A DNA stretch of 55,283 nt from NCBI GenBank assembly GCA_030038605.1, contig JASHSU010000092.1, positions 1-55,283 on the forward strand, written 5' to 3'. Positions 1 through 55,283 of this stretch are shown piece after piece. The position numbers were made by a program, and so were the translations under genes. Within the stretch, counting starts at the first letter, position 1. Each line of letters opens with the position of its first letter. The DNA comes from Thermoplasmata archaeon (GTDB taxonomy: Archaea > Thermoplasmatota > Thermoplasmata > Lutacidiplasmatales > UBA184). The notes beneath the pieces are model-generated. The model was not told where the DNA came from. It made no database searches and was given only the letters and a program-made list of their open reading frames with translations.

Positions 1-2
1 CG

Positions 3-1166
3 ATCTACACGATCGCTCCGTACCAGCAGGGCATCGTCACTCGGCTCGGGTCCTACCGGGGCATCATCAATCCGGGTTTGAATATCGTTAGCCCGATCTC
101 GGTCGTGATCCCGATCGACCTGCGTACCCAGGTGCTCGAGGTCCCCCGCCAGGAAGTCATCACGAAGGACAACTCGCCGACGAACGTCGACGCGATCATC
201 TACATCAAAGTGGTCGACCCGCCCAAGGCGATCTTCCAGGTCCAGGACTACCACGTGGCGACGGTCGCGTTGGCCCAGACGACCCTGCGGTCGATCATCG
301 GCGACATGGAACTGGACGAGATCCTCTACAACCGCGAGCGGATCAACACCCGGCTCCGGGACATCCTCGACGAGGCGACCGACAAGTGGGGCGTCCGCGT
401 CGACGCGGTCGAGATCAAGGAGGTCGACCCCGTCGGACCAGTCAAGGCGGCGATGGAGGAACAGACGTCCGCCGAGCGTCAGCGGCGGGCGGCCGTCCTT
501 CGGGCCGACGGTGAGAAGCGGAGCGCTATCCTGGTCGCCGAGGGACAGAAGCGGTCGCGGATCCTGCAGGCCGAGGGCGTCCGGCAGTCCCAGATCCTCG
601 AGGCCGAAGGCGCCCGGGTCGCCACCATCCTCCAAGCGCAGGGTGAGGCCCAGCGGCTCCGCATCCTGTCGCTCGGGGCCGGCCCTCTCGACGCCAAGGC
701 GCTCACGGTCCTCTCGCTGGACACGGTCGCCAAGGTCGGCGACGGCCAGGCGACCAAGATCCTGTTCCCGTTCGAGTTTTCCCGACTCGTCGAGGGTGCT
801 TCCGACTACCTCGGGACGGGCCGGCAGGTTCCGGACCGCCCGCTCAACACCCTCGACGACCTCCAGAAACAGATCGGAGCCTTGGACGACATCCTCGGAC
901 CGATCCCGAAGCAGGAGGAGCTCGTCACCGAGATCAAGTCCATCGAGGACGAGATCCGGGCCGAGTCGGCGTCGTCGGTGGACCTGCTGGGAGGCTACGG
1001 CTCGAAGAGCGGCAGTCACAGCGCAGGGACTCCGGGTCTGCCCGACCCGGACGACCTGAATCCGCCGGCGGCCACGGCGACCCCGCCGGCCCCGGCCGCA
1101 CCCCCGACGCCCTCGGCTCCTACGGCGCCGACGGACCCGCGACGCCGCCCGCCCCCGACGTCGTAG
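3..1166 (+). CDS. SPFH/stomatin (band 7) family protein, 5'-truncated by the window edge
   Basis: Frame is open from nt 3 (IYTIAPYQQGIVTRLGSYRGIINPGL). Stomatin motifs QEVITKDN, AQTTLRSIIG and AERQRRA; Pro/Ala-rich tail. Confidence 0.92.
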   Translation: MYTIAPYQQGIVTRLGSYRGIINPGLNIVSPISVVIPIDLRTQVLEVPRQEVITKDNSPTNVDAIIYIKVVDPPKAIFQVQDYHVATVALAQTTLRSIIGDMELDEILYNRERINTRLRDILDEATDKWGVRVDAVEIKEVDPVGPVKAAMEEQTSAERQRRAAVLRADGEKRSAILVAEGQKRSRILQAEGVRQSQILEAEGARVATILQAQGEAQRLRILSLGAGPLDAKALTVLSLDTVAKVGDGQATKILFPFEFSRLVEGASDYLGTGRQVPDRPLNTLDDLQKQIGALDDILGPIPKQEELVTEIKSIEDEIRAESASSVDLLGGYGSKSGSHSAGTPGLPDPDDLNPPAATATPPAPAAPPTPSAPTAPTDPRRRPPPTS

Positions 1167-2121
1167 GCGGACCTCCGTCCGGTCCGCGGTAGACCCGGCG
1201 CAGCTCGGCATAGTGGAGACTGCGCAACATGAACCGCCGGTAGGTCGTCCAGGTCGAGAACTGCCGCTCGGGAGCCTCCCGGCGCAGCCGGTGGTTGCGG
1301 ACCAGTCCGGTCGCCTGCAGGTAGGCGGCCAGTACCGGGAAGAGCAGTCGGTTCGCCAGGCGGACCCAGCGCGGAGTAGAGGACGCTGGCCCGGGGAAGG
1401 TCCCGGTCTCCGCGGCGCATCGTTGAGCATACAACCGAGGCAGTTCGTCCTTCATCCAGGCCGCGGAGCGGAGGATGCCCCGGTAGTATTCGTCCCCCCG
1501 GAGAATTCGCAGGGTAAGCGCTTCCCGGGCGAAGAGCAAGTCGCCGGGGGTCGAAAATTCCCGGGCCGCGTCCGACTCGTCGGCGACGTAGTTGAAGCAC
1601 CAGTGGGCCGTGCCCTGATTTCTCCATCGGACCAAGCGGTACTGGGCAAAGGTCAGGAGCAGGAACACCCAGACCGAGTCCTGACGGACGGCGACGAAGA
1701 AGTCGAGGTCGTCGTGGGGCTCGGCGAACCCATACGCCACGGATCCGCTCACGCCCACACACCGGGTGAGGGCGGTGGCCGGCCGAAGGGGGCCATGCAG
1801 CGCTTGCTCGGCCTCGTGGAGCAGGCGGGCGCTCCGCGTCGCCCGGTCAGCGAGTTCGGCGATCGCGATCTCGGGCGAGGGGAGCACATGACCAGCGACG
1901 AGCTGGCCGGACTCGGGATGCCCGTCGATCCAGGAGACCACACGGTCGGCCGTCCAGGTCGGTCCGTCCGGGAGGTGGTCGACCAGCTGCCCGAGGGAGA
2001 TCGGCGCGCGATGCCGCTTCGCTACCCCGAGCAGCACGCGAAGCCGGTCCTCGACGCCCGCCTCCCCCGGCGGGTTCGTCCACTCGGGGACTTCCGATTC
2101 GGACGGGAACGCCGCCTCCAC
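1120..2121 (-). CDS. Nucleotidyltransferase-domain protein (pol-beta superfamily)
   Basis: GVSGSVAYGFAEPHDDLDFF matches the GS-x(n)-DxD NTase signature; GTG start. Confidence 0.7.
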   Translation of the reverse strand: MEAAFPSESEVPEWTNPPGEAGVEDRLRVLLGVAKRHRAPISLGQLVDHLPDGPTWTADRVVSWIDGHPESGQLVAGHVLPSPEIAIAELADRATRSARLLHEAEQALHGPLRPATALTRCVGVSGSVAYGFAEPHDDLDFFVAVRQDSVWVFLLLTFAQYRLVRWRNQGTAHWCFNYVADESDAAREFSTPGDLLFAREALTLRILRGDEYYRGILRSAAWMKDELPRLYAQRCAAETGTFPGPASSTPRWVRLANRLLFPVLAAYLQATGLVRNHRLRREAPERQFSTWTTYRRFMLRSLHYAELRRVYRGPDGGPPTTSGAGGVAGPSAP

Positions 2122-2205
2122 GGGGAACCTGCTCTCGGGTAGTCGTTCCTCCGCTTAGACTTGCGGGCCCGAACCGGCCGGCTCCGTCTCTCGACGGCGA
2201 CGCCC

Positions 2206-2433
2206 TTAGGTAGGGAACCGAACGCGCCCCTCGGACCGGAGCGCCGCGACGATCGCCGGGATCTCGTAATCCAGGTTCTCGACGACCTTGTCGCCGACCG
2301 GTCGCCGCTGGAGTATCAACCCCTGTCGGGAGCCCAGGAACAGGTAGGACCGGTCCTTCATGTCGACACCGAAGCAGAAGCCATGGTCCGAGAAGAGATA
2401 CTTGAGGAACAGTCGCTCCGAGTAGATCTTCAT
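2206..2433 (-). CDS. Small hypothetical protein (75 aa)
   Basis: MKIYSERLFLKYLFSDHGFCFG... has protein-like composition unlike the GC shadow ORFs; AT-rich TATA-like element about 28 nt upstream (2461-2469). Confidence 0.65.
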   Translation of the reverse strand: MKIYSERLFLKYLFSDHGFCFGVDMKDRSYLFLGSRQGLILQRRPVGDKVVENLDYEIPAIVAALRSEGRVRFPT

Positions 2434-2464
2434 CGTCCGGACCCCGGGTACGGTGAGTCCGCTA

Positions 2465-3403
2465 TTACCCTTGGGCGGCCCGGCCCTCGGTGGGCGAGGA
2501 GAGGAGCCAGCCGGGCTCGACCCGGAGCGCGTCGCCGCATGCAGCGCAGGCGATGTCGCGCGGGGGGGACCACGATACGGCACCGTAGGCCGTGCCGCAA
2601 CGGGAGCAGCGCAGCATGTCCTCCCAGTCGGGGAACGGCGGCCCCGAAGCATCGGGTAGCCTCCGGGCCCAGACGAACTGCGTGGGGAATATCGCCAGAC
2701 GGTCCGCCAGCGGCGCCGCTCGCGCGAACAACCGAGCGGGCAGTCGTCGGCCCAGCGCGTAGTCTTCCGCTCCGGTCGACACGCTCCGGTCGACCCGGAA
2801 ACCCGCACGGGACAGTGCGGACCGGACGTAGCTACGGGTCGAGAGCCACGCGGGAAACGAGGACGGTTGCGCCGAGATCCGGTCGCCCCGACCGAAGGTC
2901 ATCGTCGGAGCGCCCGGCGGTCGCCGGCCGTGCAGGGCGTTCCGGACATCGTCCACCAACGTCGCCACGGACGGCCGGGGTTGATACCCCAACAGGAGTC
3001 TGCCGCCGGGCCGGAGTAGTCGATGGAATTCGCGAAGGAGCTCGGGCGGGTCCGCGAAGAAGTTGAAGATGCGAACGGCCACGATCAGGTCGAACGTCCC
3101 GTCGTTGAGAGGAGCACGTCGGGCGTCGGCTTCGACCCGAAGCACGTGCGCCGGAGTCGCGTCGACCGGCAGCCGGGCCAGAAACTCCCGATGGAGGTCG
3201 AGCGCCACGTACTCCCGGCCGTGCGAGGCGACCACGTCCGTCAGGCGGCCGGCGCCCGGACCCACCTCGAGGACGCGCTCCCACGGCTGGGGGCCGAGCA
3301 GGTCGGCGACGACCGAACGTTCGACCGCGGTCGTCAGCGAGCGTCCGGCCCATAGGCGCTCGAAGTCGAGGGTACGAAAATCCATCCCCGTCGGCTGCTC
3401 CAT
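2465..3403 (-). CDS. Class I SAM-dependent methyltransferase with C-terminal CxxC...CxxC (Trm112-like) Zn ribbon
   Basis: VLEVGPGAGR motif I, FDLIVA, LRPGGRLL; C-terminus LRCSRCG...ACAACGDALRVEPGWLL. Start 3403 or 3385. Confidence 0.82.
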   Translation of the reverse strand: MEQPTGMDFRTLDFERLWAGRSLTTAVERSVVADLLGPQPWERVLEVGPGAGRLTDVVASHGREYVALDLHREFLARLPVDATPAHVLRVEADARRAPLNDGTFDLIVAVRIFNFFADPPELLREFHRLLRPGGRLLLGYQPRPSVATLVDDVRNALHGRRPPGAPTMTFGRGDRISAQPSSFPAWLSTRSYVRSALSRAGFRVDRSVSTGAEDYALGRRLPARLFARAAPLADRLAIFPTQFVWARRLPDASGPPFPDWEDMLRCSRCGTAYGAVSWSPPRDIACAACGDALRVEPGWLLSSPTEGRAAQG

Positions 3404-3450
3404 CCCAAACCCCGAATACGCCGGACCGCCCTCCGCGACGGCTACCGACC

Positions 3451-3456
3451 TATAAG
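3451..3456 (+). promoter_or_regulatory. Putative TATA box in the divergent MTase/GT2 intergenic region
   Basis: TATAAG about 24 nt upstream of the GT2 GTG start, in otherwise GC-rich DNA. Confidence 0.5.
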
Positions 3457-3479
3457 GGGCAGGCCGACGTGGCCGGGAC

Positions 3480-4271
3480 GTGGTGAGCGGAGGGCCGAGC
3501 GGCCCGTCGGAACCCGCGCTCGACGTGCTCATGATCACGTTCAACTCGGCCACGTACCTGGCCGAGTCCCTGGACGCGCTCCGTCGTTGGGTACCCATTC
3601 ACCACCTGGTCATTGTCGATCGGAACAGTACGGACGGGACCCCGGAAATCGCTCGACAGTTCGGCGCTCGCGTCATCTCCGAGGAGAGCGGCGGCGGGCC
3701 CGCCCGGGCGCGGGCGCTCGCGGAGGCGGACACCGAATACGCTCTCTTCGTCGACAGCGATGTGATCCTGCGGCGGCCGGAATTCTACCGGGAAGCCTTC
3801 CGACTGCTGCAACGACCGGGCACTTCGGCGGTCGTCGGGAACGCGGTGGGTCATCCGTTCGCCTACGGACTTCCTCTGGGTCTCACGCTCTTCCGCACCG
3901 CCTGGGGTCGCGCCGCCGGCATGGCGGTCCAGGGCCAGGGTCAGGAGACGTACAACTTCCGGTACGCCACGCGGACCCAGCATCTGCGCGTCCGGTACGT
4001 CCGGGAGGCGATGGAGCACCGCGGGACGTTCCGGCGGGTGCGCACATGGCCCGAGTGGCAGGGGGCGCAAACGCGGCTCGTCGCGGGGGGCCAGGTCGGC
4101 GAGTTCGCCTATTCGTTCCTCGTCATCCTGCTCATTCATCTCAACAGTCGCAACTGGCGGAACATCGCCTACACGCCGATCTTCTGGGCCAAGTTCACCC
4201 GGGGGTACGCCGCGCCCGAGCGGTGGAAGTGGATCGACCGCCGTCGGGAGTCTGTGAGCTCGTTACCGTAG
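3480..4271 (+). CDS. Glycosyltransferase family 2
   Basis: VLMITFNS, IVDRNSTDGT and FVDSD (DxD) GT-A motifs. Confidence 0.85.
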   Translation: MVSGGPSGPSEPALDVLMITFNSATYLAESLDALRRWVPIHHLVIVDRNSTDGTPEIARQFGARVISEESGGGPARARALAEADTEYALFVDSDVILRRPEFYREAFRLLQRPGTSAVVGNAVGHPFAYGLPLGLTLFRTAWGRAAGMAVQGQGQETYNFRYATRTQHLRVRYVREAMEHRGTFRRVRTWPEWQGAQTRLVAGGQVGEFAYSFLVILLIHLNSRNWRNIAYTPIFWAKFTRGYAAPERWKWIDRRRESVSSLP

Positions 4272-5438
4272 GCCGGGCGGGCTCGTCGGCGCGAGCGCCA
4301 TGAGGAAATGGTCGCCGAATGCACGGAACGGAAAACGCCGGCCGAGCGCGGCGTCCCATCGGGACAGCACGTCGAATCGACGGGCGAACATCTCCGCATA
4401 GCGGGCGAGGTCCGAGGGCGGAAGCAGGACCGGGGCCCCTTCCACGCGGGTCGGCCGAAATCGGGAGGCGAACAGTCCCGCAAACTCGGGCACGGAGTAG
4501 GCGAACGCGTCGACGCAGAACCGGGAGGCCTCGACCCCCACCGGTCGACCCCATCGCCCGAAGGCGCGCCCCGTCCGGCCCAGCAGGGAGTAGACCCCGG
4601 TTTCGAAACCGCACCACCGATTGAAGACCCCCGCGACGAACTGTCCGTCCGCGGCCAGCAGGTCGGCGACCGGCGCCGGGACCGCCGTCAGGTCGGGCTC
4701 GCAGTTCAAGGCGCCGTACGTCGAGTAAACCCCCGCGAACGAGGCGCGCCCTTCGGCCGCCACGAACCGTCCCAGTTCTCCCAGACGTCCCTTCGCCACG
4801 CGAAGGCGTTCGCCCAGACCGCGGCTGCGCGCCTTGGCCTGGACGGCGTCGAGCATCTTGGCCGAGATGTCGACGGCCAGAATCTCGTGACCGTCTTCGA
4901 GCAGCTCTACCGTCTCGGTCCCCGAGCCGCAGCCAACTTCCATCAGCCGACCGGTGCGCGGGAACGTGCGTCGCATGAACGCGAGCGACCGGTCCCGCAG
5001 CAGCCGATTGATCCGGTTCCCGAGAATGTGACGGTCGTAGTCGGCCGCGATCGAGTCGAACTCGGCTTCCAACCACTCGAAGTACGGCAGACCGGAGGGC
5101 GCCGCACCGCTGCCTCCGAAATCGACCTCTACGATCCGACCGGGCGGGCGGAACCATCGGTCGACCTGTTCGGCTCCATACTTGGTCACGAAGCGGACGA
5201 GTACCGCGGCGCGGTCCTCCACGGCGGTGACGAGGCGACAGCTCCCGCTCCGAACTCCGTCGGGCAACTCGAACGTGCCCTGTCCGGCCCGCAGGATCTC
5301 CACGGCCCAGCTTCCCGCCCCGTGCTGAGCGACCAACCAGAGCCGCTCTGCATCCGCGACGTAGGCGAGCGGCACGGGACCGCGAGCGCTGCGCACTCGG
5401 AGCACGGTCGGTGAGGCGGGTCCCGGCATGTCGACCAT
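4263..5438 (-). CDS. Class I SAM methyltransferase with N-terminal split-barrel (DDN/DUF385-like) domain
   Basis: C-terminal EFDSIAADYD, MEVGCGSG, AVDISAKM, YGALNC; N-terminal ~105 aa (VPLAYVAD..LWLVA..G..W...FVTKYG) resembles flavin/deazaflavin split-barrel proteins. Confidence 0.75.
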   Translation of the reverse strand: MVDMPGPASPTVLRVRSARGPVPLAYVADAERLWLVAQHGAGSWAVEILRAGQGTFELPDGVRSGSCRLVTAVEDRAAVLVRFVTKYGAEQVDRWFRPPGRIVEVDFGGSGAAPSGLPYFEWLEAEFDSIAADYDRHILGNRINRLLRDRSLAFMRRTFPRTGRLMEVGCGSGTETVELLEDGHEILAVDISAKMLDAVQAKARSRGLGERLRVAKGRLGELGRFVAAEGRASFAGVYSTYGALNCEPDLTAVPAPVADLLAADGQFVAGVFNRWCGFETGVYSLLGRTGRAFGRWGRPVGVEASRFCVDAFAYSVPEFAGLFASRFRPTRVEGAPVLLPPSDLARYAEMFARRFDVLSRWDAALGRRFPFRAFGDHFLMALAPTSPPGLR

Positions 5439-5542
5439 CGACCGACGCGCGCGAGCGGATTAAGCCCCGACCCCGTCGTACTGGGGCCGCCGCGGCCGAA
5501 CCTCCTTAGTAGCCGGCGCCGTTGCTCCGCTCCGGTGGGCCT

Positions 5543-6337
5543 GTGGACTCAGTGCGAACCGAGCGCAACGGAAGCGTCCTCGCGATCATTCTCGACCGGC
5601 CCGACCGGCTCAACGCGCTGGACGTCCCGTCGATGAAGGAGCTTCGCCGCGTCCTGCAGGAGACTTCGGTCGACCGGACGGTCCGTGCCGTACTTCTCAC
5701 CGGAGCCGGCAAGGCGTTCTGCGCGGGCGGTGACGTCGCGACGATGGAGGAGCATCTTCGGTCGGGGGATCTGCCTCACCTCTTCCACGAATTGACGGGG
5801 GAGCAGGAGACCGCGGTGCGAGAGATCCTGCTGATGCGCAAGCCCGTGTTGGCCGCCCTCCCCGGGGTCGCCGCCGGCGGCGGACTCTCGCTCGCCCTGG
5901 CGGCGGACTGGCGGATCGCCGCGGACTCGGCGGTGCTGGTACCGGCGTTCCCGTCGCTCGGGGCCGTGCCGGACGGAGGGCTGACCTACTTCCTTCCACA
6001 CTATCTGGGCATTGGGACCGCTCAGGAGCTGCTGTTCACGAACGCGCGGATCTCGGCGGCGCGGGCCCAGGGCCTTGCGCTCGTCCACGAGGTCGTCCCG
6101 GCCGACCAGTTGATGGACCGGGCCTGGACCCGGGCCCGGGAACTGGCGAACGGGCCCACCTTCGCCTACGGATGGATGAAGCGATTGATGGTCTCGGCGT
6201 TCAACGCGTCGCTCGAGACCCAGTTGGCGCTCGAGCGGCGCGGGATGGTCGAAGCCGCGGAGCACGCCGAACTGCCCGAGGGGATTCGGGCCTTCCGCGA
6301 GAAGCGTCCCCCCCAGTTTCCGGGGCCGAGCGCCTAA
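5543..6337 (+). CDS. Enoyl-CoA hydratase/isomerase (PaaG-like crotonase)
   Basis: LDRPDRLNAL, AFCAGGD, AAGGGLSLALAAD, PDGG, AFREKRPP. GTG at 5543 preferred; the ORF track starts at 5522. Confidence 0.9.
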   Translation: MDSVRTERNGSVLAIILDRPDRLNALDVPSMKELRRVLQETSVDRTVRAVLLTGAGKAFCAGGDVATMEEHLRSGDLPHLFHELTGEQETAVREILLMRKPVLAALPGVAAGGGLSLALAADWRIAADSAVLVPAFPSLGAVPDGGLTYFLPHYLGIGTAQELLFTNARISAARAQGLALVHEVVPADQLMDRAWTRARELANGPTFAYGWMKRLMVSAFNASLETQLALERRGMVEAAEHAELPEGIRAFREKRPPQFPGPSA

Positions 6338-7629
6338 CCCGAGGACGACCAGGGCCGACGCAGCATCGTCTCCAGCCGCCCTCGGACGGACGGCCACTCG
6401 GAAGCCAGGACGCTATAGTACTCCGAGGTCCGATACGTGCCATCAGGAAACCGGTAATGGTCCCGTCGGACGCCCTCCCCTACGGCACCGAGCCGCTCGA
6501 TCGCACGACGGGATCGTACGTTCCGGGCGTCCGTCTTCAGCTGCACCCGGTGGACCTGCTCGGTGTCGAACGCGTACTGAAACATCAGCCACTTGAGCTC
6601 GGTGTTCACGGGGGTCCGCCACACGTCCGGGTGGAGCCACGTGCCCACTTCGACCCAGCGGTTAGGACGGTCGATGTCCAGGAATCGCGCTATCCCCACG
6701 ACCCGACGGTCGCCGACGAGCTGGACGGTGAACGCCAGCACCTCGCCTTTCTCCTGTAGGGTCAGAAGGTCCTCGACGAGCCCGGCCATGCCTTCCGGCG
6801 TGTCCCCATGACGGATCCTCAACAAGGTCCAGATTTCGGGGGCCGCCCCGGCGAGGGTCAGCGCGGGCACGTGCGAGCGGTCGAGCGGCACGAGGCGGAC
6901 CCGTGGCCCTTCCAGGGTCACGGGCGGATGGAATCGGAGGGGCGGCGCATCGGGACGGCCGAGCGAGGGGGAGGTCGGGTCCGGTTTTCGGGTCGGTGTT
7001 AGGGTAGGCCAGGGCTCGGGCGGCTTCCACTCGGCCTCCAGACGACGCGCGAGCCGCGCGCGGGATGCAGGCCATTCGGCCTCCAGGATGCTGAAGTAGA
7101 CGGACGTCCGGAACCGCCCGGTCGGGAGCCGAACGTCCTCGCGCAGGCGCACCTCGGGGGTTGCACCCAACGCCGCGATCGCCGTCTGGGACCGCACGTT
7201 CCGGAGGTCGGTCTGGAACTGCACGCGGTGCAGGTGGGCCTCCTCGAAGGCATACTGGAGCATCAGCAGCTTGGCCTCACTGTTCACGGGCGTGCGCCAG
7301 AACCGGCGGTCGATCCACGTGCCTCCGATCTCGACCCCCCGACTCGGTCGGTCGAGACGGAGGAACGACGTCACACCCACCGGTCGGCCGGTCGCCCGCA
7401 GTGTGGTCGCGAACGACAGGTCCGGCCCCGTGCGACTCAGTTCCACCCAGCGGCGGAGCCAGGCGAGCCCGGTGGCGAGGTCCGGCCCGGGAGGGTCGCG
7501 CAGGAACTCTACGCTGGTCCAGTCCGTCAGGGCGGGGGCCAGCGCCTCCACGTGGCGTTCCTCGAGAGGGACCAGTTCGACGTGCCGTCCGGCCAAGCGG
7601 AGTGGGTGGCGGAAGGTGACGTCGAGCAC
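6334..7629 (-). CDS. Tandem-domain GNAT N-acetyltransferase (RimJ/RimL type)
   Basis: Two homologous halves (VEIGGTW...RTPVNSEAK...RVQFQTDLRN and VEVGTW...RTPVNTELK...RVQLKTDARN) joined by a Pro-rich linker. Confidence 0.88.
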   Translation of the reverse strand: MLDVTFRHPLRLAGRHVELVPLEERHVEALAPALTDWTSVEFLRDPPGPDLATGLAWLRRWVELSRTGPDLSFATTLRATGRPVGVTSFLRLDRPSRGVEIGGTWIDRRFWRTPVNSEAKLLMLQYAFEEAHLHRVQFQTDLRNVRSQTAIAALGATPEVRLREDVRLPTGRFRTSVYFSILEAEWPASRARLARRLEAEWKPPEPWPTLTPTRKPDPTSPSLGRPDAPPLRFHPPVTLEGPRVRLVPLDRSHVPALTLAGAAPEIWTLLRIRHGDTPEGMAGLVEDLLTLQEKGEVLAFTVQLVGDRRVVGIARFLDIDRPNRWVEVGTWLHPDVWRTPVNTELKWLMFQYAFDTEQVHRVQLKTDARNVRSRRAIERLGAVGEGVRRDHYRFPDGTYRTSEYYSVLASEWPSVRGRLETMLRRPWSSSG

Positions 7630-7650
7630 GGGCGTTCCACGTCCCCCGGA

Positions 7651-7660
7651 AGATAACCCC
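7651..7660 (-). promoter_or_regulatory. Putative TATA-like promoter of the GNAT gene
   Basis: GGGGTTATCT about 24 nt upstream of the GTG start; the same element precedes the MMPL gene. Confidence 0.5.
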
Positions 7661-7712
7661 GACGAGGCGTTCCTCGAGGGGGAATGTGTGTCGCTCCGAC
7701 ACTCGGCCGGTC

Positions 7713-7724
7713 GGGGTTAAATAG
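7713..7724 (+). promoter_or_regulatory. Putative TATA box of the complex I-like operon
   Basis: GGGGTTAAATAG upstream of an SD (GAGGAGG, 7762-7768) and the nuoA GTG. Confidence 0.6.
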
Positions 7725-7773
7725 CGAACGGAAGTCTCAGCCCTCACTAGCTGGCCAGCCTGAGGAGGAAACG

Positions 7774-8139
7774 GTGGAGGCAGGGATCACCACATTCCTG
7801 GTCTTCGCGGCGATCGCCGCGGCCTTCGGGGTCGGGTCGATCGTCGCGAACCGGACCCTAGGGGCGAAGGGCCGGCGCTCGTACCTCCAGACGACGACCT
7901 ACGAGTGCGGCGAGGAGGCGGAAGGCGAGGCCCAGATCGACTTCCCGACGCAGCACTACACCTTCGCGATCGTCTTCGTCGCGGTCGATGTCCTCGGGTT
8001 CATCCTGGCGCTCTGGGGGTTGACGTTCCGGGGCGTCAACTCGAGCTGGTACCCCGTCTTCATCGCCGTCGGCTTCACCGCGCTTGCGATCACGGGCATT
8101 TACTACGCGCTCAGCGGCGAAAAGAGGTGGGTCATCTGA
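7774..8139 (+). CDS. nuoA: NADH-quinone oxidoreductase/Fpo-like subunit A
   Basis: TYECGE motif, three TM segments, SD GAGGAGG before GTG 7774. Confidence 0.9.
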
Positions 8140-8195
8140 CGCCCGCCACTCCCGTCCCGAAGGTCGCTCCGCCCCCGGCGGAGGGGTATCAACTG

Positions 8196-8753
8196 ATGGG
8201 CGACCTCCCGATGGTCGACCAACCCGCCGTCCCGTTCATCGAGATCGAGACGGTCCGGGCGAAAGAGTTCATCCCGGCGGCGAAGGAGGCGTTCACGGCC
8301 CTGCTGGCCGAACAGGGTCAGGCCAAGGTCATCCGCCCGACGTTCAACTGGGCGGGCCGCAACTCCCTGTTCCCCCTACACTGGGGTCTCGCGTGCTGCG
8401 CGATCGAGTTCGCCGCCGCATTCTCGGCGCGTCACGACGCGGAGCGGTTCGGGATCGTCCCGCGGTCCTCGCCCCGCCAGTGCGACCTGATGATCGTCAA
8501 CGGGACGGTCACCTGGAAAGTCGCGCACAAGCTGATCACGCTCTACGAACAGATGCCCGAGCCCAAGTGGGTGATCGCGATGGGGAACTGCGCGACCGGC
8601 GGCGGGCCGTTCCGGACCGCCTACTCGGTGGTCCCCGGTGTGGACAAACTCGTCCCGGTGGACGTGTACATCGCCGGCTGCCCCCCGCGCCCGGAGGCGA
8701 TGATCGACGGGATCCTGAAACTCGAGACGCTCATCCGGGAGCGCAAGGAATAG
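8196..8753 (+). CDS. nuoB: Complex I/Fpo-like subunit B
   Basis: [41 protein letters not shown]. Start uncertain (8127 GTG, 8136 CTG or 8196 ATG). Confidence 0.95.
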
Positions 8754-8786
8754 ACGGCCGGGCCGTCGGGACGTCAGAGCCGAACG

Positions 8787-9263
8787 ATGCAACCGGACGA
8801 CGTGGCGCGCGCTCTCTCCACCCGGCTTGGCGATCGGCTCCTCGGCGTCGAGACGTTCGTCGGGACCGCCGGACGGGTCCGCTTCCGCGCGGACGCGGCG
8901 CTGGACACGTTCCACTCCGTCCACGACGAGCTGGGATTCCGCCATCTGTCGATGGTCGGCGGGATCGACTGGGTCGACCATCGCGAGGTCTTCTACGTCG
9001 TCTGGTCGGACGACGTCCGCCAGTACCTCATTCTCTCCGCCGACCTACCGGCGGACGCGGCCCATATCGAGTCGGCGACGCCGGTGTGGGAAAGTGCGAA
9101 CTGGCACGAGCGGGAGACCTGGGAGCTCGTGGACATCACGTTCGACCACCACCCGGACCTTCGTCATTTGCTGATGCCGGACGGGTACGTCTTCCACCCG
9201 TTGCTCCGCTCGTTCAAACTGCACGAGCCGGAGGAACTGGAGGTGAAGCAGCGCAGTGTCTGA
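8787..9263 (+). CDS. nuoC: Complex I/Fpo-like subunit C
   Basis: ANWHERETWEL, HPDLRHLL, HPLLR. Confidence 0.93.
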   Translation: MQPDDVARALSTRLGDRLLGVETFVGTAGRVRFRADAALDTFHSVHDELGFRHLSMVGGIDWVDHREVFYVVWSDDVRQYLILSADLPADAAHIESATPVWESANWHERETWELVDITFDHHPDLRHLLMPDGYVFHPLLRSFKLHEPEELEVKQRSV

Positions 9264-10401
9264 GATGTGGTTGAACATGGGGCCCCAGCACCCCATGACG
9301 CACGGCCTCTGGAACCTCCGCGTGAAGATCGACGGGGAGATGATCCTCGACTGCGACCCGGAGATGGGGTACCTGCACCGGGGCATCGAGAAGATCAGCG
9401 AGGACCGGCACTACAACGAGGTCATCACGCTCATGGACCGGTGCTGCTACGTCGCCGGTCTCGCCTGGGAGCACCTCTACATTCTCGCGGCCGAGCAGGC
9501 GCTGCACGTCACCCCGCCCGAACGGGCGGACTACATCCGGGCGATGTGCGACGAGTTCCAGCGCATCGCCTCGCACCTGATGTGGTACGCGGCCTTCGTC
9601 CAGGACCTCGGGCTCATGAGCCCGTTCCTCTACGGCATGCGGGACCGCGACCTGGTCCTCGACCTGTTCCAGAGCTTCACGGGCGCGCGGATGACCTATG
9701 AGTACCAGCGCGTGGGCGGCGTCCGCAGCGACCTGCCCGCCGGGTTCACCGACCGGGCGCGGAAGGTGCTGGACTGGCTCGACGAGCGATACGTCGAGTA
9801 CGACCGGCTCTGCCTGGGCTCCACGATCTTCCGTGAGCGGTGTGACGACCTGGGCAAGTTGACGGCGCGGGACTGCATCGCCACCGGCGTGACGGGCCCG
9901 ATGCTCCGGTCCGCGGGCCTCAAGCGCGACCTGCGGAAGGACCGACCGTACTCCATCTACAAGCAGCTGGACTTCGACGTCGCGGTCGCGGATGCCGCCG
10001 ACGTGACCGCGCGCTACCTGGTCCGCATGGAGGAGATGCGACAGAGCTCACGCATGCTCCGTCAGATCCTCGACTGGCTCGACCACCACCCCGGACCCGT
10101 CCTCGCGGATCGGCTGCCCCGATGGCTCGGGGCGCCGTATGCGCCGCAAGGTCGCGAGGGATACCTGTTGAAGCGCAACTATCCCAAGGGCCTCGGCTTT
10201 TCCTCGGTGGAGGAGCCGCACGGAGAAGCCCAGGCGTACGTCGTGAACGAGGGCGGTGAGCATCCGTACCGCGTCAAGTTCCGCTCCCCGGTCTTCGCCA
10301 ACATCTCGGCGGCGCGGCACTATCTCGTCGGCTACCACGTCGCCGACATCCCACCCATCATGGGCAGCGTGGACGTCTGTGTCGGGGAGGTCGACCGGTA
10401 G
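9256..10401 (+). CDS. nuoD: Complex I/Fpo-like subunit D
   Basis: NMGPQHPMTHG, GYLHRGIEK, C-terminal GEVDR; no complete NiFe CxxC pairs. Confidence 0.95.
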   Translation: MSEMWLNMGPQHPMTHGLWNLRVKIDGEMILDCDPEMGYLHRGIEKISEDRHYNEVITLMDRCCYVAGLAWEHLYILAAEQALHVTPPERADYIRAMCDEFQRIASHLMWYAAFVQDLGLMSPFLYGMRDRDLVLDLFQSFTGARMTYEYQRVGGVRSDLPAGFTDRARKVLDWLDERYVEYDRLCLGSTIFRERCDDLGKLTARDCIATGVTGPMLRSAGLKRDLRKDRPYSIYKQLDFDVAVADAADVTARYLVRMEEMRQSSRMLRQILDWLDHHPGPVLADRLPRWLGAPYAPQGREGYLLKRNYPKGLGFSSVEEPHGEAQAYVVNEGGEHPYRVKFRSPVFANISAARHYLVGYHVADIPPIMGSVDVCVGEVDR

Positions 10402-10407
10402 CGTTCC

Positions 10408-11538
10408 ATGGGCGGCGCCACCCTCTTCAGTGTCTCGGACACCCTCGCGAGCGTCCTGCTGAACGGCCTCGGCTCGATCTTTCCGCAACCGATCCACGGC
10501 TGGCTCACGAACCCCGACCTCATCCTCGGGCTCGCGGTCCTGATCTTCGGCGCCATCCTGCTCGCGGCGAGCATGATCAACACGATCGTGCTCATCTGGT
10601 GGGAGCGCAAGCTGCTGGGCCGGTTCATGGACCGGCGCGGAGCCATGCACGTCGGCTACGCCGGCCTTCTCCAGAACTTCGCCGACGGACTCAAGCTGTT
10701 CCGGAAGAACACGTTCCGACCAAGGGAGTCGGATTCGCTGGGCTTCTACGCCGGCCCCGTGGCGTACATGGTGACGTCGCTCATCATCTTCGGGATCCTT
10801 CCGATCTCCTCGGGCTGGAACTCGGGCGCCCTCCCGCTGAGCCTCCTGCTCGCGCTCGCGATCTTCTCCTTCGCCCCGCTGTTCATCTTCGTCAGCGCCT
10901 GGTCGAGCAACAACAAGTACTCCCTCATGGGCGGGATGCGGTCCGCCGCCCAGATGATCGCCTACGAGGTGCCGCTGCTCCTCGCGGTCGTGGCGGTCGT
11001 CGTGGTGTCCGGCAGCTTCGACCTTGCGACCATCGTGCAGGAGCAGCAGAACTACTGGTTCTGGGGACCGCTGTTCCTGGCCCTCGTCGTCTTCGTCGCC
11101 GGCATGCTCGCCGAGATGGAACGGATCCCGTTCGACCTTCCAGAAGCCGAGGCCGAGCTCGTCGAGGGGTGGAACACGGAGTACGGCGGGATGCTGTTCG
11201 CGTTCTTCATGCTCGCCGACTACCTTCGGGCGCTCGTCGGGAGCATCCTGGTCGTCCTGCTCTTCCTGGGAGGCTGGACGATGCCCGGCTGGGTGCCGAG
11301 CGCGGCGACGTCGTTCCCGCTCGCCGGCATCGTCTGGTTCATGGTGAAGACCTACGCCGTCTTCGGGCTCTTCGTCTGGATCCGGGCCTCGTTGCCGCGG
11401 GTGCGCACGGACCAGCTCCTGCGCATCGGATGGAACCGGATGATCCCGCTCAGTCTCGCCTCCGTCTTCCTCGCGGCGGCGCTCGTCCTCGTGCGCTGCC
11501 TGCCCGTCTTCGGATGCCTGCCGTCACCGGGGGTCTAG
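10408..11538 (+). CDS. nuoH: Complex I/Fpo-like subunit H
   Basis: ERKLLG, ADGLKL, NNKYSLMGGMRS, PFDLPEAEAELV. Confidence 0.95.
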   Translation: MGGATLFSVSDTLASVLLNGLGSIFPQPIHGWLTNPDLILGLAVLIFGAILLAASMINTIVLIWWERKLLGRFMDRRGAMHVGYAGLLQNFADGLKLFRKNTFRPRESDSLGFYAGPVAYMVTSLIIFGILPISSGWNSGALPLSLLLALAIFSFAPLFIFVSAWSSNNKYSLMGGMRSAAQMIAYEVPLLLAVVAVVVVSGSFDLATIVQEQQNYWFWGPLFLALVVFVAGMLAEMERIPFDLPEAEAELVEGWNTEYGGMLFAFFMLADYLRALVGSILVVLLFLGGWTMPGWVPSAATSFPLAGIVWFMVKTYAVFGLFVWIRASLPRVRTDQLLRIGWNRMIPLSLASVFLAAALVLVRCLPVFGCLPSPGV

Positions 11539-11545
11539 GTTCACC

Positions 11546-12325
11546 ATGACCGACGAAGCGACCGCGACCGAGAAGCCGTCCGACAACCCGATCCTCTTTG
11601 TCGCCAAGCCGATGCTGACCGCCGCCCGTCAGTTCGCTCGGAGCCTGGTGCGACCCTCCACGGTCGTCTACCCGTTCGAGCGGCTCGAGGACCCGGCGTT
11701 CCGCAAGGAAGTCGCGGTCGCGCCCGGCAAGCCCATCGGGGTCGGAGCGATCTGGGACAACTATCGGGGCGTTCACGCTCTCAACATCAACACGTGCATC
11801 AGCTGCAACCTCTGCGCGTTCTCCTGCCCGGACCTGTGCATCGACATGGTCAACGTCCCCGGCGGGGACCCGAAGCACCCGAAGAAGTGCCCGCAGATCG
11901 ACTACGGCAAGTGCAGCTACTGCGGCTTCTGCTCGGACGCATGCCCGGAGGGTTGCCTCACGATGACGACCCGCTACGAGCTGTCGACACCGAAGCGGGC
12001 CGAGATGATCTACTCGCCGACTCGACTGTTCGAGATCTACCGGACGAAATTACCGATGAACCCGATCCGGCTGGAGCGGCCGGAGAACGAGGACTCGATC
12101 CTGCTCGAGCCCCCCCTGTGCATCGGCTGCAACGCCTGCTCCCGCGACTGCCCCACCAACTGCATCACGATGGTGGACGTGACCAAGCCGGAGTTCAAGC
12201 CGGGCGAGAAACAACCCCGGCGCATCTGGAAGGAGCCGGTCATCAACGACTCGGACTGCGTCCGGTGCGGCACCTGCATCAGTGTCTGCCCCAAGGAGTG
12301 TCTGTTCTGGGGGACGCGCAAGTGA
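11546..12325 (+). CDS. nuoI: Complex I/Fpo-like subunit I with an additional 2x[4Fe-4S] ferredoxin domain
   Basis: Four CxxCxxCxxxCP motifs; TVVYPFE and YRGVH NuoI-type N-terminus. Confidence 0.9.
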   Translation: MTDEATATEKPSDNPILFVAKPMLTAARQFARSLVRPSTVVYPFERLEDPAFRKEVAVAPGKPIGVGAIWDNYRGVHALNINTCISCNLCAFSCPDLCIDMVNVPGGDPKHPKKCPQIDYGKCSYCGFCSDACPEGCLTMTTRYELSTPKRAEMIYSPTRLFEIYRTKLPMNPIRLERPENEDSILLEPPLCIGCNACSRDCPTNCITMVDVTKPEFKPGEKQPRRIWKEPVINDSDCVRCGTCISVCPKECLFWGTRK

Positions 12326-12810
12326 GCCTCGAGGAGCTCGCGTTCCTCGTGCTCGCCGTCGTGGCCGTCGGGACCGGGCTCGCCGCCCTGCTCGTCCGGG
12401 AACTCGTCCATACGATCCTCTGGGTCTCGGTATTCTTCGTCGACCTCTCGGCGATCTACTTCCTGCTCGAGGCACCGTTCCTCGGCGTCCTCCAGCTGGG
12501 CGTCTACGCCGGCGCGGTGACGGTGCTCCTGCTGTTCGGCATCATGGTCACGCGCAAGCGGATCTTCTCCCGGGACGCGGCGACGGGACTCGGACCGGTC
12601 CCCCTCGCGCTTGCGGCGGTGACGTTCATCTTCCTGGTCGCGTCGGTCGGTGAGTTCCCGAGCGCACCCACGACGCTCCAGGTCTACGACCCGTCGGCGC
12701 TCTCCGCCCTCCTGTTCGGGACGGACGGGCCCTGGCTCCTCCTGCTCGGGATCATCATGATGAGCGGGGTCGCCGGGGCGATCTACCTCGTCCGGGAGGG
12801 TCGCGAGTGA
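12322..12810 (+). CDS. nuoJ: Complex I/Fpo-like subunit J
   Basis: LQLGVYAGAVTVLLLFGIM; GTG overlaps the nuoI TGA. Confidence 0.9.
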   Translation: MSLEELAFLVLAVVAVGTGLAALLVRELVHTILWVSVFFVDLSAIYFLLEAPFLGVLQLGVYAGAVTVLLLFGIMVTRKRIFSRDAATGLGPVPLALAAVTFIFLVASVGEFPSAPTTLQVYDPSALSALLFGTDGPWLLLLGIIMMSGVAGAIYLVREGRE

Positions 12811-13124
12811 CCGGGCTGCCCGTCGCCGACCTGCTCGTCCTCTCCGGCGCACTGCTCGCCGTCGGCATCTTCGGCCTGCTGACCCGGCGCAATTTCATCC
12901 TCATCCTGATCGCGGTCGAGGTGGCGATGAACGCGACCATCCTCAACTTCGTGTACTTCGCCGCCTTCGCTCCGACCGCCGCCGGACTCTCCGGCCAGGC
13001 GATCGCGGTCGTTCTCATCGGGTTCGCGGCCACCGAGGTCGCCGTCGGTCTGGCGATCGTCCTCGCGCTCAACCGGATCAAGGGAACGATCAATGTCGCG
13101 CAGGCCACGGAGCTCCGGGAGTAG
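12807..13124 (+). CDS. nuoK: Complex I/Fpo-like subunit K
   Basis: RRNFILILIAVEVAMN, AATEVAVGLA. Confidence 0.93.
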   Translation: MTGLPVADLLVLSGALLAVGIFGLLTRRNFILILIAVEVAMNATILNFVYFAAFAPTAAGLSGQAIAVVLIGFAATEVAVGLAIVLALNRIKGTINVAQATELRE

Positions 13125-13136
13125 GAGGGGACCCGC

Positions 13137-15134
13137 ACGACGTTCTACACCACCCTCGACAGCTGGGCGTTCCTCGTCCCGCTGTTCTCGGTCCTCGCCT
13201 TCTCGGTCATCAGTCTGGTCGGGACCCGGCTGAAATCGCTCGAGTGGGGCGGCTGGGTCGCCGTCGGCTTCGCTGGCGCGGCGATGGTCCTGGGCCTCCT
13301 GATCGCGGTCGGCGAGATGCTGTCGCCCGGCACCTACGTCAACAGCCAGTTCACCTGGCTCCACCTCGCGGGCTCTCCCGGGACGTTCCCCAACGGCGTC
13401 TCGCTCGTGGTCGGCACGCTGGTCGACCCGCTCTCGGCGCTGCTGCTGCTGGTCGTCACGGTCGTCGGGTTCCTGGTGATGCTGTACTCGATCGGGTACA
13501 TGCACCAGGACCGGGGACTGCCCCGGTACTACGCCGAGCTCTCGCTGTTCCTCGCGGCGATGACCGGCCTGGTCCTCTCCAACAACCTGTTGGAGTTCTT
13601 CCTCTTCTGGGAGCTCGTCGGCGTGTGCTCCTACTTCCTGATCGGATTCTACTACGAGAAGCCGAGCGCCGCGAGCGCGGCCAAGGAGGCGTTCCTCGTC
13701 ACCCGGATCGGTGACGTCCTCTTCCTGCTGGGGATTTTCATCTACTTCTACCACTTCTCAACGGTCGGCCCGTCCGGCGGCTGGGCGGCCAACGGATTCG
13801 TCTTCGCGAACGGGACGGCCCCGTACCTGCCGGTCGTCTCCGGCAGCGGTTCCACGCTGCTCACGGTCGCCGGGCTCATGATCCTCGGTGGAGCGGCGGG
13901 CAAGAGCGCCCAGTTCCCGCTCCACGTCTGGCTGCCGGACGCGATGGAGGGCCCGACCACCGTCTCGGCGCTCATCCACGCGGCGACGATGGTCGCGGCC
14001 GGTGTCTACCTGCTGGCGATCACCAGCGTCTTCATCGGCTTCACGTCGACCGATCAGCTGGCGATCGTCGCCATCGGAGGGTTCACGGCGTTCTTCGCCG
14101 CGACCATGGCGGTGGTGCACCCGGACATCAAACGGGTCATCGCCTATTCGACGATCAGCCAGCTCGGCTACATGGTCCTCGCCGTCGGGGCGGGGTTCGC
14201 GATGGTGGGACTCTACCACCTGTTCACGCACGCGTTCTTCAAGGCGCTCCTCTTCCTCGCCGCCGGTTCGGTCATCCACGCCATCGGCACGCAGGACCTG
14301 TTCAAGATGGGCGGGCTGCGCAAGTCGATGCGGGTCACCTCGGCCGCGTTCCTGATCGGAGGGCTCGCCCTCGCCGGGATCCCGCCGTTCGCGGGATTCT
14401 GGAGCAAGGACGACATCCTCGGCGCCGTCTACTCCCAGCTGGGCAGCCACCCGCTCTACTGGCCGTTCTTCCTCCTCGCGTTCGCCGCGGTCTTCCTGAC
14501 CGCCTACTACATCTTCCGGGCCTGGTTCCTCGCGTTCTCGGGCGACCACACCCGCGACCCGACGCTGCCGCACGCCCACGAGGGCCCGTGGGTGATGCAG
14601 GTCCCGCTCGTCATCCTCTCCGCCTTCGCCGTGGTCGCCGGACTGTTCATCTTCCTGCCCAACTTCCAGGCCCTGCTGCTCAACGGCGCGGGGGCGACGG
14701 GGATCCCGCCGGTGTACGGCCCCACCGACCTGGCGCTCTCCGGGATCAGTGTCGGTCTCGGCGTCGCCGGGATCGGACTCGCGTACTGGCTGTGGGGTAA
14801 CGGCCGGGTCTATGCGCTGCCCGAGGACAGCCCCCTCCAGTCCGTTCGGAAGGTCCTCCTCCACCGGTACTACTTCAAGGTCGCCTACGACTGGGTCGGT
14901 CTCCGCCTCGTCTACGGCATCTCCCGCGGCGCCGATTTCGTCGACCGGTACGTCATCGACGGGACGGTCCGGGGCCTGGAACGCGTCTTCGGGTCGGTGT
15001 CGAACGGTCTGCGGCGCGCCCAGACCGGCGCCGTGTCCGACTACGCGGGGTATGTGATCGCCGGGCTCCTGGGCGTCTTCGTCCTGCTGCTCATCGTCGC
15101 GCCGTACCTGCTCAGCAAGATGGGAGGCGGCTAG
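13137..15134 (+). CDS. nuoL: Complex I/Fpo-like subunit L (probable non-canonical ACG start)
   Basis: FWELVG, KSAQFPLHVWLPDAMEGPT, HAFFKALLFL. The NuoL-like first TM helix lies upstream of the first ATG (13284). Confidence 0.92.
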   Translation, partial: TTFYTTLDSWAFLVPLFSVLAFSVISLVGTRLKSLEWGGWVAVGFAGAAMVLGLLIAVGEMLSPGTYVNSQFTWLHLAGSPGTFPNGVSLVVGTLVDPLSALLLLVVTVVGFLVMLYSIGYMHQDRGLPRYYAELSLFLAAMTGLVLSNNLLEFFLFWELVGVCSYFLIGFYYEKPSAASAAKEAFLVTRIGDVLFLLGIFIYFYHFSTVGPSGGWAANGFVFANGTAPYLPVVSGSGSTLLTVAGLMILGGAAGKSAQFPLHVWLPDAMEGPTTVSALIHAATMVAAGVYLLAITSVFIGFTSTDQLAIVAIGGFTAFFAATMAVVHPDIKRVIAYSTISQLGYMVLAVGAGFAMVGLYHLFTHAFFKALLFLAAGSVIHAIGTQDLFKMGGLRKSMRVTSAAFLIGGLALAGIPPFAGFWSKDDILGAVYSQLGSHPLYWPFFLLAFAAVFLTAYYIFRAWFLAFSGDHTRDPTLPHAHEGPWVMQVPLVILSAFAVVAGLFIFLPNFQALLLNGAGATGIPPVYGPTDLALSGISVGLGVAGIGLAYWLWGNGRVYALPEDSPLQSVRKVLLHRYYFKVAYDWVGLRLVYGISRGADFVDRYVIDGTVRGLERVFGSVSNGLRRAQTGAVSDYAGYVIAGLLGVFVLLLIVAPYLLSKMGGG

Positions 15135-15135
15135 C

Positions 15136-16611
15136 GTGTTCCCGGTCCTCTCGCTCGTCCTGGCGACGCTCCTGCTGGGGACGGTCGTCACGTTCGTCGC
15201 GGGCCGGTACGCCCGATGGGTGGCGCTCGCCACGTCCATCGTCTTCCTGGCGGAGACCGCGGCCCTCATCTGGCAGTATCCGGGCTGGCCCGGCTACACC
15301 TCCGGCGCGGTGCCGGGCTTCGCCTTCCAGGAATCGTACGCCTGGATCCACCTGGGTTGGCTGCAGGTCAACTACACCGTCGGCGTCGACGGGATCTCCC
15401 TCGTCCTCATCCTGTTGACCGCGGTCCTTCAGATCGCGACGGTCGTCTACTCGTGGGAGGAGACGCGCCGACCCGGGCCCTGGTTCGGTCTGGTCCTTCT
15501 GACCTGCCTGGGGTGCGTCGGAGTCTTCGTCGCCCTGGACATCCTGCTGTTCTTCCTGTTCTGGGAGGCGGTCCTGGTGCCGATGTTCTTCCTCATCGGC
15601 TACTGGGGCGGGCCCCGGCGCCGCTACGCCTCGCTGAAGTTCTTCGTCTACACCCACGTCGCCTCCATCGTCATGCTGGTGGGGCTGCTGGGCCTCGTCT
15701 TTTACTCGGGTGCGACCAGCTTCGACTACAGCAGCGTCTACCTGGCCGGTCACGGTCTCATGACCGTCACGCAGACGTTCCTGTTCCTCGCCCTCTTCTT
15801 CGGGTTCGGGGTCAAATTCCCGGTCGTCCCGTTCCATACCTGGTTGCCCGACGCCCACGTCGAGGCTCCGACGGGCGGCTCGGTCCTCCTGGCGGGCCTT
15901 CTCCTCAAGCTCGGGGGCTACGGTCTCATCCGCTGGGCGGTCCTCATCCTGCCGCTCGGATTCCACGAAGCCCAGCCGGTCCTGTTCGTGATCGCGTTCG
16001 CCACGATCGCGTGGGGGTCGATCGTCTCGCTCGCGCAACGGGACCTGAAGCGTCTGGTGGCGTTCTCGTCGATCAACCACATGGGGATCGTCCTCCTGGC
16101 GATCGCCCTCGGCTCGTCGCTCGGACTGCTCGCCGCGGTCCTGCTGATGTTCGCTCACGGGGTCGTGAGCGCTCTCTTGTTCATGGTCTCGGGCAGCGTG
16201 CACCACACCTACGGGACGCGGGACATCCCCTCCCTCGGCGGGATCACGCCGTCCACGCCGGTCCTCGCGACCATGACGATGGTCGGGTCGCTCGCCTCCC
16301 TCGGGTTGCCCTGGCTCATCAGCTTCCCGGCCGAGTTCACGGCGCTGCTGGCGACGTGGGACGGGCTCGCCTACTGGGTCCTGCTGCCGCTCGGGATCCT
16401 GGTCGTCACGGCGGCGTTCTACATCTGGATGATGCAGCGGATGCTGTTCGGGCCCCCGCGGGGTATCCCCGAGACCGTCCACGACCTGCCCTGGTTCGAG
16501 GCGGCGGGGATGGGTCTGCTGGTCGCGCTGACGATCGTGCTCGGCGTCCTGCCGTTCCTGCTCGTGAACCTGATCACGAGTTCGCCGATCGCCGGCTTCC
16601 CGGGGCCGTGA
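15136..16611 (+). CDS. nuoM: Complex I/Fpo-like subunit M
   Basis: VDGIS, FWEAVLVPM, PFHTWLPDAHVEAPT, KLGGYG. Confidence 0.95.
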   Translation: MFPVLSLVLATLLLGTVVTFVAGRYARWVALATSIVFLAETAALIWQYPGWPGYTSGAVPGFAFQESYAWIHLGWLQVNYTVGVDGISLVLILLTAVLQIATVVYSWEETRRPGPWFGLVLLTCLGCVGVFVALDILLFFLFWEAVLVPMFFLIGYWGGPRRRYASLKFFVYTHVASIVMLVGLLGLVFYSGATSFDYSSVYLAGHGLMTVTQTFLFLALFFGFGVKFPVVPFHTWLPDAHVEAPTGGSVLLAGLLLKLGGYGLIRWAVLILPLGFHEAQPVLFVIAFATIAWGSIVSLAQRDLKRLVAFSSINHMGIVLLAIALGSSLGLLAAVLLMFAHGVVSALLFMVSGSVHHTYGTRDIPSLGGITPSTPVLATMTMVGSLASLGLPWLISFPAEFTALLATWDGLAYWVLLPLGILVVTAAFYIWMMQRMLFGPPRGIPETVHDLPWFEAAGMGLLVALTIVLGVLPFLLVNLITSSPIAGFPGP

Positions 16612-16614
16612 GCC

Positions 16615-18180
16615 ATGGACGCGAGCAGCTTCATCGGCCCGTTCGTCCCGGAGCTGCTGCTCCTCGGTGCGGCGCTGCTCATCTTCCTGCTGGACGTCCT
16701 CGGTATCCGGCGCAACGAGACGCTCAGTACGGTCGCGGTCGCCGGGACCACGCTGGCCCTGCTCTCCGTGCTCGGCGACCTGGGGTTCGCGCCGCTGTCG
16801 GTGTTCGCGACCCTGCCCGCTAACGTCATCGACGCCGCGCCGTCGACCACCGGCCTCTACGCCTTCACCTCGCTGGGCCTCATCTTCCAGGGGATCTTCC
16901 TCCTCTCGGCCCTCCTGGTCTCGCTCGCATCGGCCAGCCGACCCTCGGGCGAGAAGGGAGCGCCGATCTTCTACGGCCTCCTCCTGCTGGCGACGGTAGG
17001 GATGTTGCTGGTCGCGGTCGCGACCGACCTCATCTTCCTGCTCCTCGCCATCGAGGTGACCAGCATCGCCACCTACCTGCTGGTCGCCTACCACCGGCGC
17101 GAGGCCCGCTCCCTCGAGGCGGCGATGAAGTTCTTCATCATCGGGGCGCTGTCGACCGTCCTCTCGTTCTACGGCGCCTCGCTGCTCTTCGGAGCGTACG
17201 GGACGACCAACCTGGTCGCCATCGGACACGCGACCGGCGCGGTTGGCTACCCGGTGCTGGTCCTACTCGGCTACGGCTTCCTGGTCGCGGGCCTCGCGTT
17301 CAAGGTCACGCTCGTGCCGTTCCACGCCTGGGCGGTCGACGTCTACGACGGCGCACCGAGCGACGTCAGCGCGTTCCTCGCCGGCGTCACGAAGAAGATC
17401 GGTCTGTTCGCCTACTTCCTCGTCTTCCTGGGCCCGGTCCTGTACCTGCGGACCGTCGGGGGCAGCTCGCCGTTCGCGGGGGGCCCGATCGACCTCGGCG
17501 GGACGCTCACGATCACGCTCGCGGTCCTGGCGGTCGTCACGATGACGGTCGGCAACCTCCTGGCCCTGCTCCAGAAGGAGATGAAGCGGATGCTCGCCTA
17601 CTCGTCCATCAGCCAGGCCGGCTACATGCTGATCGGCGTGACGATCGGCACGGCCCCGGCCATCACGGGAGCGACGATGCAGATCTTCGCCCACGTGCTC
17701 ATGAAGGGGGGAGCGTTCCTGGTGGTCGCCGGGGTCGGGGCCCTCGGCGTCGGTCCGCTCATTGACGACTGGAAGGGCCTCGGCACGCGCCGACCGCTCC
17801 TCGGCGCCGCCTTCGCGCTCATGCTCCTCTCGCTCGCCGGCGTGCCGCTCACGGTCGGGTTCGTCTCGAAGTTCGTCCTCTTCTCGGCGGCCGTGCAAGC
17901 GCAGGGGTACTACATCTGGCTCGCCGTCGCCGGTCTGCTCAACAGCGCGCTCTCCGTCTTCTACTACGCCCGGGTCCTCAAGGTGATGTTCTTTGACACC
18001 GCCCCGGCCCCCTCGACGCCGCCGGTGACGGACGCGCTACCGGCCGGGGGGCTGGGGTACGGACGCGCCATCGCCATCGGGTTCATCGCGGTCACGATCG
18101 TCGCGGTGGGCGTCTACCCCCAACCGATCCTCGGCGCCATCCAGTCGGCGGCCCAGCACTTCGTCGTCGTCGGGGCGTAG
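16615..18180 (+). CDS. nuoN: Complex I/Fpo-like subunit N
   Basis: EAAMKFF, FKVTLVPFHAW, KRMLAYSSISQAGY, LSLAGVP. Confidence 0.95.
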   Translation: MDASSFIGPFVPELLLLGAALLIFLLDVLGIRRNETLSTVAVAGTTLALLSVLGDLGFAPLSVFATLPANVIDAAPSTTGLYAFTSLGLIFQGIFLLSALLVSLASASRPSGEKGAPIFYGLLLLATVGMLLVAVATDLIFLLLAIEVTSIATYLLVAYHRREARSLEAAMKFFIIGALSTVLSFYGASLLFGAYGTTNLVAIGHATGAVGYPVLVLLGYGFLVAGLAFKVTLVPFHAWAVDVYDGAPSDVSAFLAGVTKKIGLFAYFLVFLGPVLYLRTVGGSSPFAGGPIDLGGTLTITLAVLAVVTMTVGNLLALLQKEMKRMLAYSSISQAGYMLIGVTIGTAPAITGATMQIFAHVLMKGGAFLVVAGVGALGVGPLIDDWKGLGTRRPLLGAAFALMLLSLAGVPLTVGFVSKFVLFSAAVQAQGYYIWLAVAGLLNSALSVFYYARVLKVMFFDTAPAPSTPPVTDALPAGGLGYGRAIAIGFIAVTIVAVGVYPQPILGAIQSAAQHFVVVGA

Positions 18181-18186
18181 GCGCCG

Positions 18187-19287
18187 ATGGAGCGGTACGA
18201 CGTCGTGGTCGTCGGGGCCGGCCCCGCCGGGTCGCTGGCCGCCCGTCGCGCCGCCGAGGGAGGTGCCCGGACCCTGCTCGTCGACCACCGGCCCGAGCTC
18301 GGTCACCCGGTCCAGTGCGGGGAGTTCGTCCCCGCGCCGGAGGAGCTGGCTGACCTGTTCGACTGCTCGGATCTCATCCGCTCGGCGTTCGACATCCCAC
18401 CGGCCACAGTCCTTCGGAGCACGGAGTGGATGGCCTGTGTCTCGCCGTACGGTCACCGGTTCCGTTTCCCCCTGCGGGGGGCGACGGTATCGCGACGGGC
18501 GTTCGACAAGGCCCTCGCCTACCGCGCGGAGGGCGCGGGCGTGGAACTTCGGTACCCGGTCGGGGTCACCGGCGTCCACGGGGACGAGGTTCGCTTGGCC
18601 CACGGGTCGGGCGTCCGCGCGCAGGTCGTCATCGGCGCGGACGGACCGACATCGACGGTGGCTCGGTCCGTGGGCGTCCAGCCGACCCGTACGATGTTCC
18701 GGATGATCACCGCCACCGTCGACGCGCCGCTCGGGGACGAGATTGACCTGTTCTTCGGCCGGGACGCCCCCGGGGGGTACGGTTGGGCGTTCCCTCGGGC
18801 ACACGACGTCAACGTCGGCTTGGGGGTGCCGGATGTCCCACCGGGCACCACGCTCCCCCGTCTGCTCGAACGGCTCGCCCGGCGGTATGGCTGGGGACCG
18901 CCCCGCGACCCGACCCGCTGGTGGGTACCGGTCGGGCCGCCCCCCGACTCCCTCGTCCGCGACCGAGTCCTCCTCTGCGGGGACGCCGCCAACCTGGTCA
19001 TGGCGACCAACGGGGGCGGCATCCCGACGGCGATGCTGAGCGGCTGGCTCGCCGGCCAAGCGGCCGCCGACCACGTCCGGTCCGGGACGGCGCTGACGGC
19101 CTACGACGAGGCCTGGCGGACGTCGCTGTTCGCGCCGCTCGACCGAGCCGCCCGTATCTGGCGCTGGGGGGACCGTTTCGCCCGGTACGACCCCCTCCTG
19201 GCGCTGGGCATGCGCTATATCGGGAGCGCCGGTCTCGACGCCATGATGCGGCTGCGCTGGCCGGCCCGGCTGGGGAGGGGTTCGTGA
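18187..19287 (+). CDS. Geranylgeranyl reductase family FAD-dependent oxidoreductase
   Basis: GAGPAG FAD motif, PVQCGE, PGGYGWAFP, GDAA...NGGGI. Confidence 0.9.
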   Translation: MERYDVVVVGAGPAGSLAARRAAEGGARTLLVDHRPELGHPVQCGEFVPAPEELADLFDCSDLIRSAFDIPPATVLRSTEWMACVSPYGHRFRFPLRGATVSRRAFDKALAYRAEGAGVELRYPVGVTGVHGDEVRLAHGSGVRAQVVIGADGPTSTVARSVGVQPTRTMFRMITATVDAPLGDEIDLFFGRDAPGGYGWAFPRAHDVNVGLGVPDVPPGTTLPRLLERLARRYGWGPPRDPTRWWVPVGPPPDSLVRDRVLLCGDAANLVMATNGGGIPTAMLSGWLAGQAAADHVRSGTALTAYDEAWRTSLFAPLDRAARIWRWGDRFARYDPLLALGMRYIGSAGLDAMMRLRWPARLGRGS

Positions 19288-20342
19288 CGACCCCCGCGTC
19301 GGTCCCGGAGTCGGTCGACCCGTCCCTGGAAGCGATCGTCTCGACGACGTTCGGGGCCGAGGCCGCGACCCAGTTCGCCGAGCTGCTGCCGGTGCTCGTC
19401 CGCGACATGGCGGACATCGACTGGCGCGTCGCCGAGGTCCTCGGCTCCACCTACGCGCAGTTGACCGAGGCCGCGCGCTACGCCTGCGCGACCGGTGGCA
19501 AGCGCGTCCGTCCGCTCCTCATGGCCGCGGCCTACCGGTCGCTCGGGGCCAGCAGCACGCAGGCGATCCAGTCGCTGGCCGCCGCCTTCCAGCTGATCCA
19601 CACCGCGACGCTCGTCCACGACGACGTCATCGACCACGCGGAGACGCGACGCGGCCGCCCGTCGATGCCCCGGGCGTTCGGCGTGCCCTTGGCGATCGTC
19701 TCGGGCGACTACCTGTTCGTTCGCGCGTTCGAGCTCGCCTCGGAGTACCCCCGCTCGATCATCATGCGGTGCGGCGAAGCCTGTGCGGACCTGGTCGAGG
19801 GCGAGGTCCTCCAGGAATCGTCCCGGTTCGACCTCTCGTCGGGACGCGACCACTACCTGCGGATCATCGAGCGGAAGACGGCCGCCATCATCGCCGCGGC
19901 CCTCGCCTCGGTCGGTGAGATCGCGGGGACGACGCCGGCCTATGTCGAGGCGATGCAGGGGTACGGACGGGCGCTCGGCATCGCCTTCCAGATGCGCGAC
20001 GACCTGCTCGACGTGGTCGGAGACCCGGACCTGCTCGGCAAGCCGCTCTACTCCGACCTGCGGGAGGGGAACCCTACCCTCGTCTCGCTCGAAACCTACG
20101 CCCGGCTCGACCCGCATCACCAGGCCGAATTCGAGCGGCTGTTCCAATTGCGCCGGAAGCGGACGAAGCATCTGCTCCGACTGCGGGAGCTCACGTTGAT
20201 GACCGACGCGCCGGCGACGGTCGCCCGCGACGCCTCCGACTGGGCCGACCGGGCCGTCCGCCACCTGGAGCCGGTACCCGCGGGACCGTACCGGACCCTG
20301 CTGGAGCGGCTGGCGCATGGGGCCGCGGAACGCCGGTTCTAG
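19284..20342 (+). CDS. trans-Polyprenyl diphosphate synthase (likely medium/long chain)
   Basis: GGKRVRP, first Asp-rich motif HDDVID..RRG, KTA, second motif FQMRDDLLD; GTG overlaps the reductase TGA. Confidence 0.9.
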   Translation: MTTPASVPESVDPSLEAIVSTTFGAEAATQFAELLPVLVRDMADIDWRVAEVLGSTYAQLTEAARYACATGGKRVRPLLMAAAYRSLGASSTQAIQSLAAAFQLIHTATLVHDDVIDHAETRRGRPSMPRAFGVPLAIVSGDYLFVRAFELASEYPRSIIMRCGEACADLVEGEVLQESSRFDLSSGRDHYLRIIERKTAAIIAAALASVGEIAGTTPAYVEAMQGYGRALGIAFQMRDDLLDVVGDPDLLGKPLYSDLREGNPTLVSLETYARLDPHHQAEFERLFQLRRKRTKHLLRLRELTLMTDAPATVARDASDWADRAVRHLEPVPAGPYRTLLERLAHGAAERRF

Positions 20343-20405
20343 TGCGCGCCCGCTGCATCGAAAGCTACAAGCCATCGGGCCGGAGTTCACGGGAGGCGGA
20401 GACCC

Positions 20406-20855
20406 ATGGGCGGTTCGCCGGCGTCGGACGCAAACGCCACGTCGGTGACGTTCGACCGGCTGCCCCCGTCCTGGGCGCCGACGACGGCCGTCCCCCGCCT
20501 TCCCATCGGCGTGGCGGTCGTCTCGGTCCTCATCGCTCTGGCCGGCCTCATCATGGTCCTGGGCGGTCTCCTGTTCCTCCTCGGCGAGGTCGGGAGCACC
20601 GTCATCCCCTCGGCGCTCGACCTGTTCCCGTCCATCGACCTGCTGGGGGCGGCGATCCTGGTCGTCCTCGGCGTCGCGCTCCTGATCATCGCGACGTCGC
20701 TCTGGCGTCAGGAGACTTGGGCGCTCTGGACGACGCTCCTCATCGTCTTCGGCACGACGGTCTACCTGTTCTTCACCGGGTCGATCACGGTGCTGTTCGT
20801 CCTGCTGGTCGTGCTGTTCGTGTACCTGCTCTCGGTCCGCCGGTACTTCTATTGA
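20406..20855 (+). CDS. Hypothetical membrane protein (about 4 TM)
   Basis: Hydrophobic helices, SD-like GGAGG upstream, stop overlaps the next start. Confidence 0.75.
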   Translation: MGGSPASDANATSVTFDRLPPSWAPTTAVPRLPIGVAVVSVLIALAGLIMVLGGLLFLLGEVGSTVIPSALDLFPSIDLLGAAILVVLGVALLIIATSLWRQETWALWTTLLIVFGTTVYLFFTGSITVLFVLLVVLFVYLLSVRRYFY

Positions 20856-21694
20856 CGCACGTCCTGCTGGGCGAGCTGGCGCCGGTGCCGGCCCAGCCCG
20901 ACGCGAACCTGGACCGGTTGGACGCGGTGCTGGCGGCGCATCGGTCCGAGCTGGCCGTCTTCCCGGAACTGTTCCTGTCCGGCTACCGGGTGGGGGACCG
21001 GTTCCACCATCTGGCGCTCACGCCCGGCAATGCCCGGTGGGACCGTCTCCTCACCCTCGCGAAGGAGCATCGAACGTCGCTCGTGGTCGGCGCGCCGACC
21101 CGGTCGTCCGAGCGCCGGGGGGAGCTCCAGAACGTCGTCCTCCTGGTGCGCCCCGACGGGACGGTCGGGATCCAGGTCAAGCGGTACCTTCCGACGTTCG
21201 GGCCGTTCGAGGAGGGCGTCCCGTTCACGCCGTCCGACACGAGCCGGGCCCTGCCGTGGGGGGCACAGTCGGTCGGACTGGCGATCTGCTACGACACGTT
21301 CTTTCCCGAGGTGTTCCGCGCGCTCGCCCTGGACGGCGCGGAACTCCTGGTCGTGGTCTCGGCGTCCCCGGTGACCAGCGGGGCGCTGTTCGCCAAGCTC
21401 CTCCCCGCGCGGGCGGTCGAGAACGGCGTGCCCGTCGTCTACGTGAACCGCGTCGGGGTCGAGGACGGCATCGTCTTCGGGGGCGGGAGCGGCGCGTGGG
21501 ATGCCCGCGGTGAGCCGATCGCGGCGACTCCGCTGACCCTCCCGGGTCTGCGCGCGGACGAGCGGCTCCTTTCGGTGGATGTGGACTTCTCGGAGGCCGC
21601 GCGCTGGCGTCCGTTCCGCCCGGTCCTGCGGGACGTCGCGACCCGGCCCGGCTCGACGGCGGAGCACCTTTCCGCTCTAACACGGGACTTATAG
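20852..21694 (+). CDS. Carbon-nitrogen hydrolase (nitrilase superfamily)
   Basis: Glu-Lys-Cys triad contexts [14 protein letters not shown] and AICYD; ARAVEN; TTG start overlapping the upstream TGA. Confidence 0.9.
21688..21694 (+). promoter_or_regulatory. Putative TATA box of top6B
   Basis: CTTATAG about 27 nt upstream of ATG 21721. Confidence 0.5.
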
Positions 21695-21720
21695 CGGTCG
21701 GAGCGGGCTGGCCCTCGCCG

Positions 21721-23742
21721 ATGGCCCCGCCCCCGACGATCGCGCAGCAGCTCGCGTCCAAGCAACGGGAGATCTCGGTCGCGGAGTTTTTCGAGCGGAA
21801 CCGGCAGATCCTCGGGTTCGACAACCCGCAGCGGTCGCTGCTCACGACCGTCAAGGAAGCCGCGGACAACGGGCTCGATGCCTGCGAGGAGGCGGGGATC
21901 CTACCCGAGATCCTGGTCGAGATCGCCAAGGAGGGGGACGACCGCGTCCGGGTCGCCGTCACGGACAACGGACCCGGTATTCTCCGCAAGGAGATCCCGA
22001 ACGTCTTCGCCCGGCTGCTCTACGGTTCCCGGTTCCACTCCAACCGGCAGGCCCGGGGACAGCAAGGGATCGGCATCAGCGCCGCGGTACTGTACGCCAA
22101 CCTGACGACGGCCCGGCCCGCGAAGATCACCTCGAAGGTCGAGGAAGAAGAGGCGGCGCACGTCCTCGAACTGTTCATCGATACCCAGAAGAACCAGCCC
22201 CGGGTCGCGACCGAGGACGTGGTCCTCTGGGACCGACCCCACGGGACCCGGATCGAGCTCGTGTTGAAGGCCCGGTACATCCGGGGCCGTCAATCGCCCT
22301 ACGAATACCTCCGGGGCACGGCGATCGTCAACCCGCATGCGCGGATCGTCCTCGTCGAACCGGACGGGACCCGCGTCACGTTCGAACGCGCGACCGAGGA
22401 GCGGCCCCCGATCGCGAAGGAGACGCTCCCGCACCCGTACGGACTCGAACTCGGCGAGCTCGGCTACCATCTCAAGGCGACGAAGAAACCGACCTGCACC
22501 GAGTTCCTGACCAAGGACCTGCAGGGGGTTTCGTCCCGGGCCGCCAAGGAGGTCCTCGCCGCCGCCGGCCTCAAGGCGTCCACCGCGCCCGGCTCCGTCC
22601 AGGGCGAAGACCAGGAGCGGTTGCTGACCGCCCTCCGCGCGGCGTCGCTCGTCGCCCCGTCCGCCGAGGGACTCTCGCCCATCGGCGCGATGCTCATCAA
22701 ACGCGGGCTCAAGAACGTCCTCGGCGACGTCCGGCCCGACTTCTTCGCTCCGCCCGTGAGCCGCCCGCCCAAGGTGCGGGGCGGCTACCCGTTCATGGTC
22801 GAGGTCGGGTTGGTCTACGGCGGTGGCCTGCCGGCCGATCAGCCCGTCCAGATCCTGCGCTTCGCCAACCGAGTGCCCCTCCTGTTCCAGCAGGGAGCGT
22901 GCGCCATCACGAACGCGATCTCCAACCTGGACTGGCGGCGTTACGGCCTGGACCAGAAGGGAGGTTCGGGGCTGCCGGCCGGGCCCGCCCTCATCCTCGT
23001 CCACGTCGCGTCCACCAAGATCCCGTTCACCAGCGAAGCGAAGGAGGCGATCGCCGAGGACCCCGAGGTCGACCGGGAGTTGACCCTCGCGCTCCAGGTG
23101 GCCGCCCGGCACCTGCGGACCCATCTGTCGCGTCGCAACCGGCGCGATCTGGCGAGCGAAAAGTTCGCGATCATCCTCAAGATCCTGCCCAAGCTCGCCG
23201 AGAAGACGAGCGGGCTGGTCGGCAAACCGCCGCCCGACTTGACGCCGGTCATCACCCGGATCATGGATGTCGTCAACATCGAGTCGGGGGTCACGTCCGC
23301 CGCGGACGGCGTCCACGTCCCCGTGGACATCACCAACTACACGCCCCGAGCTCGCGTCCTGGAGCTGTTCGTCGAGTTGCCCCCGGAAGCGCTCGGAGGG
23401 GCGACGTTCGCTCCGGCCCCGGACGGGACGGACCCTCACCTCGGGCGCGCGTGGTGGACGCTCCCGAAGCTGACGCCGAGCGGGAAGACCCACCTGGAGC
23501 TCACGTTCCCTCCCAAGACGGACGTGGAGTCCAACGACCTCGACTGGTACGTCGCGGGGATCGACGAAGCTCACCTGCTGGGGGCCGACCCGCTCCCCGG
23601 GGACTGGGACGTCCGCCTGCCCCGGACGATCGTGGAGGCGGCCGAAGCGGCCGCCGCCGAGGGGGCCGCGAACGGCGGAGGCGAGGAGGAGGTGGATTAC
23701 GATGCCGCGGAGTCGGGCGAAAGCAGCGCCGAAGACGACTGA
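21721..23742 (+). CDS. top6B: DNA topoisomerase VI subunit B
   Basis: [33 protein letters not shown] (GHKL ATPase), RFANRVPL. Confidence 0.96.
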
Positions 23743-24841
23743 GGAGGACGAACCGAAGATCCGGGCGGATGCGCTCACGCCCACCCTGGACCTGGCCCGT
23801 CAGATCTACGAGCAGCTGGACCACGGCGAGATCCCCCGGATGCGGCTTCCGCTCCGGACGAAGCAGAACCTCGCGTTCCAGGCCCGGGAGGGGGTCTGGA
23901 AGCTGGGCCGCCAGATGGGCACCCGCAGCGCCCGGAAGCTGGACGGGGCGCTGATGCTGCTCCGGACGTTCTACCTCGTGGATTTCATCAACGAGATGGC
24001 TCGCGACAAGAAGACCTCGACGCTGCGGGAACTCTACTACATCAGCGAAGCCTGGCAGGAGGCGAAGTTCCACAGCGAGGACGAGTCCAACCTCCTCATC
24101 GAGGACCTGGAGGTCCTCTGCGAGCGCCTTCGCGAGGACTTTCGGCTCCATCCCGAGGAGAACGGCGCCTCCGTCATCGGCGACCTCACGCTCAAGGAGC
24201 GGAACCGCAAGGGCATCGTGAAGACGATCAACTGCCGGGACGACGTCGGGGACGGTGGCTACTCGCTGCCGTTCAACGTCGAGAAGGAGAAGATCCAGCT
24301 CGTCAAGACCAGCGCGAAGTTCGTCATCGCCATCGAATGCGGTGGCATGGTCGACCGGCTCGCCGAGAACGGGTTCGACGAGCAGTACGACGCGATCCTC
24401 ATCCACCTGAAGGGCCAGCCGGCCCGCTCGACCCGTCGGTTCCTGCGACGCGTCACGGAGGAGCTCAAGCTGCCCGTGGTCGTCTTCACGGACGGCGACC
24501 CCTGGTCGTTCCGCATCTACGCGAGCGTCGCCTACGGAGCGATCAAGACGGCCCACATCTCCTCGTATCTGGCGACCCCCGCCGCCGAGTTCCTCGGCGT
24601 CACCGCCTCCGACATCGAGAACTACGACCTGCCCTCGGACCACTTGTCCGACCAGGACGTCCGGGCGCTCCAGGCCGAGCTCACCGACCCCCGGTTCGGC
24701 ACGCCCGAATGGCGGGCCGAGATCGAGCTGATGCTCAAGAACGGCAAGAAGGCCGAGCAGCAGTCGCTCGCGAAGTACGGACTCAACTACGTGACGGAGC
24801 ACTACCTGCCGGAAAAGCTCACCGAGATGGGCGTGCTCTAG
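23702..24841 (+). CDS. top6A: DNA topoisomerase VI subunit A (Spo11 family)
   Basis: TLRELYY (catalytic Tyr), KGQP, TDGDP TOPRIM, KAEQQ; SD GGAGGTGG upstream. Confidence 0.96.
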
Positions 24842-26067
24842 GACGCCGCGTCAGCGAAGGCGAGGCCCGTCCGCCGCTCGATATCCTGGATGGCGGCCCG
24901 GGCCGCTTTCCGGTCTCCCGTCGGGACGTGACCGGACGGGTCGGCGTCGATCTGGGCGGCGAACGCCCGGAGATGGTCGAACACCCGGTCGGTGGCGAGG
25001 TCCGCGGCCAGGTCCCGACGGACGGCGGCGGCCACCTCGACGGCGCGCAGCGCCCCGATGTGGCCCCCGACGCCCGGCCGGAGCCAGAACCGCACCGTGC
25101 GACGGATGCGGCGCCACTCGGCGGCGGCCCGATGCAACCCGGTCGAGCTCCAGTCGAACCGCTCCGTCGTGGGCGCGGAGAGCAGGTACCAGCGCAGGGC
25201 GTCCGGACCGACCTCGCGGAGCGCCGTCCGCAACGGAACGAGGTTCCCTCGGGACTTCGACATCTTGGACCCGGCCCACAGGACGAGGGCGGGATGTACG
25301 AACAGGCGGGCGAACGGTTTACGGTCGAGGGCGAGCGCGACCTCGTTCTCCGCGTAGTGGTGCGGGAAGATGAGATCCCGACCGCCTCCGTGGACGTCGA
25401 CCGGCATGCCGATGAGCTGGTGGGCCATCGCGTAGCACTCCAGGTGCCAGCCCGGGGTGCCCCGGCCCCACGGTCCTTCCCAGGAGGGGCGGGGCGGCTC
25501 CTGCAATTTCCAGACCAGGAACTCGCCCGCGGACTGCTCGTCGACCGGGAACGGATGCCCCGGCTCGTCGACCGCGTGGGCTGCCAGTTCGGCGCCGGTG
25601 GGGAAGTTCACGCCCGCCGGTCGTCGGGGCGGTGTGTAGAGCCACTCGTCCCCCTGGCGATGCACCCTACCGGTCCGGGCAAGTTTGCGGGCAACTTCCG
25701 TCATCTGCGGGACGTAGTCGGAGGCCCGGGGGCGGAAGCGCGGAGAGAGGATCCGTAACGTCCGCAGGTCCCGGAGGAAGCTCGCCTCCTCCCGCATCGC
25801 GAGCGTGCGCCATGTCAGGCCGAGCTCCGCGGCTCGGGCATCGATCTTGTCCTCGAAGTTGGTGACGTTCATCACGTGGAGGACGGGCACGCCCTCCGCC
25901 TCGAGCTGCCGTCGGATGAGGTCGAAGACGAGGTAGGTCCGGGCGTGGCCCACGTGCGCCCCGTCGTAAACGGTCGGGCCGCAGACGTAGAGACCGACCG
26001 GCCGCGCGGGACGGTGCGTCACGGGTCGCACGCGACCCGAGAGAGTGTCCCGGAGGAGCAGCTCCAT
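24838..26067 (-). CDS. cysS: Cysteinyl-tRNA synthetase-like protein (409 aa, lacks the C-terminal anticodon-binding domain)
   Basis: YVCGPTVY, HVGH, PGWHLEC, HGGG.DLIFPHH, KMSKS. Confidence 0.8.
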   Translation of the reverse strand: MELLLRDTLSGRVRPVTHRPARPVGLYVCGPTVYDGAHVGHARTYLVFDLIRRQLEAEGVPVLHVMNVTNFEDKIDARAAELGLTWRTLAMREEASFLRDLRTLRILSPRFRPRASDYVPQMTEVARKLARTGRVHRQGDEWLYTPPRRPAGVNFPTGAELAAHAVDEPGHPFPVDEQSAGEFLVWKLQEPPRPSWEGPWGRGTPGWHLECYAMAHQLIGMPVDVHGGGRDLIFPHHYAENEVALALDRKPFARLFVHPALVLWAGSKMSKSRGNLVPLRTALREVGPDALRWYLLSAPTTERFDWSSTGLHRAAAEWRRIRRTVRFWLRPGVGGHIGALRAVEVAAAVRRDLAADLATDRVFDHLRAFAAQIDADPSGHVPTGDRKAARAAIQDIERRTGLAFADAAS

Positions 26068-26175
26068 CCCGGCTCCGTGGCGCCGCCGAAGGGCATTAGC
26101 TCTTTGCCGACCGGCGGTCGTCGCGCGAACGCACAACGCTCAAGTGGGCCTCGGCGTCTCCTCCCGCGAAACCGG

Positions 26176-26412
26176 ATGGAGATCGTCTACCTCCTGGTGG
26201 TCACCGAGGTCGGCAAGCTGGACGAGGTGGCCCGTCGCCTGCGGGGCATCCCCGAGGTCGCCGAGGTCCAGGCCGTGACCGGCCCGTTCGACCTGATCGT
26301 CAAGGTCGAGGCACCGCACATCAACGCCGCCCTCGACACCGTCGTCCACAAGATCCGCCGGGTTCCGGGCATCAAGTCGACCGAGACCCTCGTCACCGTC
26401 GCCACGAGTTAG
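26176..26412 (+). CDS. Stand-alone Lrp/AsnC ligand-binding (RAM) domain protein
   Basis: VTGPFDLIVKV, IRRVPGIKSTETL; 78 aa, no HTH. Confidence 0.88.
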   Translation: MEIVYLLVVTEVGKLDEVARRLRGIPEVAEVQAVTGPFDLIVKVEAPHINAALDTVVHKIRRVPGIKSTETLVTVATS

Positions 26413-26432
26413 CTGAGGGACCCTCCATTCGA

Positions 26433-26480
26433 CGGCTCGGGCCCGGGCGACTGCGCCGGAAACGCCCGGGCCCCGAGCCG
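26433..26480. repeat. 17-bp GC-rich inverted repeat (hairpin)
   Basis: CGGCTCGGGCCCGGGCG (26433-26449) pairs with CGCCCGGG(C)CCCGAGCCG (26463-26480); 13-nt loop, one bulge. Confidence 0.7.
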
Positions 26481-26513
26481 GTCTAAAATAGCGAACCTTC
26501 CGTGGGGGGCCCG

Positions 26514-26954
26514 ATGGTCGAAGTCGGACAGGTCGCCCCGGATTTCGTCGCACCGGACCAGGACGCCCAGCCGTTCCAGCTCTCCTCGCTGCGGGGCCAC
26601 CCGGTCGTGCTCTACTTCTACCCGGCGGCCGACACGCCCGGCTGCACGATCGAGGCCAAGGGATTCCAGAACTACCTGGGCGAATTTGCCGCCCAGCACG
26701 TGAGCGTGGTCGGGGTGAGCACCGACGACTGCCCTGCGCAGAAGGCGTTCGCCAACAAGTACGGGTTGCGGTTCCCGCTGATCGCGGACGCGAAGAAGGA
26801 GGTCGCCACGAAGTACGGCGTCCTCAAGCCCGGGGGCACCGCCCGCCGGGTCACGTTCATGCTGGACGCGGCCGGCAAGGTGCTCGAGATCGTAGACGGG
26901 GCCCCGGCCGACACGCACGTGGCCAAGGCCCGCGAGCGATTCCTCACGTCGTAG
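26514..26954 (+). CDS. bcp: Peroxiredoxin (BCP/PrxQ)
   Basis: VLYFYPAADTPGCTIEA; TATA-like CTAAAATA at 26483-26490. Confidence 0.92.
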   Translation: MVEVGQVAPDFVAPDQDAQPFQLSSLRGHPVVLYFYPAADTPGCTIEAKGFQNYLGEFAAQHVSVVGVSTDDCPAQKAFANKYGLRFPLIADAKKEVATKYGVLKPGGTARRVTFMLDAAGKVLEIVDGAPADTHVAKARERFLTS

Positions 26955-29900
26955 GCTGGGACGTCGCCTCGCTCGGGGCGACCGGAGGCTCCGCCGTCGT
27001 CGGGCTCGTGCCCTTTCGGCCCGAGAGGCTCCAGGCGCGGTCCCCGAGCAGCTGGAGCACCGCGGGAACCAGGTACGTACGGACCACCATCGCGTCCAGG
27101 ATGACCGCCACCGCGACCGAGAACCCGATCGCCCGGATCAGCGTGAACTCACCGACCGCCAGCGCGGCGAACGCACTGGCCAGGATGATCGCGGCCGCCG
27201 TGATGATGCCACCCGTCCGGCCGACCGAGGTCACGACCGCTTCGGAGGACGGGCGCCCCCGGAGCCGCTCCTCTCGCACCCGGCTCAGCACGAAAATGTT
27301 GTAGTCGATGCCCAAGCCGAGGACGAGCATGAACAGGATCGTACGCACGTAGAAGAAGAGCGGGAAGCCCAGGAGCTGGTCGAATACGAGGTAGGTGACG
27401 GCCCACGCCCAGCTGATCGACAGCCCGATCGTCGCCACCGCCATGAGGGCGATGATCCACGACCGCAGCACCGCGATCAGGACGACCAGCAACCCCACCG
27501 TCACGGCCACGATGAGGATGAGCGTGGCCTGCGCCGTCTCGGAGGCGAGGTCGCCGATCGTGGGAGCCCCCCCACCGTAGGCGATCTGGGTCACTTCGGG
27601 GTGGCTCTCCGTGAAGGCAGCGTACGAGGACCGGACCGCGTCGACCGCGTTCACCGCCTGCTGCGAGAGCCCCGTGGCGGTCGGGTAGAACGTCAGCAAC
27701 ACCGTGCGCCCGTCCGTCCCGACGTACCCGCTCAACGTGCCGAGCAGATTCTTCTGCGGCGCCAGGGGCTGGCTGGAGAGGTTGAGCCACGTCCCGAGCG
27801 GGGCTCCGTACGGTCCGACCGGCGAGAGGACGGAGGCGATCCCGCTCGTATTCTCCGCCCGCGCCGTGAACGCCGCCAGGTCGACGAATTCCTGCGCATT
27901 CGTCTGGTTGCCGACGACGAGCGGCGCGCTGAACGTGACCAACGCGAACGAGGGGGTCGCGAACCCGTTGCCGTAGGCGTGGTAGAGCGTCTGGAGCCCG
28001 TCGGTCGCCGGGTGGCCGGACGGCAGTTGGCCGTAGAAGTCGTAGGCGAGCGGGACATTGAGCGCGATGTAGACGAGCGGGATGCTCACGAGCAGGAGCA
28101 CGGCGACCAGGACCACCGGGCGCCGCTGCGAGAGCCGGCCGGCCCGGTAGAAGTACGTCTGCTCGCGGCGCGTCGCCTCCTCGGTCCGCCGGGCCAGGCG
28201 CTCGAACCGGGCCCCCGAGTACGGCCAGAAGATCCGGCGCCCCAGCAGCTTCAGGAACGCCGGGACGAGCGTGAGCGACATCAGGATGGTGAGGAGGATG
28301 GCCACCGAGAGCACCGACCCCCAGTTCTCGAGTAAGGTGATCCCGCTGAACGTGAGGGCGAGCGTTGCGATGATGGCGGTCGAGCCGCTGGTCGCGACCG
28401 ACTGTCCGGCCCACGCCACGGAGTGGACGATCGCCTCGTCCGGACCCGCACCGTGGACCAGCTCCTCCCGGTACCGGGCCACCAGGAAAATCGAGTAGTC
28501 AGTTCCCACGCCCAGGACGAACACTTCCTCGAGCGTGAGGGACGTCGTGTCCACGGCTCCGAAGACCTTCCCGATCACGATGGTCGCTCCGAGGGCGAGG
28601 ACCAGCGCGATCCCGAGGCCGGCGAAGGTGACGGACGGCGTCACCGGGGACCGGAAGTAGAGCATGGCGATCACCAGCAGCAGGCCGACCGTCAGCGGGA
28701 GGACGAGCGCCAGTGTCTCGCTCACCGCCTGATTCGTGAACAGGTCCAACGGGCCGGCGCCGGTCTGGACGTAGGAGATCGAACGGGACGGGTCGGACGA
28801 GGTCAGGACCGCTTGGACCGTGGTGTCGATCTTTCCGTAGTCAGCGTAGACCGGTTGTCCGCCGCTCCCGTTGGTGTAGTCGTCGGCCACGGTGAACGCC
28901 ACGCTGATGAGCGACGCGGTCCCCGCCGCGTTCACGAACTGGGCGAGGATCGCGCGCGGAACGGGCAGGGGCTCGGTCCACAACGTCGCGTTCGCCACGG
29001 TAGCGTTGGCCCACGCCTCCGCGGTTGCGCTGGTCGTCCGTCCGCCCGGGAACGCGGTCCAGACCGTGTCCACCCAGGTCGCCGGAAACCCGACCTGCAC
29101 GGCGAGCAACCCGGAGGCGGTCGTCCGCACGCTCGACCACGCCGTGAAGTTCTGAAGGCCGAGCGAGCCCAGGACCGCGCTCGCGACCCCGGCCGACTCG
29201 GGCGTCGGGAAGAGGGTTGGCACCAGGGTGGCGACCGGTCCGCGAACGACCGACTGGGCGCACGCGACGACCTGGGCGGGGGCGGCGGCGCAGTCCGCGC
29301 TGCCGTTGAACCCGTCGGTCGAACCACCCGCGCCGGTGTAGAACGCGGTGAGGACCGCCTCGGCGGTCGCGTTGCCGCCGAGCGAGGCCAGCGTCGCCTC
29401 GTACGCCGGGTAGTTCCAGTGCGCCGGAGGTTGGCTCGTATTCTGGATGAGCTGCTCCCAGGTGGCCACGAAGGCCGCCGGAGTACCCCAGAGGAGGGAC
29501 GCGGTGCCGTTCACTCCCGCCGTCAGGCTGTCGGGGCCGGAGCTCGCGCCCCGAATCGCGCCCCCGGCGAGCTCCACCTGACCGGCCAGGTAGCCGGCGT
29601 AGGCGGTGTACACGCTGCTGTAGCCGGCCACATTCTGGAGCGACCGGTCGGCGGCCAGCGCGGCCGTCACGTTGAGCAGGGCTCCCTGCGCGCTCCGGTC
29701 CGTGAGGTTCGGTCCCGTGAACAACAGGATGCTGGAGGAGCCCCCGGTCTCGTTGGGGAACAGTCGGGCGAACTCGTCGTTCGCGAGTGCGCTCGGGGAC
29801 GACGCCGAGGCGTTCTGGCTGGTGTTGGTCGTCACCGAGCCGAGGAGCGGGAGGAACGGGACCACGACGACGAGCAGGGCGACCCAGAAGATCACCGGGT

Positions 29901-29985
29901 ACCACGGGTGCTTGATGATCCCGCGGGCCAGCCCGGCGAACAGGCGGAACCCGAGCGTTGCATCGTGCCGCGGCGGTTCCCCCAC
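26944..29985 (-). CDS. MMPL family RND transporter
   Basis: Two repeats with GVGTDYSIFLVARYREE and GLGIDYNIFVLSRVREE; large extracytoplasmic loops. Confidence 0.92.
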   Translation of the reverse strand: MGEPPRHDATLGFRLFAGLARGIIKHPWYPVIFWVALLVVVVPFLPLLGSVTTNTSQNASASSPSALANDEFARLFPNETGGSSSILLFTGPNLTDRSAQGALLNVTAALAADRSLQNVAGYSSVYTAYAGYLAGQVELAGGAIRGASSGPDSLTAGVNGTASLLWGTPAAFVATWEQLIQNTSQPPAHWNYPAYEATLASLGGNATAEAVLTAFYTGAGGSTDGFNGSADCAAAPAQVVACAQSVVRGPVATLVPTLFPTPESAGVASAVLGSLGLQNFTAWSSVRTTASGLLAVQVGFPATWVDTVWTAFPGGRTTSATAEAWANATVANATLWTEPLPVPRAILAQFVNAAGTASLISVAFTVADDYTNGSGGQPVYADYGKIDTTVQAVLTSSDPSRSISYVQTGAGPLDLFTNQAVSETLALVLPLTVGLLLVIAMLYFRSPVTPSVTFAGLGIALVLALGATIVIGKVFGAVDTTSLTLEEVFVLGVGTDYSIFLVARYREELVHGAGPDEAIVHSVAWAGQSVATSGSTAIIATLALTFSGITLLENWGSVLSVAILLTILMSLTLVPAFLKLLGRRIFWPYSGARFERLARRTEEATRREQTYFYRAGRLSQRRPVVLVAVLLLVSIPLVYIALNVPLAYDFYGQLPSGHPATDGLQTLYHAYGNGFATPSFALVTFSAPLVVGNQTNAQEFVDLAAFTARAENTSGIASVLSPVGPYGAPLGTWLNLSSQPLAPQKNLLGTLSGYVGTDGRTVLLTFYPTATGLSQQAVNAVDAVRSSYAAFTESHPEVTQIAYGGGAPTIGDLASETAQATLILIVAVTVGLLVVLIAVLRSWIIALMAVATIGLSISWAWAVTYLVFDQLLGFPLFFYVRTILFMLVLGLGIDYNIFVLSRVREERLRGRPSSEAVVTSVGRTGGIITAAAIILASAFAALAVGEFTLIRAIGFSVAVAVILDAMVVRTYLVPAVLQLLGDRAWSLSGRKGTSPTTAEPPVAPSEATSQPTT

Positions 29986-30006
29986 GGGCGCCCCCGGGAG
30001 ACTGCC

Positions 30007-30017
30007 GAAGATAACCC
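30007..30017 (-). promoter_or_regulatory. Putative TATA-like promoter of the MMPL gene
   Basis: GGGTTATCTTC about 26 nt upstream of GTG 29985; identical 11-mer upstream of the GNAT gene. Confidence 0.5.
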
Positions 30018-30970
30018 TACCGGGGCGCCGGAGTTTCCGTGGCTCCGGTCGCGGCGGCGCCCTTCCACCGGGGCGGGTACCGGGCCGGGTCCGCGAACAC
30101 CCGCGTCTCGGCCACGACCCAGCCTTCCTTCACGGTGCCGAACGCCCGGGATTCCTCGCGCGCGACCCCGGTCGCGACCAGGGCCCCGGTCCGCGTGACC
30201 AGCACGACGTGGGCGCCGCGCGCGAACGGCCGAGGGATCGCGAGGACGCCCCCACGCGCCAGGCCGGCCCCGTGGGCGACCGCACTGGCCGCGCCGTCCT
30301 TGACCACGACCTGCGGGAACTCCCTCCACACTTCCTCGATCGGGTGGAGGTAGCGGAGCAGGGCCTCGGGCCGGCCCTCGCGCCGCTCCGCGTCGGCGTC
30401 CGCGAGCGTCGCCAACGTCACGGCGAGTCCCTCGTCGAACGGACCGTTCGCCACCCGACGCAGCTCCTCCATGTGGCCGCCGCCGCCGAGGGCTTCGCCG
30501 ACGTCGACGGCGAGCGTCCGCACGTACGTGCCCGAGTCCGCGACGATATCCAGCAGGAGGCGCGGACCGTCCACCTCCAGCAGGGTCAGCCGATGGATGG
30601 TGCGGACGCGGCGTTCCCGTCGAACGGCGGAGCGAACCGGGGGCGTCTGGTAGACCGGTCCCTGGAATTCGGCGATCACCCGCTCCAGTTCCCGGCGAGG
30701 CACCGTGCTGTGGAGCCGGATCACCGCGACGTAGCGTTTGGGGAATTCGAGGACCAGCGGGAGGAGCTTGAGCGCCGGCCCGACCCCGACCCAGAGGAGG
30801 CCCGAGACGTTGGGGTCGAGCGTCCCCGCGTGACCCGCCGTCGTGACCCCGAGCAGGTCCCGGGCCCATGCCGTCACCTGGTGCGAGGACGGGCCGCGGG
30901 GTTTGTCGAGCAGCAGGAACGCACCGGCCTTGAGGCGCTCGGCGACGGGGTCGGACGGGGGACCGCTCAC
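30017..30970 (-). CDS. cbf5: H/ACA pseudouridine synthase Cbf5
   Basis: LDKPRGPSSHQV, GHAGTLDP, SGTYVR, C-terminal PUA domain. Confidence 0.95.
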   Translation of the reverse strand: MSGPPSDPVAERLKAGAFLLLDKPRGPSSHQVTAWARDLLGVTTAGHAGTLDPNVSGLLWVGVGPALKLLPLVLEFPKRYVAVIRLHSTVPRRELERVIAEFQGPVYQTPPVRSAVRRERRVRTIHRLTLLEVDGPRLLLDIVADSGTYVRTLAVDVGEALGGGGHMEELRRVANGPFDEGLAVTLATLADADAERREGRPEALLRYLHPIEEVWREFPQVVVKDGAASAVAHGAGLARGGVLAIPRPFARGAHVVLVTRTGALVATGVAREESRAFGTVKEGWVVAETRVFADPARYPPRWKGAAATGATETPAPR

Positions 30971-31515
30971 GGGGAGACTCCACCATCCTGGGCCCGCAGG
31001 AATTCAACGATCCGGCCCGCGACCCGGTCCGGGGGCAGCTGGGTCGAGTCGACCGTCAGGTCGGCGGGCTCGTGGTCGACATCGATCCCATAGAGGGACC
31101 GGTAGCGCCGGCGCTCGCCCTCGACCCGGGAGCGCATCCGGGCGAGCGCTTCGGCGACCGACTGGTGGTCCCGGCCGGCGACCCGCTCGGCCCGCACGGT
31201 CTCGTCCGCCACGACCAGGACCGCGTAGACCGGGGTGCCGTGACGCCGGCAGAGCGCTCCCTGCACCCGTCCGTCCAGCACGATGCCCGGACGGGCGAGT
31301 CCCTGCATCCGTTCGTCCAGGGTCCGGTCGACCTCCGGATGGGCCTCGGCGTAGCCGCCGAATGCCTCGACATCCATCCCCCGCGCCGCGGCCTCCTCCC
31401 GGAACACCTGGCCCGCGCTCACGAACGTGAGCCCGAGGGCCTCGGCGACGCGACGTCCGGCGGTCGACTTACCGCTCCCGGGCGGTCCGCCGAGCGCGAC
31501 GACCCGCCCGATCAC
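30967..31515 (-). CDS. cmk: Cytidylate kinase (archaeal type)
   Basis: GPPGSGKST P-loop, SAGQVFR, RYRSLYGID; conserved position before cbf5. Confidence 0.92.
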   Translation of the reverse strand: MIGRVVALGGPPGSGKSTAGRRVAEALGLTFVSAGQVFREEAAARGMDVEAFGGYAEAHPEVDRTLDERMQGLARPGIVLDGRVQGALCRRHGTPVYAVLVVADETVRAERVAGRDHQSVAEALARMRSRVEGERRRYRSLYGIDVDHEPADLTVDSTQLPPDRVAGRIVEFLRAQDGGVSP

Positions 31516-32366
31516 GCCGGGCTCAGGGCCGCCGGAGGCGTCGGAGGCGGCCGGACCGGCACCAGGTTCCGCTCGCGCGCGAAGCGGCGCAGCCAGTAGT
31601 CCTTCAGCACGCGGCGGAACGCCATCGACGCCGGCACCGTGTACAGGCTGAAGATCAGGAACCAGAGCGGGAAGTAGCCGAAGACATGGTAGGAGTAGAT
31701 GTTGATGATCGAACCGCCGAGGCTGACCGTCTGCTGGGTCACGGTCGCGGCGGCGATGACGAGCCCGACCCAGGTGTAGATCAGGATGAGCATGAAGTAG
31801 GTGATGGCCATCCCCTTGAACTGCGCGATCGTCACCTCGCTGGAGAGGCGCGTGATCCGCTCTTGGAACGGCTTCAACGCCGCGATCCGGTCCTTCTTGC
31901 CGGACTTGATGGCAGCCATCTGCGCCTTGCGGAACGCGGCGTTCCACTTCTGCACACGCGCCGCCTTCGTCCAATCGGTCGTGTAGTTGTAGGCGAGCGC
32001 CGTGATCGCCATCTCCACCGCGCCGGCGAGGGCCATGGTTGCGAGGATGTGGTCGGAACCGAACCCGATGGCGTAGTAGAGCGGACCGGGCGTCGCGGGA
32101 CTCGTCCCGAGGCCGCCCGCCAGCGAGTTCCGGAACCCGGTGTCGATGAGCATCCAGAGCCCGAGGAACCCCAGGAAGATGATCACCGTCGTCGACCACT
32201 TGATGCCCCCGGAGGCGGGACGGCGCGGGGGCGGAGCGGCCGCCTCGTCCGGCGTCGTGTCGGTCGCCGCGCTGGGCAGCGGCGGACCGGACGGATTCGC
32301 CTCCTCCGCCGTGGGTTCGACGACGACCTCCGTCGTGGGGGTCAACGGGGCGTCGTCGCTCAGCAT
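31512..32366 (-). CDS. DUF106 / EMC3-TMCO1 (Oxa1 superfamily) membrane protein
   Basis: TM, cytoplasmic coiled coil, TM architecture; usual location after secY. Confidence 0.85.
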   Translation of the reverse strand: MLSDDAPLTPTTEVVVEPTAEEANPSGPPLPSAATDTTPDEAAAPPPRRPASGGIKWSTTVIIFLGFLGLWMLIDTGFRNSLAGGLGTSPATPGPLYYAIGFGSDHILATMALAGAVEMAITALAYNYTTDWTKAARVQKWNAAFRKAQMAAIKSGKKDRIAALKPFQERITRLSSEVTIAQFKGMAITYFMLILIYTWVGLVIAAATVTQQTVSLGGSIINIYSYHVFGYFPLWFLIFSLYTVPASMAFRRVLKDYWLRRFARERNLVPVRPPPTPPAALSPA

Positions 32367-32367
32367 C

Positions 32368-34134
32368 CTACGACTCGCCTCCCAGGAAGCGACGGAGCAG
32401 CGGGTTCATCTCCATCAACTGCTCGCGGCCCATCGCCTCGTAGAGATTGATGATGATACCGACCATCAGCAGCACCCCGGTCCCGCTGGCATTGCCGAGG
32501 GTACCGATAAGGTCCGCCCCGGCGGCGAGGGCGCCCACGGCGGCGCCCGAGATGACGGTGATGACCGGGATGTACCGCTCGAGCACGCGACGGAGGACCC
32601 GGGGTTCTCTACGGAACCCGGGGATCTGCATTCCCGACGCTTCGATCTGTCGGGCGACCGCCTCGGGACCCATGTTGGTCGTCTGGATCCAAAACTTGGC
32701 GAACAGGATCGACCCGCAGACCATCGCGGTGAAGTAGACGGCGACGTGGACGAGGCCTTGCCACCATGCGTGCCCGTAGAGGAACCCGCCGTACGTCTGG
32801 TAGTTGAGGATGGGGAGCAGCCACGACTCGAGGCCGTTCACCGTGGACAGGTAGTACGCACCTCCGGTGAGCGGTTGGGTTTGACTCACCCCTAACAAAC
32901 TCGCTTGGGCCGCGGTCGGGTATGACCCGACCCACCACTGATGGCCCAGCACCGGGAAATGCATGAGGGTCGAATTCGACCAGAGGAGGATCGTGAAGAG
33001 CGACACGTTGGCGAGCAGCGCGCTCATCAGGATGACCGGGATGTTGGACGCGTAGATGAGACGCAGCGGGTAGCGTCCCCGGGCGCCGCGGGCCTCGGCG
33101 TGCGAGAGCGGCAGCTCGATCCGCGTCGATTCGGTCCAGGCGACGAGGAAGAAGATCGCCGCGGTGCCGATGAGCGCGACGATCGGATTCGGCTGACGTA
33201 ACAGGACCTGTTCCCACCCCCCGCTCGCCATCTGGCTCGCGCTGTAATTGGTGAAGAACCAGAGCGCCTTGGGGATGGCGCCGCTCGGCGGATTGCTCGC
33301 GCTCACCGCCGCCGCCGGATTTTGCGGGACCCAGTTGAGCGTCCCCTGCACGATCTGCTGCGAGACGCCCGCGGCGATGAATAGCGAGATCCCGCTGCCG
33401 ATCCCCCACTTCGAGACGACCTCGTCCATCAGGAAGACGAGGTAACTGCCGAACACGAGCTGCGCGACGATGATCGTGTTCGCGAGCAGGAGACCGTTAC
33501 CGGGGGAGGCGTTGCCCAGGCTCGTGACGATGCCCGCCGAGGGGGTCAGGTACCCGTAGACCTGCGGGACCGCCTCGATGAAGATCATCGCGATGACGAG
33601 GACCTTCTGCGTGCCCTGGTAGGTCCCCTTGTCCTCGTCGTTGGTCAGGTCCAGGTTGATGATCTTCGCACCCGTGAACAGTTGCATGATGATCGACCCG
33701 GTGACGATCGGGCCGATGCCCAGGTGCATGAGCGTGCCTTGCGCGCCCGCGAGGATCGCGCGGTAGCTGGCGAACAGGTCGATGACGGTCGCCTGGTCGA
33801 CGCCGAAGAGGTAGATGTTCGTCAGCAGGAAGTACATCAGCAGGACGGAGACCGTCCAGAACAGCTTCGTCCGGAAATGCACGTGGCCTTTCGGCTGCGT
33901 GACGGCCGGCATCCGGGTTGTGAGCGGCTTCAGTCCGTAGAGCTTGGAACCGGGACCGGTGTAGGAGAGTCCCAGGTAGAGGACCCCCATCACGACGACG
34001 ATGACGGCGCTCACCAGGCCGAACGCGATGAGCGTCGGCTGCTCCCAGTACCAGATGATGGCGAGCAGGATGGCGCCGAGCACCGCGAGCGGGATCGCCC
34101 AACGCGGGTCGCGGGGCGTCTCATCGTCCGCCAT
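32368..34134 (-). CDS. secY: Preprotein translocase subunit SecY
   Basis: GTLMHLGIGPIVT, KWGIGSGISLFIAAGV, YASNIP, IPGFR. ATG 34134 preferred over GTG 34149. Confidence 0.97.
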   Translation of the reverse strand: MADDETPRDPRWAIPLAVLGAILLAIIWYWEQPTLIAFGLVSAVIVVVMGVLYLGLSYTGPGSKLYGLKPLTTRMPAVTQPKGHVHFRTKLFWTVSVLLMYFLLTNIYLFGVDQATVIDLFASYRAILAGAQGTLMHLGIGPIVTGSIIMQLFTGAKIINLDLTNDEDKGTYQGTQKVLVIAMIFIEAVPQVYGYLTPSAGIVTSLGNASPGNGLLLANTIIVAQLVFGSYLVFLMDEVVSKWGIGSGISLFIAAGVSQQIVQGTLNWVPQNPAAAVSASNPPSGAIPKALWFFTNYSASQMASGGWEQVLLRQPNPIVALIGTAAIFFLVAWTESTRIELPLSHAEARGARGRYPLRLIYASNIPVILMSALLANVSLFTILLWSNSTLMHFPVLGHQWWVGSYPTAAQASLLGVSQTQPLTGGAYYLSTVNGLESWLLPILNYQTYGGFLYGHAWWQGLVHVAVYFTAMVCGSILFAKFWIQTTNMGPEAVARQIEASGMQIPGFRREPRVLRRVLERYIPVITVISGAAVGALAAGADLIGTLGNASGTGVLLMVGIIINLYEAMGREQLMEMNPLLRRFLGGES

Positions 34135-34159
34135 GAAGCCGCGTTCCACCCGGAGCCCG

Positions 34160-34169
34160 ATTAATATAG
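34160..34169 (-). promoter_or_regulatory. Internal TATA box upstream of secY
   Basis: CTATATTAAT about 26 nt upstream of ATG 34134, within the rpl15-secY gap. Confidence 0.6.
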
Positions 34170-34207
34170 TCTACGGGAGCCGCGCGGGACGGCCGCGGCG
34201 GCCCGCG

Positions 34208-34645
34208 CTACCGGTCCCCCGCCCCCGTCGCCGGGGGCTCCGTGAGCAGCGTGACCTTGTCGCCCGCGTGGCGCGAGGCGTGGGCGACGTAGACGCTCCA
34301 GGTCCCGACCGGGGCCCCGCCGCCGAGCAGGCGGTCGATACCGGCCTTGGTCAGGTCCGCGACGTACGTCGTGCCGTTCTCGGTCACGGCGCCGGCGGCC
34401 CGCAGGAGCGGGAGATAGGTGGGCAGGTCCCCGACGTTCAGCGAGGTCGGCCGCTCGACCGTCCCCGGCGGTCGCTTGAACCCGTGCCGGCCGAAGTGGT
34501 CGGGCGCGTAGATGAGCATCGACTTGAACTTGTACTTGTGCAGGCCCGCGTTGCCCCGGCCGCCCTGCTTGCCCGCGCCGCGGCCCGCCTTGATGCCCCG
34601 ACCGTGCGTCCGGAGACCTCGGAACTTGCGCGTCCGGCTCGGCAT
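34208..34645 (-). CDS. rpl15: 50S ribosomal protein uL15
   Basis: RGLRTHGRG...RGAGKQGGRGNAG, FGRHGF. Confidence 0.95.
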   Translation of the reverse strand: MPSRTRKFRGLRTHGRGIKAGRGAGKQGGRGNAGLHKYKFKSMLIYAPDHFGRHGFKRPPGTVERPTSLNVGDLPTYLPLLRAAGAVTENGTTYVADLTKAGIDRLLGGGAPVGTWSVYVAHASRHAGDKVTLLTEPPATGAGDR

Positions 34646-34649
34646 CGGT

Positions 34650-35105
34650 TCACACCATCCGCCGGACGAGCTCGTTGATCTGAGCGCCGCGGTATCCCAG
34701 GGCGCCGCCGCGCGTAAACGGCTTCTTCGTCGACCGCCACCCGCCCTTCGGCGGCGTGAGGCGGAACAGCGGCTTGAGCCCGCGCACGGGAGGAAGTCCT
34801 TCCTTGGCGACCTTGGCCGCGACCTCGGTCAGGTCCTTTCCGCCCAGACTGACCGCGCGCTCGGCGGTGACGCTCGAACCTTCGGCCGTGCGGCCCCGGT
34901 GTTCCAGGAGGAAGCCGACCGTCGCCGGGTCCGCTTCGCCCCAGGTGACGTATCCCTGGACGCGCGTGATCATCCCCCGGAACTCCGGCCGCTCGGGTAC
35001 GACGGTCGCGTGATTAGCCCGCGTGAGGTGCAGGAGCCGGAGCGTGTCGACCACGTCATGCCGCGCGTGGATCGTGCCACGCACGCGAACGATCATCCAG
35101 CCCAT
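34650..35105 (-). CDS. rpl30: 50S ribosomal protein uL30
   Basis: IVRVRG, TLRLLHL, VTWGE, FRLTPPKGG, GYRGAQINELVRRM. Confidence 0.95.
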   Translation of the reverse strand: MGWMIVRVRGTIHARHDVVDTLRLLHLTRANHATVVPERPEFRGMITRVQGYVTWGEADPATVGFLLEHRGRTAEGSSVTAERAVSLGGKDLTEVAAKVAKEGLPPVRGLKPLFRLTPPKGGWRSTKKPFTRGGALGYRGAQINELVRRMV

Positions 35106-35107
35106 CG

Positions 35108-36010
35108 CTAGGCACCTCCCGTCGTCGGAGCGTTCCGGCTGGGGGGCGCGCGACCGGGCGGGCCCCGTCCCGGAGGTCCGCGACCCGGCGGTCCACGGCC
35201 CGGACCGCCACGGCCCGGCGGCCCGCCGCGTCCGCGACCCCGTCCCCGGCCACCGCGCATCGGTCGGACCCCTTCCTCCTTCGGCGGAAGGATCGAGGTG
35301 CCGGTCGGTCCGCGGACGATCCGCAGATGCTGCGCATCCGTCGCCGGTACCTTGAGCTGGGCCAGCGCGGCGAGGGCGCCGTAGACCGCCTGGGCGTAGT
35401 TGACCGTGGTCTTCGTGTGTCCGTCGGTGTAGCCCCACGCGTCGGTGATGCCGGCGAAGCGCAGGATCGGCTTGGCGACGTCGCCGACCGCCAGACCCAC
35501 GCCCCGCGGCGCGGGACGGAACGAGACGACGACCGAGCCGGCCCGCGCCTCGACCTGGAACGGGAGCGAGTGGGCGCGACCGCACCCGCACTCCCAGCTG
35601 CCGCATCCGCGGAGGATCTCGACGATCTCCAGCTTGGCCCGGTCGATCGCGCGTCGGATGGTCGGACCGACCTCGCGGCCCTTGGCGCGGCCGAGGCCGA
35701 CGAAGCCGTCGCCGGTCCCGACGACGACCGTGACCGCGAACTTGAACCGGCGGCCCGAGTCGGTCATCCGCTGGACCATGTTGACGTCCAGCACCTCGTC
35801 GTGCAATCCGGGGAGCAGCTTGTCGACGATCTGCGGCTCGCGCAACGGCAGTCCCGTCGCCAGCGCCTCGCTCATCGTCTTGACCTCGTCCGCCGCGACC
35901 CGGCGGCCGAGCTCCGTCTTGGGGACCCACGGCGGGGGCGCCGGGGCGCCCGGTGGTCCCCCCGAGTATCCGCCCCGCTCGCGCGAGGGTCCGGCCATCG
36001 CTCCGCTCAT
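35108..36010 (-). CDS. rps5: 30S ribosomal protein uS5
   Basis: [26 protein letters not shown]; RG/GPP-repeat tail. Confidence 0.96.
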
Positions 36011-36531
36011 GACGACTCCGGACGCTGCACGAGGGCGGATAGCTTCTGCCGGTAGGTGTCGAGCGGCAGCGGGAGCTTCTTGGGGAGATGCGCCCCGGCC
36101 AGCCGGTCGGCAGAGGGGAACCCTTCGTCGCCGTGCGGGATCGTGAGGCCGGCGTCCAGGAGCCCCCGGAGCGCCGCCGACAATCGCCCGCCCGAGGTCG
36201 GGTGGCGGATGCCCAGATCCAGTACCGCCTCGGCCTGGCCGTGCGCCTTCGCCCGGAGCCCGGCCAAGTAGGCCGTCAGGTACGCCGCGGGCGTCGAAGC
36301 GAGCGAAACGGACGGGAACTCGATCCCTCCGAGCTCGGTCGAGTCGGCCGTCGCCAGGACCCGGTCACCGGACGGGTCGAACGCGACGACGGAGACGCGG
36401 ACGCGACGCTCCGACAGGCGGACCACGGCCCGGGGCCGACCGGATTTGAGGAGCTTCAACCGCACGCGGTAGTCGGTCCGTCCCTCGCGTCGCCGACGGA
36501 AGTGGACGCGGTAGCGCGGGGAATCGCTCAT
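36007..36531 (-). CDS. rpl18: 50S ribosomal protein uL18
   Basis: [24 protein letters not shown]. Confidence 0.95.
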
Positions 36532-36986
36532 GCCGCCTCCGGGAGGTGGCCGGCCAGGCGGAGGTTCTGGAGCAGGTGGGCCCGGCTGCGGAACATACCG
36601 CCCTTGGCCCGCCGGTAGAACTCGCGGTAGACCTTCGGGGGGATCTTCTTGCCGGTGCGGAGTTCGCGGAGAAGGTCCCGCTGGGCCCGGATCCGGCGCA
36701 TCCACCGCGACTTGCGGGTGAGACGGGACTCGGGGGTTCCCTTGCGAGAGCCCGGTCCCTGATGCCGTCCCTTGGCGACCTCCTGGGCGCGACGACGGGC
36801 GCGGGCCCGGGACGTGCCGATGGTCGCCCGGCGACGGATGACCCCGGCCTTGATCGCGCCCCGCACGTCCGCGCGGGTGACGGCGTCGGCCAGGTCCTCT
36901 TGGCTCGCGGGGTCCAGGAAGACGCGGCCCTCGCCGCATTTGAGCAGGGCCGCCGCCAGGCGGCGCTGGTTGGAGAGGTCGGGCAT
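36528..36986 (-). CDS. rpl19e: 50S ribosomal protein eL19
   Basis: QRRLAA.LLKCG, GPGSRKG, AKGGMF. Confidence 0.96.
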   Translation of the reverse strand: MPDLSNQRRLAAALLKCGEGRVFLDPASQEDLADAVTRADVRGAIKAGVIRRRATIGTSRARARRRAQEVAKGRHQGPGSRKGTPESRLTRKSRWMRRIRAQRDLLRELRTGKKIPPKVYREFYRRAKGGMFRSRAHLLQNLRLAGHLPEAA

Positions 36987-36989
36987 CGT

Positions 36990-37637
36990 CTACTCCTCCC
37001 CGGGTGTCGCGATCGGGTTGAGCACGTGGATGCCGAGCTTCTTCGCGGCCTCCTCGAGGCCAAGTCGCCGCCGGGTGCCGACCGTCCGCGCGATGATGGC
37101 CGCGTCGCGCTTCGGGTCGAGCGGCGCCAGGTCGTCGGCGTGGTGGACCAGAACCGGGCGGTACCCGCTCGGGGTCAGGCCGCGCACGTCCGCCGGCGAG
37201 CCGTAGCCGATCCGGACGATGCGGGGTCGGTACCCGTAGTGGCGGCGCTGCTTCGACTGGAGCCCCCGCGGACGGCGCCAGGCGTTGTCGCGGCCGATGC
37301 GGTAGTACCGGTTGGCGGCCTGGCGGCCGAACACCGGACGGCGCCGGTCCAGGGTCTTGCGGAGTTTGAGGTGGGTCGCGACGGTCTCCGGCAGCGTGGC
37401 CCGCTTCGGGATCTTGACCTCGTCCGCCTCGGCATCCTTGGCCTTGGGCTTGGACTTGGTCTTGGTCGCCGGCTTCTCGGCCGACACCGCCGGCGGGGTC
37501 GTCGTCGCGGACTGGGTCACCGGGGTGTCGTCCGACACGCCGGTCGCGCGGCGGCGCCGCTTGGGCGGCGGGGCCTCGGGCGCCGGGGTCGTCTCGGTCG
37601 GCTCCGCCGGGTCCGTCGGCTCCGTCGGGTCGGTCAT
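36990..37637 (-). CDS. rpl32e: 50S ribosomal protein eL32 with N-terminal extension
   Basis: WRRPRGLQSKQR, GYGSP, RGLTPSG. Confidence 0.95.
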   Translation of the reverse strand: MTDPTEPTDPAEPTETTPAPEAPPPKRRRRATGVSDDTPVTQSATTTPPAVSAEKPATKTKSKPKAKDAEADEVKIPKRATLPETVATHLKLRKTLDRRRPVFGRQAANRYYRIGRDNAWRRPRGLQSKQRRHYGYRPRIVRIGYGSPADVRGLTPSGYRPVLVHHADDLAPLDPKRDAAIIARTVGTRRRLGLEEAAKKLGIHVLNPIATPGEE

Positions 37638-38200
37638 CAGCTGGCCTCCTTGAAGTGGGAGCGCTCGGTGAGGTAGATGCCGTCCTGGAAGACCCGCGGG
37701 TCGTAGTCGCGGATGCGGGTCGCCCGCTCGATGTTCGCCCCGCTCTGACCCACGCTCTCGATGTCGGTGCCCGAGAGCACGACGAACTCACCGTCGACCT
37801 GGGCGGTCGTCCCCGGGACGAGCTGAGCGGTCCGAGGGTACTTCTCGCCGAGGAAGTTCTCGATGACGAGCTCCTGGCCCCGGACCGAGACCTTCATCGG
37901 GAAGTGGGCGGCGACGACCTTCATCTTCGCCTCCACGCCCCGGGTCAGTCCCGCGGCGAGGTTCCGCAGGTGCGCCGCCCAGGTCCCGAGCAGCGCCTGG
38001 GCGGCGCGTCGGCCCGGCGGCAGCTGCAACGTGAGCGTGGCGACCGACCCGTGGACGGACAACTCGAGGACGTCGGCGGGGAACGGGCGCTCGGCCGTCC
38101 CCAGCGGGCCCTTGACCCGCAGGCGGCGGCCGTCCACCGTGACCGAGACCCCCTGGGGGAGGTCGACGGTGGCGAGACGGCGGTCAGCGTCAGTAGACAT
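37637..38200 (-). CDS. rpl6: 50S ribosomal protein uL6
   Basis: VKGPLG, HFPM, NFLGEK, DPRVFQDGIY. Confidence 0.96.
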   Translation of the reverse strand: MSTDADRRLATVDLPQGVSVTVDGRRLRVKGPLGTAERPFPADVLELSVHGSVATLTLQLPPGRRAAQALLGTWAAHLRNLAAGLTRGVEAKMKVVAAHFPMKVSVRGQELVIENFLGEKYPRTAQLVPGTTAQVDGEFVVLSGTDIESVGQSGANIERATRIRDYDPRVFQDGIYLTERSHFKEAS

Positions 38201-38579
38201 AGGCGAGCAGCCGACCTCCGATCTTCTTCTCGCGCGCCTCGCGGTGCGAGACGACGCCCTGGTTGGTGGAGAGGACGAGCAGACCGAAGTCCTGGGCCGG
38301 CAGGAACCGGGCCTCGTACCGCTCGAGGCGGCCCGCGGCGACGGCCAGTCGCGGCTTGATGACCCCGCACGAGTTGATCCGACGCGAAAGCTTGACGTCG
38401 TAGGCGCCGCCGCGGCCGTTCGCCACGAACGTGAATTCCTCGATGAACTGGTGCTCGCGGAAGATCCGGAGGACCTCCGCGATCAGCTTCGAGGTCGGGT
38501 GGAGCGTGACGTGCGGCTGCCCGTCGGCGTCGGCGTGGCGGAGGGCGACGAGCGCGTCGTTGAGGAGGTCGTGCTGCAT
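38190..38579 (-). CDS. rps8: 30S ribosomal protein uS8
   Basis: INSCGVIKPR, STNQG, GGRLLAYVY. Confidence 0.96.
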   Translation of the reverse strand: MQHDLLNDALVALRHADADGQPHVTLHPTSKLIAEVLRIFREHQFIEEFTFVANGRGGAYDVKLSRRINSCGVIKPRLAVAAGRLERYEARFLPAQDFGLLVLSTNQGVVSHREAREKKIGGRLLAYVY

Positions 38580-38588
38580 GGAAACGTC

Positions 38589-38735
38589 CTACTGGTATTT
38601 TCTGAACCCGAGGTCCATCGCGACCTCGCGGAAGCACTGGCGGCAGAGATGGAGGCCGTAGCGGCGGACGATGCCGCGCTTGCGGTCGCACCGCAGGCAG
38701 CCGACCTTGCGCCCGAACAACTTCTTCGGTTTCAT
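38589..38735 (-). CDS. rps14: 30S ribosomal protein uS14 (Zn-binding), missing from the ORF track
   Basis: Manual translation [48 protein letters not shown] (48 aa). Confidence 0.95.
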
Positions 38736-38752
38736 CGGTCGACCTCCGCTCC

Positions 38753-39310
38753 CTAATCGAGGAGCGTCACCCCGAACGTGGCCGTCAGCAGGGCCCGCGT
38801 CTCGTCCCGCGTCGACCGGAGCTCGGCCGGTACGGGGCGCGACTGCAGGCGGCGGTGCCGGACCCGGTAACCGGCCCGTCCGACCTCGACCGAGACGTCC
38901 ATCCCTTGGATCCCGATCTGGGGGTCGTACTTCATGCCGGTAAAGTCGGTGTAGTCCGCGATCCCGAAGGAGAAATTGCCGCTCCGGTCGATCGAGTCCG
39001 CGTCCAGCTGCCGGTCGCGCGCCTCGAAGGCGCGCTGCAGGAAGTCAACGGCGGCGGCGCCCCGGAGCGTGACCTTCGCGCCGATCTCCTGCCCGGCCCG
39101 GATCCCGAAGTCCCGGTTGGTCGAGTGGGCCCGCGTCGAGACCGGTTTCTGGTGCGTCAGCATCTGCAGGACGCGCTCGGCCTTGGTCCGAGCCTCGCCC
39201 GACTCGCCGACCCCGGAGTTGATGACGACCTTGATCACCCGCACCGAGCGGTGAGGGTTGCCCGACGGCGGGACCGGCGCCGTCACGGGGCTCGCGGACG
39301 GAGCGCTCAT
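38753..39310 (-). CDS. rpl5: 50S ribosomal protein uL5
   Basis: [35 protein letters not shown]. Confidence 0.96.
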
Positions 39311-40023
39311 CGCGCGACTCCTTCGGCGAGCGTGACCTCGGGCGTCTTCTGGCCGACCACGTAGACGTATTCCTTGACCGTCGAGAACCCCTCGGCGAAG
39401 TGGACCAGGTTCGGCTGGGACGAGTTGCGCACCTCGACCCGCTCGACCCGGGCCAGCTGGCCGACGTGCGAGCCCCCCGCGACGAACGCCAGCGCCCCCG
39501 GCCCGAGTTTGAGATGGTCGACGACCTTCTGCGAAGGGACCTCGATCTTGACGGAGTCGCCCACCCGATACGGCGTGGAGGCGGCGACCAGCAGGTTGCG
39601 GCCGTCGTGCAGCGTCACCGCGACCTTGCCGGTCGGGACGGTGTGCTTGAACCGGACGCGGGCGACCTTCACGCCGGCCTCGGTGGACGGGATCGCGACC
39701 AGGACGAGCTTGCCCCGTCGGTCCTTGACGACACGGTAGTGCGCGTCCAGGGGCGCAGCGAACGAGAGCGTATCCATGAGGCCCAGACCCCGGTCGAGGT
39801 CCTTCGCGACCTTCCCGTCGACCCGGACCACGCCGGCGCGCAGGAGCAGACTCGCCTCGCGGGCGCTGCGGACCACGTGACGCAGGTCGCGGAGCGCGAG
39901 CAGCAACGGGATCGACTGGTCCTGCGCATGCGGACCGGGCCCCGGCCGCTTCACCCACTTGGTCCCTTTCCGGGGGATCGTCCAGGACCGGGGCGCCGCG
40001 CGGCGCTTCAGGCGGAACGTCAT
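39307..40023 (-). CDS. rps4e: 30S ribosomal protein eS4
   Basis: LKRRAAPRSW, PGPH, LHDGRN, GGSHVG. Confidence 0.96.
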   Translation of the reverse strand: MTFRLKRRAAPRSWTIPRKGTKWVKRPGPGPHAQDQSIPLLLALRDLRHVVRSAREASLLLRAGVVRVDGKVAKDLDRGLGLMDTLSFAAPLDAHYRVVKDRRGKLVLVAIPSTEAGVKVARVRFKHTVPTGKVAVTLHDGRNLLVAASTPYRVGDSVKIEVPSQKVVDHLKLGPGALAFVAGGSHVGQLARVERVEVRNSSQPNLVHFAEGFSTVKEYVYVVGQKTPEVTLAEGVAR

Positions 40024-40598
40024 GCCGACTCCTCCGTCGGGGGAACGGCCTTCTTCCGGCTTCGCGGCTTGGGGGCGGGCGCGGGTTCGTCGTCCGCGGT
40101 CTCCTCCTCGGCCGGAGCGGGCGCCTCCGGCGTCGCCTCGCTCGTCGCGGCCGGTAGCGTCGGGGTCGCAGGCGTCGACGGGAGCTCGTCCGCCGCCTCG
40201 ACCGTCTCGCCCCGTTCCTCGGGCGTCACATCTTCCTCGCGGACCTGCAGGGTGCGGCGTCGCCACGCGTCGGCGAGGTTCAACTTCGTGAGCACGAGGT
40301 GGCTCGTTCGGATCGGCAGCGGTTTCAACTTCGACTCGCCCGTCTTGAGCGTGACGTTGTCGAGCGTCACGGAGAGGCGCCGCCGGTCGATCTTCGCGAC
40401 CCGCTCCTCGCGCCCCACGAAACTGCCCGACATGACGCGGACCGTGTCGCCCTTGCGGAGCGGCAGGGACCGCTGGTGGAACCGTCGACGCAATTCGCGG
40501 GAGAGCGGGACCGTCATGAGGAGCCGCCGTCGGGCGGTGTGCGCCTCGTAGGCGGCCTTCCGCTGGCGGCGGGGCGCCTGCGGAGAGAGCGACGACAT
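40020..40598 (-). CDS. rpl24: 50S ribosomal protein uL24 with acidic C-terminal extension
   Basis: PRRQRK, LSRELR, RKGDTVRVMSG. Confidence 0.95.
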   Translation of the reverse strand: MSSLSPQAPRRQRKAAYEAHTARRRLLMTVPLSRELRRRFHQRSLPLRKGDTVRVMSGSFVGREERVAKIDRRRLSVTLDNVTLKTGESKLKPLPIRTSHLVLTKLNLADAWRRRTLQVREEDVTPEERGETVEAADELPSTPATPTLPAATSEATPEAPAPAEEETADDEPAPAPKPRSRKKAVPPTEESA

Positions 40599-40608
40599 CG
40601 ACGACCTC

Positions 40609-41007
40609 CTAGACGATGATCGACGAGGCGGCCGCGATCCGCGGCCAGCGCTCGGCGGCCTCCTTGGCGACAGGTCCCTTGATCTGAGAGCCCTTGATCT
40701 CCCCGGTCTCGGTCGTGATGACGGCGGCGTTGTCCTCGAACTGAAGCCGGGTGCCGTCGGCCCGGTGGATCGGTGAGCGGGACCGGACGATGACCGCGTG
40801 GAGCACCTGGCGTCGCATCTCGGGGGTGCCCTTCTTCACGGAGACGATCACCAGGTCCGCGATCCCGGCGCGCGGGTAGCGGCGGTGGGTGCCGTGCCAG
40901 TTCCGCACGGCGATGATCTCGACGACCTTGGCGCCGGTGTTGTCGACGCACTCGAGCCGGGCGCCCTTGGGAAGCCCCCGACCGCGGCGACCGGCCAGCC
41001 CCTTCAC
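40609..41007 (-). CDS. rpl14: 50S ribosomal protein uL14
   Basis: [28 protein letters not shown]; GTG start. Confidence 0.96.
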
Positions 41008-41429
41008 GTGTCCTCCTCCGCCGGTGCGGTCGCCGCGGCCGGGCCTGCCTCTTCCGCGGCGACCCGCCGGGCGGCCTCGCCCAGGTCCTCCACGATGCAG
41101 AACGAGACGAGTTTGGAGAGCGGGCGCGTCTCGGCGATGCGGACGCGGTGGCCGACCGGGATGTTGAGACAGGGCGGCGCGTGGGCCAGGTAGCGTCGCC
41201 GTCGCTTCTCGTACCGCTCGAACTTCGGGACGAAATGCAGCAGCGTCCGCTCGACGACAGCCGTCCGCTGCATGGACGTCGACACGACCGTGCCCTCGAG
41301 CACCTGCCCCCGGACGGGGAGTCGACCGTGGAACGGACAGTGCCGGTCGTCGCACCGAGCCTTCGGAGCGCGCACGTCGAGACCGATGTCCCGGGCGCGA
41401 CGGGCGGCCGACGTACGAGTGGGACTCAT
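41004..41429 (-). CDS. rps17: 30S ribosomal protein uS17
   Basis: [25 protein letters not shown]. Confidence 0.96.
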
Positions 41430-41749
41430 CGATGCCTCCGAGGACCACCGGCGATGAGGCGCTTCGTCCGGTCCTCGGGTCGCAGCCGAAGGGTCTCGCC
41501 TCTTAAGGGTAACTCACGTCCACCGAGGAGGATCGTGCCGGGCTGGCCCCGCTTGGGGACATGGACCGGTCGGGCCCGTCCCGGGACCCGTACGACGAAC
41601 ATCGACATCGATTCGTCCACCAGGACGCCCTCGACGGCCCGCGCGAGACCGGGTCCGGCCCCGAAACGGACGGGGGCTCCGAGTAGCTCGCCGGCGAGCG
41701 CCGTCCGGTCCGCGACGGAGAGGTCCGTGGGGCGGTCCCGGTTCGGCAT
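41426..41749 (-). CDS. rnp1: Ribonuclease P protein component 1 (Rpp29/POP4)
   Basis: [20 protein letters not shown]; conserved position between L29 and S17. Confidence 0.85.
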
Positions 41750-41765
41750 GGATCCACTCGTCCCC

Positions 41766-41990
41766 CTACGCGCGCGCCAGTCGGGCCGCCGTGAGTTCGC
41801 GCTCGCGCAGGACGGTCAGCGACCGGGCCACGTTCGTGCGCAGGGCGCGCATGCGTCCAGGACTCGGCGGAGCGCCACCCATCGCCGCGATTCCCCGCTC
41901 GCGCAGGAGGTCGTTCTCGGCGTCGGCGATCCGCTGGCGAAGGTCGTCGTCGGAGAGGGCGCGCAGGTCCTTCATCCGGAGCAGCGCCAT
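41766..41990 (-). CDS. rpl29: 50S ribosomal protein uL29
   Basis: MALLRMKDLR...PGRMRALRTNVARSLTV. Confidence 0.93.
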   Translation of the reverse strand: MALLRMKDLRALSDDDLRQRIADAENDLLRERGIAAMGGAPPSPGRMRALRTNVARSLTVLRERELTAARLARA

Positions 41991-41991
41991 C

Positions 41992-42684
41992 CTACACCGC
42001 CTCCGGGGGCGACGCACCCTCCGCCGGCGCGGCGGCCGCCGGTTCCTCGACCGGGGGCAGCTCGACCGGCGCGGGCGCCGGGCGATTCTCGACGCCCTTC
42101 ACGACGATCTCGTCGGGCAGCTTGGAGTTCGCCCGCATGATCCAGACGCTGACGCCGATGACGCCGGGCTTGAGCCGGGCCTGGTAGAATCCCTTGTCGA
42201 CCCAGAGGTTGACGGCCTCACCGCAGTACTTGATCGTGCCCGCCTTGAACCGCTCGGTGCGGTGCCGCTCGCCCGTGAGCTTGCCGGAGAGGATGACCTG
42301 GGTCCCCCGCGCGCCCGCCTCCATGATCCGGCGGACGGTCGAGTGACCGGCCCGGCGGAAGTGCCAGCCCCGCTCGAGGGTGGAGGCGAGCTTCTCGCTC
42401 ATCAGCTGCGCGTTGAGGCTCGGCTGCCGCTCTTCCTGGACCTCGATCTGGGGATTGTCGAGCTGGAAGCGCTCGTGGATGTCCTCGGTGAGCCGTTTGA
42501 TCAGCTCGCCGCGGTGTCCGATGAGGATGCCCGGTCGCTCGCAGACGAGCGTGACCCGAGTGCCCATCGGGGTCCGGGTGATCTCGAGACCGCCAAACCC
42601 GGCGCGGGCGCTCTCGTGGACGAGGAAGTCCTTCAACAGGACCCGCCGGGTCGCTTCCTGGATCACCTTGCGCTCGGCGCTCAT
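41992..42684 (-). CDS. rps3: 30S ribosomal protein uS3
   Basis: RPGILIG KH domain, HFRRAG, SGKLTGER. Confidence 0.96.
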   Translation of the reverse strand: MSAERKVIQEATRRVLLKDFLVHESARAGFGGLEITRTPMGTRVTLVCERPGILIGHRGELIKRLTEDIHERFQLDNPQIEVQEERQPSLNAQLMSEKLASTLERGWHFRRAGHSTVRRIMEAGARGTQVILSGKLTGERHRTERFKAGTIKYCGEAVNLWVDKGFYQARLKPGVIGVSVWIMRANSKLPDEIVVKGVENRPAPAPVELPPVEEPAAAAPAEGASPPEAV

Positions 42685-43139
42685 TCCGTCTCCTTCCGCT
42701 CGACGAGGACGATCTCGACGTTGGTCGTCTGCTCGTTCCACGACGTCGCGCGCCCGTGGGCCCGCGGCATCGACGCTTTCCGGATCCGGCCCCGGGCGCT
42801 CGCCGCGACCTTGACGACGAGCAGGTCCGCGTCCAGTCCCTCGTACTCGGCGTTCTCGCGCGCGTTGCGCAGCACCTGCAGAACGCTCCGGGCCACCTTG
42901 CGCGGATAGCGGCCGGGTCCGGTGCCCCGCTTGTGCGAGACCTCCTGGTTGTAGCGTCGGAACGGCACGGCCCGCTTGAGGGCGACGACGTCCTCCAGGA
43001 ACGTCTCCGCGCGGTCGACGGGGAGACCCCGGATCGCGTTCAGGACCTCGTACGTCTTCTTCGGCGACATCGGGATCTCGATGCCGCGGGCCCGGGCGAC
43101 GTTCGTGCCCGACTCGCCCTGGTACGTGTACCCTCGCAT
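42681..43139 (-). CDS. rpl22: 50S ribosomal protein uL22
   Basis: AVPFRRY, GRYPRK, PRAHGRA. Confidence 0.96.
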   Translation of the reverse strand: MRGYTYQGESGTNVARARGIEIPMSPKKTYEVLNAIRGLPVDRAETFLEDVVALKRAVPFRRYNQEVSHKRGTGPGRYPRKVARSVLQVLRNARENAEYEGLDADLLVVKVAASARGRIRKASMPRAHGRATSWNEQTTNVEIVLVERKETE

Positions 43140-43152
43140 GGTTGGATGAACC

Positions 43153-43578
43153 TCACTTGAGCGGCATGAACTTGGACGACCGCGTCGCGCCGACGCCCGG
43201 GCCCGAGTGCTTCTCGAACCGCCGGGTGAGCGCGAACTCGCCGAAGTAGTGCCCGATCATCTCGGGACGGATCTCGACTTCCTTGAACTCCTTCCCGTTG
43301 TGGACCGCGACCCGCCGGGCCACGTGCTCGGGCAGGACCAGCGCGTCGCGGCAATGGGTCCGGATGACCTTCTCGGCCGGCGTCGAGCGCATCCGCTCGT
43401 AGAAGTGGGTCGTCTCCAGGTTGAACCCCCGGCGGATGGAGCGGCGGGCCCGCGAGCCCGCGACCTTGGCGAACTCCTCGAGAGAGAGCTTCTGCAGCTC
43501 CGGTAGCGTGAGTCCCCGGTAGGTGAACTCCCGCTTCCGCCGCGCCTCGACCTTCTTAGCCTTCCTCGCCTTCGGCAT
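43153..43578 (-). CDS. rps19: 30S ribosomal protein uS19
   Basis: FTYRG, RTHCRD, MIGHYFGEF, GATRSSKF. Confidence 0.96.
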   Translation of the reverse strand: MPKARKAKKVEARRKREFTYRGLTLPELQKLSLEEFAKVAGSRARRSIRRGFNLETTHFYERMRSTPAEKVIRTHCRDALVLPEHVARRVAVHNGKEFKEVEIRPEMIGHYFGEFALTRRFEKHSGPGVGATRSSKFMPLK

Positions 43579-43584
43579 GGGGTC

Positions 43585-44313
43585 CTACGTCCTCCGTTCG
43601 CGGTCGCGGCGCCGCTTCTTGCGGATGGAACGGGAGAAGCGTCCGACCTTGGCCCCGGGCCAAGTCCCGCTCGCGACAGTCGACGGACGCCCGACATGCT
43701 GGTGGGCGCCGCCGCCGAACGGATGGTTGACGGGATTCATCGCCACACCGCGCACCTTAAGCGGGGCCCGGGCGAGCGAGCGGGTCATCCAGAATTTCTT
43801 GCCGGCCTTGATCACCGGGCGTTCGCGGCGACCTCCGCCGCCGACCGCCCCGACCTGGGCTCGACAGGTTTCGAGCAGGCGCTTGAACTCCCCCGAGGGG
43901 AGCTGGATCGTAACTTCGCCGGAGGCGTGGGCCGTAACGAGAGCGCTGCCACCGGCGGCGCGCACGAGACGGCCGCCGTCGAACGGCTTGACCTCGATGT
44001 TGCACACCAGCGTGCCGTCAGGGATGCGGCTCAGCGGTAGGACGGCCCCGCGGTCGACCTTCCCTTCGTGGAACGCGACGGATTGCCCGGTCGCGAGTCC
44101 GGCGGTGGCGAGCAGGCGTACCGCGGACCCGTCCGGGGCGATGACCTCGGCGACCGGGGCGGAGCGGCCCGGCGCCATCGCGATCGCCTCGACGCGACCG
44201 TCCCCCACGAGCGATGGCGAGGGGTGGACGATGGCACCGTGGTGCCGGTGGCTCGGCGAGCGGTAGGTCGGAGTGCCGGAACCCCGTCGCCGGGAGATGA
44301 TGCGCTTTCCCAT
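43585..44313 (-). CDS. rpl2: 50S ribosomal protein uL2
   Basis: MGKRIISRRRG, LPSG, RGVAMNPVNHPFGGG. Confidence 0.97.
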   Translation of the reverse strand: MGKRIISRRRGSGTPTYRSPSHRHHGAIVHPSPSLVGDGRVEAIAMAPGRSAPVAEVIAPDGSAVRLLATAGLATGQSVAFHEGKVDRGAVLPLSRIPDGTLVCNIEVKPFDGGRLVRAAGGSALVTAHASGEVTIQLPSGEFKRLLETCRAQVGAVGGGGRRERPVIKAGKKFWMTRSLARAPLKVRGVAMNPVNHPFGGGAHQHVGRPSTVASGTWPGAKVGRFSRSIRKKRRRDRERRT

Positions 44314-44576
44314 CAGAACACCCCGGCCCGGCTGCCGATGTCCTCCGCCGAGTAGTCCTTGGTGAAACGGACGGTCGCGATCTTGCCGGACCGAACGATC
44401 TTCACGTTGACCTTGGCGACCTTGCACTGATACGTCTCTTCGACCGCGCGACGGATCTCCGCCCGGTTGGCGCGGGCGTCGACGACGAACTCCAGCTTGT
44501 TGAGCCGCTCCATCTCGTCCATCGACTTCTCGGTCACGTAGGCGTGCAGGATGATCCGGTGCCGGAGCTGCGTCAT
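44313..44576 (-). CDS. rpl23: 50S ribosomal protein uL23
   Basis: VTEKS, NKLEFVVD, AEDIGSRAGVF. Confidence 0.95.
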   Translation of the reverse strand: MTQLRHRIILHAYVTEKSMDEMERLNKLEFVVDARANRAEIRRAVEETYQCKVAKVNVKIVRSGKIATVRFTKDYSAEDIGSRAGVF

Positions 44577-45388
44577 GCGCTCGCCTCCCCGAGTCGGGTG
44601 CGAAGGGACTCGAGACCGGCGTGCGAAAAGATCGTGAGTCGGGCCGGGTCCCCGCCCGGAGCCAGGTCCTCCGTGGCGAGGCGCTGCGCGGGCACGACCT
44701 CGACGCCCGACAGGTTGCGGAACCCGAGGGCCCGGTTCGGCTGACTCGTGACGACCAGGACGCTGCGAGGAACGCGCCGCCCCCGTCCGCGACGTCGGGC
44801 CCGGCCGGACTTGAGGGTCGTCCCCTCGCGCGCCCGCGTCACGTCGTCCCAGAGCTGGAGCCGTTCCAGGAGCGCGCGGGCCTCGGCGGTCGTCGCGACC
44901 TTTTCGAGCGGGTCTTCCAGGACGAGGGGGAGATGCAACCCGTCCGGGACCGTGTGGCCCCGGGCGCTGACCCACGTCGCCTCCCGGGTCGCCGCGAGGG
45001 CGGAGGCGAACGCCAGACGCGCCTCCTTGCGATTGATCTTCTTGGTCCAGATGCGGTCCACCCGGGGGGGATGCGCGGGGCGACCCCCGACCGTGTTCGG
45101 TGCTTGCGCGCCCCGCATCGAGTCCATGAGGCGCGGCGTACGCGCGACGCCCTTACCTTTTCCCGACCACTGCGTCGAATGACGGAGGCCGGCGGTCGGG
45201 GTGGTGCCATACGGTTGGCGCCGGTGCGACTGCGTCGCGACCACGGCGCGTCGGATGAGGTCCGGCCGAACGGTCTGGGAGAACGCGAGCGGGAGCGTCA
45301 CCTGGTGCGAACTCGCCTTGCCGTCCAATCCGACCACATGCACCCGGTGGTGATGGCCGGCCGGTGCGACGGGCGCGGGGTCGCTCAT
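44573..45388 (-). CDS. rpl4: 50S ribosomal protein uL4
   Basis: RPDLIRRAV, GGRPAHPP, LAPGG..RLT. Confidence 0.96.
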   Translation of the reverse strand: MSDPAPVAPAGHHHRVHVVGLDGKASSHQVTLPLAFSQTVRPDLIRRAVVATQSHRRQPYGTTPTAGLRHSTQWSGKGKGVARTPRLMDSMRGAQAPNTVGGRPAHPPRVDRIWTKKINRKEARLAFASALAATREATWVSARGHTVPDGLHLPLVLEDPLEKVATTAEARALLERLQLWDDVTRAREGTTLKSGRARRRGRGRRVPRSVLVVTSQPNRALGFRNLSGVEVVPAQRLATEDLAPGGDPARLTIFSHAGLESLRTRLGEASA

Positions 45389-46386
45389 CAGGCCCCCTGC
45401 TTCGACCGGGTGCTGAGGTAGCGAATGTCGACCTTTTCGACGTTCGCGACCCGGCTGCGGATCGGCGTTCGGAACCGAAGGAGACGCTTCGCCGGACCGG
45501 GCACCGAACCGTGCAACAGGATGCAGGCCGCCCGGACTTCCCCGTAGTGCGGAAACCCGCCCGCCGGTGTGATCGGGTCCGACCGCGGGTCCTTGACGAC
45601 CCGGAGGACCCGCATGTTGAACTGGGTACGGCGGTGGTAACCTTGCTGCCCCGCCTGGGGGATCCGATACGTCACGAAACTCGGGTTGTGGGGCCCGAGC
45701 GTCCCGATCATCCGCCGGTGCTTGGAGTTCTTCCGCGGCTGGAGCTTCACACCCCATCGCTGGATATGGCCCTGGAATCCGAACCCCTTCGTGACTCCGA
45801 TGACGTCGAGGAACTCGCCTTCCTTGGCCAGCTCCTCCGCGGGAATCTCTTTACCGAGGGCGGCGACCGCGAAGGCGCGTCGGTCGTCGAACTTCTCGCC
45901 CGAGACCCGGACCTCGAACAGGGTCGGGGTCTTCGAGCCGGTGCCGGTGATCAGCTGGGGTTGAGTATAGACGATCAGGCGGACTTCGTCCCCTCCGGCC
46001 TGACCGAACGCCTCCCGTGCGCCCGCGGCGCTCTCCGGGTGGGTCGGTATGGTGCGGCCGAGTTCCTCGATCGGGGTCCCGCCCCACAATTCCGCGACGA
46101 TGCGCCGCCCATAGGGGGTGGACGCGTAGACGCGGGCCCCCGCCACGCGCAGCGGCGGCACCTCGACGACCGTCACCGGAACGGCGACCTCCTGACCGGC
46201 CGTCGTCGACCGCTTCCGGTAATCGACCATGAACGCGTGCGTCATGCCGACCTTGAAGCCGGCAAATCCCTCGATCGCCGGCGGCTTGCCGCCCCGGGCC
46301 CAGGAGCGGACCCGCGGGAGCGGCCGGGCGGACCGGGACCGCGGCGAATACGCTAGAGATCCACGTCGTGGACGATGGCGTGCCAT
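45388..46386 (-). CDS. rpl3: 50S ribosomal protein uL3
   Basis: PRRGSL, GFKVGMTH, TKGFGFQG, GSVPGP. Confidence 0.97.
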   Translation of the reverse strand: MARHRPRRGSLAYSPRSRSARPLPRVRSWARGGKPPAIEGFAGFKVGMTHAFMVDYRKRSTTAGQEVAVPVTVVEVPPLRVAGARVYASTPYGRRIVAELWGGTPIEELGRTIPTHPESAAGAREAFGQAGGDEVRLIVYTQPQLITGTGSKTPTLFEVRVSGEKFDDRRAFAVAALGKEIPAEELAKEGEFLDVIGVTKGFGFQGHIQRWGVKLQPRKNSKHRRMIGTLGPHNPSFVTYRIPQAGQQGYHRRTQFNMRVLRVVKDPRSDPITPAGGFPHYGEVRAACILLHGSVPGPAKRLLRFRTPIRSRVANVEKVDIRYLSTRSKQGA

Positions 46387-46434
46387 GGGTCGATAGGGGG
46401 TCCTGCCTCCGCGGGGGCGGGGGAGAAAGGTACC

Positions 46435-46446
46435 CTATATAACCCC
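46435..46446 (-). promoter_or_regulatory. TATA box of the ribosomal protein operon
   Basis: GGGGTTATATAG about 50 nt upstream of the rpl3 ATG. Confidence 0.65.
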
Positions 46447-46552
46447 ACCCTAAGATTTGGCGTGGCCCCCTCGAAAATCGCCCGGCGGCTCGCCGGTGGA
46501 ACGCGTCGGCCATGGCGCATCTCCGAACGCGCGCGTAGAGAGCGCCGCCGGC

Positions 46553-47749
46553 TCATACGACGCCCAGGTCGCGCCCGGCCCTCGTGAATGCGTCGATGGC
46601 GAAGCCGACATCGTCGTCCGTCAGCGCCGCGTTCATGATCGTCCGGATCCGTGCCTTGTCGCGGGCGACCATCGGGAAGACGATCGGGAGCGCGAAGACT
46701 CCGAGGTCGAACAAGCGCTGGCTCATCCGTCGGGCGAGACCGCTGTCGCCGACGACGATGGGGGTGATCGGCGTCGTGCTCTGACCGGTATTGAATCCGG
46801 CGTCGTGCATCGCCTGCTTGAACCGTCGGGTGTGGCTCCAGAGCCGGGCCACGTGCTCCGGTTCCTGCTCGAGCACGTCCACGGCGGCGATGCAGGCGGC
46901 CGTCACGGCCGGCGGGTGCGAACCGCTCAACAACCAGGTGCGGGATTTGTTGAACGCGAACTCGCGCAGCGCGGTCGACCCGGAGATGTGCCCGCCGACC
47001 ACCCCGAACGCCTTCGAGAACGTCCCCATCTCGACGTGGACCTGGTCGCGCCGGAGGTGGAAATGGGAGACGATGCCCCGGCCGCCTTCCCCGAGGACCC
47101 CCTCCCCGTGAGCGTCGTCCACGTAGACCATCGCCCCGTGGTCGGCCCCGAGCGCGGCGATCCGGTCCAGCGGCGCCACGTCCCCGTCCATCGAAAAGAC
47201 GCCATCGGTGATGAGGAGGATCCGTCGGTATGCGGGCGCGTGACGCTCGGCTTCCGAGAGGACACGGGCCAGGTCGTCCGTGTCCGCGTGCTTGTAGACG
47301 CTGCGCTCGGCGCGCGAGAGACGGACCCCGTCGATGATGCTGCCGTGGTTCAACTCGTCGCTGATGACGAGGTCGCCCTCCCCGACCAGTTGCGGAATGA
47401 GACCGGCGTTGGTCGCGAATCCAGACTGGTAGACCAGCGAGGCCTCGGCTCCCTTGAACCGGGCCAGCCGCTGTTCGAGCTCGACATGCAGGTCCATCGT
47501 GCCGGCGATCGGACGCACCGAACCGGACCCCGCGCCATGGGTCCGGACCGCCTCGATGGCCGCGGCCTTCAACTTCGGATGGTTGGAGAGTCCGAGGTAG
47601 TTGTTCGAACAGAACATGAGGACCTTCTTGCCGTCGATCACCGACCAGGGCAGGCTCGGCCCGTCCAGGACCCGGAGCTTCCAGTCAAGTTCCGAGGCCA
47701 CCAGCTGGTCGACCTCCTGCCGGAGGAAGCCGGTCGGGTCGCGGGTCAT
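46553..47749 (-). CDS. kbl: Glycine C-acetyltransferase (2-amino-3-ketobutyrate CoA ligase)
   Basis: SNNYLGL, SDELNHGSIIDG, DGVFSMDG, DDAHG, GTFSKAFG (PLP Lys); adjacent to tdh. Confidence 0.9.
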   Translation of the reverse strand: MTRDPTGFLRQEVDQLVASELDWKLRVLDGPSLPWSVIDGKKVLMFCSNNYLGLSNHPKLKAAAIEAVRTHGAGSGSVRPIAGTMDLHVELEQRLARFKGAEASLVYQSGFATNAGLIPQLVGEGDLVISDELNHGSIIDGVRLSRAERSVYKHADTDDLARVLSEAERHAPAYRRILLITDGVFSMDGDVAPLDRIAALGADHGAMVYVDDAHGEGVLGEGGRGIVSHFHLRRDQVHVEMGTFSKAFGVVGGHISGSTALREFAFNKSRTWLLSGSHPPAVTAACIAAVDVLEQEPEHVARLWSHTRRFKQAMHDAGFNTGQSTTPITPIVVGDSGLARRMSQRLFDLGVFALPIVFPMVARDKARIRTIMNAALTDDDVGFAIDAFTRAGRDLGVV

Positions 47750-47753
47750 CCGT

Positions 47754-48815
47754 CTACCACCTCGCTTCGAGGGAGACCTTCGCGGCCTGCGTCGAGTCGA
47801 TCAGGTCCATGGCGCGCGCGAGCTCGGGGATCGGCACGCGATGCGTGATGATCTGACCGACCTTCTCGCGGAAGGCCGGCAGCGCGAGCAACCCCTTGAC
47901 CTGGTACCACGTCGCGAACATCCGGCGCCCGAAGATCCCGTGGACCCGGGCGGCCTTGAAGATGAGGGACGCGTCGACGTCGAGCGTGGTCGGGCGGTCC
48001 AGCAGGCCCAGCAGCGATACCCGACCGCCGGGCGTGAGCGCGTCGAAGACGAGCTGAAAACCGCTCGGGTGTCCGGACATCTCGCAGGCGACGTCGACGC
48101 CGCGCCCGTACGTCATCTCCCGGATGGCGGGGACGAGTCGGTCGCCTTCCTCGACCGGGTTGAACACCCGGTCGGCGCCCATCTTGCGGGCCAGGTCCGC
48201 CCGCACGCGGTTCACCTCGGTCGCTACGACCGTCTCCGCGCCGAGGGTCCGGGCGACGGCGATCGCCAGCAGCCCAATCGGGCCGGCCCCGGCGATGAGG
48301 ACCGACTTCCCGGCGAGGTCTTCGATGTTGTCTTCCGGCAGCAGGGAGTGCACGGCGTTGCCGAGCGGCTCCTGCACCGACGCGATTGCCGGGTCTAGGC
48401 TCGGGTCGTTCTTCCACGCGTTGAGCTCCGGCAGGACCGCGAACTCGGCGAACACCCCGTCACGATCGACGCCCAGCACCTGCACATTCGCGCAGATGTG
48501 CATCTTGCCGGTGCGGCACTGGTAGCAGGTCCCGTCGACGATGTGCGTCTCGGCCGAGACGTGATCGCCGACGGTGAGGCTCCGAACCCGGGCGCCGACC
48601 CGGACGACCTCGCCGCTCACCTCGTGGCCGAAGATCATCGGGACCGTGCGAACGCGCTCCTGCGCCCACTCGTTCCACTTCCAGATGTGCACGTCCGTCC
48701 CGCAGATCGAGGACGCGCGGACCCGTACCAGCACCTCGTCCTCCGCGGGGGTCGGGTCGGGTACGGTCCGAACCTCGCCGCCCGGTCCACGATGGGTTTT
48801 CACGACGGCCTGCAC
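47754..48815 (-). CDS. tdh: L-threonine 3-dehydrogenase (Zn-dependent MDR family)
   Basis: ICGTDVHI, GHE, EPLGNAVH, GAGPIG, GRRMFATW. Confidence 0.93.
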   Translation of the reverse strand: MQAVVKTHRGPGGEVRTVPDPTPAEDEVLVRVRASSICGTDVHIWKWNEWAQERVRTVPMIFGHEVSGEVVRVGARVRSLTVGDHVSAETHIVDGTCYQCRTGKMHICANVQVLGVDRDGVFAEFAVLPELNAWKNDPSLDPAIASVQEPLGNAVHSLLPEDNIEDLAGKSVLIAGAGPIGLLAIAVARTLGAETVVATEVNRVRADLARKMGADRVFNPVEEGDRLVPAIREMTYGRGVDVACEMSGHPSGFQLVFDALTPGGRVSLLGLLDRPTTLDVDASLIFKAARVHGIFGRRMFATWYQVKGLLALPAFREKVGQIITHRVPIPELARAMDLIDSTQAAKVSLEARW

Positions 48816-48946
48816 GGAACTCCTCGGCCGTGCCAGCGGTGTCGCGGATTAACGCTTGGCGGCGCGACGCGTCCCTCGCCGGCCGGAGCGCGGTTACCTC
48901 GGCCCCATCGTGTCCGTAAATACTCTGTGACGCTCCTCTTCTCTCG

Positions 48947-49438
48947 ATGACGCACGACGAGGCCCCCTCCGATCCCTCCGAGGTGAACCCCCCGAGGCTG
49001 TGGACCGTTGCGGAAGCCAACGCGCGCATCGCGGAGCTGGACGAGCTCCTGCCCCGCCTGCGGGCCTGGGCGGCCCGGCTGGGCGAGGTGCACGGCGAGC
49101 TGAAGCGACTCCAGGAGTTCTGGGGCCGCGAGATCGACGCGCCGGATCACGCGGACCACGAGCGCAAGGCCCAGCTGGACGCCGAGTGGAGCCATCTGAC
49201 GCAGCGGCTGGAAGAGGCGGTCGGCGCCCTCCACCGGGAAGGGATCGAGCTGCGGGACGTCGACTCCGGCCTGGTCGACTTCTACGGTTACATCGGCGGA
49301 GAGGTCGTCTACCTGTGCTGGCTTCGCGGTGAGCCGGAGGTCGGTCACTTCCACACCCTCACGGGGGGATTCCGGTCGCGGCGCCCCCTCCCCACCGCGC
49401 GGCGCGTCTCCACGCCCGGTCCCGGCGGGACGAGCTAG
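48947..49438 (+). CDS. DUF2203 family protein
   Basis: WTVAEAN, GLVDF, VYLCWLRGE, GGFRSRRPL; TATA-like GTAAATA at 48916-48922. Confidence 0.85.
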   Translation: MTHDEAPSDPSEVNPPRLWTVAEANARIAELDELLPRLRAWAARLGEVHGELKRLQEFWGREIDAPDHADHERKAQLDAEWSHLTQRLEEAVGALHREGIELRDVDSGLVDFYGYIGGEVVYLCWLRGEPEVGHFHTLTGGFRSRRPLPTARRVSTPGPGGTS

Positions 49439-50247
49439 GCGTCGTCAAGCCGGCGGGCTCCGCGGGCGTACCGGCCCTCGTCGATCGTCGGGAGCCCCAT
49501 CGCCGCGCGGAACTCGTTCACCGAGGCCGGAGCGTACCCGGCGTAGTGGTTGTTGAACAGGACGAACGCCATCTGCGCCGTGTCGTGCACGTCGCGCAGC
49601 CGTTGGGCCCACAGGCGCGTGACGGCCGACCGGTCGACCCGCACCTCCCCGTGCGACGCGGCCGGCACCGTTTCGTGATCGCCGATGAAGCGCAGGTAGA
49701 CGAAATCGGCCGTCCGGTCGGGCGGGACCTCGACGTAGGTCAGGTACGACCAGGCGAGCGCGACGTGACGGTCCGACAACTCGCGGAGCAGCCACTCGTG
49801 GGCTTCCCCCCGAAACCATCCGGCGTCCCGCACCTCGACCGAGTAGCGCGGACCGGGTTCGAGCGTATCGAGCAGTTGCGTCAGGAACGTCTGCGCCCGA
49901 CCGGGACGGACCCACGGCGGGAACTGGAGGAGGATCGCGCCGAGCTTCCCCTCCAGGTGTCGGGCCGCCCCCAGGAACGCCGCGACCTTCTCCGGGTCGA
50001 CCGGTTGCTTCGGGTCCAGGAGGTCGCGCGGGAACTTGAGGGTGAAGCGGAACGTCTCGGGTGTCTTGCGGCGCCACGCGGCGACCATGCCCGGCGCCGG
50101 GCTGCGGTAGTACGTGGCGTCGACCTCGACCGTGTCGAACAGTTTGGCGTAGACCGAGAGCCGCTCCCCGTCCGGGAGGCCCTTCGGGTAGACCCGACCG
50201 CTCCACGCGTCGGACGTCCAGGAGGAGCAGCCGATGCGCAACTCCAT
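49435..50247 (-). CDS. DUF72 family protein
   Basis: IGCSSW, TVEVDATYY, LLQFPP, YLRFIG, FNNHY. Confidence 0.9.
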   Translation of the reverse strand: MELRIGCSSWTSDAWSGRVYPKGLPDGERLSVYAKLFDTVEVDATYYRSPAPGMVAAWRRKTPETFRFTLKFPRDLLDPKQPVDPEKVAAFLGAARHLEGKLGAILLQFPPWVRPGRAQTFLTQLLDTLEPGPRYSVEVRDAGWFRGEAHEWLLRELSDRHVALAWSYLTYVEVPPDRTADFVYLRFIGDHETVPAASHGEVRVDRSAVTRLWAQRLRDVHDTAQMAFVLFNNHYAGYAPASVNEFRAAMGLPTIDEGRYARGARRLDDA

Positions 50248-50296
50248 GCGGCGGGACGAGCCGCCCCCGCCTAAAGACTGCGCGACCGAGGGCCCG

Positions 50297-51220
50297 TCAG
50301 TCGGGGCTCGCGCCGACGAGCCCCATCTCGACCGCCCGTATGGCCAACGCGAATCCCCCGACCGCGGCGAGGGCGGAACTGGCGGCCACGAGCAGCGGGA
50401 ACGGGGTGCCGAGGTCGAGCAGGATGAGGATCAACGGGGCGAAGAGGCCGGCCCCGCCGCCCACGACGCCGAGCGACGGCCGGTCCGCCCGCAACGTGAT
50501 CCAGGCGGCCAGCGCCGCGATGGCGGCGACCAGGCCCAGGAGCACGACCGCACCCCCGATCGCGGCCACGAACGTTTCCAGGTTGACGAACGGGGTGAGC
50601 GAGCCCAGGGTCCCGTTGGAGACGTTGCCGCTCAGCAGGGTCACGTCGATACCGGTGGCCCCCGCCGAAAAGACGGTGGACAGGAACACGTCGATCGTCA
50701 CGGGCGCGAACCCGGGCTCGCTCACGTTGACCGAGAGACCGCCCGTGGGCAGACCGCCGAGCGCGAACGAGCCATCGGAGCCGGTGACCGTCGAGTACGT
50801 CCGCCCCTGCTCGTCGGTGGCCACGACGGTCGCGCCGACGGCCGGAAACGGCGTCGTCACGTTGCGCGGCTGAAGTTCGACGGCCCCGCTCACGGTGAAT
50901 TGGCCGGGCGCGGTCGCCGCGACGGCGTAGTAGCCGAGAGCGCCGGCGAGGGCCGCCGCGAGCACCGCGACGGCGATCAGCGCGCTCGCGGCCGCCCGGG
51001 ACGCCCGCCATCGGGGCGCTCGGGGCGGCGGCAGGTAGGGGTAAAGCCCGGGGAGGACCTCCCAGCTGTACAGCGGCGGCGGGTCGCGCGGCAGGACGAC
51101 GGGGACCGGAGTCTGACAGTGGGGGCACGGAAACCACTGCGTGGGGGGAGCCTCCGCGGGGATGACCGCCACCGGCCCACCGCACGCCGGGCAGCGGACG
51201 CTGATCAACCGCGAGGCCAT
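50297..51220 (-). CDS. Zn-ribbon membrane protein with carboxypeptidase-regulatory-like extracellular domain
   Basis: CPAC...CPHC, a TM helix, GATV..TD...TGSDGSF.L.GLPTG beta-sandwich, several C-terminal TM helices. Confidence 0.7.
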   Translation of the reverse strand: MASRLISVRCPACGGPVAVIPAEAPPTQWFPCPHCQTPVPVVLPRDPPPLYSWEVLPGLYPYLPPPRAPRWRASRAAASALIAVAVLAAALAGALGYYAVAATAPGQFTVSGAVELQPRNVTTPFPAVGATVVATDEQGRTYSTVTGSDGSFALGGLPTGGLSVNVSEPGFAPVTIDVFLSTVFSAGATGIDVTLLSGNVSNGTLGSLTPFVNLETFVAAIGGAVVLLGLVAAIAALAAWITLRADRPSLGVVGGGAGLFAPLILILLDLGTPFPLLVAASSALAAVGGFALAIRAVEMGLVGASPD

Positions 51221-51253
51221 CGAGGACGACCGACCTCGACGGGGGTCTTATCC

Positions 51254-51874
51254 TTGCGTCCGCCCTTCGAAAAGCAACACGTCCGCGTCGTGGGGGTGGA
51301 TGACGGCGCCTTCCGTCGCACCGACCGCTGGGCCCCCGTGGCGGCCGTGGCGGTCGCCGCGCCCGACCGGGTCGAGTCGGTCGCCACGGGTCGGGTGCGC
51401 GTGGACGGGCGCGACGCGACCGAGGTCATTATCCAGCTCGTCCGACGGACCGGCGGGCTCGACGGTCTGCACGCGATCCTGCTGGACGGTGCGGTCGTCG
51501 GGGGGTTCAACGTGGTCGATTTGGACCGCATCCAACGCGCCTTCCGGGTGCCGGTCGTCGCCGTCACATACGCGCCGCCCGACTTCACGAAAATCCGGGC
51601 CGCTCTGCGGACCTGGTTCGGCCGAGATGCGCGCCGACGCTGGGAGCTGCTCCGACGTCACCGACTGTACGCCGTGCCCCCACCGGCGCCGCCCGTGCTC
51701 CTGACCGCGGTCGGATGCCGACGCGCCGATGCGGTCCGCCTCCTCCGCCGCACCGTGGTGCGGGGTCACCGTCCCGAGGTGCTGCGTCTCGCCCACCTCA
51801 TCGCGTCGGCGGGCGACGGCCGGCGCAACCGAAGGGTTATGGGCCGGGGCGCCGGTCGGCCCTCGGGCCTGTAG
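51254..51874 (+). CDS. DUF99 family protein (endonuclease V-like)
   Basis: GVDDGAF, DGRDAT, LDGAVVGGFNVVD, PEVLRLAHLIAS; TTG start is approximate. Confidence 0.85.
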   Translation: MRPPFEKQHVRVVGVDDGAFRRTDRWAPVAAVAVAAPDRVESVATGRVRVDGRDATEVIIQLVRRTGGLDGLHAILLDGAVVGGFNVVDLDRIQRAFRVPVVAVTYAPPDFTKIRAALRTWFGRDARRRWELLRRHRLYAVPPPAPPVLLTAVGCRRADAVRLLRRTVVRGHRPEVLRLAHLIASAGDGRRNRRVMGRGAGRPSGL

Positions 51875-51971
51875 CTTAGCCCGGACCAAGCACTGGCCTT
51901 CTAAGCCAGAGAACTCGGGTTCAAAGGCCCTCGGCGCGCTCCGCCGGGGGCGGAGACTCCCGACAGGCCCG
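51865..51971 (+). tRNA. tRNA-Arg(UCU) with a 32-nt intron at position 59/60 (51926-51957)
   Basis: Acceptor GGGCCTG/CAGGCCC, D stem GCTT/AAGC, anticodon stem CTGGC/GCCAG with loop CTTCTAA, T stem TCGGG/CCCGA, T-loop TTCAAA|T interrupted; GGGTTAT element 25 nt upstream. Confidence 0.93.
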
Positions 51972-51976
51972 CCTAC

Positions 51977-53038
51977 CTACCCGGCCGCTACTTCCGCGGC
52001 GCATTTCGCGCAGAGGATGCCGCGCGTGCCGGGGGCCAGCGGGTCGCCGCAGAGCGGGCACGACGCCCGGGCGTCGGCCGCGGCGATCAGCTCCTGGACG
52101 CTCGTGCGGAGCGCCGGGTGCGTCGTGCTGCCGGCGGAGGGAGCCGCCTCCGTGATCGCCGTCGGCGGAGCGAAGGCGTCCATCCGGGGTCGGTACGTGC
52201 CGGTCCTCCGGTCGAAGCTGGCGAACCCGCGGGCCGCCAAGCCTTGGAGGGCGGAGTCGACCGTCTCGCGGACCCCGCCGAAGACGTGGGACATTTCGAT
52301 GGCGGTCATCCCCTGCGATTCTACGAGGACCGACAGCGAGCGGGCCGCGAGCAGCGGCATGTCGCCCCGGCCGATCACGCGGTCGACGCGCCAGCTCGTG
52401 CGCGCCGTGCGAGGGACCCGTCGGGCCGGTGCGACCCGGCCCGCCCGGAGGTCCGTGAGGAGCGTCGACCGGGCGAGGTCGAGCTCGTAGGCGACGCGCT
52501 CGTCGGCGAAGTAGAGGAGGACGGCGACGGAGAACGGCAGCAAGCCCCGGGTCCGGCACGCCTCCAAACCCTCCGGGAGCGAGCGCATCGTGGTCGGCAG
52601 CGTGACCCGCGGGCCTCCGCTGGCCGCGCGGTCCTCCTCATCCTGGGTCCGGGGCAGGTAGTGTTCACGGAGCAGGAACCGCGCGATCACGTGCGTCGGT
52701 GCGCCCCCGCCGAGCGGGACCACGTCGGCCCCGCCGTCGGCGGCGAACGTCACCCGCTCGAACGGTCGAAGGAACTCCCAGGCTGCGCCGGCCGGCGGCG
52801 GCGACTCCAGGACCAGCTCCAGGGTCTCCCGGCCCGCGGTGGGGTCGGCGACCAGGTCGTAGAAGGTGCCGAACTCCCGTCCGTCCGCCCGCAGCCGGAA
52901 CGCGGCCAGCGGCGTCCGCCGCCGGGCAAGGTACTCCTCGTAGGCCCGACCGAGCGCCCGCTCCGAGAACGAACCGTGCCGCTCGTGGGCGAGTTTGCGA
53001 GCGAGCTCGTCGAGCTCACGCAGCGGTACGACGGCCAT
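51977..53038 (-). CDS. Hypothetical protein with a winged-helix-like segment and C-terminal Zn ribbon
   Basis: MTAIEMSHVFGGVRETVDSALQGLAARGFASFD..TGTY is wHTH-like; CPLC...CAKC at the C-terminus. Start 53038 or 53062. Confidence 0.65.
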   Translation of the reverse strand: MAVVPLRELDELARKLAHERHGSFSERALGRAYEEYLARRRTPLAAFRLRADGREFGTFYDLVADPTAGRETLELVLESPPPAGAAWEFLRPFERVTFAADGGADVVPLGGGAPTHVIARFLLREHYLPRTQDEEDRAASGGPRVTLPTTMRSLPEGLEACRTRGLLPFSVAVLLYFADERVAYELDLARSTLLTDLRAGRVAPARRVPRTARTSWRVDRVIGRGDMPLLAARSLSVLVESQGMTAIEMSHVFGGVRETVDSALQGLAARGFASFDRRTGTYRPRMDAFAPPTAITEAAPSAGSTTHPALRTSVQELIAAADARASCPLCGDPLAPGTRGILCAKCAAEVAAG

Positions 53039-54224
53039 CGGCCCTCCGGGATTCGATAACATGCTCGTAGAGGGAGATAAACCGGCGGGCCATCGACTCC
53101 AGCGACGCGCTCCGCGCCACCTCCTCGCGGGCCCGGACCCCGAGCCGGTGCCGCTGAGCGGGGTCGCCGGCCAGTTCGACCAGCATCGCGGAGAGGGCGC
53201 CGGGTACGAGGATCGGGACCCTTCGCCCGGTGGCGCCGTCCTCGACGAGTTCGGACGCCCCGCCCGTCGCCGGGGCCACGACGGTCGTTCCGCAGGCCAT
53301 CGCTTCCAGGAGCGCGACGCTCGACGTGTCGCTGGTCGACGGCAGCACGAAGACGTCGGTCTGGCTCAACAGGGCCGGCTTCTCCTCGTCCGCGACCGGG
53401 CCGATGTACCGGACCCGGGCGCGGAGCCGGGGGTCGCTGGCGATCCGCTCCCGCACGGCCCGCTCCTCCGGGCCGGCACCGCCGACGAGCCCGACCACGT
53501 CGGTCGACGCCGCGGCCTCGGAGACGGCGTCCAGGAATCGATGCACGCCCTTGTCGACGGTCAGGCGACCCAGGTAGGTCATCAGTGGCCCGGGCGGCAA
53601 ACCGCATCGGGCCCGCCAGTCCGGCACCGCGAGGTGGGGCCCGTAGCGGGCCACATCCACACCGTTCGGGACGACCTCGACCTCGCGCCGGAACGGTTTG
53701 CGCGCTCCGCCCATCAGCGCCGCCCGGGCCGCGACGGACGGCGCGGTGGCCACGTCGCACCGCCAGTAGAGTCCCAGGTTCCACCACCACGCGACCCGGA
53801 AGAACTGGGGGACGAGGAACTTGGCCGGGACGGAGATCTCCATCTCCCGGATGTTGGTGTGGAACGTGCCGACCAGTGGGCGTCGGAACCGTCGGGCGGC
53901 GAGAAACGCGGCGCTTCCGATGCCGCCGGGCGAGTGGACGTGCAGCACGTCGGTCTCGGCGAGACCCCGGGCCTCGCGAACCAGCCCGAACGGAAACAGC
54001 GGCCAGCGGTACTGCGGGTAGAGCGGGACCGGTAGCGACCGGACCCGCCGCACCGGTACCCCGTCCTCTTCGCCGTCCTCGGACGGGAGGCCGACCTTCG
54101 TCTGCGGGGCGAAGACGCGGACCCCGACGCCCAAGCGCGTGAGCGTACGGGCAAGTCCGCCCGTAACCTCGGCGACCCCGTCGCGCATCGGCGGGTACGA
54201 GTCGGTGAAGAAGGCGACCTGCAC
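53016..54224 (-). CDS. Glycosyltransferase family 4
   Basis: FFTDSYPP..DGV, VPNGVD, YLGRLTVDKG, LLEAMACG. Confidence 0.92.
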   Translation of the reverse strand: MQVAFFTDSYPPMRDGVAEVTGGLARTLTRLGVGVRVFAPQTKVGLPSEDGEEDGVPVRRVRSLPVPLYPQYRWPLFPFGLVREARGLAETDVLHVHSPGGIGSAAFLAARRFRRPLVGTFHTNIREMEISVPAKFLVPQFFRVAWWWNLGLYWRCDVATAPSVAARAALMGGARKPFRREVEVVPNGVDVARYGPHLAVPDWRARCGLPPGPLMTYLGRLTVDKGVHRFLDAVSEAAASTDVVGLVGGAGPEERAVRERIASDPRLRARVRYIGPVADEEKPALLSQTDVFVLPSTSDTSSVALLEAMACGTTVVAPATGGASELVEDGATGRRVPILVPGALSAMLVELAGDPAQRHRLGVRAREEVARSASLESMARRFISLYEHVIESRRADGRRTAA

Positions 54225-54300
54225 CGGTAGGGGCCTCGTTCCCGGCTCGCCGCGCGGGTTCCTATGCCTATCGGTGCGCCGGCAGCGGGCCGGTCACCGG

Positions 54301-55083
54301 TCAGACGACCGTCTGGAACGCCCGTTCGAGGCGGCTCAGGTCCCGCACGTCCAGCGCGCGCGGGTCGACGGAGACGACCAGGGCCGAGCCGGTCGAGCTG
54401 GCCTGCGAGCTCAACCATTGCACGAACCGCAACGTCGTTTCGAGCGAGTGCTCCGTGACGAAGAACTCGACCGCGTCGAAGTAGACGAGCGCTCCTCCGG
54501 GCGCCTCGGTCGGCTCCCGCAGCCGGCCGCCGATCTCGCCCGGGGCCGGGAGCGCCGCGGTGGGGTCGTCGCCCCGCGTGCCGACCGGGACGACGATCCG
54601 CTGCTCCGGCCGAAGCTCGGTCGTCTCGGGCGGATGGAGGGAGAGCAGCACGACCCTCGGGAACCGCGGCGCCGCCTCCCGCAACGCCTCGAGGGCCCGT
54701 CGGGGCCGCTCCTCGCGGACGAGCAGGCTGCTGCCGGGCGCGACCGGGAGACTCGCGGGGGCGGTGCTCGGCACCGGCGCGACCCACGGGCGCGCCCCGC
54801 CCGCGGGACGGAGCAGCGACGACCAGGCCGGCTGGCGCGGCGGCGCGAGCAGGCTCTTCCGCTTCAGTTCGACCTCTTCGCCGAGGCGGGCGAGGCGGCT
54901 CTCGACCAGCATCCTCAGCTCGGCCGCAGTGTGGCCCCGGGTCGTGTGCCCGAGGACCTCACGGAGGGCGCTCCGGGCTCCCTCCTCGTAGCCGGCCGCG
55001 TAGGTGCGGGCGTACTCCTCGTCGGCCGGTCCATCCTCGGGCGGCGTGCGGACCGGTCCGTCCCGGCGGAGAGGGGCGCTCAC
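54301..55083 (-). CDS. DUF835 domain protein
   Basis: VYFDAVEFFVTEHSLETTLRFV...VSVDPRALDVRDLSRLE resembles DUF835 (inactive RecA/KaiC-like fold). Confidence 0.8.
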   Translation of the reverse strand: MSAPLRRDGPVRTPPEDGPADEEYARTYAAGYEEGARSALREVLGHTTRGHTAAELRMLVESRLARLGEEVELKRKSLLAPPRQPAWSSLLRPAGGARPWVAPVPSTAPASLPVAPGSSLLVREERPRRALEALREAAPRFPRVVLLSLHPPETTELRPEQRIVVPVGTRGDDPTAALPAPGEIGGRLREPTEAPGGALVYFDAVEFFVTEHSLETTLRFVQWLSSQASSTGSALVVSVDPRALDVRDLSRLERAFQTVV

Positions 55084-55283
55084 GCGGACGCCCGGTCCGT
55101 CGCGCCGGACGCCGTCGACTCGACCGGCGCCGAGGGTCCGCGCGGGGGCGGGCGGACGTCGGACTCCCCGGCGGGGCTGAACTTGTAGCCGTAGTGGATG
55201 ACGCCGGCCCGGCCTTCCTCGCGGAGCTTCCGGAACGTGGCGCGGACCTTGAGCCCGATCCGGACGTCCGCCGGTTCGAGATC
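55080..55283 (-). CDS. DUF35 Zn-ribbon/OB-fold protein, C-terminal part (truncated by the window edge)
   Basis: Manual translation DLEPADVRIGLKVRATFRKLREEGRAGVIHYGYKF matches the archaeal DUF35 C-terminus. Confidence 0.85.
   Translation of the reverse strand, partial: DLEPADVRIGLKVRATFRKLREEGRAGVIHYGYKFSPAGESDVRPPPRGPSAPVESTASGATDRASA

What the first reader, a model, noticed from the sequence alone, without database searches (positions are those of the whole stretch)
51865..51971. tRNA-Arg(UCU) split by a non-canonical T-loop intron (59/60) with a relaxed bulge-helix-bulge
Seen: a complete cloverleaf whose T-loop TTCAAA|T is interrupted by 32 nt (51926-51957). The insert folds a 10-bp stem (51927-51936 with 51942-51951, one G-U pair, 5-nt loop). 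With the exons it gives bulge AA|G (51924-26), a central helix TTCA/GGAG (G-U, U-A, C-G and an A.G mismatch) and bulge AC|T (51956-58). Cutting after the second base of each bulge restores the standard T-loop exactly. Established: non-canonical intron positions and relaxed BHB motifs are typical of Thermoproteales and some DPANN lineages with broad-specificity EndA, whereas euryarchaeal-type homo-oligomeric EndA mostly handles canonical 37/38 introns. Inference: this Thermoplasmata-like organism has a broadened splicing endonuclease or acquired the intron or gene laterally. Default tRNA scanners may miss the gene.
Basis: partly seen in the sequence, partly recalled or inferred. Interest (0 to 1): 0.8.

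Follow-up and report, generated by a model that had tools for sequence, protein, structure and literature searches.

The report
T-loop intron in tRNA-Arg(UCU) gene
This is a real arginine tRNA gene interrupted by a short intron in its T-loop; the intron is ordinary for its soil archaeal lineage, where about a third of tRNA genes carry one at the same spot although the splicing enzyme is of the type thought to handle only standard introns.

Summary
Observation confirmed. Window 51865-51971 (+) is tRNA-Arg(UCU) with a 32-nt insert (51926-51957) between T-loop nucleotides 59 and 60. The insert forms a near-canonical bulge-helix-bulge. The T-stem is the outer helix. TTCA pairs with GGAG as the central helix (3 pairs plus A57.G). 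There are two 3-nt bulges and a 10-bp inner stem.

The intron is inherited, not laterally acquired. The full-length gene is found in 34 of 36 same-genus genomes. Exons are invariant, and 9 of 10 inner-stem pairs show compensatory changes. A TATA-like box is conserved upstream. No intron-less copy was seen.

It is one of 12 such 59/60 introns in this roughly 41-tRNA MAG, which is Lutacidiplasmatales-like and 69.5% GC. A covariance model finds 7-14 per genome across the family and 1-5 in many other Thermoplasmata families.

The only EndA is the alpha'2 type, with no specificity-loop insertion. RtcB is present. So a broadened enzyme is not needed for this intron.

However, two conserved D-loop introns in the same genome look relaxed (HBh'), which keeps that idea alive at lineage level. 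No RNA data were available.

The item is a new member of a known kind. The lineage-wide pattern appears undescribed in the papers I could search.

The parts
51832..51842 (+). TATA-like promoter box (AAGGGTTATGG; TTAT at 51837-51840, 25-28 nt upstream of the tRNA)
   Evidence: sequence. In one search, 27 of 29 orthologous upstream regions have TTAA or TTAT at the same distance; the other two have TTAC or ATAA. Promoter function is inferred.
51865..51925 (+). 5' exon, tRNA positions 1-59 (acceptor 5' strand, D-arm, anticodon arm, variable loop, T-stem 5' strand 51915-51919, T-loop 54-59)
   Evidence: Invariant or nearly so in 30 orthologues.
51900..51902 (+). Anticodon TCT (UCU), reads AGA/AGG
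   Evidence: ARAGORN call on the in-silico spliced gene.
51920..51923 (+). 5' strand of the central BHB helix H (T54 T55 C56 A57)
   Evidence: Pairs with 51952-51955. U-A/U-G 30 of 30, U-A/U-G 30 of 30, C-G 30 of 30, A.G 30 of 30.
51924..51926 (+). 5' bulge AA|G; predicted cut after 51925
   Evidence: position inferred from the BHB rule (cut after the second bulge base).
51926..51957 (+). Intron, 32 nt, between tRNA positions 59 and 60
51927..51951 (+). Inner hairpin h': 10-bp stem (51927-36 with 51942-51) and 5-nt loop
   Evidence: fold; 9 of 10 pairs changed on both sides, 96.7% of cells paired.
51952..51955 (+). 3' strand of central helix H (GGAG)
51956..51958 (+). 3' bulge AC|T; predicted cut after 51957
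   Evidence: The two intron bases of this bulge vary among orthologues (AC, AG, GC, CA, CG, AT).
51958..51971 (+). 3' exon: T60, T-stem 3' strand 51959-51963, acceptor 3' strand 51964-51970, discriminator G 51971; CCA not encoded

Best explanation
This is the functional, apparently single-copy tRNA-Arg(UCU) gene of a Lutacidiplasmatales-like Thermoplasmata archaeon. It is interrupted by a vertically inherited 32-nt bulge-helix-bulge intron between T-loop positions 59 and 60.

Proposed mechanism, in order:
1. In the precursor, the conserved T-loop bases T54-A57 pair with the 3' end of the intron (GGAG) to make the central helix.
2. The T-stem serves as the outer helix, and a 10-bp intron hairpin serves as the inner helix.
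3. The genome's single alpha'2 splicing endonuclease cuts after the second base of each 3-nt bulge.
4. RtcB joins the exons, and only then can the T-loop and the tRNA elbow form.

Because TTCRA is common to nearly all tRNAs, any intron ending in YGAR-NN can build this motif at 59/60. This explains why 12 tRNA genes of this genome, and 7-14 in every family member searched, carry one there.

Shown: the anatomy, its conservation and covariation, the genome-wide recurrence, and the enzyme inventory. Inferred: the cleavage sites, the ligation, and the order of maturation.
For: Anatomy and in-silico splice.

Orthologues:
- 34 of 36 same-genus genomes match over positions 1-107 at 80-95% identity (the count includes the unpublished G019).
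- In 30 aligned orthologues the exons are invariant. The inner stem has 9 of 10 pairs changed on both sides, and 0 of 500 shuffles reach the observed measures.
- No intron-less paralogue was found. In same-genus genomes, second hits are either a second full-length copy (G018) or chance GC-rich coding matches.
- Promoter-like box in 27 of 29 upstream regions.

Recurrence:
- 12 T-loop introns of 26-35 nt in the own genome.
- 14 hits in a 100%-complete congener that has 40 Rfam tRNA hits.
- Family f1: 15 of 15 genomes with 7-14 hits each (includes the unpublished G140).
- The pair between tRNA position 57 and the intron covaries across tRNAs: G-C 7, A-U 3, other 9.

Enzymes:
- One ORF with Pfam layout N-C-N-C.
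- 29 of 30 family genomes at >=90% completeness have exactly two adjacent PF01974 hits and no other.
- The catalytic unit aligns to 1a79 over residues 2-169 without an inserted loop.
- RtcB at G000:C68:4399-5703, 571 bits.

Literature (passages read): 59/60 is a listed non-canonical position (PMC4090602), and ARMAN-2 has hBHBh' and hBH introns there (PMC3239211).
Against: - No RNA evidence. No RNA run was available, so splicing is inferred from sequence alone.
- The central helix has an A57.G mismatch next to the 5' bulge in all 30 orthologues. The motif is therefore not textbook-strict, and alpha'2 enzymes are described as strict (PMC5829648 and PMC4090602, passages read).
- The thermodynamic fold does not form the 3-bp central helix on its own.
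- The MAG is 77% complete, so a second endonuclease gene or a second tRNA-Arg(UCU) in the missing part cannot be excluded for this genome. The fuller congeners show neither.
- AGA is very rare: 34 of 13,906 Arg codons in 430 filtered ORFs. Demand for this tRNA is therefore low.
Confidence: 0.9

Rival explanations
1. One reading: the intron needs an endonuclease with broadened specificity, or the gene or intron came in laterally.
For: - A57.G mismatch in the central helix in 30 of 30 orthologues and in 5 of the 12 T-loop introns of the genome; a sixth has a C.C mismatch.
- The same genome holds D-loop introns in tRNA-Arg(GCG) and a CAT tRNA that lack the outer helix h (HBh'-like). The Arg(GCG) one is conserved full-length in 29 of 30 family genomes, with a covarying inner stem.
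- A. fulgidus alpha'2 EndA is reported not to remove an HBh' D-loop intron efficiently (PMC5829648, passage).
- The structural unit of this EndA is full-size, unlike the shortened one of Thermoplasmatales.
Against: - For this intron, both 3-nt bulges and both flanking helices are present.
- There is no inserted loop relative to the M. jannaschii enzyme, and no second EndA gene in 29 of 30 family genomes.
- Lateral origin is contradicted by full-length conservation across the genus with invariant exons, and by 59/60 introns in tRNA-Arg(UCU) of at least four other Thermoplasmata families.
Confidence: 0.12
2. Pseudogene, unspliced T-loop expansion or assembly artefact.
For: Default tRNA finders miss or mis-call it. 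AGA codons are very rare. There is no RNA evidence.
Against: - The same structure is present in 34 independently assembled same-genus genomes.
- Exons are invariant while the intron stem changes by compensatory substitutions.
- The upstream promoter-like box is conserved.
- No other tRNA-Arg(UCU) was found among the 38 Rfam hits of the genome or in the congeners.
Confidence: 0.02
3. The intron is kept for a function beyond being tolerated. Candidate functions: breaking up the T-arm/acceptor 3' segment that integrating elements use as an attachment site, or imposing an order on maturation because the elbow cannot form before splicing.
For: - Long persistence at the same site in many tRNAs across a family.
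- The intron sequesters T54-A57.
- The attachment-site idea is recalled from the literature (Randau and Soll 2008, not seen here).
Against: - Nothing in my calls tests it.
- Sister family f2 has an intron-less tRNA-Arg(UCU), so the intron is dispensable.
- The pattern is equally explained by neutral persistence of a motif that any tRNA can host.
Confidence: 0.2

Closest known systems
59/60 T-loop introns of Candidatus Micrarchaeum acidiphilum ARMAN-2 (pre-tRNA-Pro(GGG) hBHBh', pre-tRNA-Cys(GCA) hBH)
   Same: Same insertion point (59/60) and the same use of the T-arm as part of the BHB. The Pro(GGG) example is a strict hBHBh' (PMC3239211, Fig. 1 legend read).
   Different: The ARMAN-2 enzyme is the three-unit epsilon2 type with a specific loop and broad specificity. 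Here it is a loop-less alpha'2. ARMAN-2 has a few such introns; this genome has 12.
Non-canonical tRNA introns of Thermoproteales / Crenarchaeota
   Same: Many tRNA genes interrupted at non-canonical positions, including 59/60, sometimes with two introns per gene (PMC4090602, passages).
   Different: - Those lineages use (alpha-beta)2 EndA with the Crenarchaea-specific loop and many relaxed motifs. Near-identical introns in different tRNAs there point to recent transposition.
- Here the position is almost always 59/60 and the motif is near-strict.
- Here intron cores are mostly unrelated. Only His versus Asn stands out, with a score of 15 reached by 3 of 200 shuffles.
Canonical 37/38 BHB introns of Euryarchaeota cut by alpha4 or alpha'2 EndA
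   Same: Same motif logic (4-bp helix between two 3-nt bulges, cut after the second bulge base), same enzyme class, same RtcB ligation. This genome also has such introns in Leu(TAA), Met(CAT) and Trp(CCA).
   Different: The position is the T-loop, not the anticodon loop. The exon half of the central helix is the universal TTCR, not the anticodon region. The review statement that Euryarchaeota have under 10% intron-bearing tRNA genes, all at the canonical site (PMC4090602), does not hold for this lineage.
T-arm introns of Asgard archaea
   Same: A 2026 preprint reports that introns concentrate at the canonical site and in the T-arm, and that T-arm insertions often form canonical motifs (10.64898/2026.10.13.758758, passages).
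   Different: Different phylum. That text contains no word beginning 'Thermoplasmat'.

Membership tests
Archaeal strict BHB (hBHBh') tRNA intron | Two 3-nt bulges on opposite strands separated by a 4-bp helix | tested here: inconclusive
   The bulges AA|G and AC|T are present and correctly spaced. The central helix has 3 standard pairs plus A57.G in this gene and in 30 of 30 orthologues. Six of the genome's 12 T-loop introns have 4 of 4 pairs.
Archaeal strict BHB (hBHBh') tRNA intron | Outer helices h and h' of at least 2 bp flank the bulges | tested here: met
   h is the 5-bp T-stem, paired in 30 of 30. h' is a 10-bp stem with 9 of 10 covarying pairs.
Archaeal strict BHB (hBHBh') tRNA intron | Excision at the bulges restores a standard tRNA | tested here: met
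   In-silico removal gives a 77-nt tRNA-Arg(tct) with T-loop TTCAAAT.
Archaeal strict BHB (hBHBh') tRNA intron | Cleaved by EndA and ligated in vivo (spliced junction, free or circular intron) | not testable with these tools
   No RNA data were available. EndA and RtcB genes are present.
Relaxed BHB intron (HBh', hBH or BHL) that needs a broad-specificity EndA | One bulge or one outer helix is missing | tested here: not met
   Both bulges and both outer helices are present in this intron. Two D-loop introns elsewhere in the genome do lack h.
alpha'2 (homodimeric) splicing endonuclease | Two tandem endonuclease units in one polypeptide, with the catalytic Tyr/His/Lys in the C-terminal unit | tested here: met
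   PF02778+PF01974 occur twice in one open frame, G000:C45:17091-18119. The C-terminal unit aligns with 1a79 through FRAY, the His and VRK. Residue numbering of the triad is recalled. The N-terminal unit has Leu at the Tyr position by eye.
alpha'2 (homodimeric) splicing endonuclease | No Crenarchaea- or ARMAN-type specific loop | tested here: met
   The catalytic unit aligns to M. jannaschii EndA over residues 2-169 with only 1-2-residue indels. That M. jannaschii lacks the loop is from PMC5829648 (figure legend).
tRNA-Arg(UCU) | Cloverleaf with 7-bp acceptor, 4-bp D-stem, 5-bp anticodon and T-stems, anticodon UCU | tested here: met
   all four exon helices are 100% paired in 30 sequences.

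The most novel reading that the evidence does not exclude
The Lutacidiplasmatales-like family is an intron-rich lineage of the euryarchaeal type. About 40% of its tRNA genes are interrupted, mostly at 59/60. A single loop-less alpha'2 EndA must process all of these, plus central helices with an A.G mismatch and conserved HBh'-type D-loop introns.

If so, the accepted rule does not hold. That rule says that endonuclease architecture, with its specific loop, sets the range of intron positions and motifs.

The full-size structural unit of this EndA may be what permits it. Families whose EndA shows only one detectable PF01974 domain (f20, f21, most of f15) have no T-loop introns in the genomes searched.
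Probability: 0.35. Interest if true: 0.7.

Novelty: new member of a known kind. Interest (0 to 1): 0.5.

Why it matters
For this gene alone, little changes. It is one more BHB intron at a known non-canonical position, and annotation pipelines that rely on ARAGORN or Rfam will miss or truncate it.

It matters as an entry point to a lineage-wide pattern:
- A widespread soil archaeal order carries T-loop introns in roughly a third of its tRNA genes while having only an alpha'2 endonuclease.
- Reviews state that such enzymes go with few introns, all at the canonical site.
- This gives a natural test set for how strict alpha'2 enzymes really are: 12-14 T-loop substrates per genome, with and without the A.G mismatch, plus HBh' D-loop substrates.
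- It also bears on why position 59/60 is a recurrent landing site.

There is a practical consequence too. tRNA counts used as MAG quality criteria can be underestimated in this group.

Tried and rejected
- **RNA evidence:** The look-up of sequencing runs (kind rna, window 51400-52400) listed no RNA holder.
- **Intron mobility:** four partial BLAST hits to the intron part in congeners proved to be GC-rich coding sequence with no tRNA features. They are no evidence for transposition.
- **Pairwise comparison of the 12 intron cores**: mean score 6.95 against 6.75 for shuffles. Only His versus Asn (score 15, reached by 3 of 200 shuffles) and Glu versus Leu-TAG (score 14) stand out. This is too weak to claim recent spread.
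- **A loose pattern scan for T-loop introns** returned thousands of chance matches and was abandoned for the covariance model.
- **ARAGORN -i without a length limit** gave many false long-intron calls, including a spurious 'Arg(tct)' on C89 that is not a tRNA.
- **An alternative splice register for the Arg(GCG) D-loop intron** (H = GGGG/CTCC, h 3) was rejected. CTCC is not conserved, and it covaries with the 5' strand as part of the inner stem.
- **Literature searches for a prior description of T-loop or non-canonical tRNA introns in Thermoplasmata** found none.
  - The Lutacidiplasmatales paper has no word beginning 'intron'.
  - The Methanomassiliicoccales comparative paper mentions only a group II intron.
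  - Supplementary tables were closed and could hold such counts, for example the per-genome intron table of the tRNAscan-SE 2.0 paper.
Full report
**1.

- Window 51865-51925 carries tRNA positions 1-59: acceptor GGGCCTG, D-stem GCTT/AAGC, anticodon stem CTGGC/GCCAG with loop CTTCTAA (anticodon TCT at 51900-51902), T-stem strand TCGGG and T-loop TTCAAA.
- Positions 51926-51957 are a 32-nt insert.
- Positions 51958-51971 carry T60, CCCGA, CAGGCCC and discriminator G.

That stem is part of the minimum-free-energy structure of the whole precursor (-56 kcal/mol, z -3.07, 1 of 200 shuffles as stable). Removing the 32 nt in a script gives a 77-nt tRNA-Arg(tct) by ARAGORN.

Default tools do fail on the gene:
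- ARAGORN finds nothing in the window.
- ARAGORN -i invents a 2384-nt intron.
- The Rfam tRNA model scores 32.5 bits against a cut-off of 29, with a wrong 3' end.

**2. The motif**

In the layout used by archaeal splicing endonucleases, the parts are:

| Part | Bases | Coordinates |
|---|---|---|
| Outer helix h | T-stem, 5 bp | 51915-51919 with 51959-51963 |
| Central helix H | TTCA with GGAG (U-G, U-A, C-G, A.G) | 51920-23 with 51952-55 |
| 5' bulge | AA\|G | 51924-51926 |
| 3' bulge | AC\|T | 51956-51958 |
| Inner helix h' | 10-bp stem | 51927-36 with 51942-51 |

Both bulges and both outer helices are present. This is therefore an hBHBh' motif with one mismatch, not a bulge-less relaxed form. 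The thermodynamic fold does not form the 3-bp central helix by itself.

**3. Who carries it**

The window is contig C128 of a 1.64-Mb MAG with 163 contigs, 77% completeness and 69.5% GC.

The nearest relatives of its endonuclease are all labelled Thermoplasmata archaeon. They include UBA184, AcS1-67, SubAcS13-64 and AcS4-93 at 66-76% identity. The last three are Lutacidiplasmatales genomes in Table 1 of PMC9287336, whose description (about 69% GC, about 2.1 Mb) fits. I therefore call the organism Lutacidiplasmatales-like.

**4. Inherited and under selection**

A BLAST of the 107-nt precursor against 61 genomes gave these results:
- It found the gene over its full length in 34 of 36 same-genus genomes, at 80-95% identity (one of them, G019, is unpublished).
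- No same-genus genome showed a hit covering only the 5' exon, as an intron-less paralogue would.
- Second hits were either a second full-length copy (G018) or short matches to the intron part. I fetched the latter and found them to be GC-rich coding sequence.

In an alignment of 30 orthologues (A1):
- All four exon helices are 100% paired and almost invariant.
- The inner stem has 9 of 10 pairs changed on both sides and 96.7% of cells paired.
- The three standard pairs of the central helix are kept in 30 of 30.
- The A57.G opposition is present in 30 of 30.
- No measure was reached by any of 500 shuffles, and slid registers fall to 31-53% paired.
- The two intron bases of the 3' bulge vary freely, as expected for a bulge.

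A TTAA or TTAT box lies about 25-32 nt upstream in 27 of 29 orthologues; the other two have TTAC or ATAA. Against a 69% GC background this looks like an archaeal TATA element. That is an inference.

AGA is very rare, at 34 of 13,906 Arg codons in 430 filtered ORFs. The strict conservation is therefore notable.

**5. One of many**

By eye, and then by rule, eleven tRNA genes of this genome have a 26-34-nt insert at the same place: Arg-TCT, Arg-TCG, Gln-CTG, His-GTG, Asn-GTT, Ser-GGA, Ser-GCT, Ser-CGA, Glu-CTC, Ala-GGC and Gly-TCC.

A covariance model (R1) was built from 19 such T-arms. On that alignment (A2), 91.3% of cells are paired and 0 of 500 shuffles reach that figure. R1 finds these eleven plus a twelfth, Leu-TAG at C24:3189-3248. 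All twelve score E <= 8.5e-7, and the next hit is at E 0.36.

The central helix has 4 of 4 pairs in six of the twelve. Five have A57.G, and one (Asn) has C.C. Across tRNAs, the pair between position 57 and the intron covaries: G-C 7, A-U 3, other 9.

The genome has about 41 recognisable tRNA genes. These are the 38 Rfam hits at E <= 1 plus His, Leu-TAG and Trp found otherwise.
- About 29% carry a 59/60 intron.
- Three more have canonical introns: Leu-TAA, Met-CAT and Trp-CCA.
- Three have D-loop introns: Leu-TAG (in addition to its T-loop intron), Arg-GCG and a CAT tRNA.

In a 100%-complete congener (G061) there are 40 Rfam hits and 14 R1 hits.

**6. Distribution**

Class search: 151 Thermoplasmata genomes at E <= 1e-3 (includes the unpublished G140).
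- R1 hits 115 of the 151 genomes.
- The own family f1 is hit in 15 of 15 genomes, with 7-14 hits each (12-14 in the own genus).
- Most other families have 1-5 hits per genome.
- Families f20 (0 of 12), f21 (0 of 2), f15 (0 of 3) and f7 (0 of 1) have none.
- By my count from that table, about 79 genomes have a best E <= 1e-5.
- Weak hits can still be real. G058, at E 2.4e-4, has a clear 46-nt T-loop intron in Arg-UCU.

Check of hits: I fetched 18 hits from 10 families. All show the T-stem/TTCR/bulge layout. After in-silico removal, ARAGORN called:
- 7 clean tRNAs: Arg-TCT x3, Lys-TTT x2, Asp-GTC x2;
- 5 tRNAs with an additional canonical intron;
- 5 long or odd calls;
- 1 with no call.

tRNA-Arg(UCU) across families:
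- Intron-less in f2, f11, f14, f15 and f17.
- A 21-24-nt 59/60 intron in f8.
- A 59/60 intron plus a canonical one in f6 and f26.
- An 11-13-nt mini-insert in f3.

Phylum search (151 genomes, E <= 1e-5): 26 genomes hit. Outside the class there are only one or two hits in each of 9 genomes, and none in f35 (0 of 11), f36 (0 of 8), f41 (0 of 13), f43 (0 of 12) or f50 (0 of 20).

The site is therefore old and widespread in the class, with an expansion in family f1.

**7. The enzymes**

The genome has one endonuclease gene, on C45. Its Pfam layout is N-C-N-C in a single frame, which is the alpha'2 type.
- The best solved relatives are the fused M. kandleri enzyme and A. fulgidus EndA.
- The catalytic unit aligns with M. 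jannaschii EndA over residues 2-169 with only 1-2-residue indels. It keeps the Tyr, His and Lys motifs.
- There is therefore no inserted loop of the kind that gives crenarchaeal and ARMAN enzymes their broad specificity. The loop's role is from PMC5829648, passages.
- In 29 of 30 family genomes at >=90% completeness there are exactly two adjacent PF01974 hits and no other.
- RtcB is present.

**8. Comparison with what is known**

From passages I read:
- Position 59/60 is a listed non-canonical site (PMC4090602).
- ARMAN-2 has both strict and relaxed introns there (PMC3239211).
- Reviews state that Euryarchaeota with alpha4 or alpha2 enzymes have under 10% intron-bearing tRNA genes, each with one BHB intron at the canonical site (PMC4090602).
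- Only (alpha-beta)2 and epsilon2 enzymes are said to remove relaxed introns (PMC5829648).

On that basis this intron needs no special enzyme. What does not fit the reviews is the frequency and position of introns in this lineage.

My four literature searches found no description of this for Thermoplasmata. The Lutacidiplasmatales paper never uses the word intron. The Asgard intron preprint does not mention Thermoplasmat-.

**9. What keeps the 'broadened enzyme' idea alive**

- The A57.G opposition is fixed in this gene, and an A57.G is present in five of the twelve T-loop introns.
- Two D-loop introns lack the outer helix h by my scan: H 4 of 4, h 0, h' 4-5.
- The Arg-GCG D-loop intron is conserved full-length in 29 of 30 family genomes across 7 genera. 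In my alignment (29 loci including the own genome's, with the G140 locus dropped) its inner stem covaries, and the central helix GTAG/CTRC is kept.
- A. fulgidus alpha'2 EndA is reported not to remove an HBh' D-loop intron efficiently.
- The families with no T-loop intron hits (f20, f21, two of three f15 genomes) show only one detectable PF01974 domain, in open frames of about 300 aa. Nearly all others show two, in about 350-360 aa.

These are few and related lineages, so the last point is a lead, not a test.

**10. Verdict**

This is a real, functional, vertically inherited tRNA-Arg(UCU) gene with a near-strict BHB intron at 59/60 (confidence 0.9). It is ordinary within its lineage and belongs to a known kind.

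The lateral-transfer reading is not supported, and the broadened-enzyme reading is unnecessary for this intron.

The lineage-wide pattern deserves a follow-up: about a third of tRNA genes carry T-loop introns, and there are HBh' D-loop introns, all with a single loop-less alpha'2 enzyme.

No RNA data could be obtained, so splicing itself remains inferred.

Noticed in passing
Own genome: G000:C18:4568-4618(+), C24:3364-3422(-), C24:3189-3248(-), C28:9296-9352(+), C42:4615-4671(-), C44:26177-26234(-), C45:28915-28970(-), C88:2713-2767(+), C109:13809-13864(+), C132:6108-6162(-), C134:6247-6304(-): Eleven further tRNA genes carry a 26-35-nt BHB intron at the same 59/60 T-loop site: Arg-TCG, Gln-CTG, Leu-TAG, His-GTG, Asn-GTT, Ser-GGA, Glu-CTC, Ser-GCT, Ala-GGC, Gly-TCC and Ser-CGA.
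   Followed up: yes
G000:C31:9286-9396(-) and G000:C142:24330-24432(+); also G000:C24:3186-3330(-): D-loop introns. Those in tRNA-Arg(GCG) and a CAT tRNA lack the outer helix h (HBh'-like). The one in Leu-TAG is strict (H 4, h 3, h' 9). The Arg(GCG) intron is conserved full-length in 29 of 30 family genomes with a covarying inner stem. The CAT one is full-length in 15 of 30, with only the 3' exon matching in 9 of 30.
   Followed up: partly
EndA genes across 151 Thermoplasmata genomes (G handles): Families with no T-loop-intron hits (f20 0 of 12, f21 0 of 2, f15 0 of 3) have only one detectable PF01974 domain per genome: 12 of 12, 2 of 2 and 2 of 3 respectively, in frames of about 300 aa. Almost all other families have two domains in frames of about 350-360 aa. 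These are few, related lineages; the counts include the unpublished G140.
   Followed up: partly
window 51952 (G opposite A57); alignment A1 column 93: The purine-purine opposition A57.G in the central helix is fixed in 30 of 30 orthologues. Other A57 tRNAs of the genome use U there (Ser-GGA, Glu-CTC, His-GTG). Why G is kept is unexplained.
   Followed up: partly
G000:C28:9296-9352 and G000:C42:4615-4671: The intron cores of tRNA-His and tRNA-Asn share a 15-nt stretch with one difference (local score 15, reached by 3 of 200 shuffles). This is a weak hint of a shared origin.
   Followed up: partly
L125 (G038) and L126 (G040), family f3 of the same order: tRNA-Arg(UCU) has a mini-insert of 13 or 11 nt at 59/60 (TTCA/TGAA central helix, almost no inner stem, so the 5' cut site lies in a loop). 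A further insert lies in the 5' part of the gene.
   Followed up: no
window 51278-51874 (+): The upstream gene encodes an Endonuclease dU domain (PF01949, 166 bits). Its open frame ends with a TAG at 51872-51874, inside the first 10 nt of the tRNA, so the tRNA promoter-like box lies within coding sequence.
   Followed up: no
G000:C120:19249-19410(-): tRNA-Trp(CCA) has an 89-nt canonical intron. This is long enough to hold a box C/D guide RNA as in other archaea (PMC4090602), but I did not test for one.
   Followed up: no
whole own genome: AGA is almost unused: 34 of 13,906 Arg codons, in 26 of 430 high-GC3 ORFs. Yet the tRNA that reads it is invariant in its exons across 30 genomes.
   Followed up: partly
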